A stretch of DNA of 64,000 nt from Nitrosopumilaceae archaeon (GTDB lineage: Archaea; Thermoproteota; Nitrososphaeria; Nitrososphaerales; Nitrosopumilaceae), in the NCBI GenBank assembly GCA_965214835.1, contig CBDCCK010000002.1, positions 2,176,001 to 2,240,000 of the forward strand, in the 5' to 3' direction. The translations under genes and the position numbers were made by a program. The notes under the pieces are model-generated. The model had not been told where the DNA came from and did no database searches. It saw only the letters and a list, made by a program, of their open reading frames with translations. Of the stretch, positions 1 to 64,000 are shown one piece after another. The stretch's first letter is position 1. Every line of letters starts with the position of its first letter.

Positions 1-542
1 TCGTTTTTGTATGCCCAGTAGAGAAAAGAGCCCTCCCCAAGATGCCGTCCAATCATCCTTGTAATGTCTGCAGTGGACATTTCTCTGATGCCTTTTTGAT
101 ACTCCTCCTCTAGAAACTCTTGCATTTTTTCCTCGATTAGCGGGCCGTAACTGTTCATTGGAACCAGAACGCTGCCCAGCCTGTGAATGTCCTGCTCTGC
201 CAGCTCCCTGTCGTCCATTGTAAATGATCCCCCTATATAGTCTGAAAAATTCCTTGCAATGTCGTGATCCAGTGCGCCGCACGTTGTTATGACTATGTCA
301 AACCACCTGTTTTTCATCATGTCCTTGATTATCCCCCTCAGTCCCGTTGAGACCACTGCGCCAACAAATGACACGAATCGCAGGCATTGCTTGTCTGAAA
401 TCATTTCATGAAGGATCTCAAGTCCAGTAGACAGGTTGGTGGCCTCAAAACCGCCTGACTGCGACAGCTCCTCGAAGATTCTCCCAACGTCTGTATCCCC
501 TGAAATGTCTATATCCCTTACGGGCCGGCCTGCCTCTGCCAT
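1..542 (-). CDS. dys: Deoxyhypusine synthase, N-terminal part (runs off the window start)
   Basis: Manual translation from ATG at 542: MAEAGRPVRDIDIS...SGGFEATNL...FVGAVVSTGLRGIIKDMMKNRWFDIVITTCGALDHDIA, typical DHS motifs. Confidence 0.85.
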   Translation of the reverse strand, partial: MAEAGRPVRDIDISGDTDVGRIFEELSQSGGFEATNLSTGLEILHEMISDKQCLRFVSFVGAVVSTGLRGIIKDMMKNRWFDIVITTCGALDHDIARNFSDYIGGSFTMDDRELAEQDIHRLGSVLVPMNSYGPLIEEKMQEFLEEEYQKGIREMSTADITRMIGRHLGEGSFLYWAYKN

Positions 543-628
543 GAGTCAAGCTCTGGCTTGCACTATAAAATTCTAAAGTCTGCCTGATTTTCAGCAAGCT
601 TTAAACCCCCAACGTCCCGCCTTTTGCC

Positions 629-1732
629 ATGGCAGGCCGGATAAGGGTGGGTCTTGTAGGCATAGGGAACTGCTTTTCGGGCCTGATTCAGGGCATCGAA
701 TACTATAGAAAAAATCCCGAGCAGCGCGTTATTGGGATAATACATGACAGGCTAAGCGATTACGGCATTCATGATATTGACTTTGTGTGCGGATTTGACG
801 TCGGGGAAAACAAGGTTGGCAAGACAATCAACGAGGCAATATACGAGTATCCAAACATGGTAGACTGGATCCCGCGGGAGCAAATGCCAGAAACCGAGGC
901 CCGGGTCTACGAAAGCCCGGTCTTGGACGGGGTGGGCCTCTGGGTCGAAAATCGCGTGAGGCCGATCAAGAGCGAGAAGACCACCGAGCAGATAGCAGAG
1001 GAGTCTAAAAGGATAATCAGGGAGACCGGCGCCGAAATCATCGTCTCCTACCTGCCGGTGGGCTCTGATGATGCTACGAGGTTCTGGGCCCAGGTCTGCC
1101 TTGAGACGGACACTGCGTTTGTCAACTGTATTCCGTCGTTTATCGCATCCGATGAGGCCTGGGCAAAAAAATTCCGGGAAAAAAACATCCCGTGCATCGG
1201 TGATGACATAAAGGGGCAGGTCGGCGCAACCATCGTCCACAGAACCCTGGCAAAGCTGTGCAACGATCGCGGCACCAAGATTGAAAAGACCTACCAGATC
1301 AACGTCGGCGGCAACACCGACTTTTTGAACATGAAGGAGCAAGAAAGGCTGCTAAGCAAGAAAATCTCAAAGACCGAGAGCGTGCAAAGCCAGCTGGACC
1401 AAAGACTGGACGATGATCAGATATACGTCGGGCCATCTGACTTTATCCCGTTCCTAGGAAACACAAAGCTTATGTTCATGAGGATTGAGGGGAGGCAGTG
1501 GGCGAACATCCCATACAACATGGAGGTCCGGCTGGACGTAGACGACAAGGCAAACTCCGCTGGAATTGTAATTGATGCAGTACGGCTTGCAAAGATCGCA
1601 CTGGACAGGGGCATCGGCGGCCCGATAAGGCCTGCTAGCGCGTACCTGATGAAGCATCCGATCGAGCAAATGTCCGACGTTGCAGCCAAGGTCGCCTGCG
1701 AGGACTTTGTAGCCGGAAGGCAGCAGCCCTAG
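629..1732 (+). CDS. ino1: myo-Inositol-1-phosphate synthase
   Basis: GxGNC NAD-binding start, GDDIKGQVGAT, NVGGNTDFLNM and DKANSAG motifs. Confidence 0.95.
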   Translation: MAGRIRVGLVGIGNCFSGLIQGIEYYRKNPEQRVIGIIHDRLSDYGIHDIDFVCGFDVGENKVGKTINEAIYEYPNMVDWIPREQMPETEARVYESPVLDGVGLWVENRVRPIKSEKTTEQIAEESKRIIRETGAEIIVSYLPVGSDDATRFWAQVCLETDTAFVNCIPSFIASDEAWAKKFREKNIPCIGDDIKGQVGATIVHRTLAKLCNDRGTKIEKTYQINVGGNTDFLNMKEQERLLSKKISKTESVQSQLDQRLDDDQIYVGPSDFIPFLGNTKLMFMRIEGRQWANIPYNMEVRLDVDDKANSAGIVIDAVRLAKIALDRGIGGPIRPASAYLMKHPIEQMSDVAAKVACEDFVAGRQQP

Positions 1733-2216
1733 TCCGAAAGCATGCGCCCCTTGTACCGTGGAACGTCAAGACCTGCCGCATCTGGCGGGCAGCTCCCCAA
1801 TGCTACCGTAGCCATCACACCTTCCACGTGAATCAGGTTCGCGATCAGGGCACTGCCGCCTAACACCCTGCCCTCCATGCTAACATCCGCGATAGGGATT
1901 TCTGTTTGGCGCCTTGACCTGCGCGTGCGTGTACCGGGGATGGGATCTTGCCCCTCAGGCGACACCGGCAGTCTGGGGTCTTTACCACCGTATCCCCTGC
2001 GCCGTACCACGGGGTGCGCCATCTTGCCGCGCAGGCCATCAGGCACCGCAAGCGCCTTTATGCCTTCTGCGGTACGGGGCCTTGCGTATCTTGCTCGCAA
2101 TTACAGGGTGCCTCAGCATGCACTCGGCTAGACTGCTGGCAGGCTCCATGCCCGGATGCAGTAGCCTGTTGAACACATGATAAAAACGCCCCCGCCGTAG
2201 CTAGGGTGATGGATCA

Positions 2217-2345
2217 ACCCCTCGTTATGCATGTGCTTCGCGCACTACCTGTTGAATGGGGATATCCGAGCTGCTGTGTTCCTGTGCTACGCGCACTGAT
2301 GGATGAATGCAGCTTCTGATCTGTCAAACCATATCCAAAAGGAGG
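2217..2345 (+). ncRNA. Candidate IS110 bridge/seek RNA (boundaries approximate)
   Basis: TGATGGAT (2297-2304) equals left flank 2207-2214; CTTCTGATC (2313-2321) is the reverse complement of right flank 3562-3570; potential stems GGATAT/ATATCC and GCTGC/GCAGC. Confidence 0.6.
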
Positions 2346-2358
2346 TGAAAGAAAAGGA

Positions 2359-3436
2359 TTGAGAAGCATAGGAATAGACATTGGAAAGAGAAAATGCGCA
2401 GTGTGCGTCATCGACGCCAAGGGACACGTGCTAGAGGAGGGCTCGTATAACAACACGTACAAGGAGGCATCAAAGCTTGCTGCACGACTGAAAAAAGAGT
2501 ACAAAAAGTGCCAGGCCGCGTGCGAGTCAACGGGCAACATGTGGCTAAAGACGTTCAGGGCGTTTGAGGATCAGCATATCCCCATACTGCTTGCAAACAC
2601 CCTCAAGATGAAGATAGTATCAGAGACCAGTGTAAAGACTGACCCGATAGACGCAAGGAAGATAGCCGACACGCTCAGGGCCGGAATGATACCACGATGC
2701 TACGTGGCATCAGCAGAGCTGAGGGATGTCAGGGAGCTGATGAGGTACAGGATACGGATGGTACAGGAGAGGACCGCAGTCATAAACGGGCTGCACAGCT
2801 TGGCTTGACAAGTACGACATAGCCATAGATGCATCCACGATGTACTCCAAGAAGGCCATACGGAAGATCTCCGATACCAGGCTGAGCATGCCAAACGATG
2901 ACAGGATACTGGCAAGCTGCACTAGGAGGATTGTACACGTCACAGAGGAGATAGACCAAGCAGGGGAGGACATAGGAAGACAGGCAGGATCGAACGAGGA
3001 TGCCAAGCTGCTGTTGAGCATGACGGGAATAGACACCTTTGCAGCAATGCTGCTGATAGCAGAGATCGGTGACATAACCAGGTTTCCATCGCCGAACCAG
3101 CTTGTGTCCTGGGCCGGCATGTGTCCCCGGGTGTACCAGTCGGGGGATCGCGAGTACCACGGCCACATGAAAAAGGATGCAAACCGCAGGATCAACTGGC
3201 TGATGATCCAGATAGCCAACGTCGCCGTACAGCACGACGACAGGATGAGGGAGTTCTACGAGAGGGTCCGCAAAAGGAACGGCAACAACCACGTCATAGC
3301 GATAACGCATGTTGCAAACAAGATGCTCAGGATAATCTGGCACATGCTGACGACAAAGACTGCGTATTCATCGCGCAATGCTGCCCTGTACGACAAGAAG
3401 ATCAAGAGGGTGACAGAACTGGCGGGAACGGCATAG
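2359..3436 (+). pseudogene. IS110 DEDD recombinase, +1 frameshift near 2803
   Basis: GIDIGK, CESTG, KTDPIDA (DEDD) in ORF 2359-2808; AEIGDITRF, YQSG, VANKMLRIIW in ORF 2840-3436; removing one G gives LHSLLDKYDI; GGAGGTGA SD upstream. Confidence 0.9.
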
Positions 3437-3982
3437 GATTGCCACCTTCCTCCCCCACCCACCCACCCAATGATCCGCCCGCACCTCGGCAGGTGCGACA
3501 GGACTGGCTCATGCGTATTGCTAGCGTTAGCTATAAAGCACGGCCCGGCCGACTAGGCACGGATCAGAAGACGAAAGGAACGTCGCCATGTTACTGGCGG
3601 GCGTTTTACCATGGATGCATAACCGTGCCTGAACGCGTAAAAGTAGCCAGTTTTTCGTGCCTAAAATCGGGGTTATGCAACAAGCTAGGATGCAGCGAGT
3701 GTACATAAATCCCGATGCACCCTCAGGCTTTGGTAAAGCTCTTGCATCCGGCCCCTCATTTTTGCCGGATCTTCGGCCTGTCTTATTTTTTGATTGCATC
3801 GATGCCTGGCAGGCAGCGCTGCATCTGAGATGCCCCGATTCTTACCATGCGTGCCGCTTACGAGGGCGTCATGTGCCTGGGAGTGACTGCAACGAGAAAA
3901 TTACGAGCACTACAATAATTGTCATACTAGTCAATTAAACTTGTTCATAACTGATTATCAGCCCAAACTACAACCTTTATCA

Positions 3983-6900
3983 TTGGTACACGTCAAGAAG
4001 GTGGATATTTTTGGCTTCAAGTCGTTTGGGTTCAAGAACACCACCGTCAGTTTTGAGCCCGGCCTGGTGTCGATTTCCGGCCCTAACGGGTCGGGAAAAA
4101 GCAACATACTGGATGCCATTATCTTTGCAATGGGCGAGAACCGTCCCAAGGTCATGAGGGTGGACAGGCTTCGCTCGCTGCTGCACGATATAGAGGGGCA
4201 AAGACGCGGACCAAAGCTGGCCCGCGTAAACGTCACCTTTGACAACTCTGATCGCAAGATCCCCGTGGATTCTGATACCGTGGATATTACCAGGGAGATG
4301 GACGACAAGGGGGACAATACCTACTATCTTAACAAAAAACAGACCAACCGCAGCCGTATCCTAGACCTGCTTGATGTTGCAAACGCCGGACTCAACCAGC
4401 TAAATGCAGTACAGCAGGGAACCGTAACTAGAATCTCCGAGTTTTCTCCTGAGGAAAAAAGGCAGACCATTGAGGATCTGATAGGCCTTTCATACTTTGA
4501 TCAAAAAAAGACCGAGGCCGTAAAACAGCTTGACGAGGCTGACAGGCGGCTGGAGATTGCGCTGGCAAGAATGGGGGAGATCAAAAAGCAAATTGACGAG
4601 CTAGAGGAGGAGCGCAACCAGAAGCTTCGCTACGACGTGCTGGAAGGGGAGATCAGCAGGCTAAACGCAATATCTGCGGCAAGCCAACTAAAAACGATCA
4701 GGGCATCAAAGTCCTCCAAGGAACAGGATCTCGGCGCCGCCGTGGCCGACGGCAGGCGGCTTGATCAGGGGCGGACTGCAATCCGGGATGAGATCAAAAA
4801 ACTCGACGCGGAAAAATCCAGCTTTATGGAGGAGGTAAACGCATACAACCAAGCCAAGGCAACGATTGACTCTGAGCTTAGCGCTGCGATGCGGGCCTAC
4901 GAGGAGGTCAACAGCACCGTGGTGGCCGCAGAGAAAAGGGCCTCCCAAATCGCGCAAAGAGTCCCGGAGGTCAAGGACTCCGTCCAAAGACTGTGCGATG
5001 AGCGCGGCCGGATTGGCTCACAGGCATCTGAAATCAAAGACACCGTGTCTCAAATCGAGGCGTCCCGGGGGCAGATTGACTCTGAGCTCCGGGAGCTAGA
5101 CGACCTGCTCTCTGACGTGCTGGGCCGGCAGTCTGAGATCGCCAAAAAAAAGACCGAGGTTGACGGCAAGATTGGCGCACTGACTGAAAAGCTCAACGCC
5201 AGCAGGGTGGCGCTATCCGGTGCAGAGTCTGAAAAAAACGACACTGACAAGAAAATCTCGTCTACCGTGTCTGCCCAGTCACAATACAAAGACCAGTCAC
5301 GAAAATTCTCAGGGCTTTTGTCAAGCTTTGAGAGAAAGATTCGCAATCATACCAGCTCCATCCGCGAGATAAAGTCCCAGCTGTCCGCCTACGACTCCAA
5401 GCGCGCAAAAATCCAGGGCGAGATTGACGAGATCAATCTGATCTTGGAAAAGTCCACAAAGGCAGCTGCGCAGTATGACACGAAAATCCGCGTAGTCAAA
5501 AGCATAATGCACGAGGATTATTCCATTGCACAACTGCACGAGGACGGGCAAAGACTCGGAATAGACGGACTGGTCTATAAAATGATCTCATGGGATAAAA
5601 AATACGAGCGGGCCGTCCTGGCAGCCGGCGCCGACTGGATAAAGGCCTTCGTTGTCCAGGACTTTGCGACCCTTCTTGGCCTGGCAGAGGTGGCGCGAGA
5701 AAAGAGGCTTCCAAAGCTCAAAATCATCCCCATGGAGGCAATTCCAGACTTTGAGATGTCGCTGCCCGGGGGCGGGGGCGTTCTAGGCGTACTGTCTGAC
5801 TTTGTCAGATCCGGGCCCGAGCATGCAAAGCTGAGGACGTTTTTGTTTGGAAACGTCGTCCTAGTCGACTCGAGGGAGGCAGCCTACAGGGTCTCAAAGT
5901 CCGGTTATCGCGCAGTCACGATGGACGGCGAGCTGTTTGAGGCAAGGGCCAGCGCCGTCATAGTGGACATCAACTCCAAGATCTCAAAGCTTACAAAAAT
6001 CATAACACTGAGCTCGTCCGTTGACGGGTTGCTCCAGTCGATATCCCTGCTGAAAAAATACATAATCAAAAAGAGGCACGGGCTCAGGAGGATAGAGGAC
6101 TCCATCTCCTCTACTAGGGAACGCCTTGGGCTGTCCGAAAAGGAGCTGGCCTCGACTGAGCAGAGCTATTCTGACCTGATGCGGAAGGCAACTGAGATCT
6201 CCGAGATGCTTGCGACCTTTGAGCGCCGGCTGTCTGGATACTCCAAAAGGAGGGAGCTGCTCGTGGCAACTGCCACCAGGGAGGCGTCCGTCATCGAGTC
6301 GCTCGGTGAGCGCATTGCAATGATCCGGGCAGACTATGCAGACGGGGAGCCGTCCAGAGTTGCCAGCGAGCTGGAGAGGATCAGCGAGGGCAAGTCCTCG
6401 CTGGAGCGGAGGCGGACCGACATCCTTGCCGAGCTGGATCGCCACTCCTCGAGACTGGCAGCCGTTAATGCCAACGAGGCAAAGGCGCAGGGCCAGATTG
6501 CCAGCCTTGGGGATGAGATATCGTCCCTCGGGGAGGAAAAGGCCGAGCTGGAGGCCAAGATTCAGGACTCTTCCCGGCTCCGGGAGGAGCACAATGCAAG
6601 GCTCGTCCAGCTCAGGCAAAGGGAGCAGGATCTGATTGCCACCTCTGGAACGTCGGTATCGAGACTCAGGGAGTACGATGACCGGCTGCGTGAGCTAAAC
6701 GACCAGGACAGGGCCATGACACGGCAAATCGGCACCCTTGAGCGCCGATCTGACTCCCTGTCGCGTGATCTGAGGGATCTCGGCGAGCGCGAGGCCGGAC
6801 TGCTCAAAACCCTGGACTCTTTTGGATTTGACGAGAACACCGATACATTTGACGTCGGACCACTGCTGGCAGGCCTGCAGTCCGAGCAGCGCTCCCTTAC

Positions 6901-7504
6901 CGCACTCAACGCCAAGGCCCCAGAGACGTACCTTGAGGTCTCTACCGGGTACCGCTCGATGTCTACCCGGAAGAACTCGCTTGAGGAGGAACGCAACTCC
7001 ATTGTCAGGTTCATCGAGGAGATTGAAAAGGACAAGCGGCAGACCTTCCTTGACGCGTTTGACAGGGTAGACAAGGAGATCCGGAAGATCTTCACAAAGA
7101 TGACCGGGGGCAATGCGTGGCTTGAGCTGCAAAGCGAGGACGACATCTTCTCCTCTGGAATATCCTACCTGATTCAGTTCCCAAACAAGCCAAAGCGCGA
7201 GTCCACCTCGATTAGCGGCGGCGAGAAGACCCTTGCGGCCATCGTGTTTGTGCTGGCACTGCAAAGGCTCAAGCCATCGCCGTTTTACCTGTTCGACGAG
7301 GTAGACGCGCACCTTGACGCGCCAAACTCCGAGCGCCTCTCCAGCATTTTGGAGGAGCGGGCGAGGGAAAGCCAGTTCATCATGGTCTCCCTCAAGGACT
7401 CTGTAGTCCAAAAGGCCAGCCTCATCTACGGCGTGTTCCCAAAAAACGGCGTCTCAAACGTCGTGACCTACAAGGATCGACGCGTGCCCAAGGCCGTCCC
7501 ATAG
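3983..7504 (+). CDS. smc: Chromosome segregation protein SMC
   Basis: GFKSF, Walker A GPNGSGKS, coiled coils, hinge, SGGEKT signature, FDEVDAHLD Walker B; probable TTG start at 3983. Confidence 0.97.
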   Translation: MVHVKKVDIFGFKSFGFKNTTVSFEPGLVSISGPNGSGKSNILDAIIFAMGENRPKVMRVDRLRSLLHDIEGQRRGPKLARVNVTFDNSDRKIPVDSDTVDITREMDDKGDNTYYLNKKQTNRSRILDLLDVANAGLNQLNAVQQGTVTRISEFSPEEKRQTIEDLIGLSYFDQKKTEAVKQLDEADRRLEIALARMGEIKKQIDELEEERNQKLRYDVLEGEISRLNAISAASQLKTIRASKSSKEQDLGAAVADGRRLDQGRTAIRDEIKKLDAEKSSFMEEVNAYNQAKATIDSELSAAMRAYEEVNSTVVAAEKRASQIAQRVPEVKDSVQRLCDERGRIGSQASEIKDTVSQIEASRGQIDSELRELDDLLSDVLGRQSEIAKKKTEVDGKIGALTEKLNASRVALSGAESEKNDTDKKISSTVSAQSQYKDQSRKFSGLLSSFERKIRNHTSSIREIKSQLSAYDSKRAKIQGEIDEINLILEKSTKAAAQYDTKIRVVKSIMHEDYSIAQLHEDGQRLGIDGLVYKMISWDKKYERAVLAAGADWIKAFVVQDFATLLGLAEVAREKRLPKLKIIPMEAIPDFEMSLPGGGGVLGVLSDFVRSGPEHAKLRTFLFGNVVLVDSREAAYRVSKSGYRAVTMDGELFEARASAVIVDINSKISKLTKIITLSSSVDGLLQSISLLKKYIIKKRHGLRRIEDSISSTRERLGLSEKELASTEQSYSDLMRKATEISEMLATFERRLSGYSKRRELLVATATREASVIESLGERIAMIRADYADGEPSRVASELERISEGKSSLERRRTDILAELDRHSSRLAAVNANEAKAQGQIASLGDEISSLGEEKAELEAKIQDSSRLREEHNARLVQLRQREQDLIATSGTSVSRLREYDDRLRELNDQDRAMTRQIGTLERRSDSLSRDLRDLGEREAGLLKTLDSFGFDENTDTFDVGPLLAGLQSEQRSLTALNAKAPETYLEVSTGYRSMSTRKNSLEEERNSIVRFIEEIEKDKRQTFLDAFDRVDKEIRKIFTKMTGGNAWLELQSEDDIFSSGISYLIQFPNKPKRESTSISGGEKTLAAIVFVLALQRLKPSPFYLFDEVDAHLDAPNSERLSSILEERARESQFIMVSLKDSVVQKASLIYGVFPKNGVSNVVTYKDRRVPKAVP

Positions 7505-7582
7505 GATGATCCCCTCTGCATGGTGGATCCCAGACCAGCTGCCGCAATGGCACAGGCAGGATCCCCTGAAACGGACTGCATC

Positions 7583-8587
7583 CTACCTGGAAATATCCAC
7601 AAAGCAGGCGACCGACCTGCCATCCCTCTCCTCCAGGGCGGGCTCTGCACTGCATTTTTCAACCGCGTACGGGCACCTTGCCCTGAACCCACACCCCTGG
7701 CACGCGCCTGCCCCCGGGGACTCCCTGATCCGGATCTCCTTTCTCCTGAACCTGTTTTCGGGGTCTGGTTTGGAGAGCGCGTCAATTAGCGCCTGCGTGT
7801 AGGGGTGCCTCGGGGAGAGCAGGACGTCATCAATGCTGCCCATCTCCACGACCTTTCCCATGTACAGGATCGCAATCCTAGTGCCAAAGAACCTGGCAGT
7901 TGCAAGGTCGTGCGTGATGTATACAAACGTGATGCCGTGCCTCTCCTGCAGGCTCCTCATCAGCTCCAGCACCTCTGCCCTGATGGATACGTCCAACATG
8001 GAGACCGGCTCGTCTGCGATGATTATCTTCGGCCTGAGTGCCAGCGCCCTGGCAAGAACAACCCTCTGCCTCTGTCCGCCCGACAGCATGTGTGGGTACT
8101 TTTGGGCAATCTCCTCTGCCGGCTCCAGCCTTACCTCCCTTAGCACCTCTAGGATCCTGCCCCTGCGCCGGCCCCTGCCTCCAAAACCGTGAATCTCCAG
8201 GGGCTCGGAGACTATGTCCCCGACCCTCATTCTCGGGTTGATTGAGTCGTAGGGATCCTGGTGGATCATCTGGCACTGCAGGCGGATCCTCTCCAGGCTC
8301 CCCGCGTCATCTTTGATCTCCTGGCCCTCAAAGACTATACTTCCAGCGTCTGCCTCCATGGATCTTAAAATCAGCCTCGCAATGGTTGATTTTCCAGAAC
8401 CCGACTCGCCTGCAATCACGAATACCTCCCCCCGTCTGACAGAAAACGATATGCCGTCATTTGCCTTTACCGTAGTGGCTTTCCCAAAGACGGATTTTTT
8501 TATAAAGTATTTTTTTAGTCCCTCGACCCTCAGGATTTCGTCCAACACTGAAGGGTTGCTCCATGCCTGTATATCAAGAAGCTGCAT
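7583..8587 (-). CDS. Oligopeptide/dipeptide ABC transporter ATP-binding protein (OppF/DppF type)
   Basis: GESGSGKS, LSGGQRQR, ADEPVS, HPYT and C-terminal GCxFxxRC motif; true start may be slightly downstream. Confidence 0.92.
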   Translation of the reverse strand: MQLLDIQAWSNPSVLDEILRVEGLKKYFIKKSVFGKATTVKANDGISFSVRRGEVFVIAGESGSGKSTIARLILRSMEADAGSIVFEGQEIKDDAGSLERIRLQCQMIHQDPYDSINPRMRVGDIVSEPLEIHGFGGRGRRRGRILEVLREVRLEPAEEIAQKYPHMLSGGQRQRVVLARALALRPKIIIADEPVSMLDVSIRAEVLELMRSLQERHGITFVYITHDLATARFFGTRIAILYMGKVVEMGSIDDVLLSPRHPYTQALIDALSKPDPENRFRRKEIRIRESPGAGACQGCGFRARCPYAVEKCSAEPALEERDGRSVACFVDISR

Positions 8588-8685
8588 GGTACGTACAGTT
8601 GAAGACCGAGCGTTTTTTTATCAAGGCAGGCACGATGTGCCAAAATCATGGCCTGCATTTTTGATGTGCACACCAGCAGAAATCC

Positions 8686-8776
8686 GTAAGAGTTTGCCCC
8701 ATAGGCGACACTGCAGACTAGGTACTTGATCATCGTGCCTGCCGTACCGCATCCTCTGGAGGGGGCAAGCTCTTGC
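8686..8776 (+). mobile_element. 91-bp MITE, IS66-type ends (family A)
   Basis: IR GTAAGAGTTTGCCCC...GGGGCAAGCTCTTGC; flanking direct repeat CAGAAATCC at 8677-8685 and 8777-8785. Confidence 0.85.
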
Positions 8777-8829
8777 CAGAAATCCGCCCACAAGGCATTT
8801 ATCCTCAAAGGTAAGAGGGTACTAATCAC

Positions 8830-9855
8830 ATGATTCCCGGAACCTTCCAAAAGCACGCGCATCATCAAAGACACATGGTCAGCGACCGCCTGTGCTATCT
8901 CAGGCCCAATGACGGCCACAGGGAGCAGAGCATGGCAGACGAGCTGTCGCACAGCCTGCGGCAGAACCCCAAGTTCATCCCACCCAAGTTCTTCTATGAC
9001 CGGCGCGGCTCGGAGCTGTTCGAGAAGATCTGTGATCTGCCCGAATACTATCTGACCCGGACGGAGATTGGGATTTTGTCGCGTGTGCGGCACGAGCTGG
9101 CCGAGTTTTTGGACGGCGACTTTCGCCTCGTTGAGCTGGGCAGCGGCTCGTCGGTCAAGACCCGTTATATTCTAGACGCCCTAGAGCGATCCCAGGCATC
9201 ACTTGCGTACGTCCCGATTGACATCTCTGAATTCCTGGAGGCGGGGGCATCTGACCTGCTGGAAAGGTACCCCACGCTGGACATCACCGGGATAATCGAT
9301 ACCTATGAGGGCGGGCTGGGGTTCATCAGGGATCATGATGACTCGCAAAACCTGATTGCGTTTTTTGGCTCAAGCTTTGGCAACTTCCCGTTTCGGGAGG
9401 GCAGGCAATTTCTCAGAACCGTTTGCGACTCCATGGGGGACGGTGACCTCTTTTTGATAGGACTGGATCTGGTAAAGGAGCGAGGCGTGCTGGAGAGTGC
9501 ATACAATGACGCACAAGGCATAACGGCGCAGTTCAACCTCAATGTCCTTGAGCGGATCAACCGCGACCTAGATGCGAACTTTGACCTGGACGGCTTTTCA
9601 CACCATTCTGTCTACAACGAAGGAAAGCAGCGAATCGAGATGCATCTAAGATCCCTGAGGGAGCAAAGCGTTACGATCCCGGGGGCGAACCTTTCCCTCC
9701 GTCTTGGGAGGGGCGAGCTGATCCACACTGAGAACTCGCACAAGTTCTCAATTCCACAGATCGACTCGCTGATGACCCAGACCGGCTTTGAAATCATAAG
9801 GCTGTGGCAGGACTCTGGCAGGAGGTTTGCCGTGCTTTTGCTTGCCAAAAACTAG
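8830..9855 (+). CDS. egtD: L-histidine N-alpha-methyltransferase (ergothioneine biosynthesis)
   Basis: PKFFYDxxGSELFEKICDLPEYYLTRTE, ELGSGSS, AYNDAQGITAQFNLN, IHTENSHKF. Confidence 0.95.
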   Translation: MIPGTFQKHAHHQRHMVSDRLCYLRPNDGHREQSMADELSHSLRQNPKFIPPKFFYDRRGSELFEKICDLPEYYLTRTEIGILSRVRHELAEFLDGDFRLVELGSGSSVKTRYILDALERSQASLAYVPIDISEFLEAGASDLLERYPTLDITGIIDTYEGGLGFIRDHDDSQNLIAFFGSSFGNFPFREGRQFLRTVCDSMGDGDLFLIGLDLVKERGVLESAYNDAQGITAQFNLNVLERINRDLDANFDLDGFSHHSVYNEGKQRIEMHLRSLREQSVTIPGANLSLRLGRGELIHTENSHKFSIPQIDSLMTQTGFEIIRLWQDSGRRFAVLLLAKN

Positions 9856-11180
9856 GCGTCCTGGGCGCACCTGAATCCGGAGAACAACCACCTCTCATCT
9901 GGCCTGAAAAAGTTCCTATAGCTGCCCCTGATTGACATTGCCGGCGTTGCAAACGAGCCCCCCCTGAGCACCCTTTGGCCGGTAAACCACTTGTCGTTGT
10001 ACTCCTCAAACCCCGTCTTGAATCCCGGATACCCCACAAACTCAGAGGCGGTCCACTCCCAGACATCGCCGATCATGTGCTGGCACCCATAGCTGCTCGC
10101 CCCGCCTGGATAGCCTCCCAACTCGGAGCACTTCCACAGGTATGACTCTAGCAGGTTGCAGTTTTCCCCCGCCGGCCTTTGGCTCCCCCACGGGAATACG
10201 GTCTTTGACCGGACCTGCCTGTCCCAGCATGCGGCCTTTTCCCACTCGGCCTCCGTCGGCAGTCGCCACCCAGCCCACCTGCAAAACGCGTCTGCCTCAT
10301 AAAAACTCACGTGGATAACCGGCTCCCTGGGGTTGACCCTCCTTTTTCCCTCAAAGTCTCGCGTGTGCCACTGCCCGTCGATTCTCTCCCAGTACATGGG
10401 GGCCTCCCAGCCGTTTTCCCTCACCTTCTCCCATCCGTCTGACAGCCAGTACCTAAAATCCCCGTATCCGCCGTCCTCGACGAACTTCAGGTACTCCCCG
10501 TTTGAGACCGGATACTTGCCTATCTTGTAGTCATTGAGGTACACCCTGTGCTCGGGCAGCTCTATGTCATAGCAGAACCCGTCCCCGGTGCTGCCTAGGT
10601 TGTAGATTCCACCCGGAATCGTGATCATGGAGTTTTCAACCCGCGCCTGTCTGCTCGGTTGGTTCTTGTGGGCAGGCATGTACCTCTCTGCTAGCAGGTG
10701 CTGAAGATCATATACCAGCAGCTCCTGGTGCTGGCACTCGTGATGAAGCCCCATGACAAGCAGCGCCCGGGCCCTCTCGTCGATGGTGCTTTTCTCCAGG
10801 AACTCCCTTACGCGCCGGCTTGTCGTGTCAAAGTACTCGAAGATCTGATCCAGGGTCGGGCGTGAAACCACGCCCCTTTTGTCCTTGTCGTGCGGCCGGC
10901 CGAACTGGTTATAATACGAGTTGAGATACTCTGAGAACTCCTTTGAGTAAAACTCGTACCCCTCGTCGAGCTTGCTCATGATCACCTCATACAGCCAACT
11001 TACGTGGCCTATGTGCCACTTTGGGGGGCTGGTGTAAAACGCAGTCTGCACTACAAAGTCATCCCTTTCTAACGTCTTGACCAGCTGAAGCGTCCGGTCC
11101 CGCGTCTCGTTGAACTGCTCAATCAGCGACCTGTTGCCTTGCTCTGAGACGGTGGTCATTTTGCTATCGTGATGGTACAC
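9852..11180 (-). CDS. egtB: Ergothioneine sulfoxide synthase (DinB + FGE domains)
   Basis: SPPKWHIGH, HHECQHQEL metal ligands, RLPTEAEWEKA, YRNFF...FSGFR. Confidence 0.93.
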   Translation of the reverse strand: MYHHDSKMTTVSEQGNRSLIEQFNETRDRTLQLVKTLERDDFVVQTAFYTSPPKWHIGHVSWLYEVIMSKLDEGYEFYSKEFSEYLNSYYNQFGRPHDKDKRGVVSRPTLDQIFEYFDTTSRRVREFLEKSTIDERARALLVMGLHHECQHQELLVYDLQHLLAERYMPAHKNQPSRQARVENSMITIPGGIYNLGSTGDGFCYDIELPEHRVYLNDYKIGKYPVSNGEYLKFVEDGGYGDFRYWLSDGWEKVRENGWEAPMYWERIDGQWHTRDFEGKRRVNPREPVIHVSFYEADAFCRWAGWRLPTEAEWEKAACWDRQVRSKTVFPWGSQRPAGENCNLLESYLWKCSELGGYPGGASSYGCQHMIGDVWEWTASEFVGYPGFKTGFEEYNDKWFTGQRVLRGGSFATPAMSIRGSYRNFFRPDERWLFSGFRCAQDA

Positions 11181-11196
11181 TCGGAACTGCTGATGT

Positions 11197-11430
11197 CTAT
11201 GTCTGGATTGTTTTGGATGCTACCGGCTCATCTTTTGCCCTGTTGTGGGTATGCTTGATTGTGTATGCTGAATTTTTTACCTTGACTAACATGCTTGGTT
11301 TTCTAGCGTTGAAAAGTCTTGTAGCTGCTAAAGACATTTTTTCTGCTAGAATAAGATTCCCTAAAACTATCTTGGCCCCTGCTTCTCCCGCTAGAACCAA
11401 CTGATCTTTAAAAAGTGAGGTGCGCTTCAC
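11197..11430 (-). CDS. Hypothetical small protein or remnant in an AT-rich patch
   Basis: 77-aa ORF in low-GC segment beside the IS66 insertion; no recognised motif. Confidence 0.25.
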   Translation of the reverse strand: MKRTSLFKDQLVLAGEAGAKIVLGNLILAEKMSLAATRLFNARKPSMLVKVKNSAYTIKHTHNRAKDEPVASKTIQT

Positions 11431-11494
11431 TCAGAAAGTTCCCTGGATATCTCTTTTATAGCTTTCCTTGCATTGGAGGTACGAGGTCACGTTC

Positions 11495-12954
11495 CTAAAC
11501 CAGTTTCATGGCCTTGTCTGCTACGGATCTGCCCCTTGCACTCCATGTCAGTATGCACGTCATAAACTGCGACCACCTCCTCATCCAGAGTTCCCCTCCC
11601 TTGATCTGCCCGCTTATCTTGCGGAAGACGACGGCGTAATGGAGGGCACGCTCTGCGGCGTTGTTTGTGGGATGCACGCCGTCGTGCTCCGGGAACGTAA
11701 ACAGGTGCGGCAGCGAGCTTGTCAGTCTGCGCAGTACCGGGCCCAGGACGAAGTCGTCCGTGCCTTCCCGGTACCCGGACAGTATGTTGCGCAGCCAGGA
11801 CTCGAACCTTCTGCGCAGATCCTTGCCCCTGTCCTTCCTCCTTACCCTGACGGCGCTGCAGTACAGCTGCCGAAGCTGCTCGTACAGTATTCCCGCAAAC
11901 AGCGGGGCGCCCTGCTTTTGCGCCGCGTATTTTGATACGCGCAGCTCGTGCGACCAGCACAGCTGGTGCCTGTCCTCCCCGTTGAACCTGTCATACACCG
12001 AATACTTGTCAGATGGGGGTTGTCGCCTAATTCGCTAGAATCCCCGAAAACCGTTGAGATGCCCATATGATTAGGCGTGCAAAAGGGCGGAAATTCAGAA
12101 AAACGTGCAGATTGGGTCAAATAAGTGGAATTAGGCGACAACCCCTGTCAGATGTCGCTATTCCGCCATACCCCCTCCATGTGCCTGTCCAGGAACAGTG
12201 CGTCCCTGCTCGTATTGTACTTGACAAACACGCCGTTGTCCGTCTCGGCAGTCCATGTCCATATGCGGCTGCCGTTCATGTTGGCCGCAGTCTCGTCTAT
12301 TCTGACGTTGGATGATCTCTTGATGCCGCCTAGGATCGCGCCTGACGGCTTTTGCATAGAGTCGCATACCTCTCCGATCATGTTGATTACGGTCGATTTG
12401 GCGATGCTCCTGCCGGTAAGATCCTTGAGCGTGTCTGCCACGGACTGCAGCGGCATGTGCCTTGCGCGCAAGGCAGACACAAGGGAGATCATGTGCTTGC
12501 CGTACCTGCCCCTCCTTGGGAGTCCGTCGTCTGCTGATATCGTAATGCCGCACAGTCTGCATGTGGCACGCTCGGTTATGTGCCGCGTCTCTGTCATCCT
12601 GACCGGTTCAAAGTCGATGATGTCCCGTATCAGGGCAGTTATGTCCATGGCCCTCCCGCACATGCACACCGGCGAGCACGTCCCGTCGTTGTCCTGGAAC
12701 GTGTGAAGCACCGTCTTCTGTGGGTCGTGTCTTCTGGATGTCCCCTTGTGGCCCCTCTGGCCTCCCGGCTTTTTGCCGGTGCCACTACTGCTGCCGTTGC
12801 TGCCGTTGCTGGCCCTCTCCCCTTTCCGCTGCGCCTTTTGCCTCTTGTACTCTAGTGATTCTGCAGACGGTGGCGAGTTCTCGTTCTCGTAGTACCGGAG
12901 CCGCCTGTCTTGCTCCTCGATTATCCTGTCCTTCTTCTTTATCATCCTGCACAT
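11495..12954 (-). pseudogene. IS66 TnpC transposase, broken by a MITE and a homopolymer frameshift
   Basis: KKPGGQRGHKG, IDET, QLCWSHELR, TNNAAERAL; reconstructed GYGGIATSDKYSVY across the break. Confidence 0.9.
12016..12145. mobile_element. 130-bp MITE (family B) inside the IS66 transposase
   Basis: Perfect 18-bp IR GGGGTTGTCGCCTAATTC; 9-bp TSD TGTCAGATG at 12007-12015 and 12146-12154. Confidence 0.93.
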
Positions 12955-13150
12955 TGCCTTTTGGCTATTTTCTAGCGTGTTTACTCTGTCTGTGAATGAT
13001 ACGATTGTGGCCTCTAGTTCCCGGTATGTGGGTCAACGGCCTTTCATGATGCTGATGCTATACAGGCATCGTATTTGATCAGCATGATCGCAATATGTTA
13101 AGCAGGTTGTCAAAACACGTCAAAACTAGGTTACCTCGTACCATTGGAGG

Positions 13151-13239
13151 GTAAGAGTTTGCGTCCTGCAGCACTGCCAGTCAAGGCCTTGATCGCCGTG
13201 CACACAACACCGCACCTTCGGGAGGGGGCAAGCTCTTGT
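13151..13239 (+). mobile_element. MITE family A, diverged copy
   Basis: GTAAGAGTTTGC...GGGGGCAAGCTCTTG, same internal layout as 8686-8776; no TSD seen. Confidence 0.75.
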
Positions 13240-13717
13240 CGTTCGGGTATGGGCAAGCTATAACATCTTTCACCCTTTTGAAGCCTGCTGGTTTTAGTAT
13301 TGTTGCCGTCTTGCGCCTTTTATTATCCTGTGGATGTCGCGTTTCTTCATAATCCATAGCTGAAAGCGTACACCTTGTGTGCCGCCTGTACTGTAGTACT
13401 TTCCATCCACGATCCCATGCGTGGAATTTTGCGTGTCGGGGTTCCATGAGACGGCGGCCACAAGGGGCGGCAGCACATTTTCAGCTAGATCTGCCGGACT
13501 GCAATGGAAGGTACAGATACGATCTAGCAGCTGGGGGCAAACATGAGGTGATCCACCACCACGGTTCTGGAGGCCGTTGAGGAAAAAACATGATCCGGCC
13601 AGAAAATCACCATCGGGATCCCGGGCTGAGACTCGGTGGACGTAATTGGCCTGATGTCATAAGAGCATCAGGGGGGTTTGGGCACCAGAATCACGGGCCC
13701 TCTTGACGTCGCCGGCA

Positions 13718-15163
13718 CTAGTATCCCCTTGCAAACAGCGGGGCCGACTCGCATTGCTCGTTGCAGCATACGCATCTTCCGGCAGCGTCCTCGCTGCCAA
13801 ACGGTATCACCCTGATCTCCGCCCCCGTATCCTCCTTGATTTTTTCCTCACACTCTCGCCTTCCGCACCAGCGCGCCCTCAGGAATCCTCCTGACTCGGC
13901 ACCCTTTTTGAGCTCGTCATACGACGGGATCTCGACAGTCTTTTCCTCCAGCAGCTTTTTTGCCCTTTTTAACATCCCGTTCTGGGCCGAGTCCAGGATC
14001 TCTTGCACTCTTGGCACAATCACGTCCAGTCCTACCTCTGTCTTTTCCTTGTTGTACCTGGTCGCAACAACTGCCTTGCTGTTTTGGATGTCCCGTGGAC
14101 CGATCTCGATTCTGACTGGTACCCCCCTCAGCTCCCAGTCGCTGAACTTGTACCCAGGCGTCAGTCCCCGCCTGTCATCTATGTGAACCCTCAGGCCTGC
14201 CTTTTCCAGCTCTGTCCTGATGCATCGGGCCTTTTCTAGGACATGCAGCTCGTCTTTTTCCTTGAGGATGATTGGCACGATTACTGCCTGAACCGGCGCA
14301 ACCTTGGGCGGCAGGACCAGGCCGTCATCATCGCCGTGGATCATTATCATTGCGCCTACCAGCCTCCATGAGACGCCCCATGACGTCTGCCACGCAAAAT
14401 GCTCCACATTGTCCCTGTCTGCAAACTTGACCTCAAACGGCCTTGAAAAGTTCTGTCCGAGAAAGTGAGACGTTCCCATCTGCAGCGCCTTTCCGTCAGG
14501 CATGACGGATTCCATGGTTGTCGTGTAGACTGCCCCTACGAACTTTTCCTTTTCGCTTTTCTTGCCTACCGTGACGGGAATTGCCAGCTCCTCCTCGACT
14601 GTCTGCCTGTATATGTCCAGAATCTCCATGACCTCTTTTTCTGCCTCTTCCCGTGTTGCGTGCACCGTGTGGCCCTCCTGCCATAGAAACTCCGAAGTCC
14701 GAAGGAACGGCTTTGTCGCCTTGATCTCTGCCCTCAGCGCGGTATTCCAAAAGTTGATCTTCAGCGGCAGATCCCTCCAACTCTGAATCCATTTTGAGTA
14801 CAGCGAGTATGCCAGCGTCTCCGAGGTCGGCCTCAGCGCGAGCCTGTCGCCGATCTCGTTTGCTCCTGAATGCGTCACCCAGAATACCTCCGGATCAAAC
14901 CCCGTAAAGTGATCCTCTTCCTTTTTTAGTAGCGATTCTGGAATCAGCACAGGCAGGAACCCGTTTCTGATTCCCCTCTTTGAGAACTTTTCGTCCAGCC
15001 TGCTCCTCAGTGACTCCCATACGGAGTATCCGTCAGGCCTTAGGACAATGAGTCCCTTTACCGGTGCGTAGTCTGCCAGCTCTGCCTTGAGAACTACCTG
15101 CGTGTACCACTCGCTAAAGTTCTCGCCCTTTGAAACCGTGATTCCGACCTCCTCTTTGTTCAA
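13718..15163 (-). CDS. proS: Proline--tRNA ligase (archaeal/eukaryotic type)
   Basis: FSEWY, LRPTSET, PFLRTSEFLWQEGH, QTSWGVSWR, C-terminal ARGY. Confidence 0.97.
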   Translation of the reverse strand: MNKEEVGITVSKGENFSEWYTQVVLKAELADYAPVKGLIVLRPDGYSVWESLRSRLDEKFSKRGIRNGFLPVLIPESLLKKEEDHFTGFDPEVFWVTHSGANEIGDRLALRPTSETLAYSLYSKWIQSWRDLPLKINFWNTALRAEIKATKPFLRTSEFLWQEGHTVHATREEAEKEVMEILDIYRQTVEEELAIPVTVGKKSEKEKFVGAVYTTTMESVMPDGKALQMGTSHFLGQNFSRPFEVKFADRDNVEHFAWQTSWGVSWRLVGAMIMIHGDDDGLVLPPKVAPVQAVIVPIILKEKDELHVLEKARCIRTELEKAGLRVHIDDRRGLTPGYKFSDWELRGVPVRIEIGPRDIQNSKAVVATRYNKEKTEVGLDVIVPRVQEILDSAQNGMLKRAKKLLEEKTVEIPSYDELKKGAESGGFLRARWCGRRECEEKIKEDTGAEIRVIPFGSEDAAGRCVCCNEQCESAPLFARGY

Positions 15164-15544
15164 ACTGTGAACGCTTTACAAAAATCATTAATGAGCCTTT
15201 CGTGCTTGCCGGAGGCCGACGAGATGACAGGGGCTCATTCTGCAGGGCGGTAGCATGCCATGTCTGGCGGGCAAGAGACACGGAGGGGATCACCGGATCC
15301 ACTGCGGCACGAGTCACGCTGGGGCGAGGAGCCGTTTCCGGTTTACGGGTGCATGGGGCAGGCATTGTTGGCAGCCTTCTGAAAAAACTGGCAGGCCCGC
15401 CATGATCCTGAAGCCGTGATCTCCTGAACTCCTAGGCAATCTGACCTGCCAGCTGACATGCTGCGGCACAAGTGGCACTCCAAGACAAGCCATATCCATT
15501 TCATTGCTGTGGAATCAAGAGAATTTCGCGATGCACTGGTAGCC

Positions 15545-15844
15545 TTAGAGGCTGTGGCCCTTGCACAGTACCCTTCCGGTAACCCTGCTCTGAAAGTTCG
15601 GACAGACAAAGCACTTGACAAAGTGCGTCTCCTCACCTAGAACCGGACACTCCACATACTCCTGCTTCATCCTCCTGAGCATCTTTGGACTGACACCCTT
15701 GAGCTTTAACTTTCCCTTGTCGTCCATCATTCCCGATGTCTTTAGCTCCGCCTTGGTCTCCTCGGGAATCTTTTGCCTTTTTTCGGTCTGTCTTACCTCC
15801 ACCTCGTACTTGTGTTCCAGCTCGTCGGACATATGTGATACCAT
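15545..15844 (-). CDS. Hypothetical protein with Cys-rich, probably Zn-binding C-terminus
   Basis: ECPV...CFVCPNF...VLC; coherent ORF with an AT-rich promoter-like stretch upstream. Confidence 0.7.
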   Translation of the reverse strand: MVSHMSDELEHKYEVEVRQTEKRQKIPEETKAELKTSGMMDDKGKLKLKGVSPKMLRRMKQEYVECPVLGEETHFVKCFVCPNFQSRVTGRVLCKGHSL

Positions 15845-15996
15845 TTTGAGGTCTGATTTATTACTAGCGGTAGGCCCAGCTAAGTGAAATGTAAATGAGA
15901 TTTGCTGTTTTGTCTTGCTGCTGAGGCGTTGCGCCTCATGCCCAGTTTTTGTTTTTGCGCGATTTCAGGGTACTTTTCACTTAGCTGAGGCCCGGA

Positions 15997-16087
15997 GTAA
16001 GAGTTTGCCCATTAGGCGATACTGCTGGTCAGAACCTTCATGATCACGCCTGCCACGCCGTATCTCAGGGGAGGGGTAAGCTCTTAC
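15997..16087 (+). mobile_element. MITE family A copy
   Basis: GTAAGAGTTTGCCC...GGGGTAAGCTCTTAC, 91 bp. Confidence 0.85.
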
Positions 16088-16232
16088 CCGGCGCCAAGCG
16101 CGGTAGGCCGTGACTACACGCGTCGCATCCTGCATTTATCGAAGAACCATGCCAGGAGCCAGCCTGGTCTTTGAGGTGGGCGCTAGAGTCTGTATGGAAT
16201 CATGATGGCCGCACGCTGTCTTTTTTTTGACA

Positions 16233-16873
16233 TCAGGGTTTTCGTAACGTACCATCACCTGATAATTCGATTGTCCCGGTGCATGGATCAAGAAAACTTG
16301 TAAACTCATCAGGATTGCTAATTGTTCTCATTGCAGCAAACACACGTATGACTGAATTGGGAAACGCCTCTGCAATTCTGTTGGCCGCGCCCAGGATCGT
16401 GGCTCCCCGTGTTATCACGTCGTCTACTAGGACGATTTCTTTTGGGTTGGGCAATGACTCTTTGACCCTCATTGATTTGTGGTGATCAGACGCTTTGGGC
16501 CGGCTTGATGCTGGCACACTAGATGATTTTGGCAAAGGGGTGTCTCGAATCAAACATTCCTCATTTATCCCTAGGCCATTATTTGCTATGCGCTGATGCT
16601 ATGCGCTGTGGCACCCAAAGATCACCTTTTTGCGCCAAGGAACTTTTTGGAATGGGAACCAGCATGGTGGATTCCACGAAATAATTAGAGAAAGGGTACT
16701 CGTCAAGATTGTCTTTGATGTCCTGCGCAACAACCTCCGACATCAGTTTTTTTGACTCTAAAACTCTCATTTTTGAGGTTTCTCGTCATCATCCTTGATT
16801 GGCCATGTTCTTGTTGATCACCTCTTGGGGCATAAGTTAGCAGTGATCCAAAACCAATCCTTGTGACTCTCAT
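16233..16873 (-). pseudogene. ComF-like phosphoribosyltransferase, two frameshifts
   Basis: Three successive ORF fragments; LVPIPKS and PRPP-binding IVLVDDVITRGAT motif; low GC. Confidence 0.85.
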
Positions 16874-16984
16874 GTTAGACAATTCCCGAAATAGCTCAGG
16901 CATTTTGATGTCTGATGGCAGATTTGATCTGGACCCCGTATTTTCGAACCACTTTTTGGGCGTTTTTGCGTAGCTCTGGCATCA

Positions 16985-17821
16985 TCATTTGCCTGCCTCC
17001 CTTTGGTGCCGTACGACGAACTCCATCGGAGTGAGATATCCAAGTGAGGAGTGTATTCTGTCATGGTTATAGTCCCTAAATGCCTCCCTTATGACGTCTG
17101 AGGCGTCCTGGAAGGAGTCAAATTCATGGGGCCACAGGTATTCCCTCTTGATGCTTCCGTGAAACGACTCTATGTGGCCGTTTTGTTCTGGCGTCCTGTA
17201 TGCTATGAGCTCGTGTCTTATTCCCAGCTGTTTCAGGGACTCCCTGAACATGCGCGACGTATACTGAGAACCGTTGTCTGTCCGCAGGGTCAGCATGCTG
17301 CAGTCCGGATCTGCTGCCGATACCGCATCGAGTACGGCCTGAATCGCATTCTCCTTTTGCGCCGTGGTATCAAAGGAGTATGCAAGCCATCTGCGCGAAA
17401 AGGCATCAAGTACGTTGAAACAGTAGCACCAGCCGTCCCCGCCGCAGTCCACGTATGTAATGTCTGCCTGCCACAGCCGGTTGGGGGCATCTGGCCTTGT
17501 AAGCTTGCGCGAGGCCCGTATTATGTCGTTTTTGGTCTTTTTGGGCTCGATCCAGCCTATCTGGCGGTAGATTCGCTGTATCTTTTTGCGGTTTACGCGC
17601 ACGCCAGTCTCGCGCAATATCTGGTTTGCCATCCTCCGGGTTCCATACGTCGGCCTTTTCTTGCCTATGGTACGTATGATTGAGACCGTCCCAGAGTCGG
17701 CTTTTCTGGTCCGTCTGTCGACGTCCTTCCTGGCGTAATACCAGGTGCCCTTTGAGACGCCGCAGTATTTCAGGGCCGTGTTGAGGCTCATCTTCTGGTG
17801 GCAGATCTGTACGGCATTCAT
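16985..17821 (-). CDS. IS3 OrfB DDE transposase
   Basis: YGTRR, WQADITY, TDNGSQY, QNGHIESF, YNHDRIHSSLGY. Confidence 0.95.
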   Translation of the reverse strand: MNAVQICHQKMSLNTALKYCGVSKGTWYYARKDVDRRTRKADSGTVSIIRTIGKKRPTYGTRRMANQILRETGVRVNRKKIQRIYRQIGWIEPKKTKNDIIRASRKLTRPDAPNRLWQADITYVDCGGDGWCYCFNVLDAFSRRWLAYSFDTTAQKENAIQAVLDAVSAADPDCSMLTLRTDNGSQYTSRMFRESLKQLGIRHELIAYRTPEQNGHIESFHGSIKREYLWPHEFDSFQDASDVIREAFRDYNHDRIHSSLGYLTPMEFVVRHQREAGK

Positions 17822-18105
17822 CCTTTGCTCAGCTCCATTGTTTTTTTTAAAGCGTCACAGGCCACTGCATACTCGCCTATGATGCGTTTGAGATTCTGGT
17901 TCTCCTTTTGCAGGGCAGCCGCTGCCTTGTCATTCCGGCCCAGGATGGATGCCTTGCCGCCCTCGACGAACCTGTCCATCCACCTGCCAAACGTGGTGGG
18001 CGCGATGTTGTGCTTGCGGCACAGCTCGGCAGTGCTGATGCTGGTCTTGATGGACTCCATCACTATGTCTGTTTTTTCGGCCAATGTGAACTTTTGTTTT
18101 TTCAT
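17818..18105 (-). CDS. IS3 OrfA HTH protein
   Basis: HTH (AELCRKHNIAPTTFGRW) and zipper (LQKENQNLKRIIG); A-rich slippery tract near its end. Confidence 0.9.
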   Translation of the reverse strand: MKKQKFTLAEKTDIVMESIKTSISTAELCRKHNIAPTTFGRWMDRFVEGGKASILGRNDKAAAALQKENQNLKRIIGEYAVACDALKKTMELSKG

Positions 18106-18177
18106 GCCCCGTATGCCCTCCTGTCACATACAAATTCTACGCATTTGGGTGGTTCGAATTTTATGGGGTCCTCACCA

Positions 18178-18835
18178 GATTTTCCAAAATATCGACATGC
18201 TTGTCAAGCATCATTGCACCATAGTCGATCATCTTTTTTGGCCATCCAGGTTCCTTGTTTTCTGCCACGGCCTTGCAGATGGACAGTGGTCTACCTATCC
18301 TGAGTGTCTACCATCCCTGATGTAGCGACCCACTGGATTCTCCGGCCTCTATAATCACGGTTGCATCTGAGATTATTGCCATGGTTCGGTTTCGTAATAC
18401 AAAATCCTTTGGTGTTGTCTTGTGGCCTACAGGGTACTGTGAAATGGCCAGATGATTCATCATGATCTCTTCTTGTAGCGATGAATTTTCCTTTGGATAT
18501 GTCCTGTCTAGCGGGATCCCAAGCACTGCGATGGTTTTTCTCCGCATTCGATGGCGGTTCTGTGCCCCGCGATATCGATTCCACTGAAGCCCGCTTATTA
18601 TTGCCACATTGTTTTCAACCAAGAGCCTTGTGATTTCTCCGGCCTCTGACAGTCCATGTTCCGATGCGCCCCTAGAACCGATTACTGAAACCCTTGGGCA
18701 CGGCAGGGGAATCATCCCTGTGACCCCCCTCTAGAAAATCCCGTCCTTTGGAGAAAACTTTGACTCTACGTCGTTTAGCTGGTGTCCAAGCAAGTCTGAC
18801 ATCTGAATAGACGGATATTTCGTTTCACTATTCAT
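18178..18835 (-). pseudogene. dprA: DprA/Smf-family protein, multiply disrupted; C-terminus separated by IS3
   Basis: VSVIGSR, IISGL, TIAVLG, YPKEN, FVLRNR, IIEAGESSGSL motifs; in-frame stops and frameshifts; ATG at 18835 with GGAGGAG upstream. Confidence 0.88.
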
Positions 18836-19065
18836 CTGTTGCAACTCCTCCCGTTTGCATCCTAACACCTGCATCTGAGGCATACTGGCACAATGTAATC
18901 AGAATGATTGCACCCTTTTTTATTTTAGGATTCGCATGATCGCCTGGCTGGCACGACTGCGATCTTGCGTCCTGGGGGATCCTAAAGGTGGTGTGCGCCG
19001 CATACAGACGGACTTGACCTGAATCTGCCGGGTCGTGAGGCGGCGTATTGGGCACCAAATTTTCT

Positions 19066-19115
19066 AGAGTTTACCCCTTAGGCGACATTGTCAGCCGGGC
19101 CCTTGATCACCGTGC
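19066..19115 (+). mobile_element. Truncated MITE family A copy
   Basis: AGAGTTTACCCCTTAGGCGACA...TTGATCACCGTGC matches the left half of the family. Confidence 0.65.
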
Positions 19116-19153
19116 TAGATGGTTTTTATAGAATACACTTCCAGTCAAACCCG

Positions 19154-19348
19154 ATGGCAATTCTAGAGGTACTAGTTATCACCGTGATAGTTCTTACAGG
19201 CGCCTACGTGGGATACCATGCATGGCAGGACTCACTCGGCGCTCCTGATAGCGAGCCGCACTCAGCTGACCCTGAACTCATGTATCACAACTCCCAGATC
19301 CTGCCTGCCGAGTCTCACCGGGCACTCATGCCGGTTCGATTCCACTGA
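19154..19348 (+). CDS. Small protein with one N-terminal transmembrane segment
   Basis: MAILEVLVITVIVLTGAYVGY hydrophobic stretch; TTTTTATA box upstream. Confidence 0.55.
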   Translation: MAILEVLVITVIVLTGAYVGYHAWQDSLGAPDSEPHSADPELMYHNSQILPAESHRALMPVRFH

Positions 19349-19415
19349 TCGCGCAGTGCTTGATCTGAATCAGTAATTTAATATTGAATCGTTTGAGGGC
19401 AAAGTCAGAAATCAA

Positions 19416-20057
19416 TTGCTTGCCATTTTCGACGTTGAGGGAGTTCTTTTTGATGCAGAGTACCTTCCCCTGCTGGCCGAAAGGCTAAACAAGGAACAGG
19501 AAATCTGGGAAATCACAAAAAAGGGAATCCAAGGGACGATCAACTGGGAGGAGGGACTCAGGACCCGTGTTGACGCGCTGCGTGGCCTGGATTTTGATGC
19601 CTGCAAGCAGGTGGCAGACGACCTGCCAATCATGACCGGAGCAGAGACCGCATGCAGGACGCTCAAGGAGGCCGGCTGGAAGATCATGGCAGTCTCCGGG
19701 GGGTTTACCATAATGACTGACAGGCTAAAGAAACAGCTGGGACTGGATCATGTATACTCCAACGAGCTTGTCTTCAAGGACGGAAGGCTCGACGGCGTAA
19801 AGGTCAACGTTGACTCTGACAAGGCAAAATCCGCAAGAGTCAAGATTGAAGAGTGGGGTGTAAGGCGCGAGGATATCGTCGTGGTAGTTGACGGCGCAAA
19901 TGACCTGAAGCTATTCGACATCTGCGGGCTGGGCATAGCATACCGGGCACAGGATCAGGTAAAGGATCGGGCCGATGCGGTTTTAGAGGAAAAGGATCTC
20001 TCAAGGATACTTGGCATAATCAATCGACACTACAACCAATCCCAGCCCGTGGTATAG
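19416..20057 (+). CDS. serB: Phosphoserine phosphatase (HAD family)
   Basis: FDVEGVL, VSGGF, DGANDL motifs. Confidence 0.9.
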   Translation: MLAIFDVEGVLFDAEYLPLLAERLNKEQEIWEITKKGIQGTINWEEGLRTRVDALRGLDFDACKQVADDLPIMTGAETACRTLKEAGWKIMAVSGGFTIMTDRLKKQLGLDHVYSNELVFKDGRLDGVKVNVDSDKAKSARVKIEEWGVRREDIVVVVDGANDLKLFDICGLGIAYRAQDQVKDRADAVLEEKDLSRILGIINRHYNQSQPVV

Positions 20058-20087
20058 ACATAATTTCTAGTACCGTCCACTGCAACC

Positions 20088-20819
20088 ATGACCCTTGAGA
20101 TAATTCCCGTGTGCTTTGAGGATTATGTCGACGATAAAACCGATCTGGCCTCTGTAATCGAGCAAGGAATCAAGCTGCAAGACGGCGACATAGTCGTCGT
20201 ATCCCAAAAGATCATCTCAAAGCAGGAGGGCAGGGTCGTGCCCCTTGACTCTGTGACACCCTCACTGCTTGCGCAGGGGATTGCATCCCAGTATCAAAAG
20301 GATCCCAGGCTTGTCGAGCTGATTCTGTCCGAGTCCAGGCGCATTGTCAGGATGGAGAGGGGCGTCATCATCGTAGAGACGCACCACGGATTCGTATGCG
20401 CCAATGCAGGCATAGACCAGAGCAACGTATCCATGGGACACGCCACGCTGCTTCCTGTCGACTCTGATGCATCGGCACGCAGGCTCAGGCAGAGGCTTTT
20501 GGTAAAAACCGGAAGGTCCACGGCGGTAATAGTCTCTGATACCTTCGGACGCCCGTTTAGAACAGGACAGGCCGACTGTGCGCTGGGGGTGTCCGGGATA
20601 AATCCGATTGAGGACTATAGGGGAACAAGCGACTCTGCCGGAAGAAAGCTGCGGGTATCTGTTACTGCCGTTGCCGATGAGATCTGCGCCGCCGCCGAGC
20701 TAGTCAAGGGCAAGTCAGGCAACTGCCCGATTGCAGTTGTCAGGAACCTCGGGTTCACTGCCTCAGATGACTCTGTCAATTCACTGCTTCGCCCAGAAGA
20801 CGAGGATCTGTTCAGATGA
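20088..20819 (+). CDS. cofE: Coenzyme F420-0:L-glutamate ligase
   Basis: QKIISKQEGR, CANAGIDQSN, SDTFGRPFR. Confidence 0.95.
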   Translation: MTLEIIPVCFEDYVDDKTDLASVIEQGIKLQDGDIVVVSQKIISKQEGRVVPLDSVTPSLLAQGIASQYQKDPRLVELILSESRRIVRMERGVIIVETHHGFVCANAGIDQSNVSMGHATLLPVDSDASARRLRQRLLVKTGRSTAVIVSDTFGRPFRTGQADCALGVSGINPIEDYRGTSDSAGRKLRVSVTAVADEICAAAELVKGKSGNCPIAVVRNLGFTASDDSVNSLLRPEDEDLFR

Positions 20820-20859
20820 TTCAATAGGATTATAATCTCGACGCCGACACCCACACCTG

Positions 20860-21777
20860 TTGACAATCAGAGCAGAGCTTCACTGCCATAACGTGTTTTC
20901 AAACTTTCATGTGGGCGAAAAGGAGCCCCCATATGATTGCAGCGTATCGATCCGGGATCAGCTGGAGCGGGCACTGGATCTGGGCATCAACTCGCTTTTT
21001 GTGACCAACCACAACACCATGGACGGATATGCGCAGCTGCGGGACTATCAGCATGATCATGAAAAGTTCAAGGGGATAACGATCTTTCCTGCCGAGGAGA
21101 TCACGATTGATACCGGGGCACATGTTCTGGCATATGGGATTTGCTCGGAGATAAGGCCCGGGATGACACTTGATGAGACGATCGACGAGATCCGCCGCCA
21201 GGACGGGGTCTCATCTGCACCGCACCCGTTCAGCCTGCTTGATGCGCTGCGGGCCGATGCGTCAAAATGCGACATGATAGAGGTCTTCAACAGCAACAAC
21301 GTTGACGTGATCTCAAACGCGCATGCCGCAGAGTTTGCCCTTGAGAACAACATGACAAAGGTCGCGGGAAGCGACTCACACGTGCTGTCGACGCTGGGAA
21401 GATGCGTAAACGTCATAGACGCCCAAAACACCCTGGATGACGCGCTGTCTGGGATGAGGCACGACCGCATCGACATCGAGCAGACGGGCTATGCGTGGGA
21501 GTCTGAGACCCTCGAGCACATAAAATACAAGATCGACAACTCAAGGGACTATCTGGCGCAGTTTATCAAAGACGAATATCCAAACGCTGCTTGGTTCCTC
21601 TCGTTTTTGCTGCGTATATACAGCTCCCACCAGAACAGCTACTTGTGGTCGATATTCTACAAGATTGCAATCCGGTTGATGAGGCGGCTTTCGGCAAAGA
21701 TCAACGACGGGGGCCTTGATCCAGGCTTTATGAAGGGCCGCAACCTAGGAGAGATGTTCAGGGTTGCAATATCATAG
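20860..21777 (+). CDS. PHP-domain metal-dependent phosphoesterase
   Basis: LHCH, TNHN, PHP, GSDSH motifs. Confidence 0.9.
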   Translation: MTIRAELHCHNVFSNFHVGEKEPPYDCSVSIRDQLERALDLGINSLFVTNHNTMDGYAQLRDYQHDHEKFKGITIFPAEEITIDTGAHVLAYGICSEIRPGMTLDETIDEIRRQDGVSSAPHPFSLLDALRADASKCDMIEVFNSNNVDVISNAHAAEFALENNMTKVAGSDSHVLSTLGRCVNVIDAQNTLDDALSGMRHDRIDIEQTGYAWESETLEHIKYKIDNSRDYLAQFIKDEYPNAAWFLSFLLRIYSSHQNSYLWSIFYKIAIRLMRRLSAKINDGGLDPGFMKGRNLGEMFRVAIS

Positions 21778-22025
21778 ATCCGGCCGGATGCGATGCCAAA
21801 ACTACGTGAAACAGCGTCCATAAGGGGCAGTAGCACATTTCCCAACTGCGAACCAGTCTTCCTAGAAGTAACCCGACTTATGGAGGTGCAGACGGCCATG
21901 TGCGGATCTGTAGGCAGCCTGGCTTGAACTATTTCGAGCTTGGAACCGTTTTACGGGGAACTTTTGGGAAGACTGGCGAGAACAACTAGATATTAATATA
22001 CAAATCAGTGCCTCTTACATGTAAC

Positions 22026-22256
22026 ATGCCTGAAGAAAAAAAACTGGACGCAACAGGACTGTTCTGCCCCGAACCGGTCTTTCGCACAAAAATCCAAATC
22101 GAAAGGATGCAGGCAGGCGAGGTTCTGACCGTAACGGCAGATGATCCCGCAGCCGAGGAGGACATCTCAAGATGGGTCCAAAGACAGGGCCACGAGCTGC
22201 TTGACGTGTCCAGGGATGGCGCAAAAATCACGCTTTCAATCAAAAAGGTAAAGTAG
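22026..22256 (+). CDS. tusA: TusA/SirA-family sulfur carrier
   Basis: LDATGLFCPEP and ADDPAAEEDI motifs. Confidence 0.9.
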   Translation: MPEEKKLDATGLFCPEPVFRTKIQIERMQAGEVLTVTADDPAAEEDISRWVQRQGHELLDVSRDGAKITLSIKKVK

Positions 22257-22739
22257 CCATGGGATGCGGCCCACCGGTGTTGTTGGCAGGATTGGAAACA
22301 CCCTACTTGAGCTCTGGCTCCTGTCCTGTGATGGTGCAAGATACTTTGCAAACATCTGCTTGGATATGGTGCCCTTTTTTGCGTTCTCCCATTCTGGTAC
22401 CTCATTGTGGCGAACTCGCTAGAGTCGTCAAGCAGCATCCCCCCCCGGCGTCTGCGCATGCCTGCGCTGCGAGCACGGATCTCAACACCTTCATATCCCA
22501 CGCGGCTATCTTAGTTGCTGTCGCATGCAGGGACGATTTGGATGGGATCTTTTTGAGCCTATACGTGTTGACAGAGCCCGGATGCAGGTACATGGTAATC
22601 GTTTAGGCTGAGCACAAGGCCAATTTTTGATTACCACTTGGATCTGTATGCTCCCAGATCACACCTAGATTCGTTGCCTGGCTAGGAAACCAAGGTACTG
22701 CGCGACGAGCTGGTCCGCGTCATAGCGAAGCGTGATAAG

Positions 22740-23276
22740 ATGAAAAGGGAGCCTGCTATACAGCTTGAGGAGCTTACCATACATCTGGCCGAGGCCATGG
22801 CACGAAACGCGATGCTGGAAGCAGAAAACCAGCAGCTCAGGCAGAAGGGGCCTGCCACCGAAAGTGCAGATGGCAGGCCCGAGGAGACAGCACCTTACGC
22901 ACAAACGGTCGGGCTTGCGGCAGAAAACAAGCAGCTCAGGCAGTACATCAAATACTACGAGAACCCGTACAACCACTCCTCGCAGAACTCGATTCCGACC
23001 CGGCAGAAAAAGGCCGCCGCGGCAAAGGCCTCAGGCGAGGTACCGGCATCTACAAAGGCAAAGCCGGGCCGCAAGCAGGGACGCGAGGAAGTATCACACA
23101 CCAGAAAGCCGACCCAGTCTGAAGGGCACCGCCCAAAAAGTGCAACAGGTGCGGCGGCACCAGCATGAAGGATCCGGGGAAGGTGTTCTCCGAGACTGTG
23201 ACTGAGATCCCCGAGATGCCCAAGGTCGTCACCACGCAGCATATGGCATACAGGTATACGTGCGCCGGCTGCGGCC
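22740..23276 (+). pseudogene. IS66 transposase N-terminal fragment, truncated by a MITE
   Basis: Coiled coil, YYENP..SSQNS, KPGRKQG, CxxC remnants; homologous to 56888-57623. Confidence 0.8.
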
Positions 23277-23367
23277 GCAAGTGCTTTACTCCCTCCCGAA
23301 AATGGGCATGGTGGGCACGGTGATCAAGGTTCTGACCTGCAGTGTCGCTTATGGGGTAAACTCTTAC
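23277..23367 (-). mobile_element. MITE family A copy, inverted
   Basis: Ends ...GGGGTAAACTCTTAC; 91 bp; reverse complement aligns to 8686-8776. Confidence 0.85.
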
Positions 23368-23699
23368 GATCGTCTGAAGGTCACGTATATGCCGACTGCA
23401 ACGCAGCAGATCAGCGCCGTAGAAAATTATTGGGATCAGTCAAAGAGGGACATACTGGCCTCCGAGTATTATTCCATGTTTGAGGATATGAGGCGTATGC
23501 TGTCCGAATGCCTGAGGACTACCAGCTTCAACCACGATGTCATGGAGTACCTTGGAAGCAAGCCAAAATTTTCATGAACTTGTGTTCTTCGCTATGCGTC
23601 CCATTAAAGGATGACCTGCCGAAGGATATCACGGCAAAGATTATCGCCGATCCAACGGGCATGAAACATGCTCAGAATACACTGTACCTGATTTCCACG

Positions 23700-24191
23700 T
23701 CATTGGTCAGACGCGGTTCGTCTCTTAGCTGAATCCCCACTTTGCGTGATTTTGATTACTGGTTGCGAGTCAACATTGTAGATCGGCTCGCCGTTTTTAC
23801 TGAATCCGTCCAATTTACGCACTTGGCCTATCACTGATTTCACACTCATTATGTCCCCATTGCTCAGATCATACGTGTTGAATTCTTCTCTTAGGGTAAT
23901 GGTTTTGACATCATCATCTAATACGAATAATGATCCTTGCTGCCGTGGCGATTCAGCCTGTGGTTTCCGTCTGTTTCCGTCTACAAACACATGCAAATCG
24001 CTCACGGAATTGATTGCTATGCGACGCCTATCGGTGGGATCAATTACTAGATGGCTTATTCTGATTAGCAAGCTCAGTATTGAGCCGTCGGGAAGCTTGT
24101 AGAAGCTAGGCTGTAATGGTTTCTGAGGCGTCGCAGTCACATACCCCATGTTCTTTATGCTACCATAGATTTCTTGTATGGGAACGCTCAT
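23700..24191 (-). CDS. Hypothetical protein with internally duplicated domain
   Basis: 163 aa; FYKLPDGSIL and TYDLSNGDIM halves; last gene of an AT-rich ATGA-coupled trio. Confidence 0.75.
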   Translation of the reverse strand: MSVPIQEIYGSIKNMGYVTATPQKPLQPSFYKLPDGSILSLLIRISHLVIDPTDRRRIAINSVSDLHVFVDGNRRKPQAESPRQQGSLFVLDDDVKTITLREEFNTYDLSNGDIMSVKSVIGQVRKLDGFSKNGEPIYNVDSQPVIKITQSGDSAKRRTASDQ

Positions 24192-24382
24192 TTTACATCC
24201 TTGAATTTTCTACAGGTAATTTCACCGTTTTCTTTGCCGTGAAAGACCACCCATGATTTTTTAAACAGGTCGTCTCTCTCAGATATCAAGTGCTCACACG
24301 GCTTGAGTTTTGCTTGGGAGCGATACACCTTTTTGAATTTCCCACGCATCCCGAATATGGTGGCATCTATTTCATAACTCAT
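24188..24382 (-). CDS. Hypothetical small basic protein
   Basis: 64 aa; 4-nt overlaps with both neighbours. Confidence 0.6.
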   Translation of the reverse strand: MSYEIDATIFGMRGKFKKVYRSQAKLKPCEHLISERDDLFKKSWVVFHGKENGEITCRKFKDVK

Positions 24383-24726
24383 TTTTCTGGCACGAATTTG
24401 TAAAAGTCAACATAGTCGTCGCTTTTTTTAACGATAAATTCCTCACCATTCCATGTTACACGATACGGTTTGTCAGTCTTCATGACTTTGGAATTGTATG
24501 CAACCTCTTCAATGCCATCCACCGTCCTGACATATACCGGCAGAGGGATATCCAGATCAAATATGCGTGATTTGGTGGTACACTTAATTTTTTCAAGCTT
24601 GATCTCATCATTAGAAATCAAGCACTGGGAATAATCACATGATGTGTGGCTATCATATGGTCTGTGATCATAATATTCTGATTGTCTGGCCATAGAAATT
24701 TGCATAAAGTGACATCCGCAAATCAT
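24379..24726 (-). CDS. Hypothetical protein
   Basis: AT-rich ORF coupled to the next gene; start uncertain. Confidence 0.6.
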   Translation of the reverse strand: MICGCHFMQISMARQSEYYDHRPYDSHTSCDYSQCLISNDEIKLEKIKCTTKSRIFDLDIPLPVYVRTVDGIEEVAYNSKVMKTDKPYRVTWNGEEFIVKKSDDYVDFYKFVPEK

Positions 24727-24890
24727 TACTTAAATCTTTAGACCTTGGCAGTAGACGGAAATGTACCCCACCCCAACTACTGGCAGGCAGCATGAAATAA
24801 TCCACCAAAGGTACAAGCAAATCTAGATCCACCCAATCTATCTACATGGCGCCCCTGCCCGCCATGTTGCGTAAACAAAAAGGCGAGCAG

Positions 24891-25240
24891 AAGCACCTTA
24901 CGCACAAACGGTCGGGCTTGCGGCAGAAAACAAGCAGCTCAGGCAGCACATCAAATACTACGAGAACCCGTACATCCACTCCTCGTAGAACTCGATTCCG
25001 ACCCGGCAGAAAAAGGCCGCCGCGGCAAAGGCCTCAGGCGAGGTACCGGCATCTACAAAGGCAAAGCCGGGCCGCAAGCAGGGACGCGAGGAAGTATCAC
25101 ATACCAGAAAGCCGACCCAGTCTGAAGGGCACCGCCCAAAAAGTGCGACAGGTGCGGCGGCACCAGCATGAAGGATCCGGGGAAGGTGTTCTCCGAGGCT
25201 GTGACTGAGATCCCCGAGATGCCCAAGGCCGTCACCACGG
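24891..25240 (+). pseudogene. Second IS66 fragment, near-identical to ~22890-23236
   Basis: Direct nucleotide repeat (GCACCTTACGCACAAACGG...GTCACCACG) with an added stop. Confidence 0.8.
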
Positions 25241-25538
25241 CGGTGTGCGGATCTGCATGCAGTTTAACCTAAATTGTGTCAGATTTGGAACCGTTTTACG
25301 GGGAACCTTTGGGAAGGCTGGACAGGCAGCTACATATTCATGTCTGATGGCATCCACAAGGTAACGGTTAAGACATTCAGAGATTTCTATAATCCAAAAA
25401 GTAGTTCACCCCTTCTCCGAGGGTGTAAAGTCGGTAAGGATCAGATGCACGGGCCTCATGCATGCCACTGGAAACAAGGGTGTGTGGGTCTGGCGCAAAA
25501 GGGCTGGTAAATACGTCAGTCTTGCACGCCCCAACAAC

Positions 25539-26577
25539 ATGAATCTAAACAAGTCAGGCGTACAGTGGATAGTACGCCAAAAGCAAAAGGGAGACATGAC
25601 AAACGCCCAGATAGCCGAATCCATGAACGTCTCGGTCCGCTGGGTACAGAAACTGTGGGCCCGGCACAGGTCAGGCACCGTACAGGACATATCGCACCCC
25701 GCACGGATGGGAAGGCCCCAGAACGGCATGCCCGGGCGCAGGGAGCACTCGGCGGTCCTCTCGGTGCGACCTGGCGGATTCTGGACGTGGCTCAACGAGG
25801 CCGTCCTGGCGCAGGGAGCACTCGGCGGTCCTCTCGGTGCGACCCTCCGAGCACCTAGGCGCGGCATCACTGCAGGATCTCATAAGGGAAAAGACCGGGA
25901 TTAATATCCCGCGACATACACTGCACGGCATGCTAAAGGACGAGGGGATGGCCAGAGACGAGCCCAACGGGCGCAGAAAACGCAGGTGGCTGCGCTGGGA
26001 GATGGAGTATTCCAACTCCATGTGGCACACCGATTGGAAGCAGATACACGGCGGAATGCACGACGGCAGGTGGTTTTTGTGCTACGAGGACGACGCATCC
26101 CGGTTCGTGACCGGATACGGCATATTTGACAACGCGACTACAGAAAACGCCCTCAAGGTGCTTGACGGGGCCATGCAGAAGCACGGCAGGCCCGCCTCCA
26201 TAATGACGGACCACGGAAGCCAGTTCTATGCAAACGAAAAACAGGGTGCAAAGAGGGGGCACAGCGAGTTCGAGGAGAGCCTGGAGGCCCTAGGCATACG
26301 GCAGGTCCTTGCCGGGGTGCGCCACCCGCAGACAAACGGCAAGGTCGAGAGGCTGCACGGCGAGATACAGCGCAAGCTGCACGAGTTTGAGGATATCATG
26401 ATGAGAACAAGCGATCCCATGGATCTGTTCATGAAATGGTACAACTACGACAGGCCCCACATGTCCCTTGACCGGGAGAACCGGGAGACGCCGGCGCAGG
26501 CATATGAGCGCAAGATGCCTCCTGCGGGCGAAACGGTCATAGATGGGCAGACCAGGGAGGAATATCATGTCAGATAG
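25539..26577 (+). pseudogene. IS481 DDE transposase frameshifted by a 73-bp insertion
   Basis: HTH N-terminus; WHTDWK, EDDASR, TDHGSQF, PQTNGKVER, YNYDRPH; deleting 73 bp restores SAVLSVRPSEHLG. Confidence 0.9.
25735..25844. repeat. 37-bp perfect direct repeat around a 36-bp unique insert
   Basis: GGCGCAGGGAGCACTCGGCGGTCCTCTCGGTGCGACC at 25735-25771 and 25808-25844. Confidence 0.95.
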
Positions 26578-26930
26578 GGGGGGGGGGTGAACTACTTTTC
26601 GGATCCCACAAGACATTCAGAGATTGCAAAAGGAATTATACTATCGATAATCGTACAATCAGGATTGGGCGGGGAGATCTCTGTGAGATGATGCCTTTGT
26701 GGTCGTAAGGGCGGTATTTGGGAAGAACGGGCTGCTGATCAGCCCCCATTACTAGTCTATGCATCCATGAGAAAATACCGCATAGGGGCCGGATATACAG
26801 TGGGCATCTTTGCAGGCAACGGCAGAAAGTTCGGGAGCGTTTATGCGTCACACGACATAATGACTGGACAGGAGTTTGACTCTGCACTAGAGGATGCAAG
26901 GCACGTCTCGAGGCTTGTCTGTTGGAACCT

Positions 26931-27923
26931 TTATGGGTTCTCTTCTAGGTACCTGTTCACGTCAATTGCCGCCATGCAGCCATATCCTGCAGCGGTGACT
27001 GCCTGCCTGTACCTGTGATCGTGCACGTCGCCTGCCGCAAAGACCCCCTCGACACTCGTGCACGTATTCTCCGAGATCTTGATGTACCCCTGATCATCCA
27101 GATCAACCTGGCTTGCAAACAGCTCCGTATTTGGGGTGTGACCGATGGCTACAAAGACCCCGCCTGCTGTCAGCAATGATGTCTCCCTGCTCTTTGTATT
27201 CTTTAGCGTGACATTCTGAACCTTTTCGTCGCCTGCAATCTCCTCGATGATCGTGTTTGTATGGAACCTTATCTTTTCGTTGTCCAGTGCGCGCTCGTGC
27301 ATGACCCTGCTGGCCCTGAACACATCCCTTCTGTGGATGATGTGCACGGTGCTTGCAAACTTTGTAAGAAACGTGGCCTCTTCCATGGCAGAATCCCCTC
27401 CGCCGACTACGACTAGCTCCTGGTTTCTAAAGAATGGGCCATCACAGGTCGCACAGTACGAGACGCCCCTTCCTGCGTATCTCTCCTCGGACTCTAGGCC
27501 CAGCTTCCTGGGGCTTGCGCCCGTGGCGATGATGACTGCCCTTGCCTCGTATTCCTCGGAGGATGTCAGTACCTTGAACGGCCTCTTTCTGAAATCCACA
27601 TTGACTGCCACGTCGTCGACGATCGTGGTCCCCATCCGGAGAGTCTGCTCCCTTATCGTTATCATCAGATCCGGGCCCATGATCCCGTCCTTGAATCCCG
27701 GATAGTTCTCAACGTCCGTGGTGTTGACCAGCTGCCCCCCGGGGAGAATCCCCGACAGTATCAGGGTGTCGTGCCTTGCCCTTGAGCAGTAAATCCCCGC
27801 GGTATACCCTGCCGGTCCCGCTCCGATGATTATCACATCATACCTTGTTTTTTTCTTGTCCGGACTTTTCGGCGGTTCGTTTTTGCTTTCTAGCACCGTT
27901 CCCGAATCCGAGCTTGCCATCAT
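26931..27923 (-). CDS. trxB: Thioredoxin-disulfide reductase
   Basis: GAGPAG, CATCDG, GGGDSA, AAGDV, RQAVTAAG. Confidence 0.97.
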   Translation of the reverse strand: MMASSDSGTVLESKNEPPKSPDKKKTRYDVIIIGAGPAGYTAGIYCSRARHDTLILSGILPGGQLVNTTDVENYPGFKDGIMGPDLMITIREQTLRMGTTIVDDVAVNVDFRKRPFKVLTSSEEYEARAVIIATGASPRKLGLESEERYAGRGVSYCATCDGPFFRNQELVVVGGGDSAMEEATFLTKFASTVHIIHRRDVFRASRVMHERALDNEKIRFHTNTIIEEIAGDEKVQNVTLKNTKSRETSLLTAGGVFVAIGHTPNTELFASQVDLDDQGYIKISENTCTSVEGVFAAGDVHDHRYRQAVTAAGYGCMAAIDVNRYLEENP

Positions 27924-28219
27924 AGAATGCCATCGGACACTTGATTAATTTAAGTTCTTCACCGCTTCATCCAGGCGAAACGTGCCACAGCTGGAGCCGA
28001 AAGAACAAGAGATGCAGGCTTGTCAGCCCTAGCAAGTGCAGGGGGGATAAATCAGGGTGTGGCTTATAATCAGCAAATTTTGGTCTGCGCGGGCACAAGT
28101 CTGCGCATGACGGATCAAAATACCCGCAAAATCCAAAGTCATGATCGCTTTTATGTGGGACGCAGACCCTTGGCAAAAAATGGGAAGGGAGTACAGACCG
28201 TCCATTTGACTAGGTGTTT

Positions 28220-28385
28220 TTCAAACCCCGTCAAGACATCCGGTGGACGCTGTGGCCAAACATGAAGCCGCAGATGTGGCTGTGCGACAAGTGGATCGCA
28301 GAGGCTGCTGCCGTGTAGGAACCGCGTGCCCGCCATGATCCGGGCGGATCGACTGGGCTCTAGTCGGAGTTATGCAGCAGACCAT
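28220..28385 (+). mobile_element. Degenerate 3' end of an IS5-family element
   Basis: Aligns with ~40530-40800 (AAGTGGATCGCAGAGGC...CTAGTCGGAGTTATGCA). Confidence 0.7.
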
Positions 28386-28505
28386 CACGCATCTGATCTG
28401 CAGTCGAGCCGGGCATAGCATACGCCGGTTTGGGTCAAGTCCGGCAGAACCGCAAGCACGTCAGGTACCCGGCCTGATGCGCATTTTGCATGGCCGGATC
28501 CGGCG

Positions 28506-29279
28506 CTAGCCCATTGCCGAATCCAGGATCCTTTGGTGCCTTTCACACAGCCTCCCGACCCTGATCTGTGCGTGAAGCAGATCCCTCTGCCAGTGTGCAT
28601 TGAACAGCCTGCAGTCCCGGTCATCACAAAAGGGCTCCCCTGAAATATAGTACAGTAGCGCCTGCAGAAAGTAGCCCTCTGCAACCATGCCCAGCCTCTT
28701 GTCGCCGTACTCCAGAAAGGCCCCTGCGTACTTTTTCCTGAGGGCCTCTACGTTTATCCCCATCCTTGAGTTTGTGATCAGCTCCGCATAGTATTCCCTC
28801 GGCTTTGCCGGCGCCTCGATCATTCCCGTCGTGGAGATGACTGCCGGATTCGAGCATATTACCGCACGCCCATGGTACCTGTAGTCCGAACAGTCAAACG
28901 TACAGCTCAGCTTGTTTGTGAAAATCACATGGAAGACATCCCGGACCAGCTCGCCCTTGGGAATCAGCTGCCCCAAGGCATTCTGCAGCTCAATTCCGTC
29001 ATAGTATATGATGTTGGGGTTGTCTGCGGTGCTTTTGATGTTTTTTTCCTCAAAGCGGATCTCCTCCTGTGTCGGGTCGTGTCTCACAAAGGGCTCGCTG
29101 AGCCTGAAGATTCTGGCGGCCGCCACAAGGGATGGCGTATCGGGCCTGCCGTACGAGAGGATGGGACCTCTTTTTTCCACGTCCACTTTGAGGTTTTTCT
29201 GGGCAAACTCGACTAGGCAGTCTAGGTTGATCTCGGGCACGGAGGGCTCGTCATAGAAGACTATCCTGGAGATCCTCAA
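28506..29279 (-). CDS. Conserved archaeal protein, putative Zn metallopeptidase (DUF6775-like)
   Basis: RYHGRAVI, EAPAKPREYY, CDDRDCRLFNAHWQ, LCERH. Confidence 0.7.
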   Translation of the reverse strand: MRISRIVFYDEPSVPEINLDCLVEFAQKNLKVDVEKRGPILSYGRPDTPSLVAAARIFRLSEPFVRHDPTQEEIRFEEKNIKSTADNPNIIYYDGIELQNALGQLIPKGELVRDVFHVIFTNKLSCTFDCSDYRYHGRAVICSNPAVISTTGMIEAPAKPREYYAELITNSRMGINVEALRKKYAGAFLEYGDKRLGMVAEGYFLQALLYYISGEPFCDDRDCRLFNAHWQRDLLHAQIRVGRLCERHQRILDSAMG

Positions 29280-29302
29280 TACCGTGATGGCGCCATGGTG
29301 TC

Positions 29303-30121
29303 TTATCTTCCCAGCTCTTCTATCTTTTGGGCGGCAATCTCCGCTGCACGCTTTCCAGAGAAAAGCATCGAGCCAAATGTCGGCCCCATCCTGGGAAGCC
29401 CGTGCGTCTCTGTAACCGACATTCCAGCCGCAATCAGGCCCGGATACACCTGGCCTGTCTTGAGTACCACCTGATCCTCGCCGGATTCCACGTGCATCGG
29501 CTGCATTCCCTTCCAGTCTGCCAGCCCCCTGTCAACGAGTCTCTTTACTGCGACCGAGTCGTGTCCTGACGCGTCGATTACGACCCTTGCCTCCAGGGCA
29601 ACCGGATCCACGCATGTGATGTTTCTTGGAAGCGCAGAAACCGGCATCCAGTTGACAACAATGCCCTCTACCCTCTCATTTCTTAGGACAAGATCATCGA
29701 ACTTTGTAAGGTTTAGGAACTTTACCCCCGCGTCGCATGCGCCTGCGATCAGTTTTGAGACAGCATGCGGTCCTGGTGTCAGGTATAGCCCCTCTCCGAC
29801 CTGCTTGTACGGCACCTCCAACTCGTCCCAGATCTTCTGGGCAGGGGCCCTCACCGTCACGGGATTCATCATGTATCCGCCCAGCCAGTAGCCTCCGCCG
29901 AGGTAGTTGTTTTGCTCGATGACCAGTATCTTGTAGCCGTTGAGTGCAAGCTCCCTGCTTGCCGTAAGTCCTGCCGGACCGGCGCCGATAATTATGACGT
30001 CAGAGCTTGCCCTGTCGATTAGAACCTTGTGAAACTCCTCTACAATCGCCCTTGTAATTTCAACCTCCCTGACGTCTGCAAAGATTTTTGACTCTGACTG
30101 CGCGCTGACTGCCTCTTGCAT
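29303..30121 (-). CDS. thi4: Adenosine diphosphate thiazole synthase (Thi4)
   Basis: GAGPAGL, GGGYWLGG, TCVDP, DASGHD, PRMGPTFGSML. Confidence 0.95.
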   Translation of the reverse strand: MQEAVSAQSESKIFADVREVEITRAIVEEFHKVLIDRASSDVIIIGAGPAGLTASRELALNGYKILVIEQNNYLGGGYWLGGYMMNPVTVRAPAQKIWDELEVPYKQVGEGLYLTPGPHAVSKLIAGACDAGVKFLNLTKFDDLVLRNERVEGIVVNWMPVSALPRNITCVDPVALEARVVIDASGHDSVAVKRLVDRGLADWKGMQPMHVESGEDQVVLKTGQVYPGLIAAGMSVTETHGLPRMGPTFGSMLFSGKRAAEIAAQKIEELGR

Positions 30122-30894
30122 GCTAGCACTGACCCCTAAAACACATTAAACCTTTCGCACATCTGGCAGTCGGGCGAAACGCGCTATAGATTAGATGCAA
30201 GGCAGGCTATAATCCCGTACTAGACCTTATGCATAATTGCCAAAAATGACGCAAAAGCTGCCTGATTTTTTTGACTTGCGCCGATTACGCATAAGGTCTA
30301 CTAGGCGAGGCCAAACCTTCGATGATCTGCCTGCGCCCCCACGGATTTTGATCGTCCACACACATTTTACTCGGATGATGCAGCCCAAGCCAAAAAAATC
30401 AGAGCGAGGAAAATCCGGGCTTCAAGACACGCTTGACGGATCTGGACAGCAAGGCAACAGTTCACACTCGAAGCCATTCCTGATTTTAGGCGCGGATTAT
30501 GCCCGATCAGGGTTTCCGGGATGGCAAAACTCACGCCTGAACTCAGTCCGAAATGTTACCATTTTGCTGTTTTTTCAGGTCGCAATCGGAACCGCCCTAG
30601 ACGCTATCTGCCATCCTAGTGCGCACATCAAAAAATGAATCATAATTTTGACACATCATGCATATTTCGATAAGAAAATACCCCGACTTTCAACTGTGCG
30701 CACCGTCAGGACAGGCGCGTCGTTTTGCCATGCCATGATGGCACAATCGGACTGCTGGTTTATACGGGGGTTAGTGGCACCTAACCCCGGAATGCGCATA
30801 ACATGAGGCAAATCGTGCCGCATTGCGCCTGCTGCTGACCCAAAATTACTTTATTCAAAAATTTATAACCAAATCCGAAGGAGGTTTCACTGTA

Positions 30895-32694
30895 TTGGCC
30901 TCTCAACAGCAGCAGAAAAACCGGGATCTCCAGCCCAGGATCGACTGGGCCCAGATTCAAGAGGCCGACAACTTTGCAAAGACTGTGAGGCTGTTCAGGG
31001 AGGGAAAATATCCCGCAGACAGCTTTAGGCGGCTCAGACTGCAGCACGGCGCCTATGGGACAAGGATGACCGGCGACTATGCGATGGTCCGAGTCAAGCT
31101 CCCCGCAGGAGAGGTCTACCCAAGGCAGCTAGAAAGAATCGCACAGCTGAGCGAGCAGTACTCCATCGGCAGCGCACATCTTTCGACCAGGGAGAACATC
31201 CAGCTTCACTGGGTGGTCCTCGAGGACGTATCTGAGATCTTCCGCTCCCTGGCCGAGGTCGGACTGACCTCGAGGGAGGCGTGTGGAAACAGCATAAGGA
31301 ACGTCATGTGCAGTCCGATGTCCGGCGTGTGCCCGAGCGAGGAGTTTGACGCAACGCCCTATGCCCGGGCGACTGCCAGGTTCTTTTTGAGAAACCCAAT
31401 GTCTCAGAACCTGCCCAGAAAGTTCAAGTTTACCTTTACCTGCTGTGAAAAACACGGCATGGTCAGAATGGTCGATGTCGGCTTGATTCCGCAGATCAAG
31501 GAGGTCGACGGCAGGCCGCAGCGGGGCTTTAAAATATTCCTAGGCGGTGGCCTGGGAAACAAGTCCTATGTCGGCCACGAGCTGGAGGACTTTACCCCTG
31601 AGGAGGACGTACTGTATACGGCAATGGCAGTAGTGAGGCTCTTTGACAGGCTGGGTGACAGGAAAAACCTTGCAAGAAACAGGATGCGATACCTGGTAGC
31701 CGACATGGGCTGGGATAATTTTCAAGGCCTGGTTCTAAAGGAGCGTGCCATAGTCAGGGCAACCCAGTCCGTCATCACCCAGCTGGATGTGGATCTGACT
31801 GAAAACGAGATTAAAAGGCCCATCAGAGTTACCGATAAAGGCCGCAGCGCGCCTGACGGCTATGCCCGATGGCTCAAAACCAACACGCTCGGACAAAAAC
31901 AGGGCAGCTACAACACCGTCTTTCTTACGCTGGAGGCAGGGGACATCACTGCCGCACAGCTGAGTGCGCTTGCCGAGATGATCCGAGACTATTCTGCCGA
32001 AGGCATGGCAAGAACCGGCTTTGGACAAAACATTGCGCTGCGCTATGTCCATGACGACGACCTGCAGCCACTCTACTCTGCACTGCTGTCCCACGGTCTT
32101 GCCAAGTCCGGTGCACTCACGATGGCCGCACCAATCGGATGCTCGGGCACCACCTCCTGCAATCTTGCGCTGACCAACTCGCACAGACTTGCAAAGGAAA
32201 TTCAGAGAAAGTTCCTAGAGCTGCACTTGGATGAGGACGACGATCTCAGGGAGTCGTCAATCAAGATAAGCGGATGCCCCAACTCCTGCGGGCAGCACGG
32301 AATTGCAACAATTGGCTTTTTTGGCGGCGGCGGCAGGGTAGGCAAGGACATGTATCCGAACTATATGATGTCCCTGGGCGGGCGCTCCGATGGGGATACG
32401 ATGCTGGGCGCCGGCCTAATGAGGGTTCCCGCAAAGCGCGTGATTCCGGTAGTCTTGAAGATAATCGAGGTGTTCAGGGAAAGCAAAAAACCCGATGACA
32501 CCCTGACCTCCTGGCTGCACAGGGTTGTCAGCGGCAACGAGGACTCTAGGATCAGATCGCTGGACGATCTAAAGGGGATTCTGGCCCCGCTTACGGATCC
32601 CCCCACGATAGCCGAGGATCCGGGCTTTTATTCTGACTATGGCACCGACGGGGGCTATCACACAAAGACCGGCAAGGGTGAGTGTGCTGCTTGA
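30895..32694 (+). CDS. sir: Ferredoxin-dependent sulfite/nitrite reductase (siroheme, 4Fe-4S)
   Basis: STRENIQLH, LPRKFK, CSGTTSC and SGCPNSCG cluster ligands; TTG start with GGAGG upstream. Confidence 0.92.
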   Translation: MASQQQQKNRDLQPRIDWAQIQEADNFAKTVRLFREGKYPADSFRRLRLQHGAYGTRMTGDYAMVRVKLPAGEVYPRQLERIAQLSEQYSIGSAHLSTRENIQLHWVVLEDVSEIFRSLAEVGLTSREACGNSIRNVMCSPMSGVCPSEEFDATPYARATARFFLRNPMSQNLPRKFKFTFTCCEKHGMVRMVDVGLIPQIKEVDGRPQRGFKIFLGGGLGNKSYVGHELEDFTPEEDVLYTAMAVVRLFDRLGDRKNLARNRMRYLVADMGWDNFQGLVLKERAIVRATQSVITQLDVDLTENEIKRPIRVTDKGRSAPDGYARWLKTNTLGQKQGSYNTVFLTLEAGDITAAQLSALAEMIRDYSAEGMARTGFGQNIALRYVHDDDLQPLYSALLSHGLAKSGALTMAAPIGCSGTTSCNLALTNSHRLAKEIQRKFLELHLDEDDDLRESSIKISGCPNSCGQHGIATIGFFGGGGRVGKDMYPNYMMSLGGRSDGDTMLGAGLMRVPAKRVIPVVLKIIEVFRESKKPDDTLTSWLHRVVSGNEDSRIRSLDDLKGILAPLTDPPTIAEDPGFYSDYGTDGGYHTKTGKGECAA

Positions 32695-33485
32695 GTGCAG
32701 TCAAAACAACAAAGGATGTTGACTCCCTGCGCTCGGAAATCCGGGACAGGAGCGTACGCGTAGTCGATGTGCGTCGTGAGGACGACTATGTGCGTGATCA
32801 CATCCCAAGCTCCGTTAACCTCCCGCTGGCAGGCCTGCTTTCTGATGACAGCCCCGAGCGCGTCAACAGGATTATCCAGTCTGTGGGGATTGGCGACGAG
32901 ACGCCGGTGGTCGTGTATGATGACACCTTTGGAGCGCTGGCATCGCGCGTTGCCTGGACCCTTGAATACTTGGGACACTCCGATGTTAGCCTGCTTGAGA
33001 CCACCTACTCCCAATGGAGATCCATGGGACTGGAAAGCGACAGCGCCGTGCCCGAGGTGCGGCCAAGTGCTCATTCTGTGAGCCTGCAGCCTGGAATCTT
33101 GGCCACCTCTGACTATCTGGAGGCCGCAAGGGGGCGCAAGGGCGTCGTCCTGATCGACAACCGTGAGCGGCTAAACTACCTAGAGCAGCACATCCCCGGC
33201 GCAATCAGCCTTCCATACAGGACCCTTGCGTCCCCAGACCGGATACTGCGCCCGCACGACGAGGTAAGGCGGTTGCTGGAGAACCGGGGCGTGTCCGGCG
33301 GCTCTGAGATCATAACCTACTGCGGTAGCGTGGGCACGCTCTCAGGTCTTGCGTATTATGCACTAAAGTCCGCAGGCCTGCCAGATGTCCGGCTGTATGT
33401 CCGCTCGTTTAGGGAATGGAAGAGCATGGAAAGGCCGACCGAGCGGCAGCCTGATGCAAACTATTGGGATCTGTCTGCAGAATAA
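32691..33485 (+). CDS. Thiosulfate sulfurtransferase (tandem rhodanese)
   Basis: Two rhodanese domains (HIPSSVN, HIPGAIS), active-site YCGSVG; overlaps the sir stop. Confidence 0.92.
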   Translation: MSAVKTTKDVDSLRSEIRDRSVRVVDVRREDDYVRDHIPSSVNLPLAGLLSDDSPERVNRIIQSVGIGDETPVVVYDDTFGALASRVAWTLEYLGHSDVSLLETTYSQWRSMGLESDSAVPEVRPSAHSVSLQPGILATSDYLEAARGRKGVVLIDNRERLNYLEQHIPGAISLPYRTLASPDRILRPHDEVRRLLENRGVSGGSEIITYCGSVGTLSGLAYYALKSAGLPDVRLYVRSFREWKSMERPTERQPDANYWDLSAE

Positions 33486-33550
33486 ACGGCCCTTGCCGTG
33501 CGGCGGCCGAATCCGGGAGCTGATGCAAACTATTGGGATCTGTCTGCAGA
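33451..33550. repeat. 31-bp perfect direct repeat (extendable to ~37 bp) with a 38-bp interval
   Basis: CTGATGCAAACTATTGGGATCTGTCTGCAGA at 33451-33481 and 33520-33550. Confidence 0.93.
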
Positions 33551-34690
33551 GCTATGGCCTACCTGGCTTCTTAGCTGCTTTGTAACTACAACCTCGATGT
33601 TGTCAAACATCGTGAGCATCTTCTCCCTGTGGTCCTCAAGGTACTCTTCTGCCCTGTCCTCTAGCCGTATCTTCCACAGCTTGATCTCCCGGTGCTCCTC
33701 AAAGAACTGCTCAATCATCTGTTGGCCGCATTTCTTGGGATCAATGAACACGTCAAACTCCCTGACTATCCCACTGATGTCGCCCTCCTCGATTGCGTTT
33801 TTTACGTTGGTGATTGCCTGGCTGAGATCCTTGAGGTTTGCAACCGACACCGGAAGCTCCCTCTTCCTAGTGAGTCCCAGAAACCCCTTCTTTTCCTTTC
33901 CAACCCTCTTTGCAATCTCCGGCGACAGATCATATATTGGAATCCTGTGGAACCCCTCGCGCTTTTCGTTTTTTACCAGCAGCCCCTTTTCGGTCAGCTT
34001 TAGCAGCGACTCTTCGGCGTCTGCCTTGTTTAGCAACGTGGTCCAGACGATGGAGCCAATCGTATGGTATCCCTGTCTGACGCATTCGAGGACCACAACA
34101 TCCACAATTCTTCGAAACCCCTCCTCGACCCTTACGTTTATCAGGTCCTTGTCCTTTACGGCCTTTCTTGCATTTTTTACGTCGATCTCAATTGAGCGCT
34201 TTAGCGACTCGATTGCCTCGGGAACCTGGTTTAGCAGCGAGAGAAAGCATGCCTTGTTGTACCATGCCATCCCAAACTCCGGATCCGACTCGATTGCCTT
34301 CTCGCTTGAGTCAAGGGCCTTTGCATAGTTTTTTTGCTCATAGTGCACCAGGCCCTTGAGGTTCCAGGCCTCGGCGTTTGTAACATCGATATCCAGAATC
34401 TGATCATAGACCCTCAGCGCCTCGGAATGATCATCTAGATGAAACCTTGCATATCCCAGCTTTAGCAGCGTCTCGACGTTTCTTGGGTCGATGCGCAGCG
34501 CCTGCTCGAAGACCTCTACGGCGTCTTCCAGCTTTTCATCTGCCATCAGGTTCGTCCCCTTTTTGTAGAGCCGCTTGAGGTTGTACTTGGGATCCACTAG
34601 GCTGGTGGTTTTGCTTGCCTTGGACCCCTCGATCTCCTCTGGTTCGGGCTCTGGCTCGAGTTTTGCCTTCTTGAAGGGGGTCTTCATCAT
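33530..34690 (-). CDS. Tetratricopeptide repeat protein
   Basis: Several TPR motifs (AWNLKGLVHYEQKNYAKAL, AWYNKA) followed by a probable wHTH/helical region. Confidence 0.9.
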   Translation of the reverse strand: MMKTPFKKAKLEPEPEPEEIEGSKASKTTSLVDPKYNLKRLYKKGTNLMADEKLEDAVEVFEQALRIDPRNVETLLKLGYARFHLDDHSEALRVYDQILDIDVTNAEAWNLKGLVHYEQKNYAKALDSSEKAIESDPEFGMAWYNKACFLSLLNQVPEAIESLKRSIEIDVKNARKAVKDKDLINVRVEEGFRRIVDVVVLECVRQGYHTIGSIVWTTLLNKADAEESLLKLTEKGLLVKNEKREGFHRIPIYDLSPEIAKRVGKEKKGFLGLTRKRELPVSVANLKDLSQAITNVKNAIEEGDISGIVREFDVFIDPKKCGQQMIEQFFEEHREIKLWKIRLEDRAEEYLEDHREKMLTMFDNIEVVVTKQLRSQVGHSSADRSQ

Positions 34691-34797
34691 TCAGATTTGC
34701 CCTATTTTGCAGATAAATACTATTGCCGCCATATGCCTAGCACTTTGATATATCTTGATGAAAATGCAGAAATACCTCGTACTCAAAGAGACGTGTA

Positions 34798-36399
34798 GTG
34801 TCTTCCAATCCTAAAATTGAGGCAAGCGGGCCTGCCCCATTCAAGCAGGCGGGGGTATATGAGGTTCAGATACTGATTGCCGACAAAAAACCCAGCGCAG
34901 ACTCTATTCCAAAGCGCTCCTTCGATGTCCTGTGGAAGGATACGTTCCACCTCAGGGTAAAAGACGGCACGTTCTCGCAGATCCTTGGTAGCGCCGCAAA
35001 CCCCATCCCGGGCTCCGTATCTGATCTGGCATCTGTCTGGATAATAGTGATAGATCGGTTCTCGTCACTGCACTCGTCGTTTGAGGTGCAGCTGTCAAAG
35101 CCACACCCTGCAAAGCCAGAACCGCAAAAGCCAGAGCCTCCAAAAAAAGTCGAAAGGCCCCCAAAGCCTGCCACGTCCGGATCCTCGGGCCCGCCCGGCG
35201 GTAGGGGCCCTGATGGTCCGCCCGGCCCGCAGGGCGACAAGGGCCCGCCCGGCGCGCCGGGGGGAAAGGGAGATCAGGGCCCGCTGGGGGTTCCAGGTGA
35301 CAAGGGCCCACAGGGGCAGCCCGGCCTGCAGGGCGACAAGGGCCCGGCAGGCGACAAGGGACTGACCGGAGAGAGGGGCCTCAAGGGAGACCGGGGAATT
35401 ACCGGCGACAAAGGTGACAAGGGAGACAAGGGCGCAACCGGTCCTGTAGGCGACAAGGGAGACAAGGGCGCAACCGGCCCTCCTGGAGACAAGGGCCCTG
35501 TCGGCCTGCGCGGCATTCAGGGCGACAAGGGTGAAAAGGGCCCTACCGGCCCTCTTGGAGACAAGGGCCCTGTCGGCCTGCGGGGTCCTTCGGGCCCGGT
35601 CGGCGACAAGGGACCGCAGGGCGCGCCCGGTGACAAGGGACTGACGGGAGACAAGGGCCCGGTCGGAGAAAAGGGACAGACCGGTTCTCAGGGCCCGGTC
35701 GGAGAAAAGGGCATTCAGGGCCCGGTCGGAGAAAAGGGCCCCAAGGGTTCGCAGGGTCCACTTGGCGACAAGGGCCCGGTCGGCCCGGCAGGCCCCAAGG
35801 GAGACAAGGGCCTTACAGGACCGCAAGGCCCTCCAGGCGAAAAGGGTCCGGCAGGCCCCAAAGGCCCACTTGGAGAAAAGGGTACGACGGGCCCATCGGG
35901 TACGGCAGGCGACAAGGGACCGCAGGGCCCGCAGGGTCCGGCGGGAGAAAAGGGACTGACCGGCGTCCCGGGCCCGCAGGGAGAAAAGGGCGAAAAGGGC
36001 CCGCAGGGCCCACTTGGAGAAAAGGGTACGACGGGCCCGGCGGGCCCGACCGGCGACAAGGGCCCGCAGGGATCTCAGGGCCCGCAGGGAGAGCGTGGCC
36101 CGCAGGGCCCTCCAGGCGAAAAGGGCCCGCAGGGCCCGCAGGGAATTCAGGGCCCGCAGGGAGAGCGTGGCCCGCAGGGCCCGGCAGGCCCCGCAGGCGA
36201 GCCCGGACCCCGTGGAGAGCAGGGCCCTGTCGGCCCGGCAGGCCCCAAGGGCCCCCCGGGCCCTCCAGGCGACAAGGGCTCCTCTAGCGGGCTGTCTGAG
36301 TCCCAAAAGGCGCTATTCAAGGAGATGCTGGAGATCCTGACTGAAAAGAACGTCATCACCACTGAGGAGCAAATCAGGCTGATGAGCCATCTCTACTAG
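34798..36399 (+). CDS. Collagen triple-helix repeat protein
   Basis: Roughly 120 consecutive Gly-X-Y triplets (GPQ, GEK, GDK) after a ~100-aa globular domain and Pro/Lys linker. Confidence 0.93.
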
Positions 36400-36433
36400 T
36401 AACCTTTTCAAATGGCCACTGTCATCTTGTAAT

Positions 36434-36718
36434 ATGAGCCAGCAGGGCGAGAAAATCGACTTTGAGATGCTAGATTACAAGCGTATTGAAAATGAGTACG
36501 TCTCATTCAAGCTGGAAGACGGGACGGTCGTAAAGGTCAAGGTTGACTTGGACCGGGTTGGAAAGGCAATCAACCATAAAAATCCTGACGGGACTCCGCA
36601 CTATGCAATCAACACCGCAATCAAGCTTTCAATCCTGCCTGCGGAAAAAAAATTCACCGTGGCAAAAAGCAACCTAAAGAACAGCCAAAAATCCCCGCCG
36701 GGGCAGATGTTCAGTTGA
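36434..36718 (+). CDS. Hypothetical protein (similar to C-terminal half of 23700-24191)
   Basis: 94 aa, NEYVSFKLEDGTVVKVK...NPDGTPHY. Confidence 0.8.
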   Translation: MSQQGEKIDFEMLDYKRIENEYVSFKLEDGTVVKVKVDLDRVGKAINHKNPDGTPHYAINTAIKLSILPAEKKFTVAKSNLKNSQKSPPGQMFS

Positions 36719-36748
36719 TTTTAGAGGTATAAGATAAAAAGGTAAACA

Positions 36749-36769
36749 AATCGCCAGCTGCTGGCGATT
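36749..36769. terminator. Palindrome between convergent genes (possible terminator or binding site)
   Basis: AATCGCCAGC-T-GCTGGCGATT. Confidence 0.45.
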
Positions 36770-36790
36770 GTTAGTTTGAAGAAGCGACTG

Positions 36791-37120
36791 CTATCGCCTT
36801 CTTGCAGGCTTTCTCTTCGGAGCTGCCTTTTTCTTTGCAGGCCTTCTCTTCGGAGCTGCCTTTTTAGCTGCCGTCTTTTTCTTTGCAGGCTTTCTCTTCG
36901 GAGCTGCCTTTTTCTTTGCAGGCCTTCTCTTCGGAGCTGCCTTTTTAGCTGCCGTCTTTTTCTTTGCAGGCTTTCTCTTCGGAGCTGCCTTTTTCTTTGC
37001 AGGCCTTCTCTTCGGAGCTGCCTTTTTAGCTGCCGTCTTTTTCTTTGCAGGCTTTCTCTTCGGAGCTGCCTTTTTCTTTGCAGGCTTTCTCTTCGGAGCT
37101 GCTTTTCGTTTTGTAGCCAT
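36791..37120 (-). CDS. Histone H1-like Lys/Ala/Pro-rich basic protein
   Basis: Tandem KKKAAPKRKPA / KKAAPKRRPA repeats. Confidence 0.85.
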   Translation of the reverse strand: MATKRKAAPKRKPAKKKAAPKRKPAKKKTAAKKAAPKRRPAKKKAAPKRKPAKKKTAAKKAAPKRRPAKKKAAPKRKPAKKKTAAKKAAPKRRPAKKKAAPKRKPARRR

Positions 37121-37416
37121 TAACAAACTCGCATTCTCATTGTTTTTCAGTAGCTAAACTAAAGAAAATTACACCAAGTGATAACAAATTCTCAACGAAG
37201 TTTTGGCAAAATGGATTCAATTCCTGATCGTAGACTGATCAATGGGCGATCTCATATGGAGGATTTTTGCCGCAAAACCGTCCAAAATGATTGCAAATCA
37301 CGCGCATGTGCCCCCTTTGTGCGTTTGCAGACTGCGATCTTGGGGGCAAAAGCGTGCAGTGGCCGTACCACCATCTTTGAATTCCTGATCCATCCTGATC
37401 CATGCCGCCTGGGAAA

Positions 37417-38526
37417 TCAGGCACCCTTTAGCTTGATTATCGTCAAAACATCCTCGTCTTGCAGGATGTGGTCCAGTCCAACCCTCTGCCCGCCGAACTT
37501 TACACTCTTTCCCCAGACCAGTCCGTACCTGAACTGCTTTCTCATCTTTCGGTGCAGCTTGTTGCACACGTCCTCTACCGTGTCGCCCTCCCTTGCAATC
37601 AGCGGCTCCTCAAAGTCAGTCTGGCCCCCCTTGGGCCTCATGTATATCCTGATAAAGCTCAGCCTCATGTAGATCTCCTCCCTTAACAGCTCTATGTTGA
37701 TGTCTGAGTTTGCAGAGACCTCGATCACCTTCGTTTTCAGCCTCCTTTTCAAATCCCTCCTAAATCCATCGTCTGCCAGATCAATCTTGTTGAGGATTGT
37801 AATCGCCTTTGAGTAGCTTATGTTTCCCGCAACGTGGTCTGAGAGCTGTTCTGATGTCAGATCCTCTCGGACTACCACCCTTGCACTCGTGATTCCGTAC
37901 AGGTGCAGGACATCCTTGAGGTGCTTTTCTGTAATCTTGGTCAGCCTTACCTGCTGGGCCACTGCAATCCCACCCGTTGCAGACCTTTCAACTGTGATGT
38001 TTGGGGGAAGCTGGTTCAGCCTGATTCCGATGTTGCCAAGCTCGCTTATCAGCACGTCCTCGTGGTACGGCTGGAACACGTCTAGCACAAGCAAGACAAG
38101 ATCCGCGCTTCTTGCAACCGAGAGGATTCTTTTGCCCAGGCCCTTCCCGCTTGAGGCGCCCTTGATGATTCCAGGCAGGTCCAGAACTTGGATTTTTGCG
38201 CCGCGGTACTCCATCATGCCCGGAACCACGGTCAGTGTGGTAAACTGGTAGGCGCCAACCTCCGACCTTGCACCCGTCAGCCTGTTTAGCAGCGTGGACT
38301 TTCCGACGCTTGGCAGTCCGATGAAGACAACCGTGGCATCCCCTGTTCTTCTTACGTCAAACCCATCTGACTTTTGCCCGCTCTTTTTTGAGGCATTGTC
38401 CTCCTGCTCGCGCCTTAGCTTTGCAATCTTTGCCTTTAGCAGCCCCAGGTGGTGCTCTGTTGCCTTGTTGATCTGCGTTTTTGCCATCTCGTCCTCTATG
38501 GCCTTGATTTTTTCTGGAATTCCCAA
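37417..38526 (-). CDS. DRG-family GTP-binding protein with TGS domain
   Basis: GLPSVGKS, FTT, DLPG, NKID, VWGKSVKF. Confidence 0.95.
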   Translation of the reverse strand: MGIPEKIKAIEDEMAKTQINKATEHHLGLLKAKIAKLRREQEDNASKKSGQKSDGFDVRRTGDATVVFIGLPSVGKSTLLNRLTGARSEVGAYQFTTLTVVPGMMEYRGAKIQVLDLPGIIKGASSGKGLGKRILSVARSADLVLLVLDVFQPYHEDVLISELGNIGIRLNQLPPNITVERSATGGIAVAQQVRLTKITEKHLKDVLHLYGITSARVVVREDLTSEQLSDHVAGNISYSKAITILNKIDLADDGFRRDLKRRLKTKVIEVSANSDINIELLREEIYMRLSFIRIYMRPKGGQTDFEEPLIAREGDTVEDVCNKLHRKMRKQFRYGLVWGKSVKFGGQRVGLDHILQDEDVLTIIKLKGA

Positions 38527-38691
38527 CCTCGCTCACCACACCTCTTACCCCTTTGAATAATATCTTATTGGTTTTCATGCACGGCCCGTCGGAGCACGCA
38601 AGCCCGTACCTGTGTCTTGACGTTGGAGCTCACACGTGCCCTGGCATTTTTTGAGCGCAGCAGATATTATCTGGCCGGACTGCCTAGTCTT

Positions 38692-39387
38692 GTGAAGCCA
38701 AAGACGTTTGCAGTCGACATTGACGGAACCATAACCGAGAATGGCGGGGGGCGGATTCATCTGGATGCGCTGCTTGCACTGCGGCACCTCAAGAATCAGG
38801 GCCACAACGTGATCTTTGTCACCGGCAGATCGTCAGTAGAGGGCTATCTGTTGTCGGTGTTTGGCGGAACCACCAACGTCGCAGTAGGCGAGAACGGCGG
38901 CTGTATCACCTTTGGAAACTGTGAGCACAAGCTGCTGGGAAACATCGGGGAGTGCAGGCGGGCGCTTGACGTCATAAGGGCAGGCATTGACAATGTCAGG
39001 GAAAAGCCCGTCTTTCCCAGAATGACCGAGATAGTCCTTGAGAGAACCTTTGACCTAGAGTCTGCCAGATGCCTGGTCTCTGAGATGGGACTGGACGTGG
39101 TCATGTCTGACAGCCAGTATGCGTACCACGTCAACTCGCGCGGAATTGACAAGGGCAGGGGCCTTGTGGAGGTAATGGGGATGCTTTCTGTTGACCCCTC
39201 TGACGTGATTGCCATCGGGGACAGTGCCACTGACATCCCGCTGTTCAGGAAGGCAGGAACGAGCATCGCGCTGGGCAATGCCTTTGACGATGTCAAGGCA
39301 GAGGCCACCATCACCGTTGCTGCAAGATCCGGGGACGGCATAGTAGAGGCACTGAGTCTGCTTGCCCAGAGATCCTTTGAGGTGTGA
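38692..39387 (+). CDS. HAD phosphoglycolate phosphatase (archaeal Cof/SPP-like)
   Basis: DIDGT, VTGR, ENGG, GDSATD; probable GTG start at 38692. Confidence 0.88.
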   Translation: MKPKTFAVDIDGTITENGGGRIHLDALLALRHLKNQGHNVIFVTGRSSVEGYLLSVFGGTTNVAVGENGGCITFGNCEHKLLGNIGECRRALDVIRAGIDNVREKPVFPRMTEIVLERTFDLESARCLVSEMGLDVVMSDSQYAYHVNSRGIDKGRGLVEVMGMLSVDPSDVIAIGDSATDIPLFRKAGTSIALGNAFDDVKAEATITVAARSGDGIVEALSLLAQRSFEV

Positions 39388-39498
39388 AGCTGGCAGCCTG
39401 CAGGCACCTTTGATCCGCATTGCGCCTGTTTTTTACGAGTCGGGAAATTATGCCGTGAGCACGCGTGGAGCACGGAGTTATTTGATTAAAAACACAAG

Positions 39499-39990
39499 TG
39501 TTTCATATGGAAATTAGTTCCGCCCCTCATTGGCATCCTTCATCCATTTGGGGTCGCCTTTCATGATCGCTTTTGTGGCCTCCCGTCTCCAGAACGCCAT
39601 CCTAGGCGTCTCGGCGCGCCCATATCCAGTGAATAGTGCGTCCTGCGCTCGTTGTAGAACTCGATGAACTCGCCGACCTGCCAAGTGTACCATCTCCCTC
39701 TCAAGCATCTTGAACTACATCTCAAGCTTGCCGTTGGTCTTGGGGTGGTAGGATCTGGAGTCTATCAGCTCGATTCCGCGGTTCAAAAGCTCGACCTCAA
39801 AGACAGTTTGCCTCCATGTGTCCAGAGGTATCGTCTTTTTGTTCCTGCCCAGTTAAAACACCTGACGTTATCCGACAGGATCTGGGCCGGCACCCCAAAC
39901 GCCTTGATTGTCTTGCACAGCATCAAAACTGCATTCTCCGAGGTCGCGTGCTCAAAGACGCCGAATCCGATTATGCACCGCGAGGAATCG
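39499..39990 (-). pseudogene. IS481 transposase C-terminal remnant
   Basis: LDDSSRCI, LSDN, YHPKTNGKLE, FYNER fragments; TGT end at 39499. Confidence 0.8.
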
Positions 39991-40800
39991 TCAAGATGCA
40001 CCTGATGGTCGACGCATACACCAAGCAGGTGCTGGCAGTATCCGTCACAGACGAGGCAGTCAGCGACAGCACGGAACTGCCGGCACTGCTTGAGGCGGCG
40101 GCCAGGAGCATCAAGGAAGAGGAGCAGCAGGACTGCCCCGACAGCGCGGACGCAGTAAAGATCCCCAACATGCTTGCAGACGGGATATCGCCGCTGACCC
40201 TGCTCGGCACCGGAGCGAATAAGGATGCACCGGGCACGATCCTGCTTGCAGACGGCGGATACGGCTCAAGGAAAAACGTATCCGAGTGCCACAAGCGCGG
40301 CATAAGGCCGCTCATACGGCTCTTGACAAGCTGCAATGCAAAGGGCAAGGGCACCGGCGACAAGTGGGGCATGCTTGTGCGAAGCCAGCTAGGGGACGGC
40401 CACGAGGTGCCGGTTGGGGATCTGTCAAAGGAGGAGAGGCAGGAGAACCTACGGTACTGGAAGAGCACGGTAGGCTACGGTACGAGGTGGATCGTCGAGA
40501 TCGTGATATCTGCCATAAAGCGCATGTTAGGCGAGGACGTAAAGGCCCTCAGGTGGTCCAATATAGTGCAGGAGGTAAAGTTGAGGATATGGCTGTACAA
40601 CAAGTGGATCGCAGAGGCGGTGGCTGCCATGTGGGAACCGAGCGCCGGTAGTGATCTTGGCGGATTGGATGGGTTCTAGTCGGAGGTATGTGGTCACGTC
40701 CCCTTGTTAGCTAGGAACGAAAATCACAACCATGCATCTAATTCGTGCCTGACTGATGGGGGTAGGTGACCTCGTACAGTCGGAGTTATGCAACAATCTA
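39991..40800 (+). mobile_element. 5'-truncated IS5-family (IS903-like) element
   Basis: KMHLMVD, LADGGY, YGTRWIVE(6)K motifs; end GTTATGCAACAATCTA. Confidence 0.85.
40686..40777. mobile_element. 92-bp IS66-derived MITE (family C) inside the IS5 right end
   Basis: Ends GTATGTGGTCACGT / AGGTGACCTCGTAC match the IS66 at 11479-13141; 8-bp TSD AGTCGGAG at 40678-40685 and 40778-40785. Confidence 0.9.
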
Positions 40801-40936
40801 GGTGATTTTATATCTTTATTAATTACACCTGATTTAATCATGACATCAGAATGAATGACTTGCATGCCATTATGGGGCAGGACACCCCTGCCAATGTCGC
40901 CCTGATCGTTTGGGTGGGGGGTGACCTGTCGTAGCT

Positions 40937-43900
40937 TTGACACGGGGGAGCCCGTCTAGTCGGACTCTTGTAGATGCAGCCTCCATGTACTTGGCGTTTG
41001 TTGCGGTTGCCGTCTTGGGTCTTGCTGCTGCCGGGGCCCTGCCGGAGGGTGCGTACGCGCAGCAGAGCGAGATCGAGATAGTTGCCGTCAGCAGCCTGGG
41101 AAATAACAACACCCTGCTGCTTGATGCCGCCCATGACGTGGATGTCTTTACAATAGGAAGCCGGACCTACGCTGCGGTGACCTCCGAAGGTGACGACGGC
41201 CTCCAGATTGTAAACGTCTCCAACCCTGCCAGTCTGCAGGCCGCCGGTAGTCTGGCAAACGGGGGATCCGCGCGGCTTTCCAACGCCCAGGGCGTGGACA
41301 CCTTTACGATAGGCAGCAGCACTTACGCAGCGGTGGCCGCCTACAGCCAGGGCCTCCAGATTGTAAACGTCACCGATCCTGACAATCCCGCCGCCGTCGG
41401 GAATCTGTCTGATGGCGGCTCCAGTAAGCTTAACGGCGCCCAGGGCGTGGATGTATTCACGATAGGCGGCGACACCTACGCCGCAGTGGCAGCCCACGTG
41501 GACAATGCCCTCCAGATTGTAAACGTCACCGATCCTGACAATCCCGCCGCCGTCGGGAATCTGGCCGATGGCGACGGCTCCCTGGAGCTTAACGGCGCCC
41601 AGGGCGTGAATGTATTCACGATAGGCAGCAACAAATACGCTGCAGTGGCCGCAGTTGATGACAACGGCCTCCAGATAGTCAACGTTACGGATCCGACCAA
41701 CCCGGCAGCGGCCGGGAAACTGAGTGACACGGGCTCCCTGGAGCTTCACGGCGCCCGCGGCGTGACCACCTTTGTGATAGGCGGCAACACATACGCCGCA
41801 GTCGCCTCCTGGACTGACGACGGCTTTCAGATTGTAAACGTCACCGATCCTGACAATCCCGCCCCAGCCGGGCGTCTGGAGGATAGCGGCTCACTGAGGC
41901 TTGACGGCGCCCAGGGCGTGGATGTATTCACGATAGGCAGCAGCACTTATGTGGTGGTATCCTCGGGATCCGACAACGGACTACAGATAGTCAACGTCAC
42001 CGATCCTGACAATCCCGCCCCAGCCGGGAATTTGGGGGATAACGGCTCCAGGAAGCTTGCCAACGCCCGCAACCTAGACGTCTTTGTGATAGGTGAAAGC
42101 ACCTACGCTGCAGTGACTGCCATCCGAGATGATGGCCTCCAGATAGTGAGGTTGGAGACAGAGACGCCCAACAGCCCGCCTGTGGCACCGAACGAGACGG
42201 CAACTACTGCAGAGGACACGTCCGTTACCATAACGCCTACCGTATCAGATCCCGACACATCGGACACCCCGGTAATATCGGCAGTCGATAACCCGCCAAA
42301 CGGGACTGCCACTCATGATGATAATACGATAACCTACACGCCCGACTCTGACTATGATGGTACGGACACCTTCGGATATACGGTAACTGACGGCACCGAC
42401 ACGGCGCAGGGCACGGTAACGGTAACCGTAACGCGCGACAACAACGACCCCGTCTTGGGTACCATAGGAGACCAGACGGCCACTCTGGATGTTCAACTAA
42501 CCATAACGCCTACCGTAACTGACGCCGATCCGACTGACACGCACACGTACTCGATATCGCGCGGCACGCTGCCGGCAGCTGCCGCATTCACTCCATCTGA
42601 CGGCAGTCTCGTCTGGACGCCCGTACAGGCCGATGCCGGGCAGACCCACACGGTCACCATAACCGTAAATGACGGCCGCGGAGGCACCGCTTCTGAGGCA
42701 TTTGACATAGCAGTGGCAGATGCACCCAACGCCCCGCCGGTGGCGCCAGACGAGACGGCCACGACTGCAGAGGACACGCCCGTTACCATAACTCCGAATA
42801 TATCGGATCCCGATACATCGGACACTCCTGTAATATCGGCAGTAGATAACCCGCCAAACGGGACTGCCACTCATGATGATGATACGATAACTTATACGCC
42901 TGATCAGGACTATGACGGTACGGACACGTTCGGATATACGGTATCTGATGGAACAGACACGGCGCAGGGAACCGTAACGGTAACCGTAACGCGCGACAAC
43001 AACGCCCCCGTAATGGGTACAATAGGCGACCAGAACGCGACGCCGGGCATACAGCTGGTCATAACGCCCACGGTAACTGACGATGATCCGACTGACACGC
43101 ACACGTATTCCATATCGCGCGGCACGCTGCCGGCAGCTGCCGTATTTTCCACCTCTGGTGGCCTCCTCATCTGGACGCCCGTGCAGGCCGATGCAGGACA
43201 GACACACACGGTCACCATAACCGTAGATGACAGCCGCGGCGGCACCAACTCGCAAACCTTTGACATAGTCGTGGCCGACATGGACACCTCTGAAATCACG
43301 CTTACCCCCGTCGGGAATCTGAATGATACCGACTCCAGAGAACTTGACGACGCCCAAGGCGTGGCCGTCTTTGCGATCGGGCAGAACACATACGCTGCAG
43401 TCGCCGCATCCCGCGACGACGGCCTCCAGATTGTTAACATCACAGATCCATCCAATCCGACAGCTGCCGACAGCCTGGGGGATAACAACACCCTGCTGCT
43501 TGGTGGCGCCCAGGGCGTGGACATATTTGCTATAGGGGCTAACACCTACGCTGCAGTGGCCTCCTCCGCCGATGACGGCCTCCAGATTATCGATGTCACA
43601 AACCCTTCCAGTCTTGTGGCAGTCGGGAATCTGGAAGATACCATAGATGAGGTGGGGGACACTCCGATAGAAGGATTTTTGCTTGACGGCGCCAGCAGCG
43701 TGGACATCTTTACAATAAACGGCAGCACCTACGCTGCAGTGGCCTCCTCCGCCGATGACGGCCTCCAGATTATCGATGTCACAAACCCTGCCAGCCCTGA
43801 CGCTGCCGGCAGCCTGGGGGATAACAGCACCCTGCGGCTTGACGGCGCCAACGCAGTGACCATCTTTGGGATAAATTCGAGTATCTACGCCGCAGTGACC

Positions 43901-46660
43901 TCCTTTGCAGACGACGGCCTCCAGATTGTCGATGTCACAAACCCTGCCAGCCCCGCCGCCGCCGGCAGCCTGGGGGATAACAACACCCTGCGGCTTGACG
44001 GCCCTCAAGGCGTGACCACCTTTGTGATAGGCAGCAGCACCTACGTGGCGATATCCTCACAGACAGACAATGGCCTCCAGATCATCGATGTCACAAACCC
44101 TGCCAGCCCCGCCGCCGCCGGCAGCCTTGCAGACACGAACTCACTATTGCTTGGCAACGTCAACGGTATAGATGCCTTTATGATGGGCAACACCACCTAC
44201 GTGGCAGCTGCCTCCTTTATCGAGAAAGGCCTCCAGATTATCGACGTCACCGATCCTGCCGGCCCGGTAGGTGCCGGGAATCTTGCAGACACGACCTCCC
44301 TGCTGCTTGATGGCCCGCGCGACGTGGACATATTCACGATAGGCAGCAGCACCTACGCCGCAGTGGCATCCGAATACGATGACGGTCTGCAGGTGGTGAG
44401 GCTAGATGAGGCCGCATCCAGCATCCCGCCTGTCATATCACTTGTGGGAGACAACCCGTTGATCCATGAGCTGGGCACCCCGTACGCAGATCCGGGTGCC
44501 ACGACCGACGACGGTTCTGAAGTCACAACGGATACATCACAGGTCGACGTCAACGTGCTCGGGGATTATCTGGTCACATATACTGCCACCGACGATGACG
44601 GCAACACGGCAACGGCGATCAGGATAGTGTATGTGCGCGATACCGCCCCCCCGACATTTGAGTCTGCAACCCTTAATGTGAACACGGGTGCCATGACCAT
44701 AACCTTCAGCGAGACGATAGACGTATCGACAACCAACCTGTCCCTGCTGTACGTCAGCGACATAAACCAGGAAGATACCGTCCTGCTGGAAGGCGCCGGC
44801 TTTGACGATGCGACACTCGATACAGAGACCCTCTCACTCACGCTTGTAGAGTCCCAGCTGACGCAGATAATCCCGATGGACACGCCGCAGCTCGACATTT
44901 CCTCTGGTGCCGTATCTGATATACTCGGCAACCAGATAGGGGACTCGCCGGATAACCCGATCACGGTAACCGCAGACGACCCAGGGCCCTCCTTTGAATC
45001 TGCAACCCTTGACGAGAACACGGGTGCCATGACCATAACCTTCAGCGAGACAGTCGACATATCGGCTACCGGCCTCACACTGATGTATGTCAGCGATATA
45101 AACCAGGCAAACACCGTATCGCTGGGTGGCGCCGTATTCGACTTTGGATCTGCCGACGTCGAGACCCTCTCACTCACGCTTGTAGAGTCCCAGCTGACGC
45201 AGATAATCCCGATGGACACGCCGCAGCTCGACATTTCCTCTGGTGCCGTATCTGATATACTCGGCAACCAGATAGGGGACTCGCCGGATAACCCGATCAC
45301 GGTAACCGCAGACGACCCAGGGCCCTCCTTTGAATCTGCAACCCTTGACGAGAACACGGGTGCCATGACCATAACCTTCAGCGAGACAGTCGACATATCG
45401 GCTACCGGCCTCACACTGATGTATGTCAGCGATATAAACCAGGCAAACACCGTATCGCTGGGTGGCGCCGTATTCGACTTTGGATCTGCCGACGTCGAGA
45501 CCCTCTCGCTCACGCTCCTTCGGGCCCAGCTGGGGGAGATAGCCCCGATGAGGATCCCACAACTTGACATTTCTGCCGGTGCCGTATCGGATCTGCGCGG
45601 CAACCTGATAGACGAGTCACCGGACAACCCGATCACGATCCCGGGACGTGTCCCGACCGGGGAGGACGACACCGTACCGCCGCCGTCTGCCGGCCGGAGC
45701 AGCGGAGTCGGCGGTGGTGGAGGTGGCGGCGGCCGCACCGGCATCATATCTTCCTCGGCCAGTGAGAATCTTGTATACATATCCTCCATATCGTGGGACT
45801 GCACAGCCAGACTCGTGACGACCGAAGCCGCGCCCGCATCTGATAATCTATCTGTCTCGGTGCGTACCACCGCCAACAGCCTTACACGGGCTACGGATGC
45901 AGGACAGACTGCAGATGGACTGGCCGTGTTTACTGCGCCGATGAGCGAAAGCGAGACGTACATCGGTGTCAGCGCAGTCCTGCACTCTGGAGGGGACATC
46001 AGCTCCGATTACGAGTCGGTAAACATCGATGCCTGTACCGGCAAGCACACGTATGACATCCCGGTACCGGTATCTTATGATACTGCCGGGCAGGCAGTCG
46101 GGCAGCCGCCCGATGTGACGGTCGGGCCGCCGATGCCTGTAGAGCCTTCTGCCCCGGTACAGCCGGAGCCCGAGCCGTCGGTGATGCCAGAGCCTTCTGC
46201 CCCGGTACAGCCGGAGCCCGAGCCGCCGATGCCTGTAGAACCTCAGGATCAGACACAGCCCGAGCCGCAGGCAGCCTCGGAGCCAGGCGGCTCGTGCCTG
46301 ATAGCGACTGCCGCATACGGAACCGAGCTGGCGCCGCAGGTGCAGGCACTCAGGGAGATACGAGACGGCACGCTTCTCTCGACTGACTCGGGCACCTCCT
46401 TTGTAGCCGGATTCAACTCTGTATACTATTCGTTCTCGCCTGCAGTAGCCGACTTGGAGCGACAGAACCCGGCATTTCGTGAGGCCGTACGGGTGCTTGT
46501 GACCCCGATGATCTCGACGCTGTCGATAATGTCGCTTGCCGAGGAGGGCTCAGATGCCTCGGTGCTGGCGCTGGGCGCCTCGGTCATTGCCCTTAATATC
46601 GGCATGTATGTAGCAGCCCCTGCGGCCGTCATCGTAGCTGCCCGGCGACTGCGAGGATGA
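40937..46660 (+). CDS. Giant cell-surface protein: LVIVD-like propeller repeats, cadherin/Ig-like domains, Pro-rich stalk, CFI-box-CTERM anchor
   Basis: Signal-like N-terminus; 15 YAAV..DDGLQIVNV repeats in two blocks; duplicated Ig pairs; GGSCLIATAAYGTELAPQVQALREIRD and C-terminal TM. Confidence 0.92.
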   Translation: MTRGSPSSRTLVDAASMYLAFVAVAVLGLAAAGALPEGAYAQQSEIEIVAVSSLGNNNTLLLDAAHDVDVFTIGSRTYAAVTSEGDDGLQIVNVSNPASLQAAGSLANGGSARLSNAQGVDTFTIGSSTYAAVAAYSQGLQIVNVTDPDNPAAVGNLSDGGSSKLNGAQGVDVFTIGGDTYAAVAAHVDNALQIVNVTDPDNPAAVGNLADGDGSLELNGAQGVNVFTIGSNKYAAVAAVDDNGLQIVNVTDPTNPAAAGKLSDTGSLELHGARGVTTFVIGGNTYAAVASWTDDGFQIVNVTDPDNPAPAGRLEDSGSLRLDGAQGVDVFTIGSSTYVVVSSGSDNGLQIVNVTDPDNPAPAGNLGDNGSRKLANARNLDVFVIGESTYAAVTAIRDDGLQIVRLETETPNSPPVAPNETATTAEDTSVTITPTVSDPDTSDTPVISAVDNPPNGTATHDDNTITYTPDSDYDGTDTFGYTVTDGTDTAQGTVTVTVTRDNNDPVLGTIGDQTATLDVQLTITPTVTDADPTDTHTYSISRGTLPAAAAFTPSDGSLVWTPVQADAGQTHTVTITVNDGRGGTASEAFDIAVADAPNAPPVAPDETATTAEDTPVTITPNISDPDTSDTPVISAVDNPPNGTATHDDDTITYTPDQDYDGTDTFGYTVSDGTDTAQGTVTVTVTRDNNAPVMGTIGDQNATPGIQLVITPTVTDDDPTDTHTYSISRGTLPAAAVFSTSGGLLIWTPVQADAGQTHTVTITVDDSRGGTNSQTFDIVVADMDTSEITLTPVGNLNDTDSRELDDAQGVAVFAIGQNTYAAVAASRDDGLQIVNITDPSNPTAADSLGDNNTLLLGGAQGVDIFAIGANTYAAVASSADDGLQIIDVTNPSSLVAVGNLEDTIDEVGDTPIEGFLLDGASSVDIFTINGSTYAAVASSADDGLQIIDVTNPASPDAAGSLGDNSTLRLDGANAVTIFGINSSIYAAVTSFADDGLQIVDVTNPASPAAAGSLGDNNTLRLDGPQGVTTFVIGSSTYVAISSQTDNGLQIIDVTNPASPAAAGSLADTNSLLLGNVNGIDAFMMGNTTYVAAASFIEKGLQIIDVTDPAGPVGAGNLADTTSLLLDGPRDVDIFTIGSSTYAAVASEYDDGLQVVRLDEAASSIPPVISLVGDNPLIHELGTPYADPGATTDDGSEVTTDTSQVDVNVLGDYLVTYTATDDDGNTATAIRIVYVRDTAPPTFESATLNVNTGAMTITFSETIDVSTTNLSLLYVSDINQEDTVLLEGAGFDDATLDTETLSLTLVESQLTQIIPMDTPQLDISSGAVSDILGNQIGDSPDNPITVTADDPGPSFESATLDENTGAMTITFSETVDISATGLTLMYVSDINQANTVSLGGAVFDFGSADVETLSLTLVESQLTQIIPMDTPQLDISSGAVSDILGNQIGDSPDNPITVTADDPGPSFESATLDENTGAMTITFSETVDISATGLTLMYVSDINQANTVSLGGAVFDFGSADVETLSLTLLRAQLGEIAPMRIPQLDISAGAVSDLRGNLIDESPDNPITIPGRVPTGEDDTVPPPSAGRSSGVGGGGGGGGRTGIISSSASENLVYISSISWDCTARLVTTEAAPASDNLSVSVRTTANSLTRATDAGQTADGLAVFTAPMSESETYIGVSAVLHSGGDISSDYESVNIDACTGKHTYDIPVPVSYDTAGQAVGQPPDVTVGPPMPVEPSAPVQPEPEPSVMPEPSAPVQPEPEPPMPVEPQDQTQPEPQAASEPGGSCLIATAAYGTELAPQVQALREIRDGTLLSTDSGTSFVAGFNSVYYSFSPAVADLERQNPAFREAVRVLVTPMISTLSIMSLAEEGSDASVLALGASVIALNIGMYVAAPAAVIVAARRLRG
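44825..45496 (+). repeat. In-frame 336-bp tandem duplication, apparently identical copies
   Basis: GAGACCCTCTC recurs at 44825, 45161 and 45497. Confidence 0.9.
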
Positions 46661-46914
46661 AATCCGCCGGTAACTAGAGAGCAACTAATGCCATGCCCGC
46701 CTCTAATACGACCTAGCAGTCGAAATCCGACCAAGCATGCCTTAGGCGAGGCGTTCACCCTTTGCAATTTTGCCGGATCTGATCCAACTCGCACGCTTTG
46801 CTTGAATTAGGTGTGATCTGAACTGCTGCAGGCCGATTGGTGATCATGGGTCGTCCATTCTGGGAACAAAAGCGGATGGTTCATAAATAAATCCGCCCAA
46901 AAGCGGTTACCACA

Positions 46915-48798
46915 TTGACATTTGCTCTTGTCCTAGACGAAATCAAAAACAACATAGAAAAAATTTTATCTGAATTGGGGGTTTCTGGCGTAGCATATTC
47001 TGTAGAGCCTGCACGGCCCGGATTTGGCGATGTGACCTGCAACGTCCCGTTTCTTCTCTCAAAACATCTTAAAAAAGCCCCGCGGGAGATTGCAAGGCAA
47101 GTTTCTGCAAAATATCAGAGCTTGGACAGCAGGCTGGTGTCCGGCGTTGATGCACACCCTTCAGGCTATGTCAACTTTGCCGTGAACATGAGTGCCCTGG
47201 GCGAAATCATAATCAAAAACTCTGCAAGCGACGACTATGGATCAGTCGATGTAGGACGATCCTCCAGGACTGTCGTGGAGCATACCAGCGTTAATCCCAA
47301 CAAGGCGCTGCACATTGGCCATGTCAGAAACATCGTCGTCGGAGACACCGTCTCCAGAATCCTGCGCAAGGCAAACTATGATGTCACCGTACTAAACTAC
47401 GTTGACGACTCTGGATTGCAGGTGGCAGACATCGTATTGGGGTTCAAAAGGCTGGGATTCTCCGAAGAACCCCCCCCAAACACAAAGTTTGACCATTATT
47501 GTGGGGATGAGGTTTATGTCAAAACCGCCAAGAAATACGCCGAGCGTCCGGATCTTGAGCATGCAAGAAAAGACATTCTGAAGGAAATCGAGGAGGGGGA
47601 CTCTGAGACTGCGGCATTTGCCGACTCTGTGACCAGGCGCGTGCTCAAGGGACAGCTGCAGACATGCTGGAACCTGTCTGCATCCTATGACTGCCTAAAC
47701 TACGAGTCGCAAATCATCCGTTCAGGCCTATGGGCTGAAATTTTTGAAAAGCTGAGGTCGATGGGCCTGATTGAGCTGGAAGGCGAAGGTAAAAACTCCG
47801 GATGCTGGGTGATTCGCGGTGATGGCAGGGAGGATGACAAGGTCCTAGTGCGAAGCAACGGGACTGCAACATACATCGCAAAGGACATCCCATATGCTGC
47901 ATGGAAGCTGGGTCTGGTCGGTGATCCATTCAGCTATGAGGAATATGATGCCAGGCAGCCCGGCGACCGGATCCTGTGGCAGACAACATTGAATGATACC
48001 GGGATCAAAAAAGAGTTCAAGGGAGACAGGGTGGTGACCGTAATTGACTCGCGGCAGTCCAGACTGCAAAAAATAATCACGGTTTTGATGGACAAATTCA
48101 AGTCATCTGCCGGCGCATACGTGCACCTGGGCTACGAGTCTGTGACCCTGAGCCCCGATACTGCCAGGGCCCTAGGAATCAAAGCGGAGGGAAGGCAGAC
48201 CCAGATGTCTGGCAGAAAGGGCCTTTATGTCAGCGCCGATGCAGTATATGACATGCTGGTTGAAAAATCATCTGCAGAAACCAGAAAGCGCAACCCTGAT
48301 CTGCCTGATTCCAAGGTCATGGACATTGCAAAGACCGTCTCTGTTGGAACGCTGCGCTATGAGATGATAAGGCAGGATCTTGACAAAATCATCATCTTTG
48401 ATCTGGCAAAGTCCATGAGCCTGGAGGGCGACACTGCGCCGTACATCCAGTATACACATGCAAGGGCATCCCGGATTCTCGAAAAGGCAGGAGCCCGGCC
48501 GAACTTTGATGCAGATTATTCCCTGTTGGAAAGCCAATACGAGAGGGATCTGATCAAGCAAATCGGCCTGTTTGGGGGCGCGGTAGGCGATTCGGCCCGC
48601 AACCTCTCGCCCAAGGTGATTGCCCGATACTGCCATGAGCTGGCCGTACTGTTCAACTCGTTTTATGAGCATGTACGCGTACTGGATCCTGATGATTCTG
48701 AGCTAACCTGCGCCCGGATCTGCCTTGTCTCCTCGTTTGGCATGACGCTCAGAAAGGCGCTGGCATTGCTGGGAATCACAGCACCCGACAGGATGTAA
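46915..48798 (+). CDS. argS: Arginine--tRNA ligase
   Basis: EHTSVNPNKALHIGH, MSGRKG, PYIQYTHAR, APDRM. Confidence 0.97.
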   Translation: MTFALVLDEIKNNIEKILSELGVSGVAYSVEPARPGFGDVTCNVPFLLSKHLKKAPREIARQVSAKYQSLDSRLVSGVDAHPSGYVNFAVNMSALGEIIIKNSASDDYGSVDVGRSSRTVVEHTSVNPNKALHIGHVRNIVVGDTVSRILRKANYDVTVLNYVDDSGLQVADIVLGFKRLGFSEEPPPNTKFDHYCGDEVYVKTAKKYAERPDLEHARKDILKEIEEGDSETAAFADSVTRRVLKGQLQTCWNLSASYDCLNYESQIIRSGLWAEIFEKLRSMGLIELEGEGKNSGCWVIRGDGREDDKVLVRSNGTATYIAKDIPYAAWKLGLVGDPFSYEEYDARQPGDRILWQTTLNDTGIKKEFKGDRVVTVIDSRQSRLQKIITVLMDKFKSSAGAYVHLGYESVTLSPDTARALGIKAEGRQTQMSGRKGLYVSADAVYDMLVEKSSAETRKRNPDLPDSKVMDIAKTVSVGTLRYEMIRQDLDKIIIFDLAKSMSLEGDTAPYIQYTHARASRILEKAGARPNFDADYSLLESQYERDLIKQIGLFGGAVGDSARNLSPKVIARYCHELAVLFNSFYEHVRVLDPDDSELTCARICLVSSFGMTLRKALALLGITAPDRM

Positions 48799-48838
48799 AA
48801 ACCAGTAGGTTATTATCCAAAACTCCCCGCGTGTACCT

Positions 48839-49645
48839 GTGGCAAAAATCAGGCGAAACTCACCCGTGCTTTTCTATTACAACCGCTCAAAAAAATGGTT
48901 GACTAGGATCTCCACCGGTGAGGAGCTTCACACCCACATCGGCGTAATAAGACACCGGGATGCAATCGGCAAGGAGTACGGCTCTAGGCTGATCACCGGC
49001 AAGGACAAGTACGTATACCTGCTTGAGCCCACAATCCACGATTATATAATGAAGATCCAGCACGGCACCCAGATTGTCTATCCGAAGGAGCTGGGATACA
49101 TAGCGGCCCGCGCGGGAATCCAGAGCGGGCAAAAAATCCTGGAGGTTGGAACCGGCAGCGGCGCCCTTACCAGCTATGTCGCAGGAATCGTGCGGCCGAG
49201 GGGACACGTGTATACCTTTGATGTCGACGAGGGCTTTATGAGGATTGCAGCCAAGAACATCGAGAGGGCCGGCCTTACAAAGTTTGTCACCCAGAAAAAG
49301 CTTGACCTCAAGACTTCAAAGACCGTCCCGGTCAAGAACGCCGATGTGGCGCTAATCGATCTTGGCGACCCATGGACCGTAATCCCAAAGGTCAGGGAAA
49401 TGCTCAAGGGCAGCGGCGCGGTCTTTGCAGTATGCCCAACGATGAACCAGCTGGAAAAGCTGACTGCCGCCCTGACGCAAAACGAGTTCACGGACATCGA
49501 GTCCACCGAACTGATCCTCCGGGGCATCGACGCGCGCGAGGGAAAGACGCGCCATTCCTTTCAGGGCATAGGCCATACTGCCTACCTGTGTTTTGGACGA
49601 AAGGCGTTCTTTGATGAAAGGCCAAAAAGGGTAAAATCAAAATAA
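48839..49645 (+). CDS. trmI: tRNA (adenine-N1)-methyltransferase
   Basis: TQIVYPKE, EVGTGSG, DLGDPW, GHTAYL. Confidence 0.92.
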   Translation: MAKIRRNSPVLFYYNRSKKWLTRISTGEELHTHIGVIRHRDAIGKEYGSRLITGKDKYVYLLEPTIHDYIMKIQHGTQIVYPKELGYIAARAGIQSGQKILEVGTGSGALTSYVAGIVRPRGHVYTFDVDEGFMRIAAKNIERAGLTKFVTQKKLDLKTSKTVPVKNADVALIDLGDPWTVIPKVREMLKGSGAVFAVCPTMNQLEKLTAALTQNEFTDIESTELILRGIDAREGKTRHSFQGIGHTAYLCFGRKAFFDERPKRVKSK

Positions 49646-49668
49646 AGCATGTCGCGTGGTAAAATCAG

Positions 49669-49768
49669 TTGAAAAGCACTGCCCTGACACCCCCAACCGT
49701 CAAGAGATTCATCCCTGCCAGGGATACCAACTCGCGAAAGGGCGCCAACGGGACCGTCCTGGTCGTGG
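49669..49768 (+). pseudogene. nnrD: N-terminal stub of NAD(P)HX dehydratase, truncated by IS481
   Basis: FIPARDTNSRKGANGTVLVV matches the YjeF-C start motif, then IS sequence begins. Confidence 0.75.
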
Positions 49769-50829
49769 TCTATTGTACGAAAAGTCGGCCGCCTAGGATC
49801 AGGAGGACAATAGCGGACTGTTTTAGGCTGTACCGATCACGAAAAACCATGAAAAAGAGACTGACAGAAGAGTCACGGCAGTACTTGATAAGACAGCGCA
49901 AGAAAGGCGTCGCGCCATCCAAGATGGCAAAGGATCTGAATATCACGGCAAGGCACGTAAGGAGGCTGTGGGCCCGGTTCCAGGTGACCGGGACGACGCG
50001 TATGAAGATGGGCAGGCCGCACGTTCCGGTCACGGCCGCCCAGATACGTCTGGTGACCGGGACGCACCAGAGCGAGCCGGCAGGCGTGCTGCGCACCGCA
50101 GGCAGACTGAGGAACAGTCACAATACAAGCTGCCGTGCAGTATACCGCATAATGAAGAAGAACGGCCTAGCGGTCCCGTCTGCGGCAAAATCAAAGAAGA
50201 GAAGGTACGTTCGCTTTGAGCGCAGGTACTCCAACGCCATGTGGCACGCAGACTGGCACGAGATGAAGGATCCACGCCTAAAAGGGGTTCTATCTAGTCA
50301 CGTATCTTGATGATGCCTCAAGGTGCATTACGGGGGCCGCGCTCTTTGAGCATGCCACCTCTGAGAACGCCGTAATGGCGCTCAGGCTGGCGATCGAGAG
50401 GTTTGGCACGCCTGCATCCATACTGTCTGACAACGGCTCGCGCTTTGTAGGACAGAACGGCAGAAAAAAGGCGGTCTCCAAGGGCGGCACCGGCATGGGG
50501 ACATGGCAGCCCACGCTCTTTGAGGAGGAGCTGCTTGCATGGGACATCATCCTGATAAACTCCAGGCCGTATCACCCGCAGACCAACGGCAGGCTGGAGC
50601 GGACTCCATCGCACCATAGAGGAGGAGATACGGCATTATGACGGCCCAAGGCAGTACGTGGACTATTACAACGAGAGAAGGCCCCCACTTTTCGCTTGAC
50701 ATTGCCAACTGCGAGACGCCGCTTCAGGCGTTTAGGAGCAGGGAGGCCACCGATGCGATCAGAAAAAAAGACCCAAAATGGATGGAGAGGGACACAGATG
50801 ACTAGCGGACCGACTTTTCATATAATACA
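49769..50829 (+). mobile_element. IS481-family element with frameshifted transposase
   Basis: IRs TCTATTGTACGAAAAGTCGG / TGTATTATATGAAAAGTCGG; WHADW, DDASR, SDNGS, HPQTNGRLER in shifting frames; no TSD. Confidence 0.88.
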
Positions 50830-50880
50830 TCGTACCTGTGGGGAGAAAACCCTTTATTATGCTCCAAAACCACATCAGTC

Positions 50881-51477
50881 ATGTCCATGTATATGCCTGG
50901 CGCGACGGCAGTAGGCATCACCTATAACGGAGGCGTAGTCTTTGCCAGCGAAAAAAGAATAGCATACGGCAACTTTCTGGTCAGCAAGAACACCAAAAAG
51001 ACGTTCCAGATCACCCAAAAGGTAGGCGCCGCATGTGCCGGCCTTGTAGCAGACATGCAGATCCTGTCCCTGCAGATCTCCGCCTTGGCAAGGATCAGGA
51101 GGATGGAGCTAAAGCGCGACGTCCCCCCCAACACCATCGCCAAGATGATGTCAAACATGATGTATGAGCGCAGGTTCTTTCCACTACTCACACAGGTCAT
51201 AGTAGGCGGGGTAGTTGACAAGCCGGTAATCTATACGCTGGATCCGCTAGGCTCCGTTCTCCCCGACGAGTATGCAGCAGTAGGCACCGGCGCCGAGATG
51301 GCACTGGGAGTGCTGGATCCGCAGTTCAAGCCAGGCATGTCCGAGGAGGAGGCGGTGGAGCTGGCAAAAAAGGCCATAAGGGCCGCATCCTTGAGGGACT
51401 CGTTTAGCGGCGACGGGCTTGATATTCTGGTCATCAACTCTGCTGAGGCTCGAGAGATTACAGAGGCCGCAGCCTAG
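50881..51477 (+). CDS. psmB: Proteasome subunit beta
   Basis: PGATAVGI, GLVAD, LDPLGS, AVGTG, RDSFSGDG. Confidence 0.95.
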   Translation: MSMYMPGATAVGITYNGGVVFASEKRIAYGNFLVSKNTKKTFQITQKVGAACAGLVADMQILSLQISALARIRRMELKRDVPPNTIAKMMSNMMYERRFFPLLTQVIVGGVVDKPVIYTLDPLGSVLPDEYAAVGTGAEMALGVLDPQFKPGMSEEEAVELAKKAIRAASLRDSFSGDGLDILVINSAEAREITEAAA

Positions 51478-51480
51478 CCC

Positions 51481-51589
51481 CCTGATTGTCTTGCCGGCCT
51501 CCCAGGACTTGTCTGGAAATGATCAAGGATCTAGGACTATCAGAGGGCGATCTGCCTGATTGTCTTGCCGGCCTCCCAGAACTTGTCTG
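51481..51589. repeat. 35-bp direct repeat (1 mismatch) around a 39-bp insert
   Basis: CCTGATTGTCTTGCCGGCCTCCCAG(G/A)ACTTGTCTG at 51481-51515 and 51555-51589. Confidence 0.93.
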
Positions 51590-52025
51590 ATATATAATGA
51601 ATGTTCCTTACTACCTTCCCACTCTCCATCGAGTCTAGCTCCACGCTTGATACCACAGACAGTCCGACTGCCAGGAACCTGTGCTGGGACTCGTCGACTA
51701 TGCACACCACCTCGTCCCTTTGAAACTCCGAGTGCGCCTTGATTCCGGGCCTCATGACGTTGGCTCCATTGCACATGAACCTGACTGCCCCCATGTCCAC
51801 TGTCACCTGCGGAAACCTTCTCAGGAGCTCGTCCTGCGTCAAAAACGGCAGGTATTGGCCGTCCACATGCAGGATCACAAGCCCCCCTCCGGTGATGATC
51901 TTCCCGCCGGGCTCGACCTCGTGAACCATGAGGTTTTTTACCCTTGGGATGTCAACACCCCATCTTTGGGCGACATGCCTCAGGATGGAGGAGGTCTCGC
52001 TCTTGGATACGGGGTTGGATTTCAA
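51540..52025 (-). CDS. PUA-domain RNA-binding protein (MCT-1/Tma20-like)
   Basis: VTVDMGAVRFMCNGANVMRPGI, HYISDKFW. Confidence 0.9.
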   Translation of the reverse strand: MKSNPVSKSETSSILRHVAQRWGVDIPRVKNLMVHEVEPGGKIITGGGLVILHVDGQYLPFLTQDELLRRFPQVTVDMGAVRFMCNGANVMRPGIKAHSEFQRDEVVCIVDESQHRFLAVGLSVVSSVELDSMESGKVVRNIHYISDKFWEAGKTIRQIAL

Positions 52026-53029
52026 GGTATGGTCATCTGCCTTCTGATATCAAGCAGGTCGCGAAGAATCGCGCTTGCAGTCTCGATCCCCCCCGCACCC
52101 CTTCCTATGATGGTCTGGGTTCCAGAGTGCTCTGATGTAAAGGCGATTGCGTTGAGCGTCCCGTTCACGCAAAGCGGGTCGTCTGTCGGAACCTCCCTTG
52201 GCGATACGGCCAGCTCCCCGTCGCAGAATGCGACAAGCTTTATCGCACAGTTGTTTGCTGCGGCCCTCTTAATGTCCCCTGTAGTCACACCTCTTATCCC
52301 CGTGCAGTCGATGTCCGGCAGCGTCACCTTCATGCCCATGATCCAGTTTGCCAGTATGACCAGCTTTGCGGCCGCATCCAGACCGTCCAGGTCCAGGGAC
52401 TCGTCTGCCTCCACGTATCCCAGGCTCTGCGCGTCTGCCAGCGCGGCCTCAAAGCTCATCCCGCCTGCCATGTTTGTCAGGATGTAGTTTGTAGTCCCGT
52501 TGAGAATTCCCGCAAATGACGTGATCCTCTCCCCCTGCAGGCTGTTTTTTGCGTAATTTAGGATTGGGGTTCCCCCGCCCACGGTTCCGCTGAACCTCAG
52601 GATTACCCTGTTGTAGGTTGCCAGCTCCATAAGTGACGGAAAGGCCAGCGCCAGCGGTCCCTTGTTTGCCGACACTATATGCATGTGTCTTTTCATCGCA
52701 GCGGTAATGTGTGTCATTCCGGGCTCTGCATCCCTGTAGTTGCTTGCCGTCGTCTCTATGAGCACGTCTGCATCGAGGCCTTTTATCATGTCAAGTCCTG
52801 ACATCTGCCCTGCATTCTTGTACCCTGCGACGGTGCCGTGTTTTTTTGCCTCAAGAAGCCCGTCCAGGTCCAGCCCGGACTGATCGGCTACGCCCCCGCC
52901 GCTGTCAAAGGCACCGACTATCCTCGGCTTTAATCCGTACTTTGAGTAAAGATCATCTGCCCGTGACATGAATAGCTTGGCCAGGCTCTGCCCTACCACG
53001 CCGAATCCGCACACTATTATCCTCATCAC
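52022..53029 (-). CDS. hom: Homoserine dehydrogenase
   Basis: GFGVVG, ANKGP, VGGGTP, GILNGTTNYIL, GRGAGG. Confidence 0.95.
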   Translation of the reverse strand: MMRIIVCGFGVVGQSLAKLFMSRADDLYSKYGLKPRIVGAFDSGGGVADQSGLDLDGLLEAKKHGTVAGYKNAGQMSGLDMIKGLDADVLIETTASNYRDAEPGMTHITAAMKRHMHIVSANKGPLALAFPSLMELATYNRVILRFSGTVGGGTPILNYAKNSLQGERITSFAGILNGTTNYILTNMAGGMSFEAALADAQSLGYVEADESLDLDGLDAAAKLVILANWIMGMKVTLPDIDCTGIRGVTTGDIKRAAANNCAIKLVAFCDGELAVSPREVPTDDPLCVNGTLNAIAFTSEHSGTQTIIGRGAGGIETASAILRDLLDIRRQMTIP

Positions 53030-53075
53030 ATCTCACCCCGGTTGACCCTAGACCCCTATCATCAATCCCGTTTTA

Positions 53076-53489
53076 TTAATTATTTTTTACCGGCACTGCC
53101 TCGTCCCGCCCTTTTTTCAGATCAAGCGATGCCGAGTTTATGCAGTACCTTAGGTTGGTCGGCCCTGGGCCGTCATCAAACACGTGGCCCAGGTGTGCCC
53201 CGCACCCTTTGCACGCCACCTCGGTCCGCACCATTCCGTGGCTTGCATCGTCGGAGCACTCGATCCTTTGGCCATCAACAGGCTCCCAAAAGCTGGGCCA
53301 GCCCGTACCGGAGTCAAACTTGGCACCCGAGCTGAACAGCTCCTTGCCGCAGCATACGCACCTGTAGGTTCCCTCCTCCCTGCAGTCGTGATATTTTCCC
53401 GTAAAGGGAGCCTCGGTTGCCTTGTTTACGCACACCTCGTACTGATCGGGATCAAGCCTTTTTTTTAGCTCGCCTGTGTCCATCCTCAT
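53076..53489 (-). CDS. msrB: Peptide-methionine (R)-S-oxide reductase
   Basis: [27 protein letters not shown]. Confidence 0.97.
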
Positions 53490-55141
53490 TGCCTTGAGGA
53501 GGCCGTCTTGCTATTAGAATATTTCTTGAGCTTTTTTCGCCTTGCCTCTGCCCGCTTTTCTGACTCGAACCTCTCAAGGTCGTATTCCTTCATGTCTGCA
53601 AACCTTATGATCCCCGACAGGCTGGGATGAACCCTGCTTATCTGCCTGAACATCTCCTGTGCAACCCGGCGATAGTCTGCGTGTCCCTGTGGCACCGTCC
53701 TCAGCTCGATTAGGTGCGTGGCCTCCCGCAGGTTCATGCGCATAAAGTACGGATAGTTGTACGCAAAGTTTACCACGTACTGGGACTGCTCGGGGAACCG
53801 CCCTCGGATCCTCTCAAACACCTGCCTTGAGCTCTCCATGCAGTCCTTAAAGTCCCCGTCGATTCCGAGAATTTCCAGCTCCTGTGGCATGCTAAACCCC
53901 AGATCCGTACTCAGCAGCTGCCTTTCAAGCGTGAGCGTCCTGTGCCTGTGAAGGTCCCTGAACATCCCAAAGTTGTTGACCAGATCAAAGGTGTATTCTG
54001 CCATCTCAAAGGCCCTTGGGGGCCTGTGCCTCCTGTTCCCCCTCAGCCTTGCAAAACTCTGGATGATCCTGTTTTTTTGCACGCCGGTCATCTTCCTGAC
54101 GCCTGCGGCAATCCTGTGATACGGCGCCCCCCGGGCCTGCTCGTACAGGATCGCAGAGACTATCTTGTCAGTAGCACCCCTCTCTGAATCATAGTCTACA
54201 AGCCTAGTCACCTCCCCCGCTGCAGTATGGGGCCTTGTGTATCTTTTCGAATACGCCCCTGACGTGTCCCTGATCTTTTGCAGGTATTTCTGCAGCGCCC
54301 TTCCGTACCTGTCGTCTGATCTTTTGACAAACGACCCGATCGTGGCGTCTAGCTCCCTCTTGATCTGGCGCGCAAGCATCCTTTCCTCGTCTAGGCCCGA
54401 ACCAAACAGTATTGCAAGGAGATACTCAAAGGCGCGCCCGTTGCCCGTTATGCCTATGTTTGTAAGCGTGGATGCAGGCAGCAGTCCACGCAGGATGTCT
54501 AGCGCCTTGGCCTTGGTCGAACCGCGATAGATGAGGCCTGCAGACCTTATGTCCGACTCTGTCTTCAGCCTTCCAAAGGGCTTTTCCCTGCCGTCCTGCG
54601 AGTCCCTGAACCTGTATTTTTCTATCGGGTATTTCTCCCTGATGTATTTTATCGTGGACTCTATGTTTTTTGAATACACCTCAAAGTCATAGTTGCACGC
54701 ATCAACGTATGCGTCTGCAAACCTTGACTCCATCAGGGCGGGGTCGCGGTAAAACCCGTACCTCCCGTTTGTCTTTTTGTCCCACGAAACGTACCGCGAT
54801 GATTTTTCCAGGTACGACAGGCCAATCCTCCGGTCCTCGATTTTCTTGACCGCGATGTTTGTCAGCCCCTCGATGGCGACTTGCGCCCCTCCGAGCTCGG
54901 CGACTGAGTCATCGCCGTACTCGACTAGCACCCTGTCGTAAAACTCCTCTCCCCTGTCCTTGTTTTGCAGGAACTCATCCAGGAAGACCCTCCTCATGCT
55001 CTTGTCCGTCCTGCTGTACCTTGACATGAGGGCGCCGCGATCCACCTGCCGCGGCGTGGTTATTGCAAAGACCGATCTGTTCGTATTTGAAAAGTGCTCG
55101 GAAAGTATCTTTTTTTCCCTGGGGGAGAACTCTGGCAACAA
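53486..55141 (-). CDS. thyX: FAD-dependent thymidylate synthase (long, two-domain type)
   Basis: [29 protein letters not shown]. Confidence 0.9.
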
Positions 55142-55167
55142 CTCTGCAATGGCACGTGATTAATTAT

Positions 55168-55452
55168 CTATTTCTTTTTGTTGATCTGGATCAGATCGGG
55201 CTGCTTTGTCCTTTCCGCTCCCCTGGACTGCCACTTTATCAAGACGTCCTTGAACGTGTCTGCAAACTGCTGATCCTCGGTATACATTATCGTCGTAACC
55301 CAGTATCCTTTTCCGGCCTTTCCGCCACGCGAGTTCATCCAAAAGTTGTCTGGCAGCCCCTGCATTGCCCTGTTCCCGGGATCCTCTGACATCTGGCTCC
55401 AGTGCTTTGAGACAAACCGCAGGATCTGCCCAAGCTCACTTTGCTTAATCAT
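55168..55452 (-). CDS. Hypothetical protein
   Basis: 94-aa ORF co-oriented directly upstream of thyX. Confidence 0.7.
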   Translation of the reverse strand: MIKQSELGQILRFVSKHWSQMSEDPGNRAMQGLPDNFWMNSRGGKAGKGYWVTTIMYTEDQQFADTFKDVLIKWQSRGAERTKQPDLIQINKKK

Positions 55453-55585
55453 GTATGGGATGCTTGGCTGGGATTTTAAAATTGTGCTGTTTTGGAACCC
55501 GTCGGAGTTTGGTTAATTAATTCTTACAAACTCTTGAAAGCTTTCTCACACCCTGTCGGTTATATGTATCGCAAGAGAGCCTGTC

Positions 55586-56416
55586 ATGAGCAACGGAGAG
55601 ATCGAGCTTGTCGCAAAGCCGGTCAAAGACATGTACGGCACCTCTGTAGGAGTCGTTTTGGGCACCATCACCGACATCGACGGCAGCATTCAGACGGTTG
55701 GAGTGGACTGCGGTTCTGCAGGATTGCAGCAAATTCCATACGAGCAGCTAGTCGTCCAGGGTGACGTGGTGATATTCATTCCCAAGTGGAGGCTGGATTC
55801 CCAGAGGCTGATCCGCGAAAAGGGGTTGGCCCTGCGCCGTCTCAAAGCCTTGATGGACATTGTCTCTGAAAATGGCGACATGAAGGAGGATGCAGAAATA
55901 ATCCACGAGAAATACAAGGCCAGACTCATTTCCCTTGACGAGTCCGAGCGTGAAATCAGAGCAAGGCTAGAGGAGCGACTGACGGAGCTGAACATTCAGA
56001 TGAGGGCAGCCAAGACTGTGCAGTTTGATTCCAAGGTACAGTACAAGAGCAATGAGATTGCCGAATCTACCTTTGATTTGGTTACAAAGCAGGCCAATAC
56101 CCTGGTCGAGCACATCACTCACGAGACCGCCGAGATTGCAAACGTCCAGAGGCGTATTGCAGACCTGGACTTGGAAATCAAGGAGACTGAAGGGCCGCCA
56201 GCAAAAAACCTGGAGGATTCCGCCGTAACCTACCTGGCAAACCAGCCAGATGTAAAAACAACACTACCTGAGGCTCCGACTACCCGGCCGGTTCCAGAAC
56301 CTAGCACGGCAAGCCCCGAAAGCGTACCAGAACCACCTCAACAGGTGACAGCAGGGACATCAAAGGGGACTGCCAGCAAGGAACCTGACTGGCTGGCCAG
56401 GATGGAGGCCCAGTAG
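55586..56416 (+). CDS. cdvA: CdvA-like cell division protein
   Basis: PRC-barrel-like start (KPVKDMYGTSVG), IPKWR, long coiled coil, Pro-rich tail. Confidence 0.85.
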   Translation: MSNGEIELVAKPVKDMYGTSVGVVLGTITDIDGSIQTVGVDCGSAGLQQIPYEQLVVQGDVVIFIPKWRLDSQRLIREKGLALRRLKALMDIVSENGDMKEDAEIIHEKYKARLISLDESEREIRARLEERLTELNIQMRAAKTVQFDSKVQYKSNEIAESTFDLVTKQANTLVEHITHETAEIANVQRRIADLDLEIKETEGPPAKNLEDSAVTYLANQPDVKTTLPEAPTTRPVPEPSTASPESVPEPPQQVTAGTSKGTASKEPDWLARMEAQ

Positions 56417-56887
56417 GTTTTTTCTTTCCTCCTAATTTTTCATGCCGAACTTTTCAATCCCATATAGCCTTTGCAAAAACCTCCGAACCTCATGGCGTTT
56501 TAGCAGGCAGCCCTGCTGGCGGCGGGCTTTTTTCATGAAGTGTGGCGGTGTCGACTAAAAAAACGGGATGTTTTTTCTTTAAAATGTCCCCGATGCCTCA
56601 AAATAACGCGTGCAAAAACGGTGACTGCCTCAAATCCCGGGGTTTTTACTGGTCACGTCTGGGACCCCTGATCCGCCCTCCTCTCTTTGATGATTCGGGT
56701 GACTTTTCTGACCAACCTCTCGTCTTTTGCGACCAGATCCCTCAGGACAGCCTTGTATTTTTCATCCCCCCACCTGTCAGATGCAATCATGTGTTTTACC
56801 AGGTTTACAATATCTGACTTGTTTCTTTGATGATCGCGCCTTGCATTTTCCAAGTCATCCAACACCCCCCGTGCAAATCCGCGCTAT

Positions 56888-57703
56888 TTAGAAATTTATG
56901 CCGTCTACACCGGGCTTTATCGCCCTGGCGCCGGCCCTCAGGCACTGCAGCACGCCTGCCTCTGAGACGTCCATGCCCAGGATCTCAGAGTACGGTGTGA
57001 CCGTGGCCTGTATGGAGGCAGGTGCCACGCGTATTGCGGCCATCATCCCCGTGATGTTTGGTCCAAACTCGGTTCCCGGCACGTTCCATGACCTGTCGTC
57101 CTCGATGCACATGTTGCCGCAGTCGGCGCATTTGCGCCTGTATGCGGTGTGCTGTGTCGTGACCGGCTCGGGCCTCCTGGGGGTATCGGTCACAAGCTTG
57201 GAGAAGATCTCTTCGGGATTCTCCATGTTGGTGCTACTGCACTTGCCACACTTTTCGGGACAGTGTTTCTTAAACTCGGTCGGCTTTCTCCTGTGTGATG
57301 CCCCCTCGTGTTCCGGCTTGCGGCCCGGCCTCGACTTTGCGGATGCGGGCGCGCCTCCTGATGCCTTTGCGGCAGCGGCCTTTTTCTGCCTGGTCGGAAT
57401 CGAGTTCTGCGAGGGGGGGGGTGTGCGGGTTTTCGTAATATTTGATGTGCTGTCTGAGCTGCCGGTTTTCTGCCTCCAGCATCGCGATTCGTGCCGTGGC
57501 CTCGGCCAGCTGTGTGGCAAGCTCCTCGCTTCTTGTGGCAAATTCCCTTTTCATCCTGCCAATCTCCGCTATGAGGCGGGCTGTCTCGTCGCGCAGTATC
57601 CTGACCTCCGAGCCTGATGACATGCATTTTTCTAGGTGATGCTGTCTTATAGATCAGATGGTCAGGAAGAATTCAGCAAGTAGGTGAAGAGGTAAACTCA
57701 TAC
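56888..57703 (-). mobile_element. Truncated IS66-family element, frameshifted at a poly-C tract
   Basis: YYENP, RPGRKPEHEG, CGKC and CADC zinc finger, FGPN; end GTATGAGTTTACC at 57703 resembles MITE family A IR. Confidence 0.82.
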
Positions 57704-58157
57704 ATTACATAGTATCTATACAGGCGTTCCAGCACGGGACGTGGGCACATGTCCGGGGGTATTTTGAAAAGGTCTCAAAAATGCTGAGACCCGGCGGCCT
57801 GTTCTTTTTGCGCGTGAATTCCGCATCCACGGACGTCTATTTTGATCACAAGGTGGTAGAACGGGATGATACTGGGGGCTTTACGGTCCTGTACCATGAC
57901 GGCCCGAAGGGGGGGGGCTGGACATACACTTCTATTCGCGCCGTGAGCTGGACGGACTGTGCGCGGACTTTGAATACGTTGTCCCGCCATGCGAGCAGAT
58001 GACCAAGAGGGACGGCCCAAAGACCGGCACATGGTCACAATGGGAGATCATACTGCAGAAGAGGTGATTATGGCATGAGGATCATTCATTCCATACGGAA
58101 GGCATGTCCAGACTCGCTTGCAGGCAGAAAGATACTGGTGTGCACGCATGCAACAAG
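57704..58157 (+). pseudogene. Diverged duplicate of the methyltransferase 3' half and downstream DNA (58966-59417)
   Basis: ~450-bp direct repeat; frameshift at GGGGGGGGG near 57910. Confidence 0.9.
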
Positions 58158-58422
58158 CACCACCGCCGTTTTCTTTCTGGGATCAGTTCTTCCCCCAAGT
58201 TCCAGTCGGTGCTTCCATCTCCACGGAAGGCTGATTCGAAATCAGCAGATTCGCATCATGCGTAAGCTGGCTTGTATTGAATCGATCAAAATGTCTGCCG
58301 TGGAGGGGGCGGTTTGGTTGGAATTTCTTGTTGTTTTTAATTAGAAAAAAAGGCTAGTATAACGCTAGCACTACTCGCCTGAAACCCAAGGATTATAGAG
58401 AATGTTACATTTTAAACCTTGT

Positions 58423-58493
58423 GGGCCCCTAGTATAATGGTAGTACACTCGCCTGAAATCCGAGAGGTCCGGGTTCGATTCCCGGGGGGTCCA
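58423..58493 (+). tRNA. tRNA with GAA anticodon (nominally Phe), atypical body; possibly a pseudo-tRNA
   Basis: Cloverleaf: GGGCCCC/GGGGTCC acceptor, GTAT/GTAC D stem, CTCGC/CCGAG anticodon stem (C:C mismatch), loop CTGAAAT, CCGGG-TTCGATT-CCCGG T arm, A discriminator. Confidence 0.8.
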
Positions 58494-58601
58494 CAAACCC
58501 ATAACCGTGACGGTTTGCCGGTCAGACTGTATCCTGGCGAGATGGCGTGTCATGGAGCGAGGGAGTGGCTTGCGTTTTGGCCTGCTGACTGTTGAATGTA
58601 A

Positions 58602-59327
58602 TTGCTAAATAGTCATCACGGCAGAGTGTATGCGGTGGATGACGACTTGGTGTCGCAGAGATGGGATGCCCAGTATGCAGATGGGAAATATTCAGACGTG
58701 CTAAGCATAGCTTTCACCGACAGGATAGTCGACACGCTCGTAGGCGAGTCCGCCGAGGACATCGCCTGGCCAGGCTGCGGTGACGGGCTGTATGTAGGGT
58801 GCGGCAATGGGAGGAACTTTGTTGCCATCGCCGACTCCAGACTGGGGATTCGCGGCATCGACGTCTCGCCTGTGGCAATAAGGCAGCTGTCAGAGCGGAG
58901 ACCGGATCTGGCAGGCAGGCTGTCCTGTATGGACTTTGCAGACTGTCCGGAGAGGCCGCTGCTGGATTACATAGTGTCGATACAGGCGTTCCAGCACGGG
59001 ACGGGGGCACAGGTCCGGGGGTACTTTGAAAAGGTCTCAAGAATGCTGAGACCCGGCGGCCTGTTCTTTTTGCGCGTGAATTCCGCATCCACGGACGTCT
59101 GTTTTGATCACGAGGTGGTAGAGCGTGATGATACGGGTGGCTTTACGGTCCTGTACCATGACGGCCCGAAAAGAGGGCTTAACGTACACTTCTATTCGCG
59201 CCGTGAGCTGGACGCGCTGTGTGCGGACTTTGAATACGTTGCCGCGCCATGCGAGCAGGTGACCGAGAGGGACGGCCCAAAGACAGGCACGTGGTTGCAG
59301 TGGGAGACCGTAATGCGGAAGAGGTGA
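58602..59327 (+). CDS. Class I SAM-dependent methyltransferase
   Basis: VGCGNGRN, GIDVS, LRPGGLFF; start uncertain. Confidence 0.88.
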   Translation: MLNSHHGRVYAVDDDLVSQRWDAQYADGKYSDVLSIAFTDRIVDTLVGESAEDIAWPGCGDGLYVGCGNGRNFVAIADSRLGIRGIDVSPVAIRQLSERRPDLAGRLSCMDFADCPERPLLDYIVSIQAFQHGTGAQVRGYFEKVSRMLRPGGLFFLRVNSASTDVCFDHEVVERDDTGGFTVLYHDGPKRGLNVHFYSRRELDALCADFEYVAAPCEQVTERDGPKTGTWLQWETVMRKR

Positions 59328-59467
59328 TTGTGGCATGAGGATCATCCGTTCCATACGGAAGGCATGTTCTGACTCGCTTGCAGGCAGAGGGATACTGGTG
59401 TGCACGCATGCGACAGGCTCTGCCGCCTCTTGGCAATGCTAAATAGGAGCCATGAATTCATACCCTC

Positions 59468-59824
59468 ATGCCTGCCAAGGGCCCTGTCAGTCTGACGTGG
59501 CAAACAATATTCTGTTTCATTCCGATAATGGACATTGTGGCCTCCTACAGGGTGAGGAGAATGCGGTGGTATCTTTTGATCATCACTGTTTTTAACGCAA
59601 TTTCTACAGGCGTCCAGCTGATCCTCATCCCGTTTGATGAGGCCCCGGTGTATGACCAAAAGGTGTTCTCGGAGGAGACCGGGTTTGACTGGGGCTATGC
59701 GGTTTTAGGAGGCAGCCCGGAACTGACAATCGGTGCCTTCATTATTCACACTGCAATCGCATATGCCATCGCGGTGTACCTCATCAGAAGATGGTCCAAA
59801 AAATGGAATCTTCGGCTCGCCTAG
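59468..59824 (+). CDS. Small membrane protein
   Basis: Hydrophobic segments; ends YLIRRWSKKWN. Confidence 0.75.
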   Translation: MPAKGPVSLTWQTIFCFIPIMDIVASYRVRRMRWYLLIITVFNAISTGVQLILIPFDEAPVYDQKVFSEETGFDWGYAVLGGSPELTIGAFIIHTAIAYAIAVYLIRRWSKKWNLRLA

Positions 59825-59937
59825 GCTTTTTGATTTTTTTGAACCGGGACATTCATGGGCTGCGGTTCTCGTCGGGACACGCCGGGTGCCGTTTTCCAAA
59901 AACCACCATGTTTATTTGAAATCGGATTCAATATGTA

Positions 59938-60300
59938 TTGGCTGAGATCATGGGCGGGAATGAGGCAAGGCGGGGTTTGGATTGTACGGGACGGCAGGAT
60001 GTGGCGGACGCGGCATCTGTCGGTCTGGAGGATCTGCGGCTGGATATAGACCGCGTTGACGGCAGGATAATCGACCTAGTCTCACAAAGACTGGATATTG
60101 CAAAAAGGGTGGCCGCCTACAAAAGGGCCAATGGAATCCCGATACTGGATGAGACGAGGGAGGAATCCGTGGTGTCTGTCTTTGAGCGGGAGTTGGCAGG
60201 GCGCGGCATGAGTCCGGAGACCGGGAGGATCCTGGCCAGGGCGCTGATAGATGCGGCCATTGCGGAGGAAAGGCGCCTGTTTGGCGACACCGCACCATGA
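59938..60300 (+). CDS. Chorismate mutase (AroQ type)
   Basis: LEDLRLDIDRVD..IIDLVSQR..AKRVAAYK...DETRE. Confidence 0.85.
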   Translation: MAEIMGGNEARRGLDCTGRQDVADAASVGLEDLRLDIDRVDGRIIDLVSQRLDIAKRVAAYKRANGIPILDETREESVVSVFERELAGRGMSPETGRILARALIDAAIAEERRLFGDTAP

Positions 60301-60616
60301 CTGTAAGGTGGATCGTAACGTCTGGTGTGCTTTCAGTGTGTTTGGCAAAAATTTTGATTGGCGCTCGCATGATGGGAGTCTGGCGTATCTTGGGTTTCCC
60401 GGCGTCCGGTTTGTGTGTGTTTTTGGTTTTTTAGCCTGTGTTACTGTCGTCGTGGCTGAAAACATGCCATCGTATCATTTATACCATAACCACGAGATAG
60501 GAATGGTATGGGCATGATGGCAAACGTGATCATAACCGTGAACGTAAGCAACAAATTCCCAAAGAACGAAAACCGTAAAAAGAATAGCTCTCGTATCAAG
60601 GCAAGGAACATGTAAG

Positions 60617-62322
60617 ATGAGCGTCGAAACCACGAACCCCCCCCCCCGAGTAATGGAAGGTTGTACTTTGGTGACAATCTGGATGTTCTAGACGACATCG
60701 ACGAGGGATCCATAGATTTGATCTATCTTGACCCTCCCTCCAAATCGGACCGGGATTACAACGTGCTTTTCACGACTAGGAACGACAATGATTCACCAAT
60801 ACAGATCAAGGCGTTTGAGGACACGTGGACATGGGGCGAGGAATCCGCAATGTACTATCACCAGCTTCTTGGCAAGGGCAAGGTCATATCCGATGTCATA
60901 AGTGGGTTAAGGGAAGCCATAGGAACAAACGATATGATGGCGTATCTTGTAATGATGGCAATCCAGCTCCTAAAACTGCGCAGGGTATTGAAGGATACTG
61001 GAAGCCTGTACCTGCACTGCGACCCTACTGCAAGCCACTATCTCAAGATCATTCTGGATGCAATATTTGGGCCGCAGAACTTCAAAAACGAGATAATCTG
61101 GAAAAGGTCGGACAGTCACCCGCTATCCATCAAAAAATTTGAGGCCATAACAGACACGATACTGTTTTACTGGAAATCATCAAATGGTTATTTTTCATCA
61201 GTGACCAAACCCATGGATGCCGAGTCAATAGACAAGTTATACGACCGCAGTGACCGACATGGCCGTTATTATGCCGATAACCTAGCAGGAGGTAAAGCTG
61301 GGGGGGGGGGAAAGGAGGCATATCTTCCGTTTAAGGGAGCACTTCCACCAAAGGGCAGGGCCTGGGCGCCGCCTACTCGTGAAAAACTACTGGAATGGGC
61401 CAGAGACAAACTGCCAGCAAACTATGAAAAACTGAACCAGCTTGAAAAATGCGAGGCCTTGGACGAGATAGGTCTGATCTACTGGTCAAAAACCGGAAAA
61501 CCGTACTTCAAGCGGTATCTTCCGAAAAACCCCACAAAATTTGTGCCAAGCCTGTGGGACGACATCAAGGCACTGTCTGCAACATCAAGGGAACGCATGG
61601 GATATCCCACTCAGAAACCCGTTGCGCTGCTGGAACGCATCATAAATGCCTCATCAAAGGAAGGCGATGTCGTGCTTGATCCCTTTTGTGGATGCGGTAC
61701 GGCAGTACATGCATCGCAAAAATTGCATCGCAGGTGGATTGGGATTGACGTAACACACCTTGCGATAGGGCTTATAGAATATCGTATGAAGAAGGCGTTT
61801 GGGGTAAGGCCCGAAGTGAAGGGAATACCGATTACACTAGAGTCCGCGAGGGATCTGGCAAAGCGCGACAAGTACCAGTTTGAGGTGTGGGCAGCCACAA
61901 GGATAGACGGCATAATGCCAAACCAGAAGAAGGGCAGGGACAAAGGAATTGACGGCAGGGGATACATCCACACTGGTTCAGATTTCAATGGTGATCCCAA
62001 ATATGAGAAAGTGATAGTCTCCGTTAAAGGAGGACATCAAATAGGTCCTGCAATGATCCGTGACCTCAAGGGAACGGTGGAGCACGAAGGTGCGGGGTTT
62101 GGCATATTCGTATGCATAAAGGAGCCAACACCCGAAATGAAAAAAGAGGCCGCATCCAGCGGCATGACCGAGACCCCGCTAGGTGCAAAGCATCCAAAGA
62201 TTCAGATTTACACAGTCAGGGATTATTTTGACGGGAGGCTTCCAAACCTGCCCCGGATCAATAGCATCATGCAGGCACCTGTTCCAGAGAAAAAGCGGGT
62301 GGGAAAACAGACTACGTTCTAA
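60617..62322 (+). CDS. Beta-class amino DNA methyltransferase fused to a C-terminal Mrr-like endonuclease domain; ATG at 60617 is out of frame across a C11 tract
   Basis: YFGDNL, LIYLDPPS, GYPTQKP, DPFCGCGT; GRDKGIDG...IVSVKGG; continuous ORF from 60661. Confidence 0.88.
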
Positions 62323-62566
62323 TTTACAGGATAGTCTTATCTGCCGATGTGTCCCAGCTGAAATCTCCCACCGATGACTTCCCAGTTCCCAGAGAAGATC
62401 AAGGGTGCTAGATGCTTTGAAGGAAATGCCATGATGAGAAAACCAGAAGCCGCCTTCGTGGCTAGGACACCATCGTTTCAATTCGGAGAAAATCCGCATC
62501 CCTGTCGCCTGGGATTGTGTGGCCGCGCGCTGCAAGCGTTAAATCTTAACATGCGTCATTTGTGGT

Positions 62567-62923
62567 ATGAACTGGTTCCTGCTAGGCCTGGCAGTTGCCA
62601 TCGGCGGTGTCTGCGGCAGCATGATTGCCGGCGTCATGGGGTGTGATGATGACATATGCGGGCCCGGGCCGATCCCGGGAGTCGACCTGTCTGGATTCCT
62701 CATGGGTGCGGTGGCAGCCGGGATGCTCGTCATGGTAATATCAGAGTTCTCCTGGGATCGGAGAGGGGAATACATCGGCATCAGGGGCCACCGGAATGTC
62801 CGGCACCGAATAATCCAAAGGGCGGGGGACATTCTCTCCGGCGTCATATCATGGATTCTGACCAGCGCGATACTGGCAGTATCAGTCGTGCTTGCATACA
62901 TTGCATTTGGGTGGGAGTTTTGA
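62567..62923 (+). CDS. Small membrane protein (about 3 TM segments)
   Basis: Three hydrophobic stretches in 118 aa. Confidence 0.55.
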   Translation: MNWFLLGLAVAIGGVCGSMIAGVMGCDDDICGPGPIPGVDLSGFLMGAVAAGMLVMVISEFSWDRRGEYIGIRGHRNVRHRIIQRAGDILSGVISWILTSAILAVSVVLAYIAFGWEF

Positions 62924-63315
62924 TTCTCCGGTACTGTGCGGCGGTCACTGACAGCAGACTGATTTCTTGTACGAGTTCACATCAATGGTGTTGCTGCACG
63001 AGTCGCATATCCACCACGACCTGGGCTTCAGCAGCCAGATTGTCGGAGAGTATCCTTCAGCCCTCATGGCGTTGCCGCATCTCGGGCATGAGAGTCTCAC
63101 GTTTGTCACACTGTATTGGGTTGGCAGCGTATTTAAGGCTGGGATTGTGCCGGCCGACGGCGCCGGAACCGGGGTTCGGGAAGACGACGAGTGAAAGAAG
63201 ATAGTCCGGAGCGCCAGAACCGGGGCATCTTACAGGTGGCACCGTCACACGCCAGGCTGCCAATCCCGACAGGTTTACAAAAGTTTATGAGAGAGGCTCC
63301 ACATGATACAGGCTG

Positions 63316-64000
63316 TTGGAAGGTATAAGGGAAAACCCCATCACGTACTCGCTAAGGGAGGTCCCGGTTGACTCCATTACCGTGTGGGAGGAGGCCCAAT
63401 CAAGAAAGCTTGACGGCGCAGACATCGACTCGCTTGCCCGCTCCATAAGGACAGAGGGGCTGCAGAATCCCCCGATGGTGCAAAAAGACGGCGCAAACTC
63501 GTACCTGCTCATGGCAGGACAGAGGAGGCTTGCCGCGCTCAAGAGGCTTGGCTCCAGGACGATCCCGGTCCTGGTACTCTCCAGGAACAGCTCGTGCGGT
63601 ATCGAGGACGCAAAGGCGGTATCGATAATTGAAAACCTGCACAGAAGGGACATGTCTGCATCCGAGATGGCCGCATCATGCGTGTTTCTGGCAGAAAAAC
63701 TCGGGGCTACTGCCGCCGCAAAGGCGCTTGGGATCAACCGCGCCACGTTCCGGGAGTACCTCGGGTATGGCGCGGTACCTGACAGGATAAGGGAGATGGT
63801 CCCAAAGGTGATATCCAAGAGGGACGCAATCAGGATATGCAGGGTCGTTACTGCCCCGTCCGATGCACTGGATTTGATTGAGCGGATTTCCGGCTATGAT
63901 CACGCGCAAAAAGGAAGGTACATTGACGCGCTGGAGCAGCTTGGAGGCGGGGCCGAGCACTCTGAAATCCAGAGGCTTGCAAACTCGTTTCGGGCAAGGC
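63316..64000 (+). CDS. ParB/Spo0J-family protein (runs off the window end)
   Basis: Manual translation: LARSIRTEGLQNPPMV...LMAGQRRLAALKRLG...IIENLHRRD then HTH. Confidence 0.88.
   Translation, partial: MEGIRENPITYSLREVPVDSITVWEEAQSRKLDGADIDSLARSIRTEGLQNPPMVQKDGANSYLLMAGQRRLAALKRLGSRTIPVLVLSRNSSCGIEDAKAVSIIENLHRRDMSASEMAASCVFLAEKLGATAAAKALGINRATFREYLGYGAVPDRIREMVPKVISKRDAIRICRVVTAPSDALDLIERISGYDHAQKGRYIDALEQLGGGAEHSEIQRLANSFRAR

Follow-up and report, generated by a model that had tools for sequence, protein, structure and literature searches.

An insertion sequence of the IS110/IS1111 superfamily in a Nitrosopumilaceae-related archaeon with a predicted bridge RNA that matches its target and its own ends

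Bridge RNAs, also called seekRNAs, were described in 2024. The guide-RNA insertion system is already known from bacteria, and the element described here carries what appears, from its sequence, to be the signature of that system in an archaeon. As far as the accounts drawn on here extend, the assays on these RNAs used bacterial IS110 and IS1111 elements. In the seekRNAs of IS1111-type elements, the complement of the top strand comes first whereas, in those of the IS110 type, the order is reversed, according to the sections of PMC11187229 used here. In the same sections, the subterminal inverted repeats of IS1111 elements are usually 11-13 bp long and the terminal extensions are asymmetric, with 7 bp at the left and 3 bp at the right end (PMC11187229). 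A few exceptions are listed there, namely ISMtsp17, with an upstream non-coding region, and ISHvo10 and ISAcp5, with two long non-coding regions each, and those sections do not describe their RNAs (PMC11187229).

The window, that is, the whole stretch of 64,000 nucleotides analyzed here, contains an insertion sequence proper of 1446 bp at positions 2172-3617 (plus strand). With a probability of about 0.9, this is one of several copies that a member of the IS110/IS1111 superfamily has in the genome of a Nitrosopumilaceae-related archaeon, and the element moves by bridge-RNA (seekRNA)-guided recombination. In the predicted mechanism, an RNA of about 120 nt (2207-2326) would be transcribed in the left end, upstream of the recombinase gene and in the same direction, and would be bound by the recombinase. 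This RNA would pair through its first loop with the target, the sequence TAGCCTGT-TG-CATAAC found at the ends of an IS5-like transposon and of its MITEs, and through its second loop with the joined ends of the element (...CCATGGA-TG-AACACA...), as in a circular intermediate. The strands would be exchanged at the shared TG.

The guide order, the subterminal inverted repeats and the 7/3-bp extensions of this element are of the IS1111 type and the RNA lies upstream of the gene, an assignment that is read from these traits and not from recombinase phylogeny. With the IS1111 group (ISEc11, ISKpn4, ISPa11, IS4321/IS5075), the element shares the DEDD recombinase, the presence of subterminal inverted repeats, the 7-bp left and 3-bp right extensions (provided that the core is assigned to the left end) and a guide strand complementary to the top strand that comes first; as with IS4321/IS5075, the terminal inverted repeat of a different transposon serves as the insertion site and a single orientation is used. 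The differences from this group are that the RNA is located upstream of the recombinase gene rather than downstream, that a long non-coding region is present at either end (187 and 179 bp) and that the host is an archaeon. Conversely, the likeness to IS621 (Durrant et al. 2024; Hiraizumi et al. 2024) consists in an RNA encoded by the left end in the same sense as the gene that follows it, a target loop that precedes the donor loop, two guide strands per loop that overlap on a 2-nt core and a target footprint of about 13 nt. Relative to IS621, both loops have the opposite strand order, with the 5' strand paired to the top strand on the right; the RNA is shorter, about 120 nt as against about 177 nt, with a 10-bp stem that joins its 5' and 3' ends, and the core is TG instead of CT. 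Furthermore, the IS110 group (IS621-like) has subterminal inverted repeats of 2-3 bp or none, in contrast to the 17-20 bp found here. Among PDB entries, the recombinase matches only IS621 and ISCro4, weakly and only in its C-terminal part (E ~1e-8), and the best plasmid match is a Haloarcula 'IS110 family transposase' with 34.6% identity; the names given to the plasmid matches do not decide between the two groups. Short non-autonomous derivatives with the ends of the insertion sequence, presumably moved in trans, are also present, as in the case of MITEPpu9 of ISPpu9; however, the derivatives of about 380 bp in this genome keep the whole bridge RNA with their own guides whereas MITEPpu9 has a different small-RNA gene, as far as the part of PMC12288879 used here describes it.

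The 3.2-Mb genome contains at least eight near-identical full copies of the element, the window copy included; these eight copies of the main group are 98-99% identical and have therefore spread recently. The seven other copies match the window copy from 2161/2162 to at least 3623, with unrelated DNA outside. The shared sequence and the divergent flanks define the true ends of the element as 2172 and 3617, flanked by the TG core: the body spans 2172-3615 and is followed by one core TG at 3616-3617, and a TG is found on both sides of the body at occupied sites as opposed to a single TG in the empty site. The sequence immediately to the left, TAGCCTGTTG (2162-2171, plus strand), is the left part of the terminal inverted repeat of the host MITE and consists of the left target and the core TG (2170-2171); at this position, all eight main-group copies carry TAGNCTGTTG. 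In the same eight copies, the left flank is TAGNCTGT-TG and the right flank is TG-CATAAC, in a single orientation. The host site, TAGCCTGT-TG-CATAAC, is the 16-bp terminal inverted repeat of a MITE of about 80 bp that belongs to an IS5-like transposon. The uninterrupted 16-mer TAGNYTGTTGCATAAC occurs 26 times genome-wide, as the end of the IS5-like element and its MITEs, and there are 12 left and 10 right junctions of the form described for the eight copies. Insertion is site-specific, without a long target duplication, and involves a short TG core common to donor and target. The 8-bp target-site duplication of the host MITE itself, GGATGCAG, can be read directly at 2154-2161, with the second copy at 3688-3695; other members of this MITE family have different 8-bp duplications (e.g., CGGTTTCC at locus L002). 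The remainder of the host MITE (3618-3687, plus strand) starts with the right target CATAAC (3618-3623) and ends with the other terminal repeat (3672-3687, minus strand).

The subterminal inverted repeats, ATGATAAAAACGCCCCCGCC at 2177-2196 on the left and its partner GGCGGGCGTTTTACCAT at 3596-3612 on the right, are 17-20 bp long and imperfect, with small indels, and the same feature is found in 12 relatives. Over 13 elements, the mismatches in this repeat amount to 19 G-U and 23 A-C, so the repeat appears to be a DNA-level feature; in view of these mismatch types, an RNA hairpin across the joined ends, for which folding pairs 3577-3613 with 2176-2215, is not claimed. The terminal extensions are 7 bp on the left (TG+AACAC before ATG...) and 3 bp on the right (GGA after ...CAT), which requires that the core copy be counted on the left. 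An A-rich box within the left inverted repeat (2180-2186) is a possible TATA box for a start at 2207 and is not conserved in the relatives. The circle junction implied by these ends would be CCATGGA-TG-AACACATG. The assembled genome contains no match to the circle junction or to a tandem junction, and, among the matches listed for the contigs of four sequencing runs, there is neither a circle junction nor a contig that bridges the element. The one listed contig joint with intervening letters, from 3687 to 2162 via CGGTTTCC, corresponds to the arrangement beside L002 in which two elements abut and is not a circle. Weak evidence for the left boundary also comes from contigs that diverge on the upstream side of 2162, 2167 and 2170.

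The predicted bridge RNA (2207-2326, plus strand, 120 nt) is encoded upstream of the recombinase gene and is delineated by the minimum-free-energy structure and covariation. It consists of a 10-bp closing stem P1 that joins the 5' and 3' ends of the RNA (2207-2216 with 2317-2326) and two stem-loops, each with an internal loop, the target-binding one at 2218-2261 and the donor-binding one at 2270-2313 (all on the plus strand). The single-sequence fold has a z-score of only -2.05. Among 14 in-genome variants, 97.1% of the cells pair and five pairs change on both sides; in 500 shuffles, neither the pairing nor the covariation score ever attains the real value. The covariance model derived from the in-genome variants matches 25 of 30 loci around recombinase homologs in other genomes, the source of the relatives used here, given that the related-locus search of the genome contigs yielded a single locus (L031). 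In the loci with the gene on the plus strand, these matches end at most about 50 nt upstream of the gene start; in these same plus-oriented loci, searched on both strands, none of the matches listed lies downstream of the gene. In the 25 relatives, 95.1% of the cells pair and 22 of the 27 pairs change on both sides, compared with 34-44% pairing for slid partners; having been fitted to the model, this alignment is biased in favor of the structure. Within a scaffold that is conserved elsewhere, variation is greatest in the four loop strands. The RNA model matches 17 of the 151 genomes sampled in the class Nitrososphaeria. An Rfam search produced three matches with E values from 5 to 8.6, all far under the gathering scores and none to a curated family that would fit; the bridge RNA is therefore named by analogy and not from a curated model. 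Among the papers searched, none describes in its main text a bridge RNA of Nitrososphaeria or a MITE carrying a bridge RNA; supplementary per-element predictions, such as the tables of Durrant et al., may cover relatives of this element.

The guides track the flanks and the ends of each element. The two loops are arranged alike, each with a 5' strand that pairs right of the core with the top strand and a 3' strand that pairs left of the core with the bottom strand. Specifically, the 5' guide of the target loop (GUUAUGCA, 2224-2231, plus strand) is complementary to the top strand of TG+CATAAC at 3616-3623 whereas the 3' guide (CCUGUUG, 2248-2254, plus strand) pairs with the bottom strand left of the core; GTTATGCA and CCTGTTG in this loop correspond to the actual flanks. 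In the donor loop, the 5' guide (UGUGUUC, 2275-2281, plus strand) is complementary to G+AACACA at the left end (2171-2177), and the 3' guide (AUGGAUG, 2299-2305, plus strand) is identical to the right end with the core (3611-3617), that is, TGTGTTC and ATGGATG match the real ends of the element. The donor 5' guide pairs only with the G of the core (…UUCC and not …UUCA), which counts against this reading. Where the right end is ATAGATG, the donor 3' guide becomes AUAGAUG. The 3' guide heptamers found in this genome (CCTGTTG, GTAGTTG, ACTTCTG, TTTGTTG and TCTGTTG) each lie beside the matching flank, and in the diverged copy L010 the 5' guide is CATTTTCA and the right flank is TG-AAAATG. Together, the four guide strands predict a 13-nt junction. 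With a threshold of at least 11 matching positions out of 13, 24 loci of the relatives show this junction on the left side in 19 cases, on the right side in 15 and on both sides in 12. Guide/flank covariation across copies and homologs, which the first-pass annotation of this DNA had proposed as a check, holds for the guides as redefined here: when the junction is anchored on the donor sequence only, the target guides of a locus match its own flanks at 6.92 of 11 positions on average, compared with 2.86 for the guides of other loci. No foreign guide set scores as high in 15 of the 24 relative loci; the other nine are not top-ranked, partly through mis-anchoring. There are also mismatches within the genome: the right flank of L009 is GATGTC where its own guides predict AAAATG, and several short derivatives (e.g., 655670 and 3124520) lie at flanks unmatched by their target loops.

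The first-pass annotation had placed the element at 2217-3560, bounded by GGATCA, with GGTGATGGATCAGAAG as the empty site and with TGATGGAT and CTTCTGATC as the target guides of a very compact loop. The strings are indeed present, GGATCA at 2211-2216 and 3561-3566, TGATGGAT at 2297-2304 and CTTCTGATC at 2313-2321, the latter being the reverse complement of 3562-3570, and their orientation fits the IS621 scheme in which the same-sense guide comes first and the reverse complement second. By themselves, they are no rarity in the window: TGATGGAT, which occurs also at 2207-2214, has four matches in the window versus 2.9 expected (30 of 100 shuffles reach four), and GATCAGAAG has two versus 0.72 expected (10 of 100 shuffles reach two). 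Both copies of GGATCA are internal because the seven other copies share the sequence from 2161/2162 to at least 3623, that is, 55 nt to the left of 2217 and at least 57 nt to the right of 3560, and the short derivatives cross 2217 unbroken; the comparison of copies puts the ends at 2172 and 3617, the very kind of outcome that the annotation had named as counting against it. The reconstructed empty site has no genomic instance: its 14-mer TGATGGATCAGAAG is found once in the 3.2-Mb genome, where it is the RNA tail of a different copy read on the opposite strand, and the actual target is the transposon end TAGCCTGT-TG-CATAAC. In the covariation-supported fold, the supposed left target guide (2297-2304) is the 3' strand of the donor loop, matching the true right end CCATGGA-TG, with its other copy (2207-2214) located in the closing stem, and the supposed right target guide is the 3' tail of the RNA, made up of the linker and the 3' strand of the closing stem. 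The target loop thus has to be moved to 2218-2261, and the donor loop, reported as not confidently visible, is the one at 2270-2313. What stands is the recognition of an IS110 element with a DEDD recombinase and a bridge RNA encoded in the non-coding left end; the proposed ends, target and guides do not, and the reading built on them deserves practically no credence. It is also highly improbable that the left-end structure is a mere 5' leader that affects translation or stability of the recombinase whereas the protein and the subterminal inverted repeats choose the target. The location of the RNA directly upstream of the ribosome-binding site and start codon and the lack of a terminator-like T run after it would be compatible with such a role, as would the structured 5' UTR that inhibits translation in ISPpu9 (PMC12288879, in the part used here). 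However, the four loop strands, the most variable within the conserved scaffold, vary in concert with the flanks and ends of the element that carries them, a coupling that pure regulation leaves unexplained.

The gene downstream of the predicted bridge RNA encodes an IS110-family DEDD recombinase in two parts. The N-terminal part (2359-2808, plus strand; DEDD_Tnp_IS110, Pfam PF01548, E 7.5e-29) stops at an in-frame TGA (2806-2808) which, according to the frameshift alignment, follows one extra G in CAGCTTGGCTTGAC; the C-terminal part (2840-3436, plus strand; Transposase_20, Pfam PF02371, E 2.1e-26) is in the +1 frame, which is open from 2786. The single frameshift proposed in the first-pass annotation is real but it is not a private lesion of the window copy because 10 of the 11 full-length copies share the same extra G. 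The only open gene, of 359 codons, is found in L010, which is 85% identical to the window copy and encodes the intact paralog P0001 of 359 amino acids. In a 92%-identical copy, both half-ORFs are open. For the window copy against the copy at 1519219, at a dS of 0.16-0.22, dN/dS is 0.29 in the part before the shift and 0.30 in the part after it. These values suggest continued purifying selection on both halves, a signal that gene conversion among the copies could obscure.

Because of the frameshift, the window copy may not make the recombinase by itself. The chances appear to be even that the frameshifted copies are non-autonomous and are moved in trans by the intact L010 recombinase, similarly to the ORF-less short derivatives: the existence of such derivatives carrying the RNA, the restriction of the open gene to L010 and the recent spread of the eight nearly identical copies point in this direction whereas the low dN/dS on both sides of the shift, between two frameshifted lineages, points against it. 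These same values, along with the half-ORFs that are both still open in the 92%-identical copy, would instead fit a programmed +1 recoding at GCU-UGA-C (2803-2809) that reads through the shared frameshift and yields a low level of full-length recombinase. The in-frame UGA is positioned exactly where a +1 slip restores the frame, and the site presumably resembles known +1 sites. Nevertheless, such recoding seems unlikely, there being no obvious slippery tRNA re-pairing, and the genes of the homologs in other genomes are uninterrupted.

The right end contains two additional features. One is a BRE/TATA-like box, AGCGTTAGCTATAAA (3523-3537, plus strand), which faces outward through the right end, is conserved in close relatives and, in our judgment, might serve as a promoter. 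The other is the motif ACGGATCAGAAG (3559-3570, plus strand), which includes the second GGATCA and is complementary to the RNA tail (2313-2324) over 12 of 12 positions, with one G-U pair. This complementarity between the left and right ends amounts to 9-12 of 12 pairs in all 10 elements in which both landmarks were located, out of 33 examined, and the motif covaries with the RNA tail in L036, L037 and L038. When the longest perfect run is compared, the difference is weak (7.29 for own and 5.82 for foreign tails); the position-anchored count is clearer and covers the same 10 of the 33 elements. The complementarity joins two parts of the element and not a guide with its target. A speculative and rather doubtful reading of this arrangement would be a guide-RNA gene split across both ends of the element, with the promoter box in the right end followed, about 21-24 nt on, by the motif that pairs with the left-end RNA tail. 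If so, transcription would proceed from the right-end motif, and only an excised circle or a tandem copy would yield an RNA that runs from the right end over the junction and whose two guide loops are closed off by a long helix; excision would then license both the maturation of the guide RNA and the expression of the recombinase. The bacterial counterpart of this licensing is a promoter that forms where the ends are joined; in the split-gene reading, an RNA helix formed across the junction would take over this role. Such a layout would be intermediate between those of IS1111, with the RNA in the right end, and IS110, with the RNA in the left end.

Altogether, the sequence signature of guide-RNA insertion, namely the fold, the guides and the flanks, now extends to ammonia-oxidizing archaea and their relatives. 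For genome annotation, the boundaries of the element are corrected and about 25 repeats are accounted for. The short, stem-closed RNA of about 120 nt may interest engineers of compact recombinases. The element also provides what would be a natural example of an RNA-guided mobile element that homes on the inverted repeat of another one, along with non-autonomous derivatives that carry guides of their own. Traits that separate the two published groups are mixed in this family, which combines ends and guide order of the IS1111 type with the RNA position of the IS110 type, a combination relevant to the evolutionary route by which the RNA passed from one end of these elements to the other.

The ends of the insertion sequence can be redefined by comparison with its other copies in the genome. 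A search of this genome with 2150-3650 yielded 45 matches, among them seven further full-length copies that are 98-99% identical to the one in the window. In all seven, the shared sequence starts at 2161/2162 and reaches 3623 or beyond, exceeding the ends assigned in the first-pass annotation (2217 and 3560) by 55 nt on the left and 60 nt or more on the right. The GGATCA copies taken there for the boundaries are present at 2211-2216 and 3561-3566 but, given that the sharing extends outward of them in all copies, both are internal. Copies of 85-92% identity share the region 2168-3617, and the flanks of all eight main-group copies align as ...TAGNCTGTTG / AACACATG...CCATGGATG / CATAAC..., the slashes marking the junctions. 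In uninterrupted form, the 16-mer TAGNYTGTTGCATAAC is present at 26 places in the genome; compared with it, the occupied sites duplicate only TG, so the element consists of 2172-3615 plus one TG, with the exchange at TG.

Two kinds of sequence account for the 26 uninterrupted sites, namely both ends of an IS5-like element of ~1.2-1.5 kb, whose 352-aa ORF matches DDE_Tnp_1 and DDE_Tnp_1_5, and the ends of its ~80-bp MITEs. The host of the window copy is such a MITE (2162-2171 + 3618-3687), with the second inverted repeat at 3672-3687 and an 8-bp flanking duplication, GGATGCAG, at 2154-2161 and 3688-3695. The orientation relative to the host repeat is identical in all eight copies. The terminal repeat of the IS5-like family is the preferred landing site of this IS110-family element. 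[quoted passage not shown] The IS5-like (DDE_Tnp_1) family, with 16-bp terminal inverted repeats (TAGNYTGTTGCATAAC), ~80-bp MITEs and 8-bp target duplications, was seen in the window at 3618-3687 and 40785-40800 and in two other copies, L062 and L063. The transposase of L063 (160-1374, minus strand) contains an acidic segment of 18 residues (KSIKKEEEQDCPDIVDTI) repeated four times in tandem, a repeat absent from the 352-aa transposase of L062. At L002, another locus of this genome with a copy of the insertion sequence (about 2580232-2580260), the IS-bearing MITE directly adjoins another of the family's terminal repeats, with the 8-bp CGGTTTCC between them, so same-family elements cluster or nest. 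In the window, the insertion sequence occupies the intergenic space between ORFs 629-1732 (367 aa) and 3941-7504 (1187 aa), which by eye resemble myo-inositol-1-phosphate synthase and an SMC-type chromosome protein, respectively.

Once the true ends are known, the left non-coding end (2172-2358) reads as a predicted bridge RNA (seekRNA); throughout, we infer RNA production and catalysis from the sequence. The closing stem pairs TGATGGATCA (2207-2216) with 2317-2326. The first stem-loop has an outer stem, CCCC/GGGG (2218-2221 with 2258-2261), an inner hairpin, GTGC/GCAC (2233-2236 with 2242-2245), and an internal loop whose 5' side, GTTATGCA (2224-2231), is the reverse complement of TG+CATAAC, i.e., the core and the right flank, and whose 3' side, CCTGTTG (2248-2254), matches the left flank and the core. 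The second stem-loop repeats this architecture, with 2270-2274 and 2309-2313 as its outer stem and 2284-2287 and 2293-2296 as its inner hairpin; its loop strands are TGTGTTC (2275-2281), the reverse complement of G+AACACA at the left end, and ATGGATG (2299-2305), which matches the right end and the core. Given these matches, the first loop would read the target and the second one the joined ends. RNAfold, run on 2203-2330, recovers the closing stem and both stem-loops (-42.9 kcal/mol, z -2.05).

The strings previously proposed as the left and right target guides, TGATGGAT at 2297-2304 and CTTCTGATC at 2313-2321, are present as reported, the former with a further occurrence at 2207-2214 and the latter being the reverse complement of 3562-3570. 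Their positions, however, correspond to the 3' strand of the donor loop and to a 3-nt linker plus the start of the 3' strand of the closing stem, respectively; both strands of this stem contain GATC because GATC is self-complementary. Counted over the whole window, neither k-mer stands out, with 4 matches against 2.9 expected for TGATGGAT and 2 against 0.72 for GATCAGAAG. The reconstructed empty site is what a perfect RNA tail (the 3' end of the bridge RNA) would have as its complement, and its single occurrence in the genome is the tail complement in a short derivative at 655516. The first-pass annotation, whose observations hold in part, was right in kind, in recognizing a bridge-RNA insertion sequence, but wrong about the ends, the target and both guide assignments.

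In an alignment of 14 in-genome variants, including a sister family 65-70% identical, 97.1% of the cells pair and 5 pairs are changed on both sides; none of 500 shuffles attained the observed pairing or covariation score, and 25-53% of the cells pair in slid controls. When a covariance model derived from these variants was applied to 30 loci surrounding recombinase homologues of other genomes in the class, 25 matched (all except L048, L055, L058, L060 and L061); at loci with the gene on the plus strand, the match ends no more than ~50 nt from the gene start. In the 25 relatives, 95.1% of the cells pair, compared with 34-44% in slid controls, and 22 of 27 pairs are changed on both sides; this alignment was fitted to the model and so leans towards the structure, yet the double changes are numerous. 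Variability is highest in the four loop strands, whereas the scaffold is conserved. With the model, 25 copies are detected in the genome under study; across the class, 17 of the 151 genomes sampled have a match, representing 10 of 48 genera, a tally that includes one unpublished genome. In three relatives (G117, G148 and G072), the RNA model has more matches (16, 10 and 14) than there are recombinase matches listed, of which at most six per genome were scored, so that RNA-only derivatives may be common elsewhere.

Guide/flank covariation, proposed as a check in the first-pass annotation, was recovered over the genomic copies and homologues, with own guides outscoring foreign ones, although exceptions exist. 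Within the genome, the guide CCTGTTG is accompanied by the flank CCTGTTG, GTAGTTG by (C)AGTAGTTG, ACTTCTG of the sister family by ACTTCTG, TTTGTTG and TCTGTTG of short derivatives by the identical heptamers, and CATTTTCA of L010, the paralogue with an intact gene, by the right flank TG-AAAATG; in another copy, L009, the right flank disagrees with the copy's own target loop, and several short derivatives likewise disagree with theirs. For the relatives, the 13-nt junction predicted from the four loop strands was sought 5' of the RNA and 3' of the gene. Of 24 loci, 19 have a left-hand match at 11 or more of the 13 positions, 15 have a right-hand one and 12 have both. These matches always adjoin inverted-repeat sequence of the CATGATAA.../...TTAACATAG type. 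As a control for circularity, the junction was anchored on the donor sequence alone, and 11 flank positions were scored against the target guides of every locus: own guides matched 6.92 of 11 positions and foreign guides 2.86, and in 15 of 24 loci no foreign set equalled the own one. The failures include loci that were mis-anchored or truncated, namely L039, L041 (left side), L043, L053, L057 and L059.

The complementarity between 2313-2321 and 3562-3570 reported earlier is real and not due to chance, but it links the RNA tail to a right-end motif. In the window copy, this motif (3559-3570) pairs with 2313-2324 at 12 of 12 positions and starts 21 nt past a conserved box, AGCGTTAGCTATAAA (3523-3537). 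Box and motif could be located by pattern in 10 of the 33 elements examined, and each of these 10 has, 18-23 nt downstream of the box, a stretch of 12 nt that pairs with the element's own tail at 9-12 of 12 positions. Motif and tail show matched changes, for example GGATCGGAA with TTCCGATCC in L037 and AGACCGGAA with TTCCGGTCT in L036; a cruder motif-tail statistic is weakly discriminating. The motif also pairs with the tail when the joined ends are folded. The box may be read as an archaeal BRE/TATA element, and the spacing would put a transcription start at the motif. The extended end-to-end pairing contains 19 G-U versus 23 A-C mismatches and, with no excess of G-U, is treated as a DNA inverted repeat, an RNA-level reading being set aside.

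The ORF encodes, as annotated, an IS110-family recombinase, in two pieces that both match Pfam domains (PF01548 at 2359-2805 and PF02371 at 2840-3433); a PDB search returned only weak C-terminal matches, to ISCro4 and IS621. The frameshift between the pieces is genuine, one extra G (CAGCTTGGCTTGAC versus CAGCCT-GCTTGAC) after which the frame stops at TGA 2806-2808, but it is not confined to the window copy: 10 of 11 full-length copies share it, and the sole intact gene is in L010. Frameshifted copies may be moved in trans by this intact paralogue; alternatively, the frameshift may be read through. Between two frameshifted lineages (dS 0.16-0.22), dN/dS amounts to 0.29 before and 0.30 after the shift, which fits continued selection on both recombinase halves. 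The in-frame TGA of the shared frameshift (2800-2808) lies at precisely the point at which slipping by +1 would bring back the reading frame.

At least six elements of ~380 bp lack the ORF but retain both ends, the left one including a complete bridge RNA (C2 of the same genome, at 639991, 10110, 2955986, 655670, 3124520 and 2139579). The target guides of some differ from those in the full copies. Across the derivatives, flanks and guides agree only in part. Several adjoin a further repeat starting (C)TCGCCTAATTCGCC; the copy at 2955986 carries a guide, ACGCGACA, that comes close to matching this repeat, so the repeat may be a second natural target. The sister family (C2, at 2665850, 2137438, 1315097 and 685687) has the same RNA scaffold, with flanks matching its guide; none of its copies in this genome has an open full-length gene.

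Compared with known systems, both loops pair the top strand with their 5' strand, which is the IS1111 order, the top-strand complement coming first in IS1111-type seekRNAs as described in PMC11187229. The element and its relatives also have subterminal inverted repeats (2177-2196 versus 3596-3612 in the window), and its terminal extensions are 7 bp and 3 bp if the core is counted at the left, the same source giving 7-bp and 3-bp extensions as the rule for IS1111 members (PMC11187229). Unlike in IS1111 elements, the RNA precedes the gene, and the non-coding ends, of 187 and 179 bp, are both long, although PMC11187229 mentions rare IS1111 members whose non-coding region is upstream (ISMtsp17) or that have two long ones (ISHvo10, ISAcp5). 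Given the IS1111-type ends and polarity combined with an RNA upstream of the gene, the element is filed as bridge/seekRNA-like with an IS110-type gene order. Altogether, its identification as a bridge-RNA insertion sequence of an archaeal clade is well supported, and its layout is a hybrid of IS1111 and IS110.
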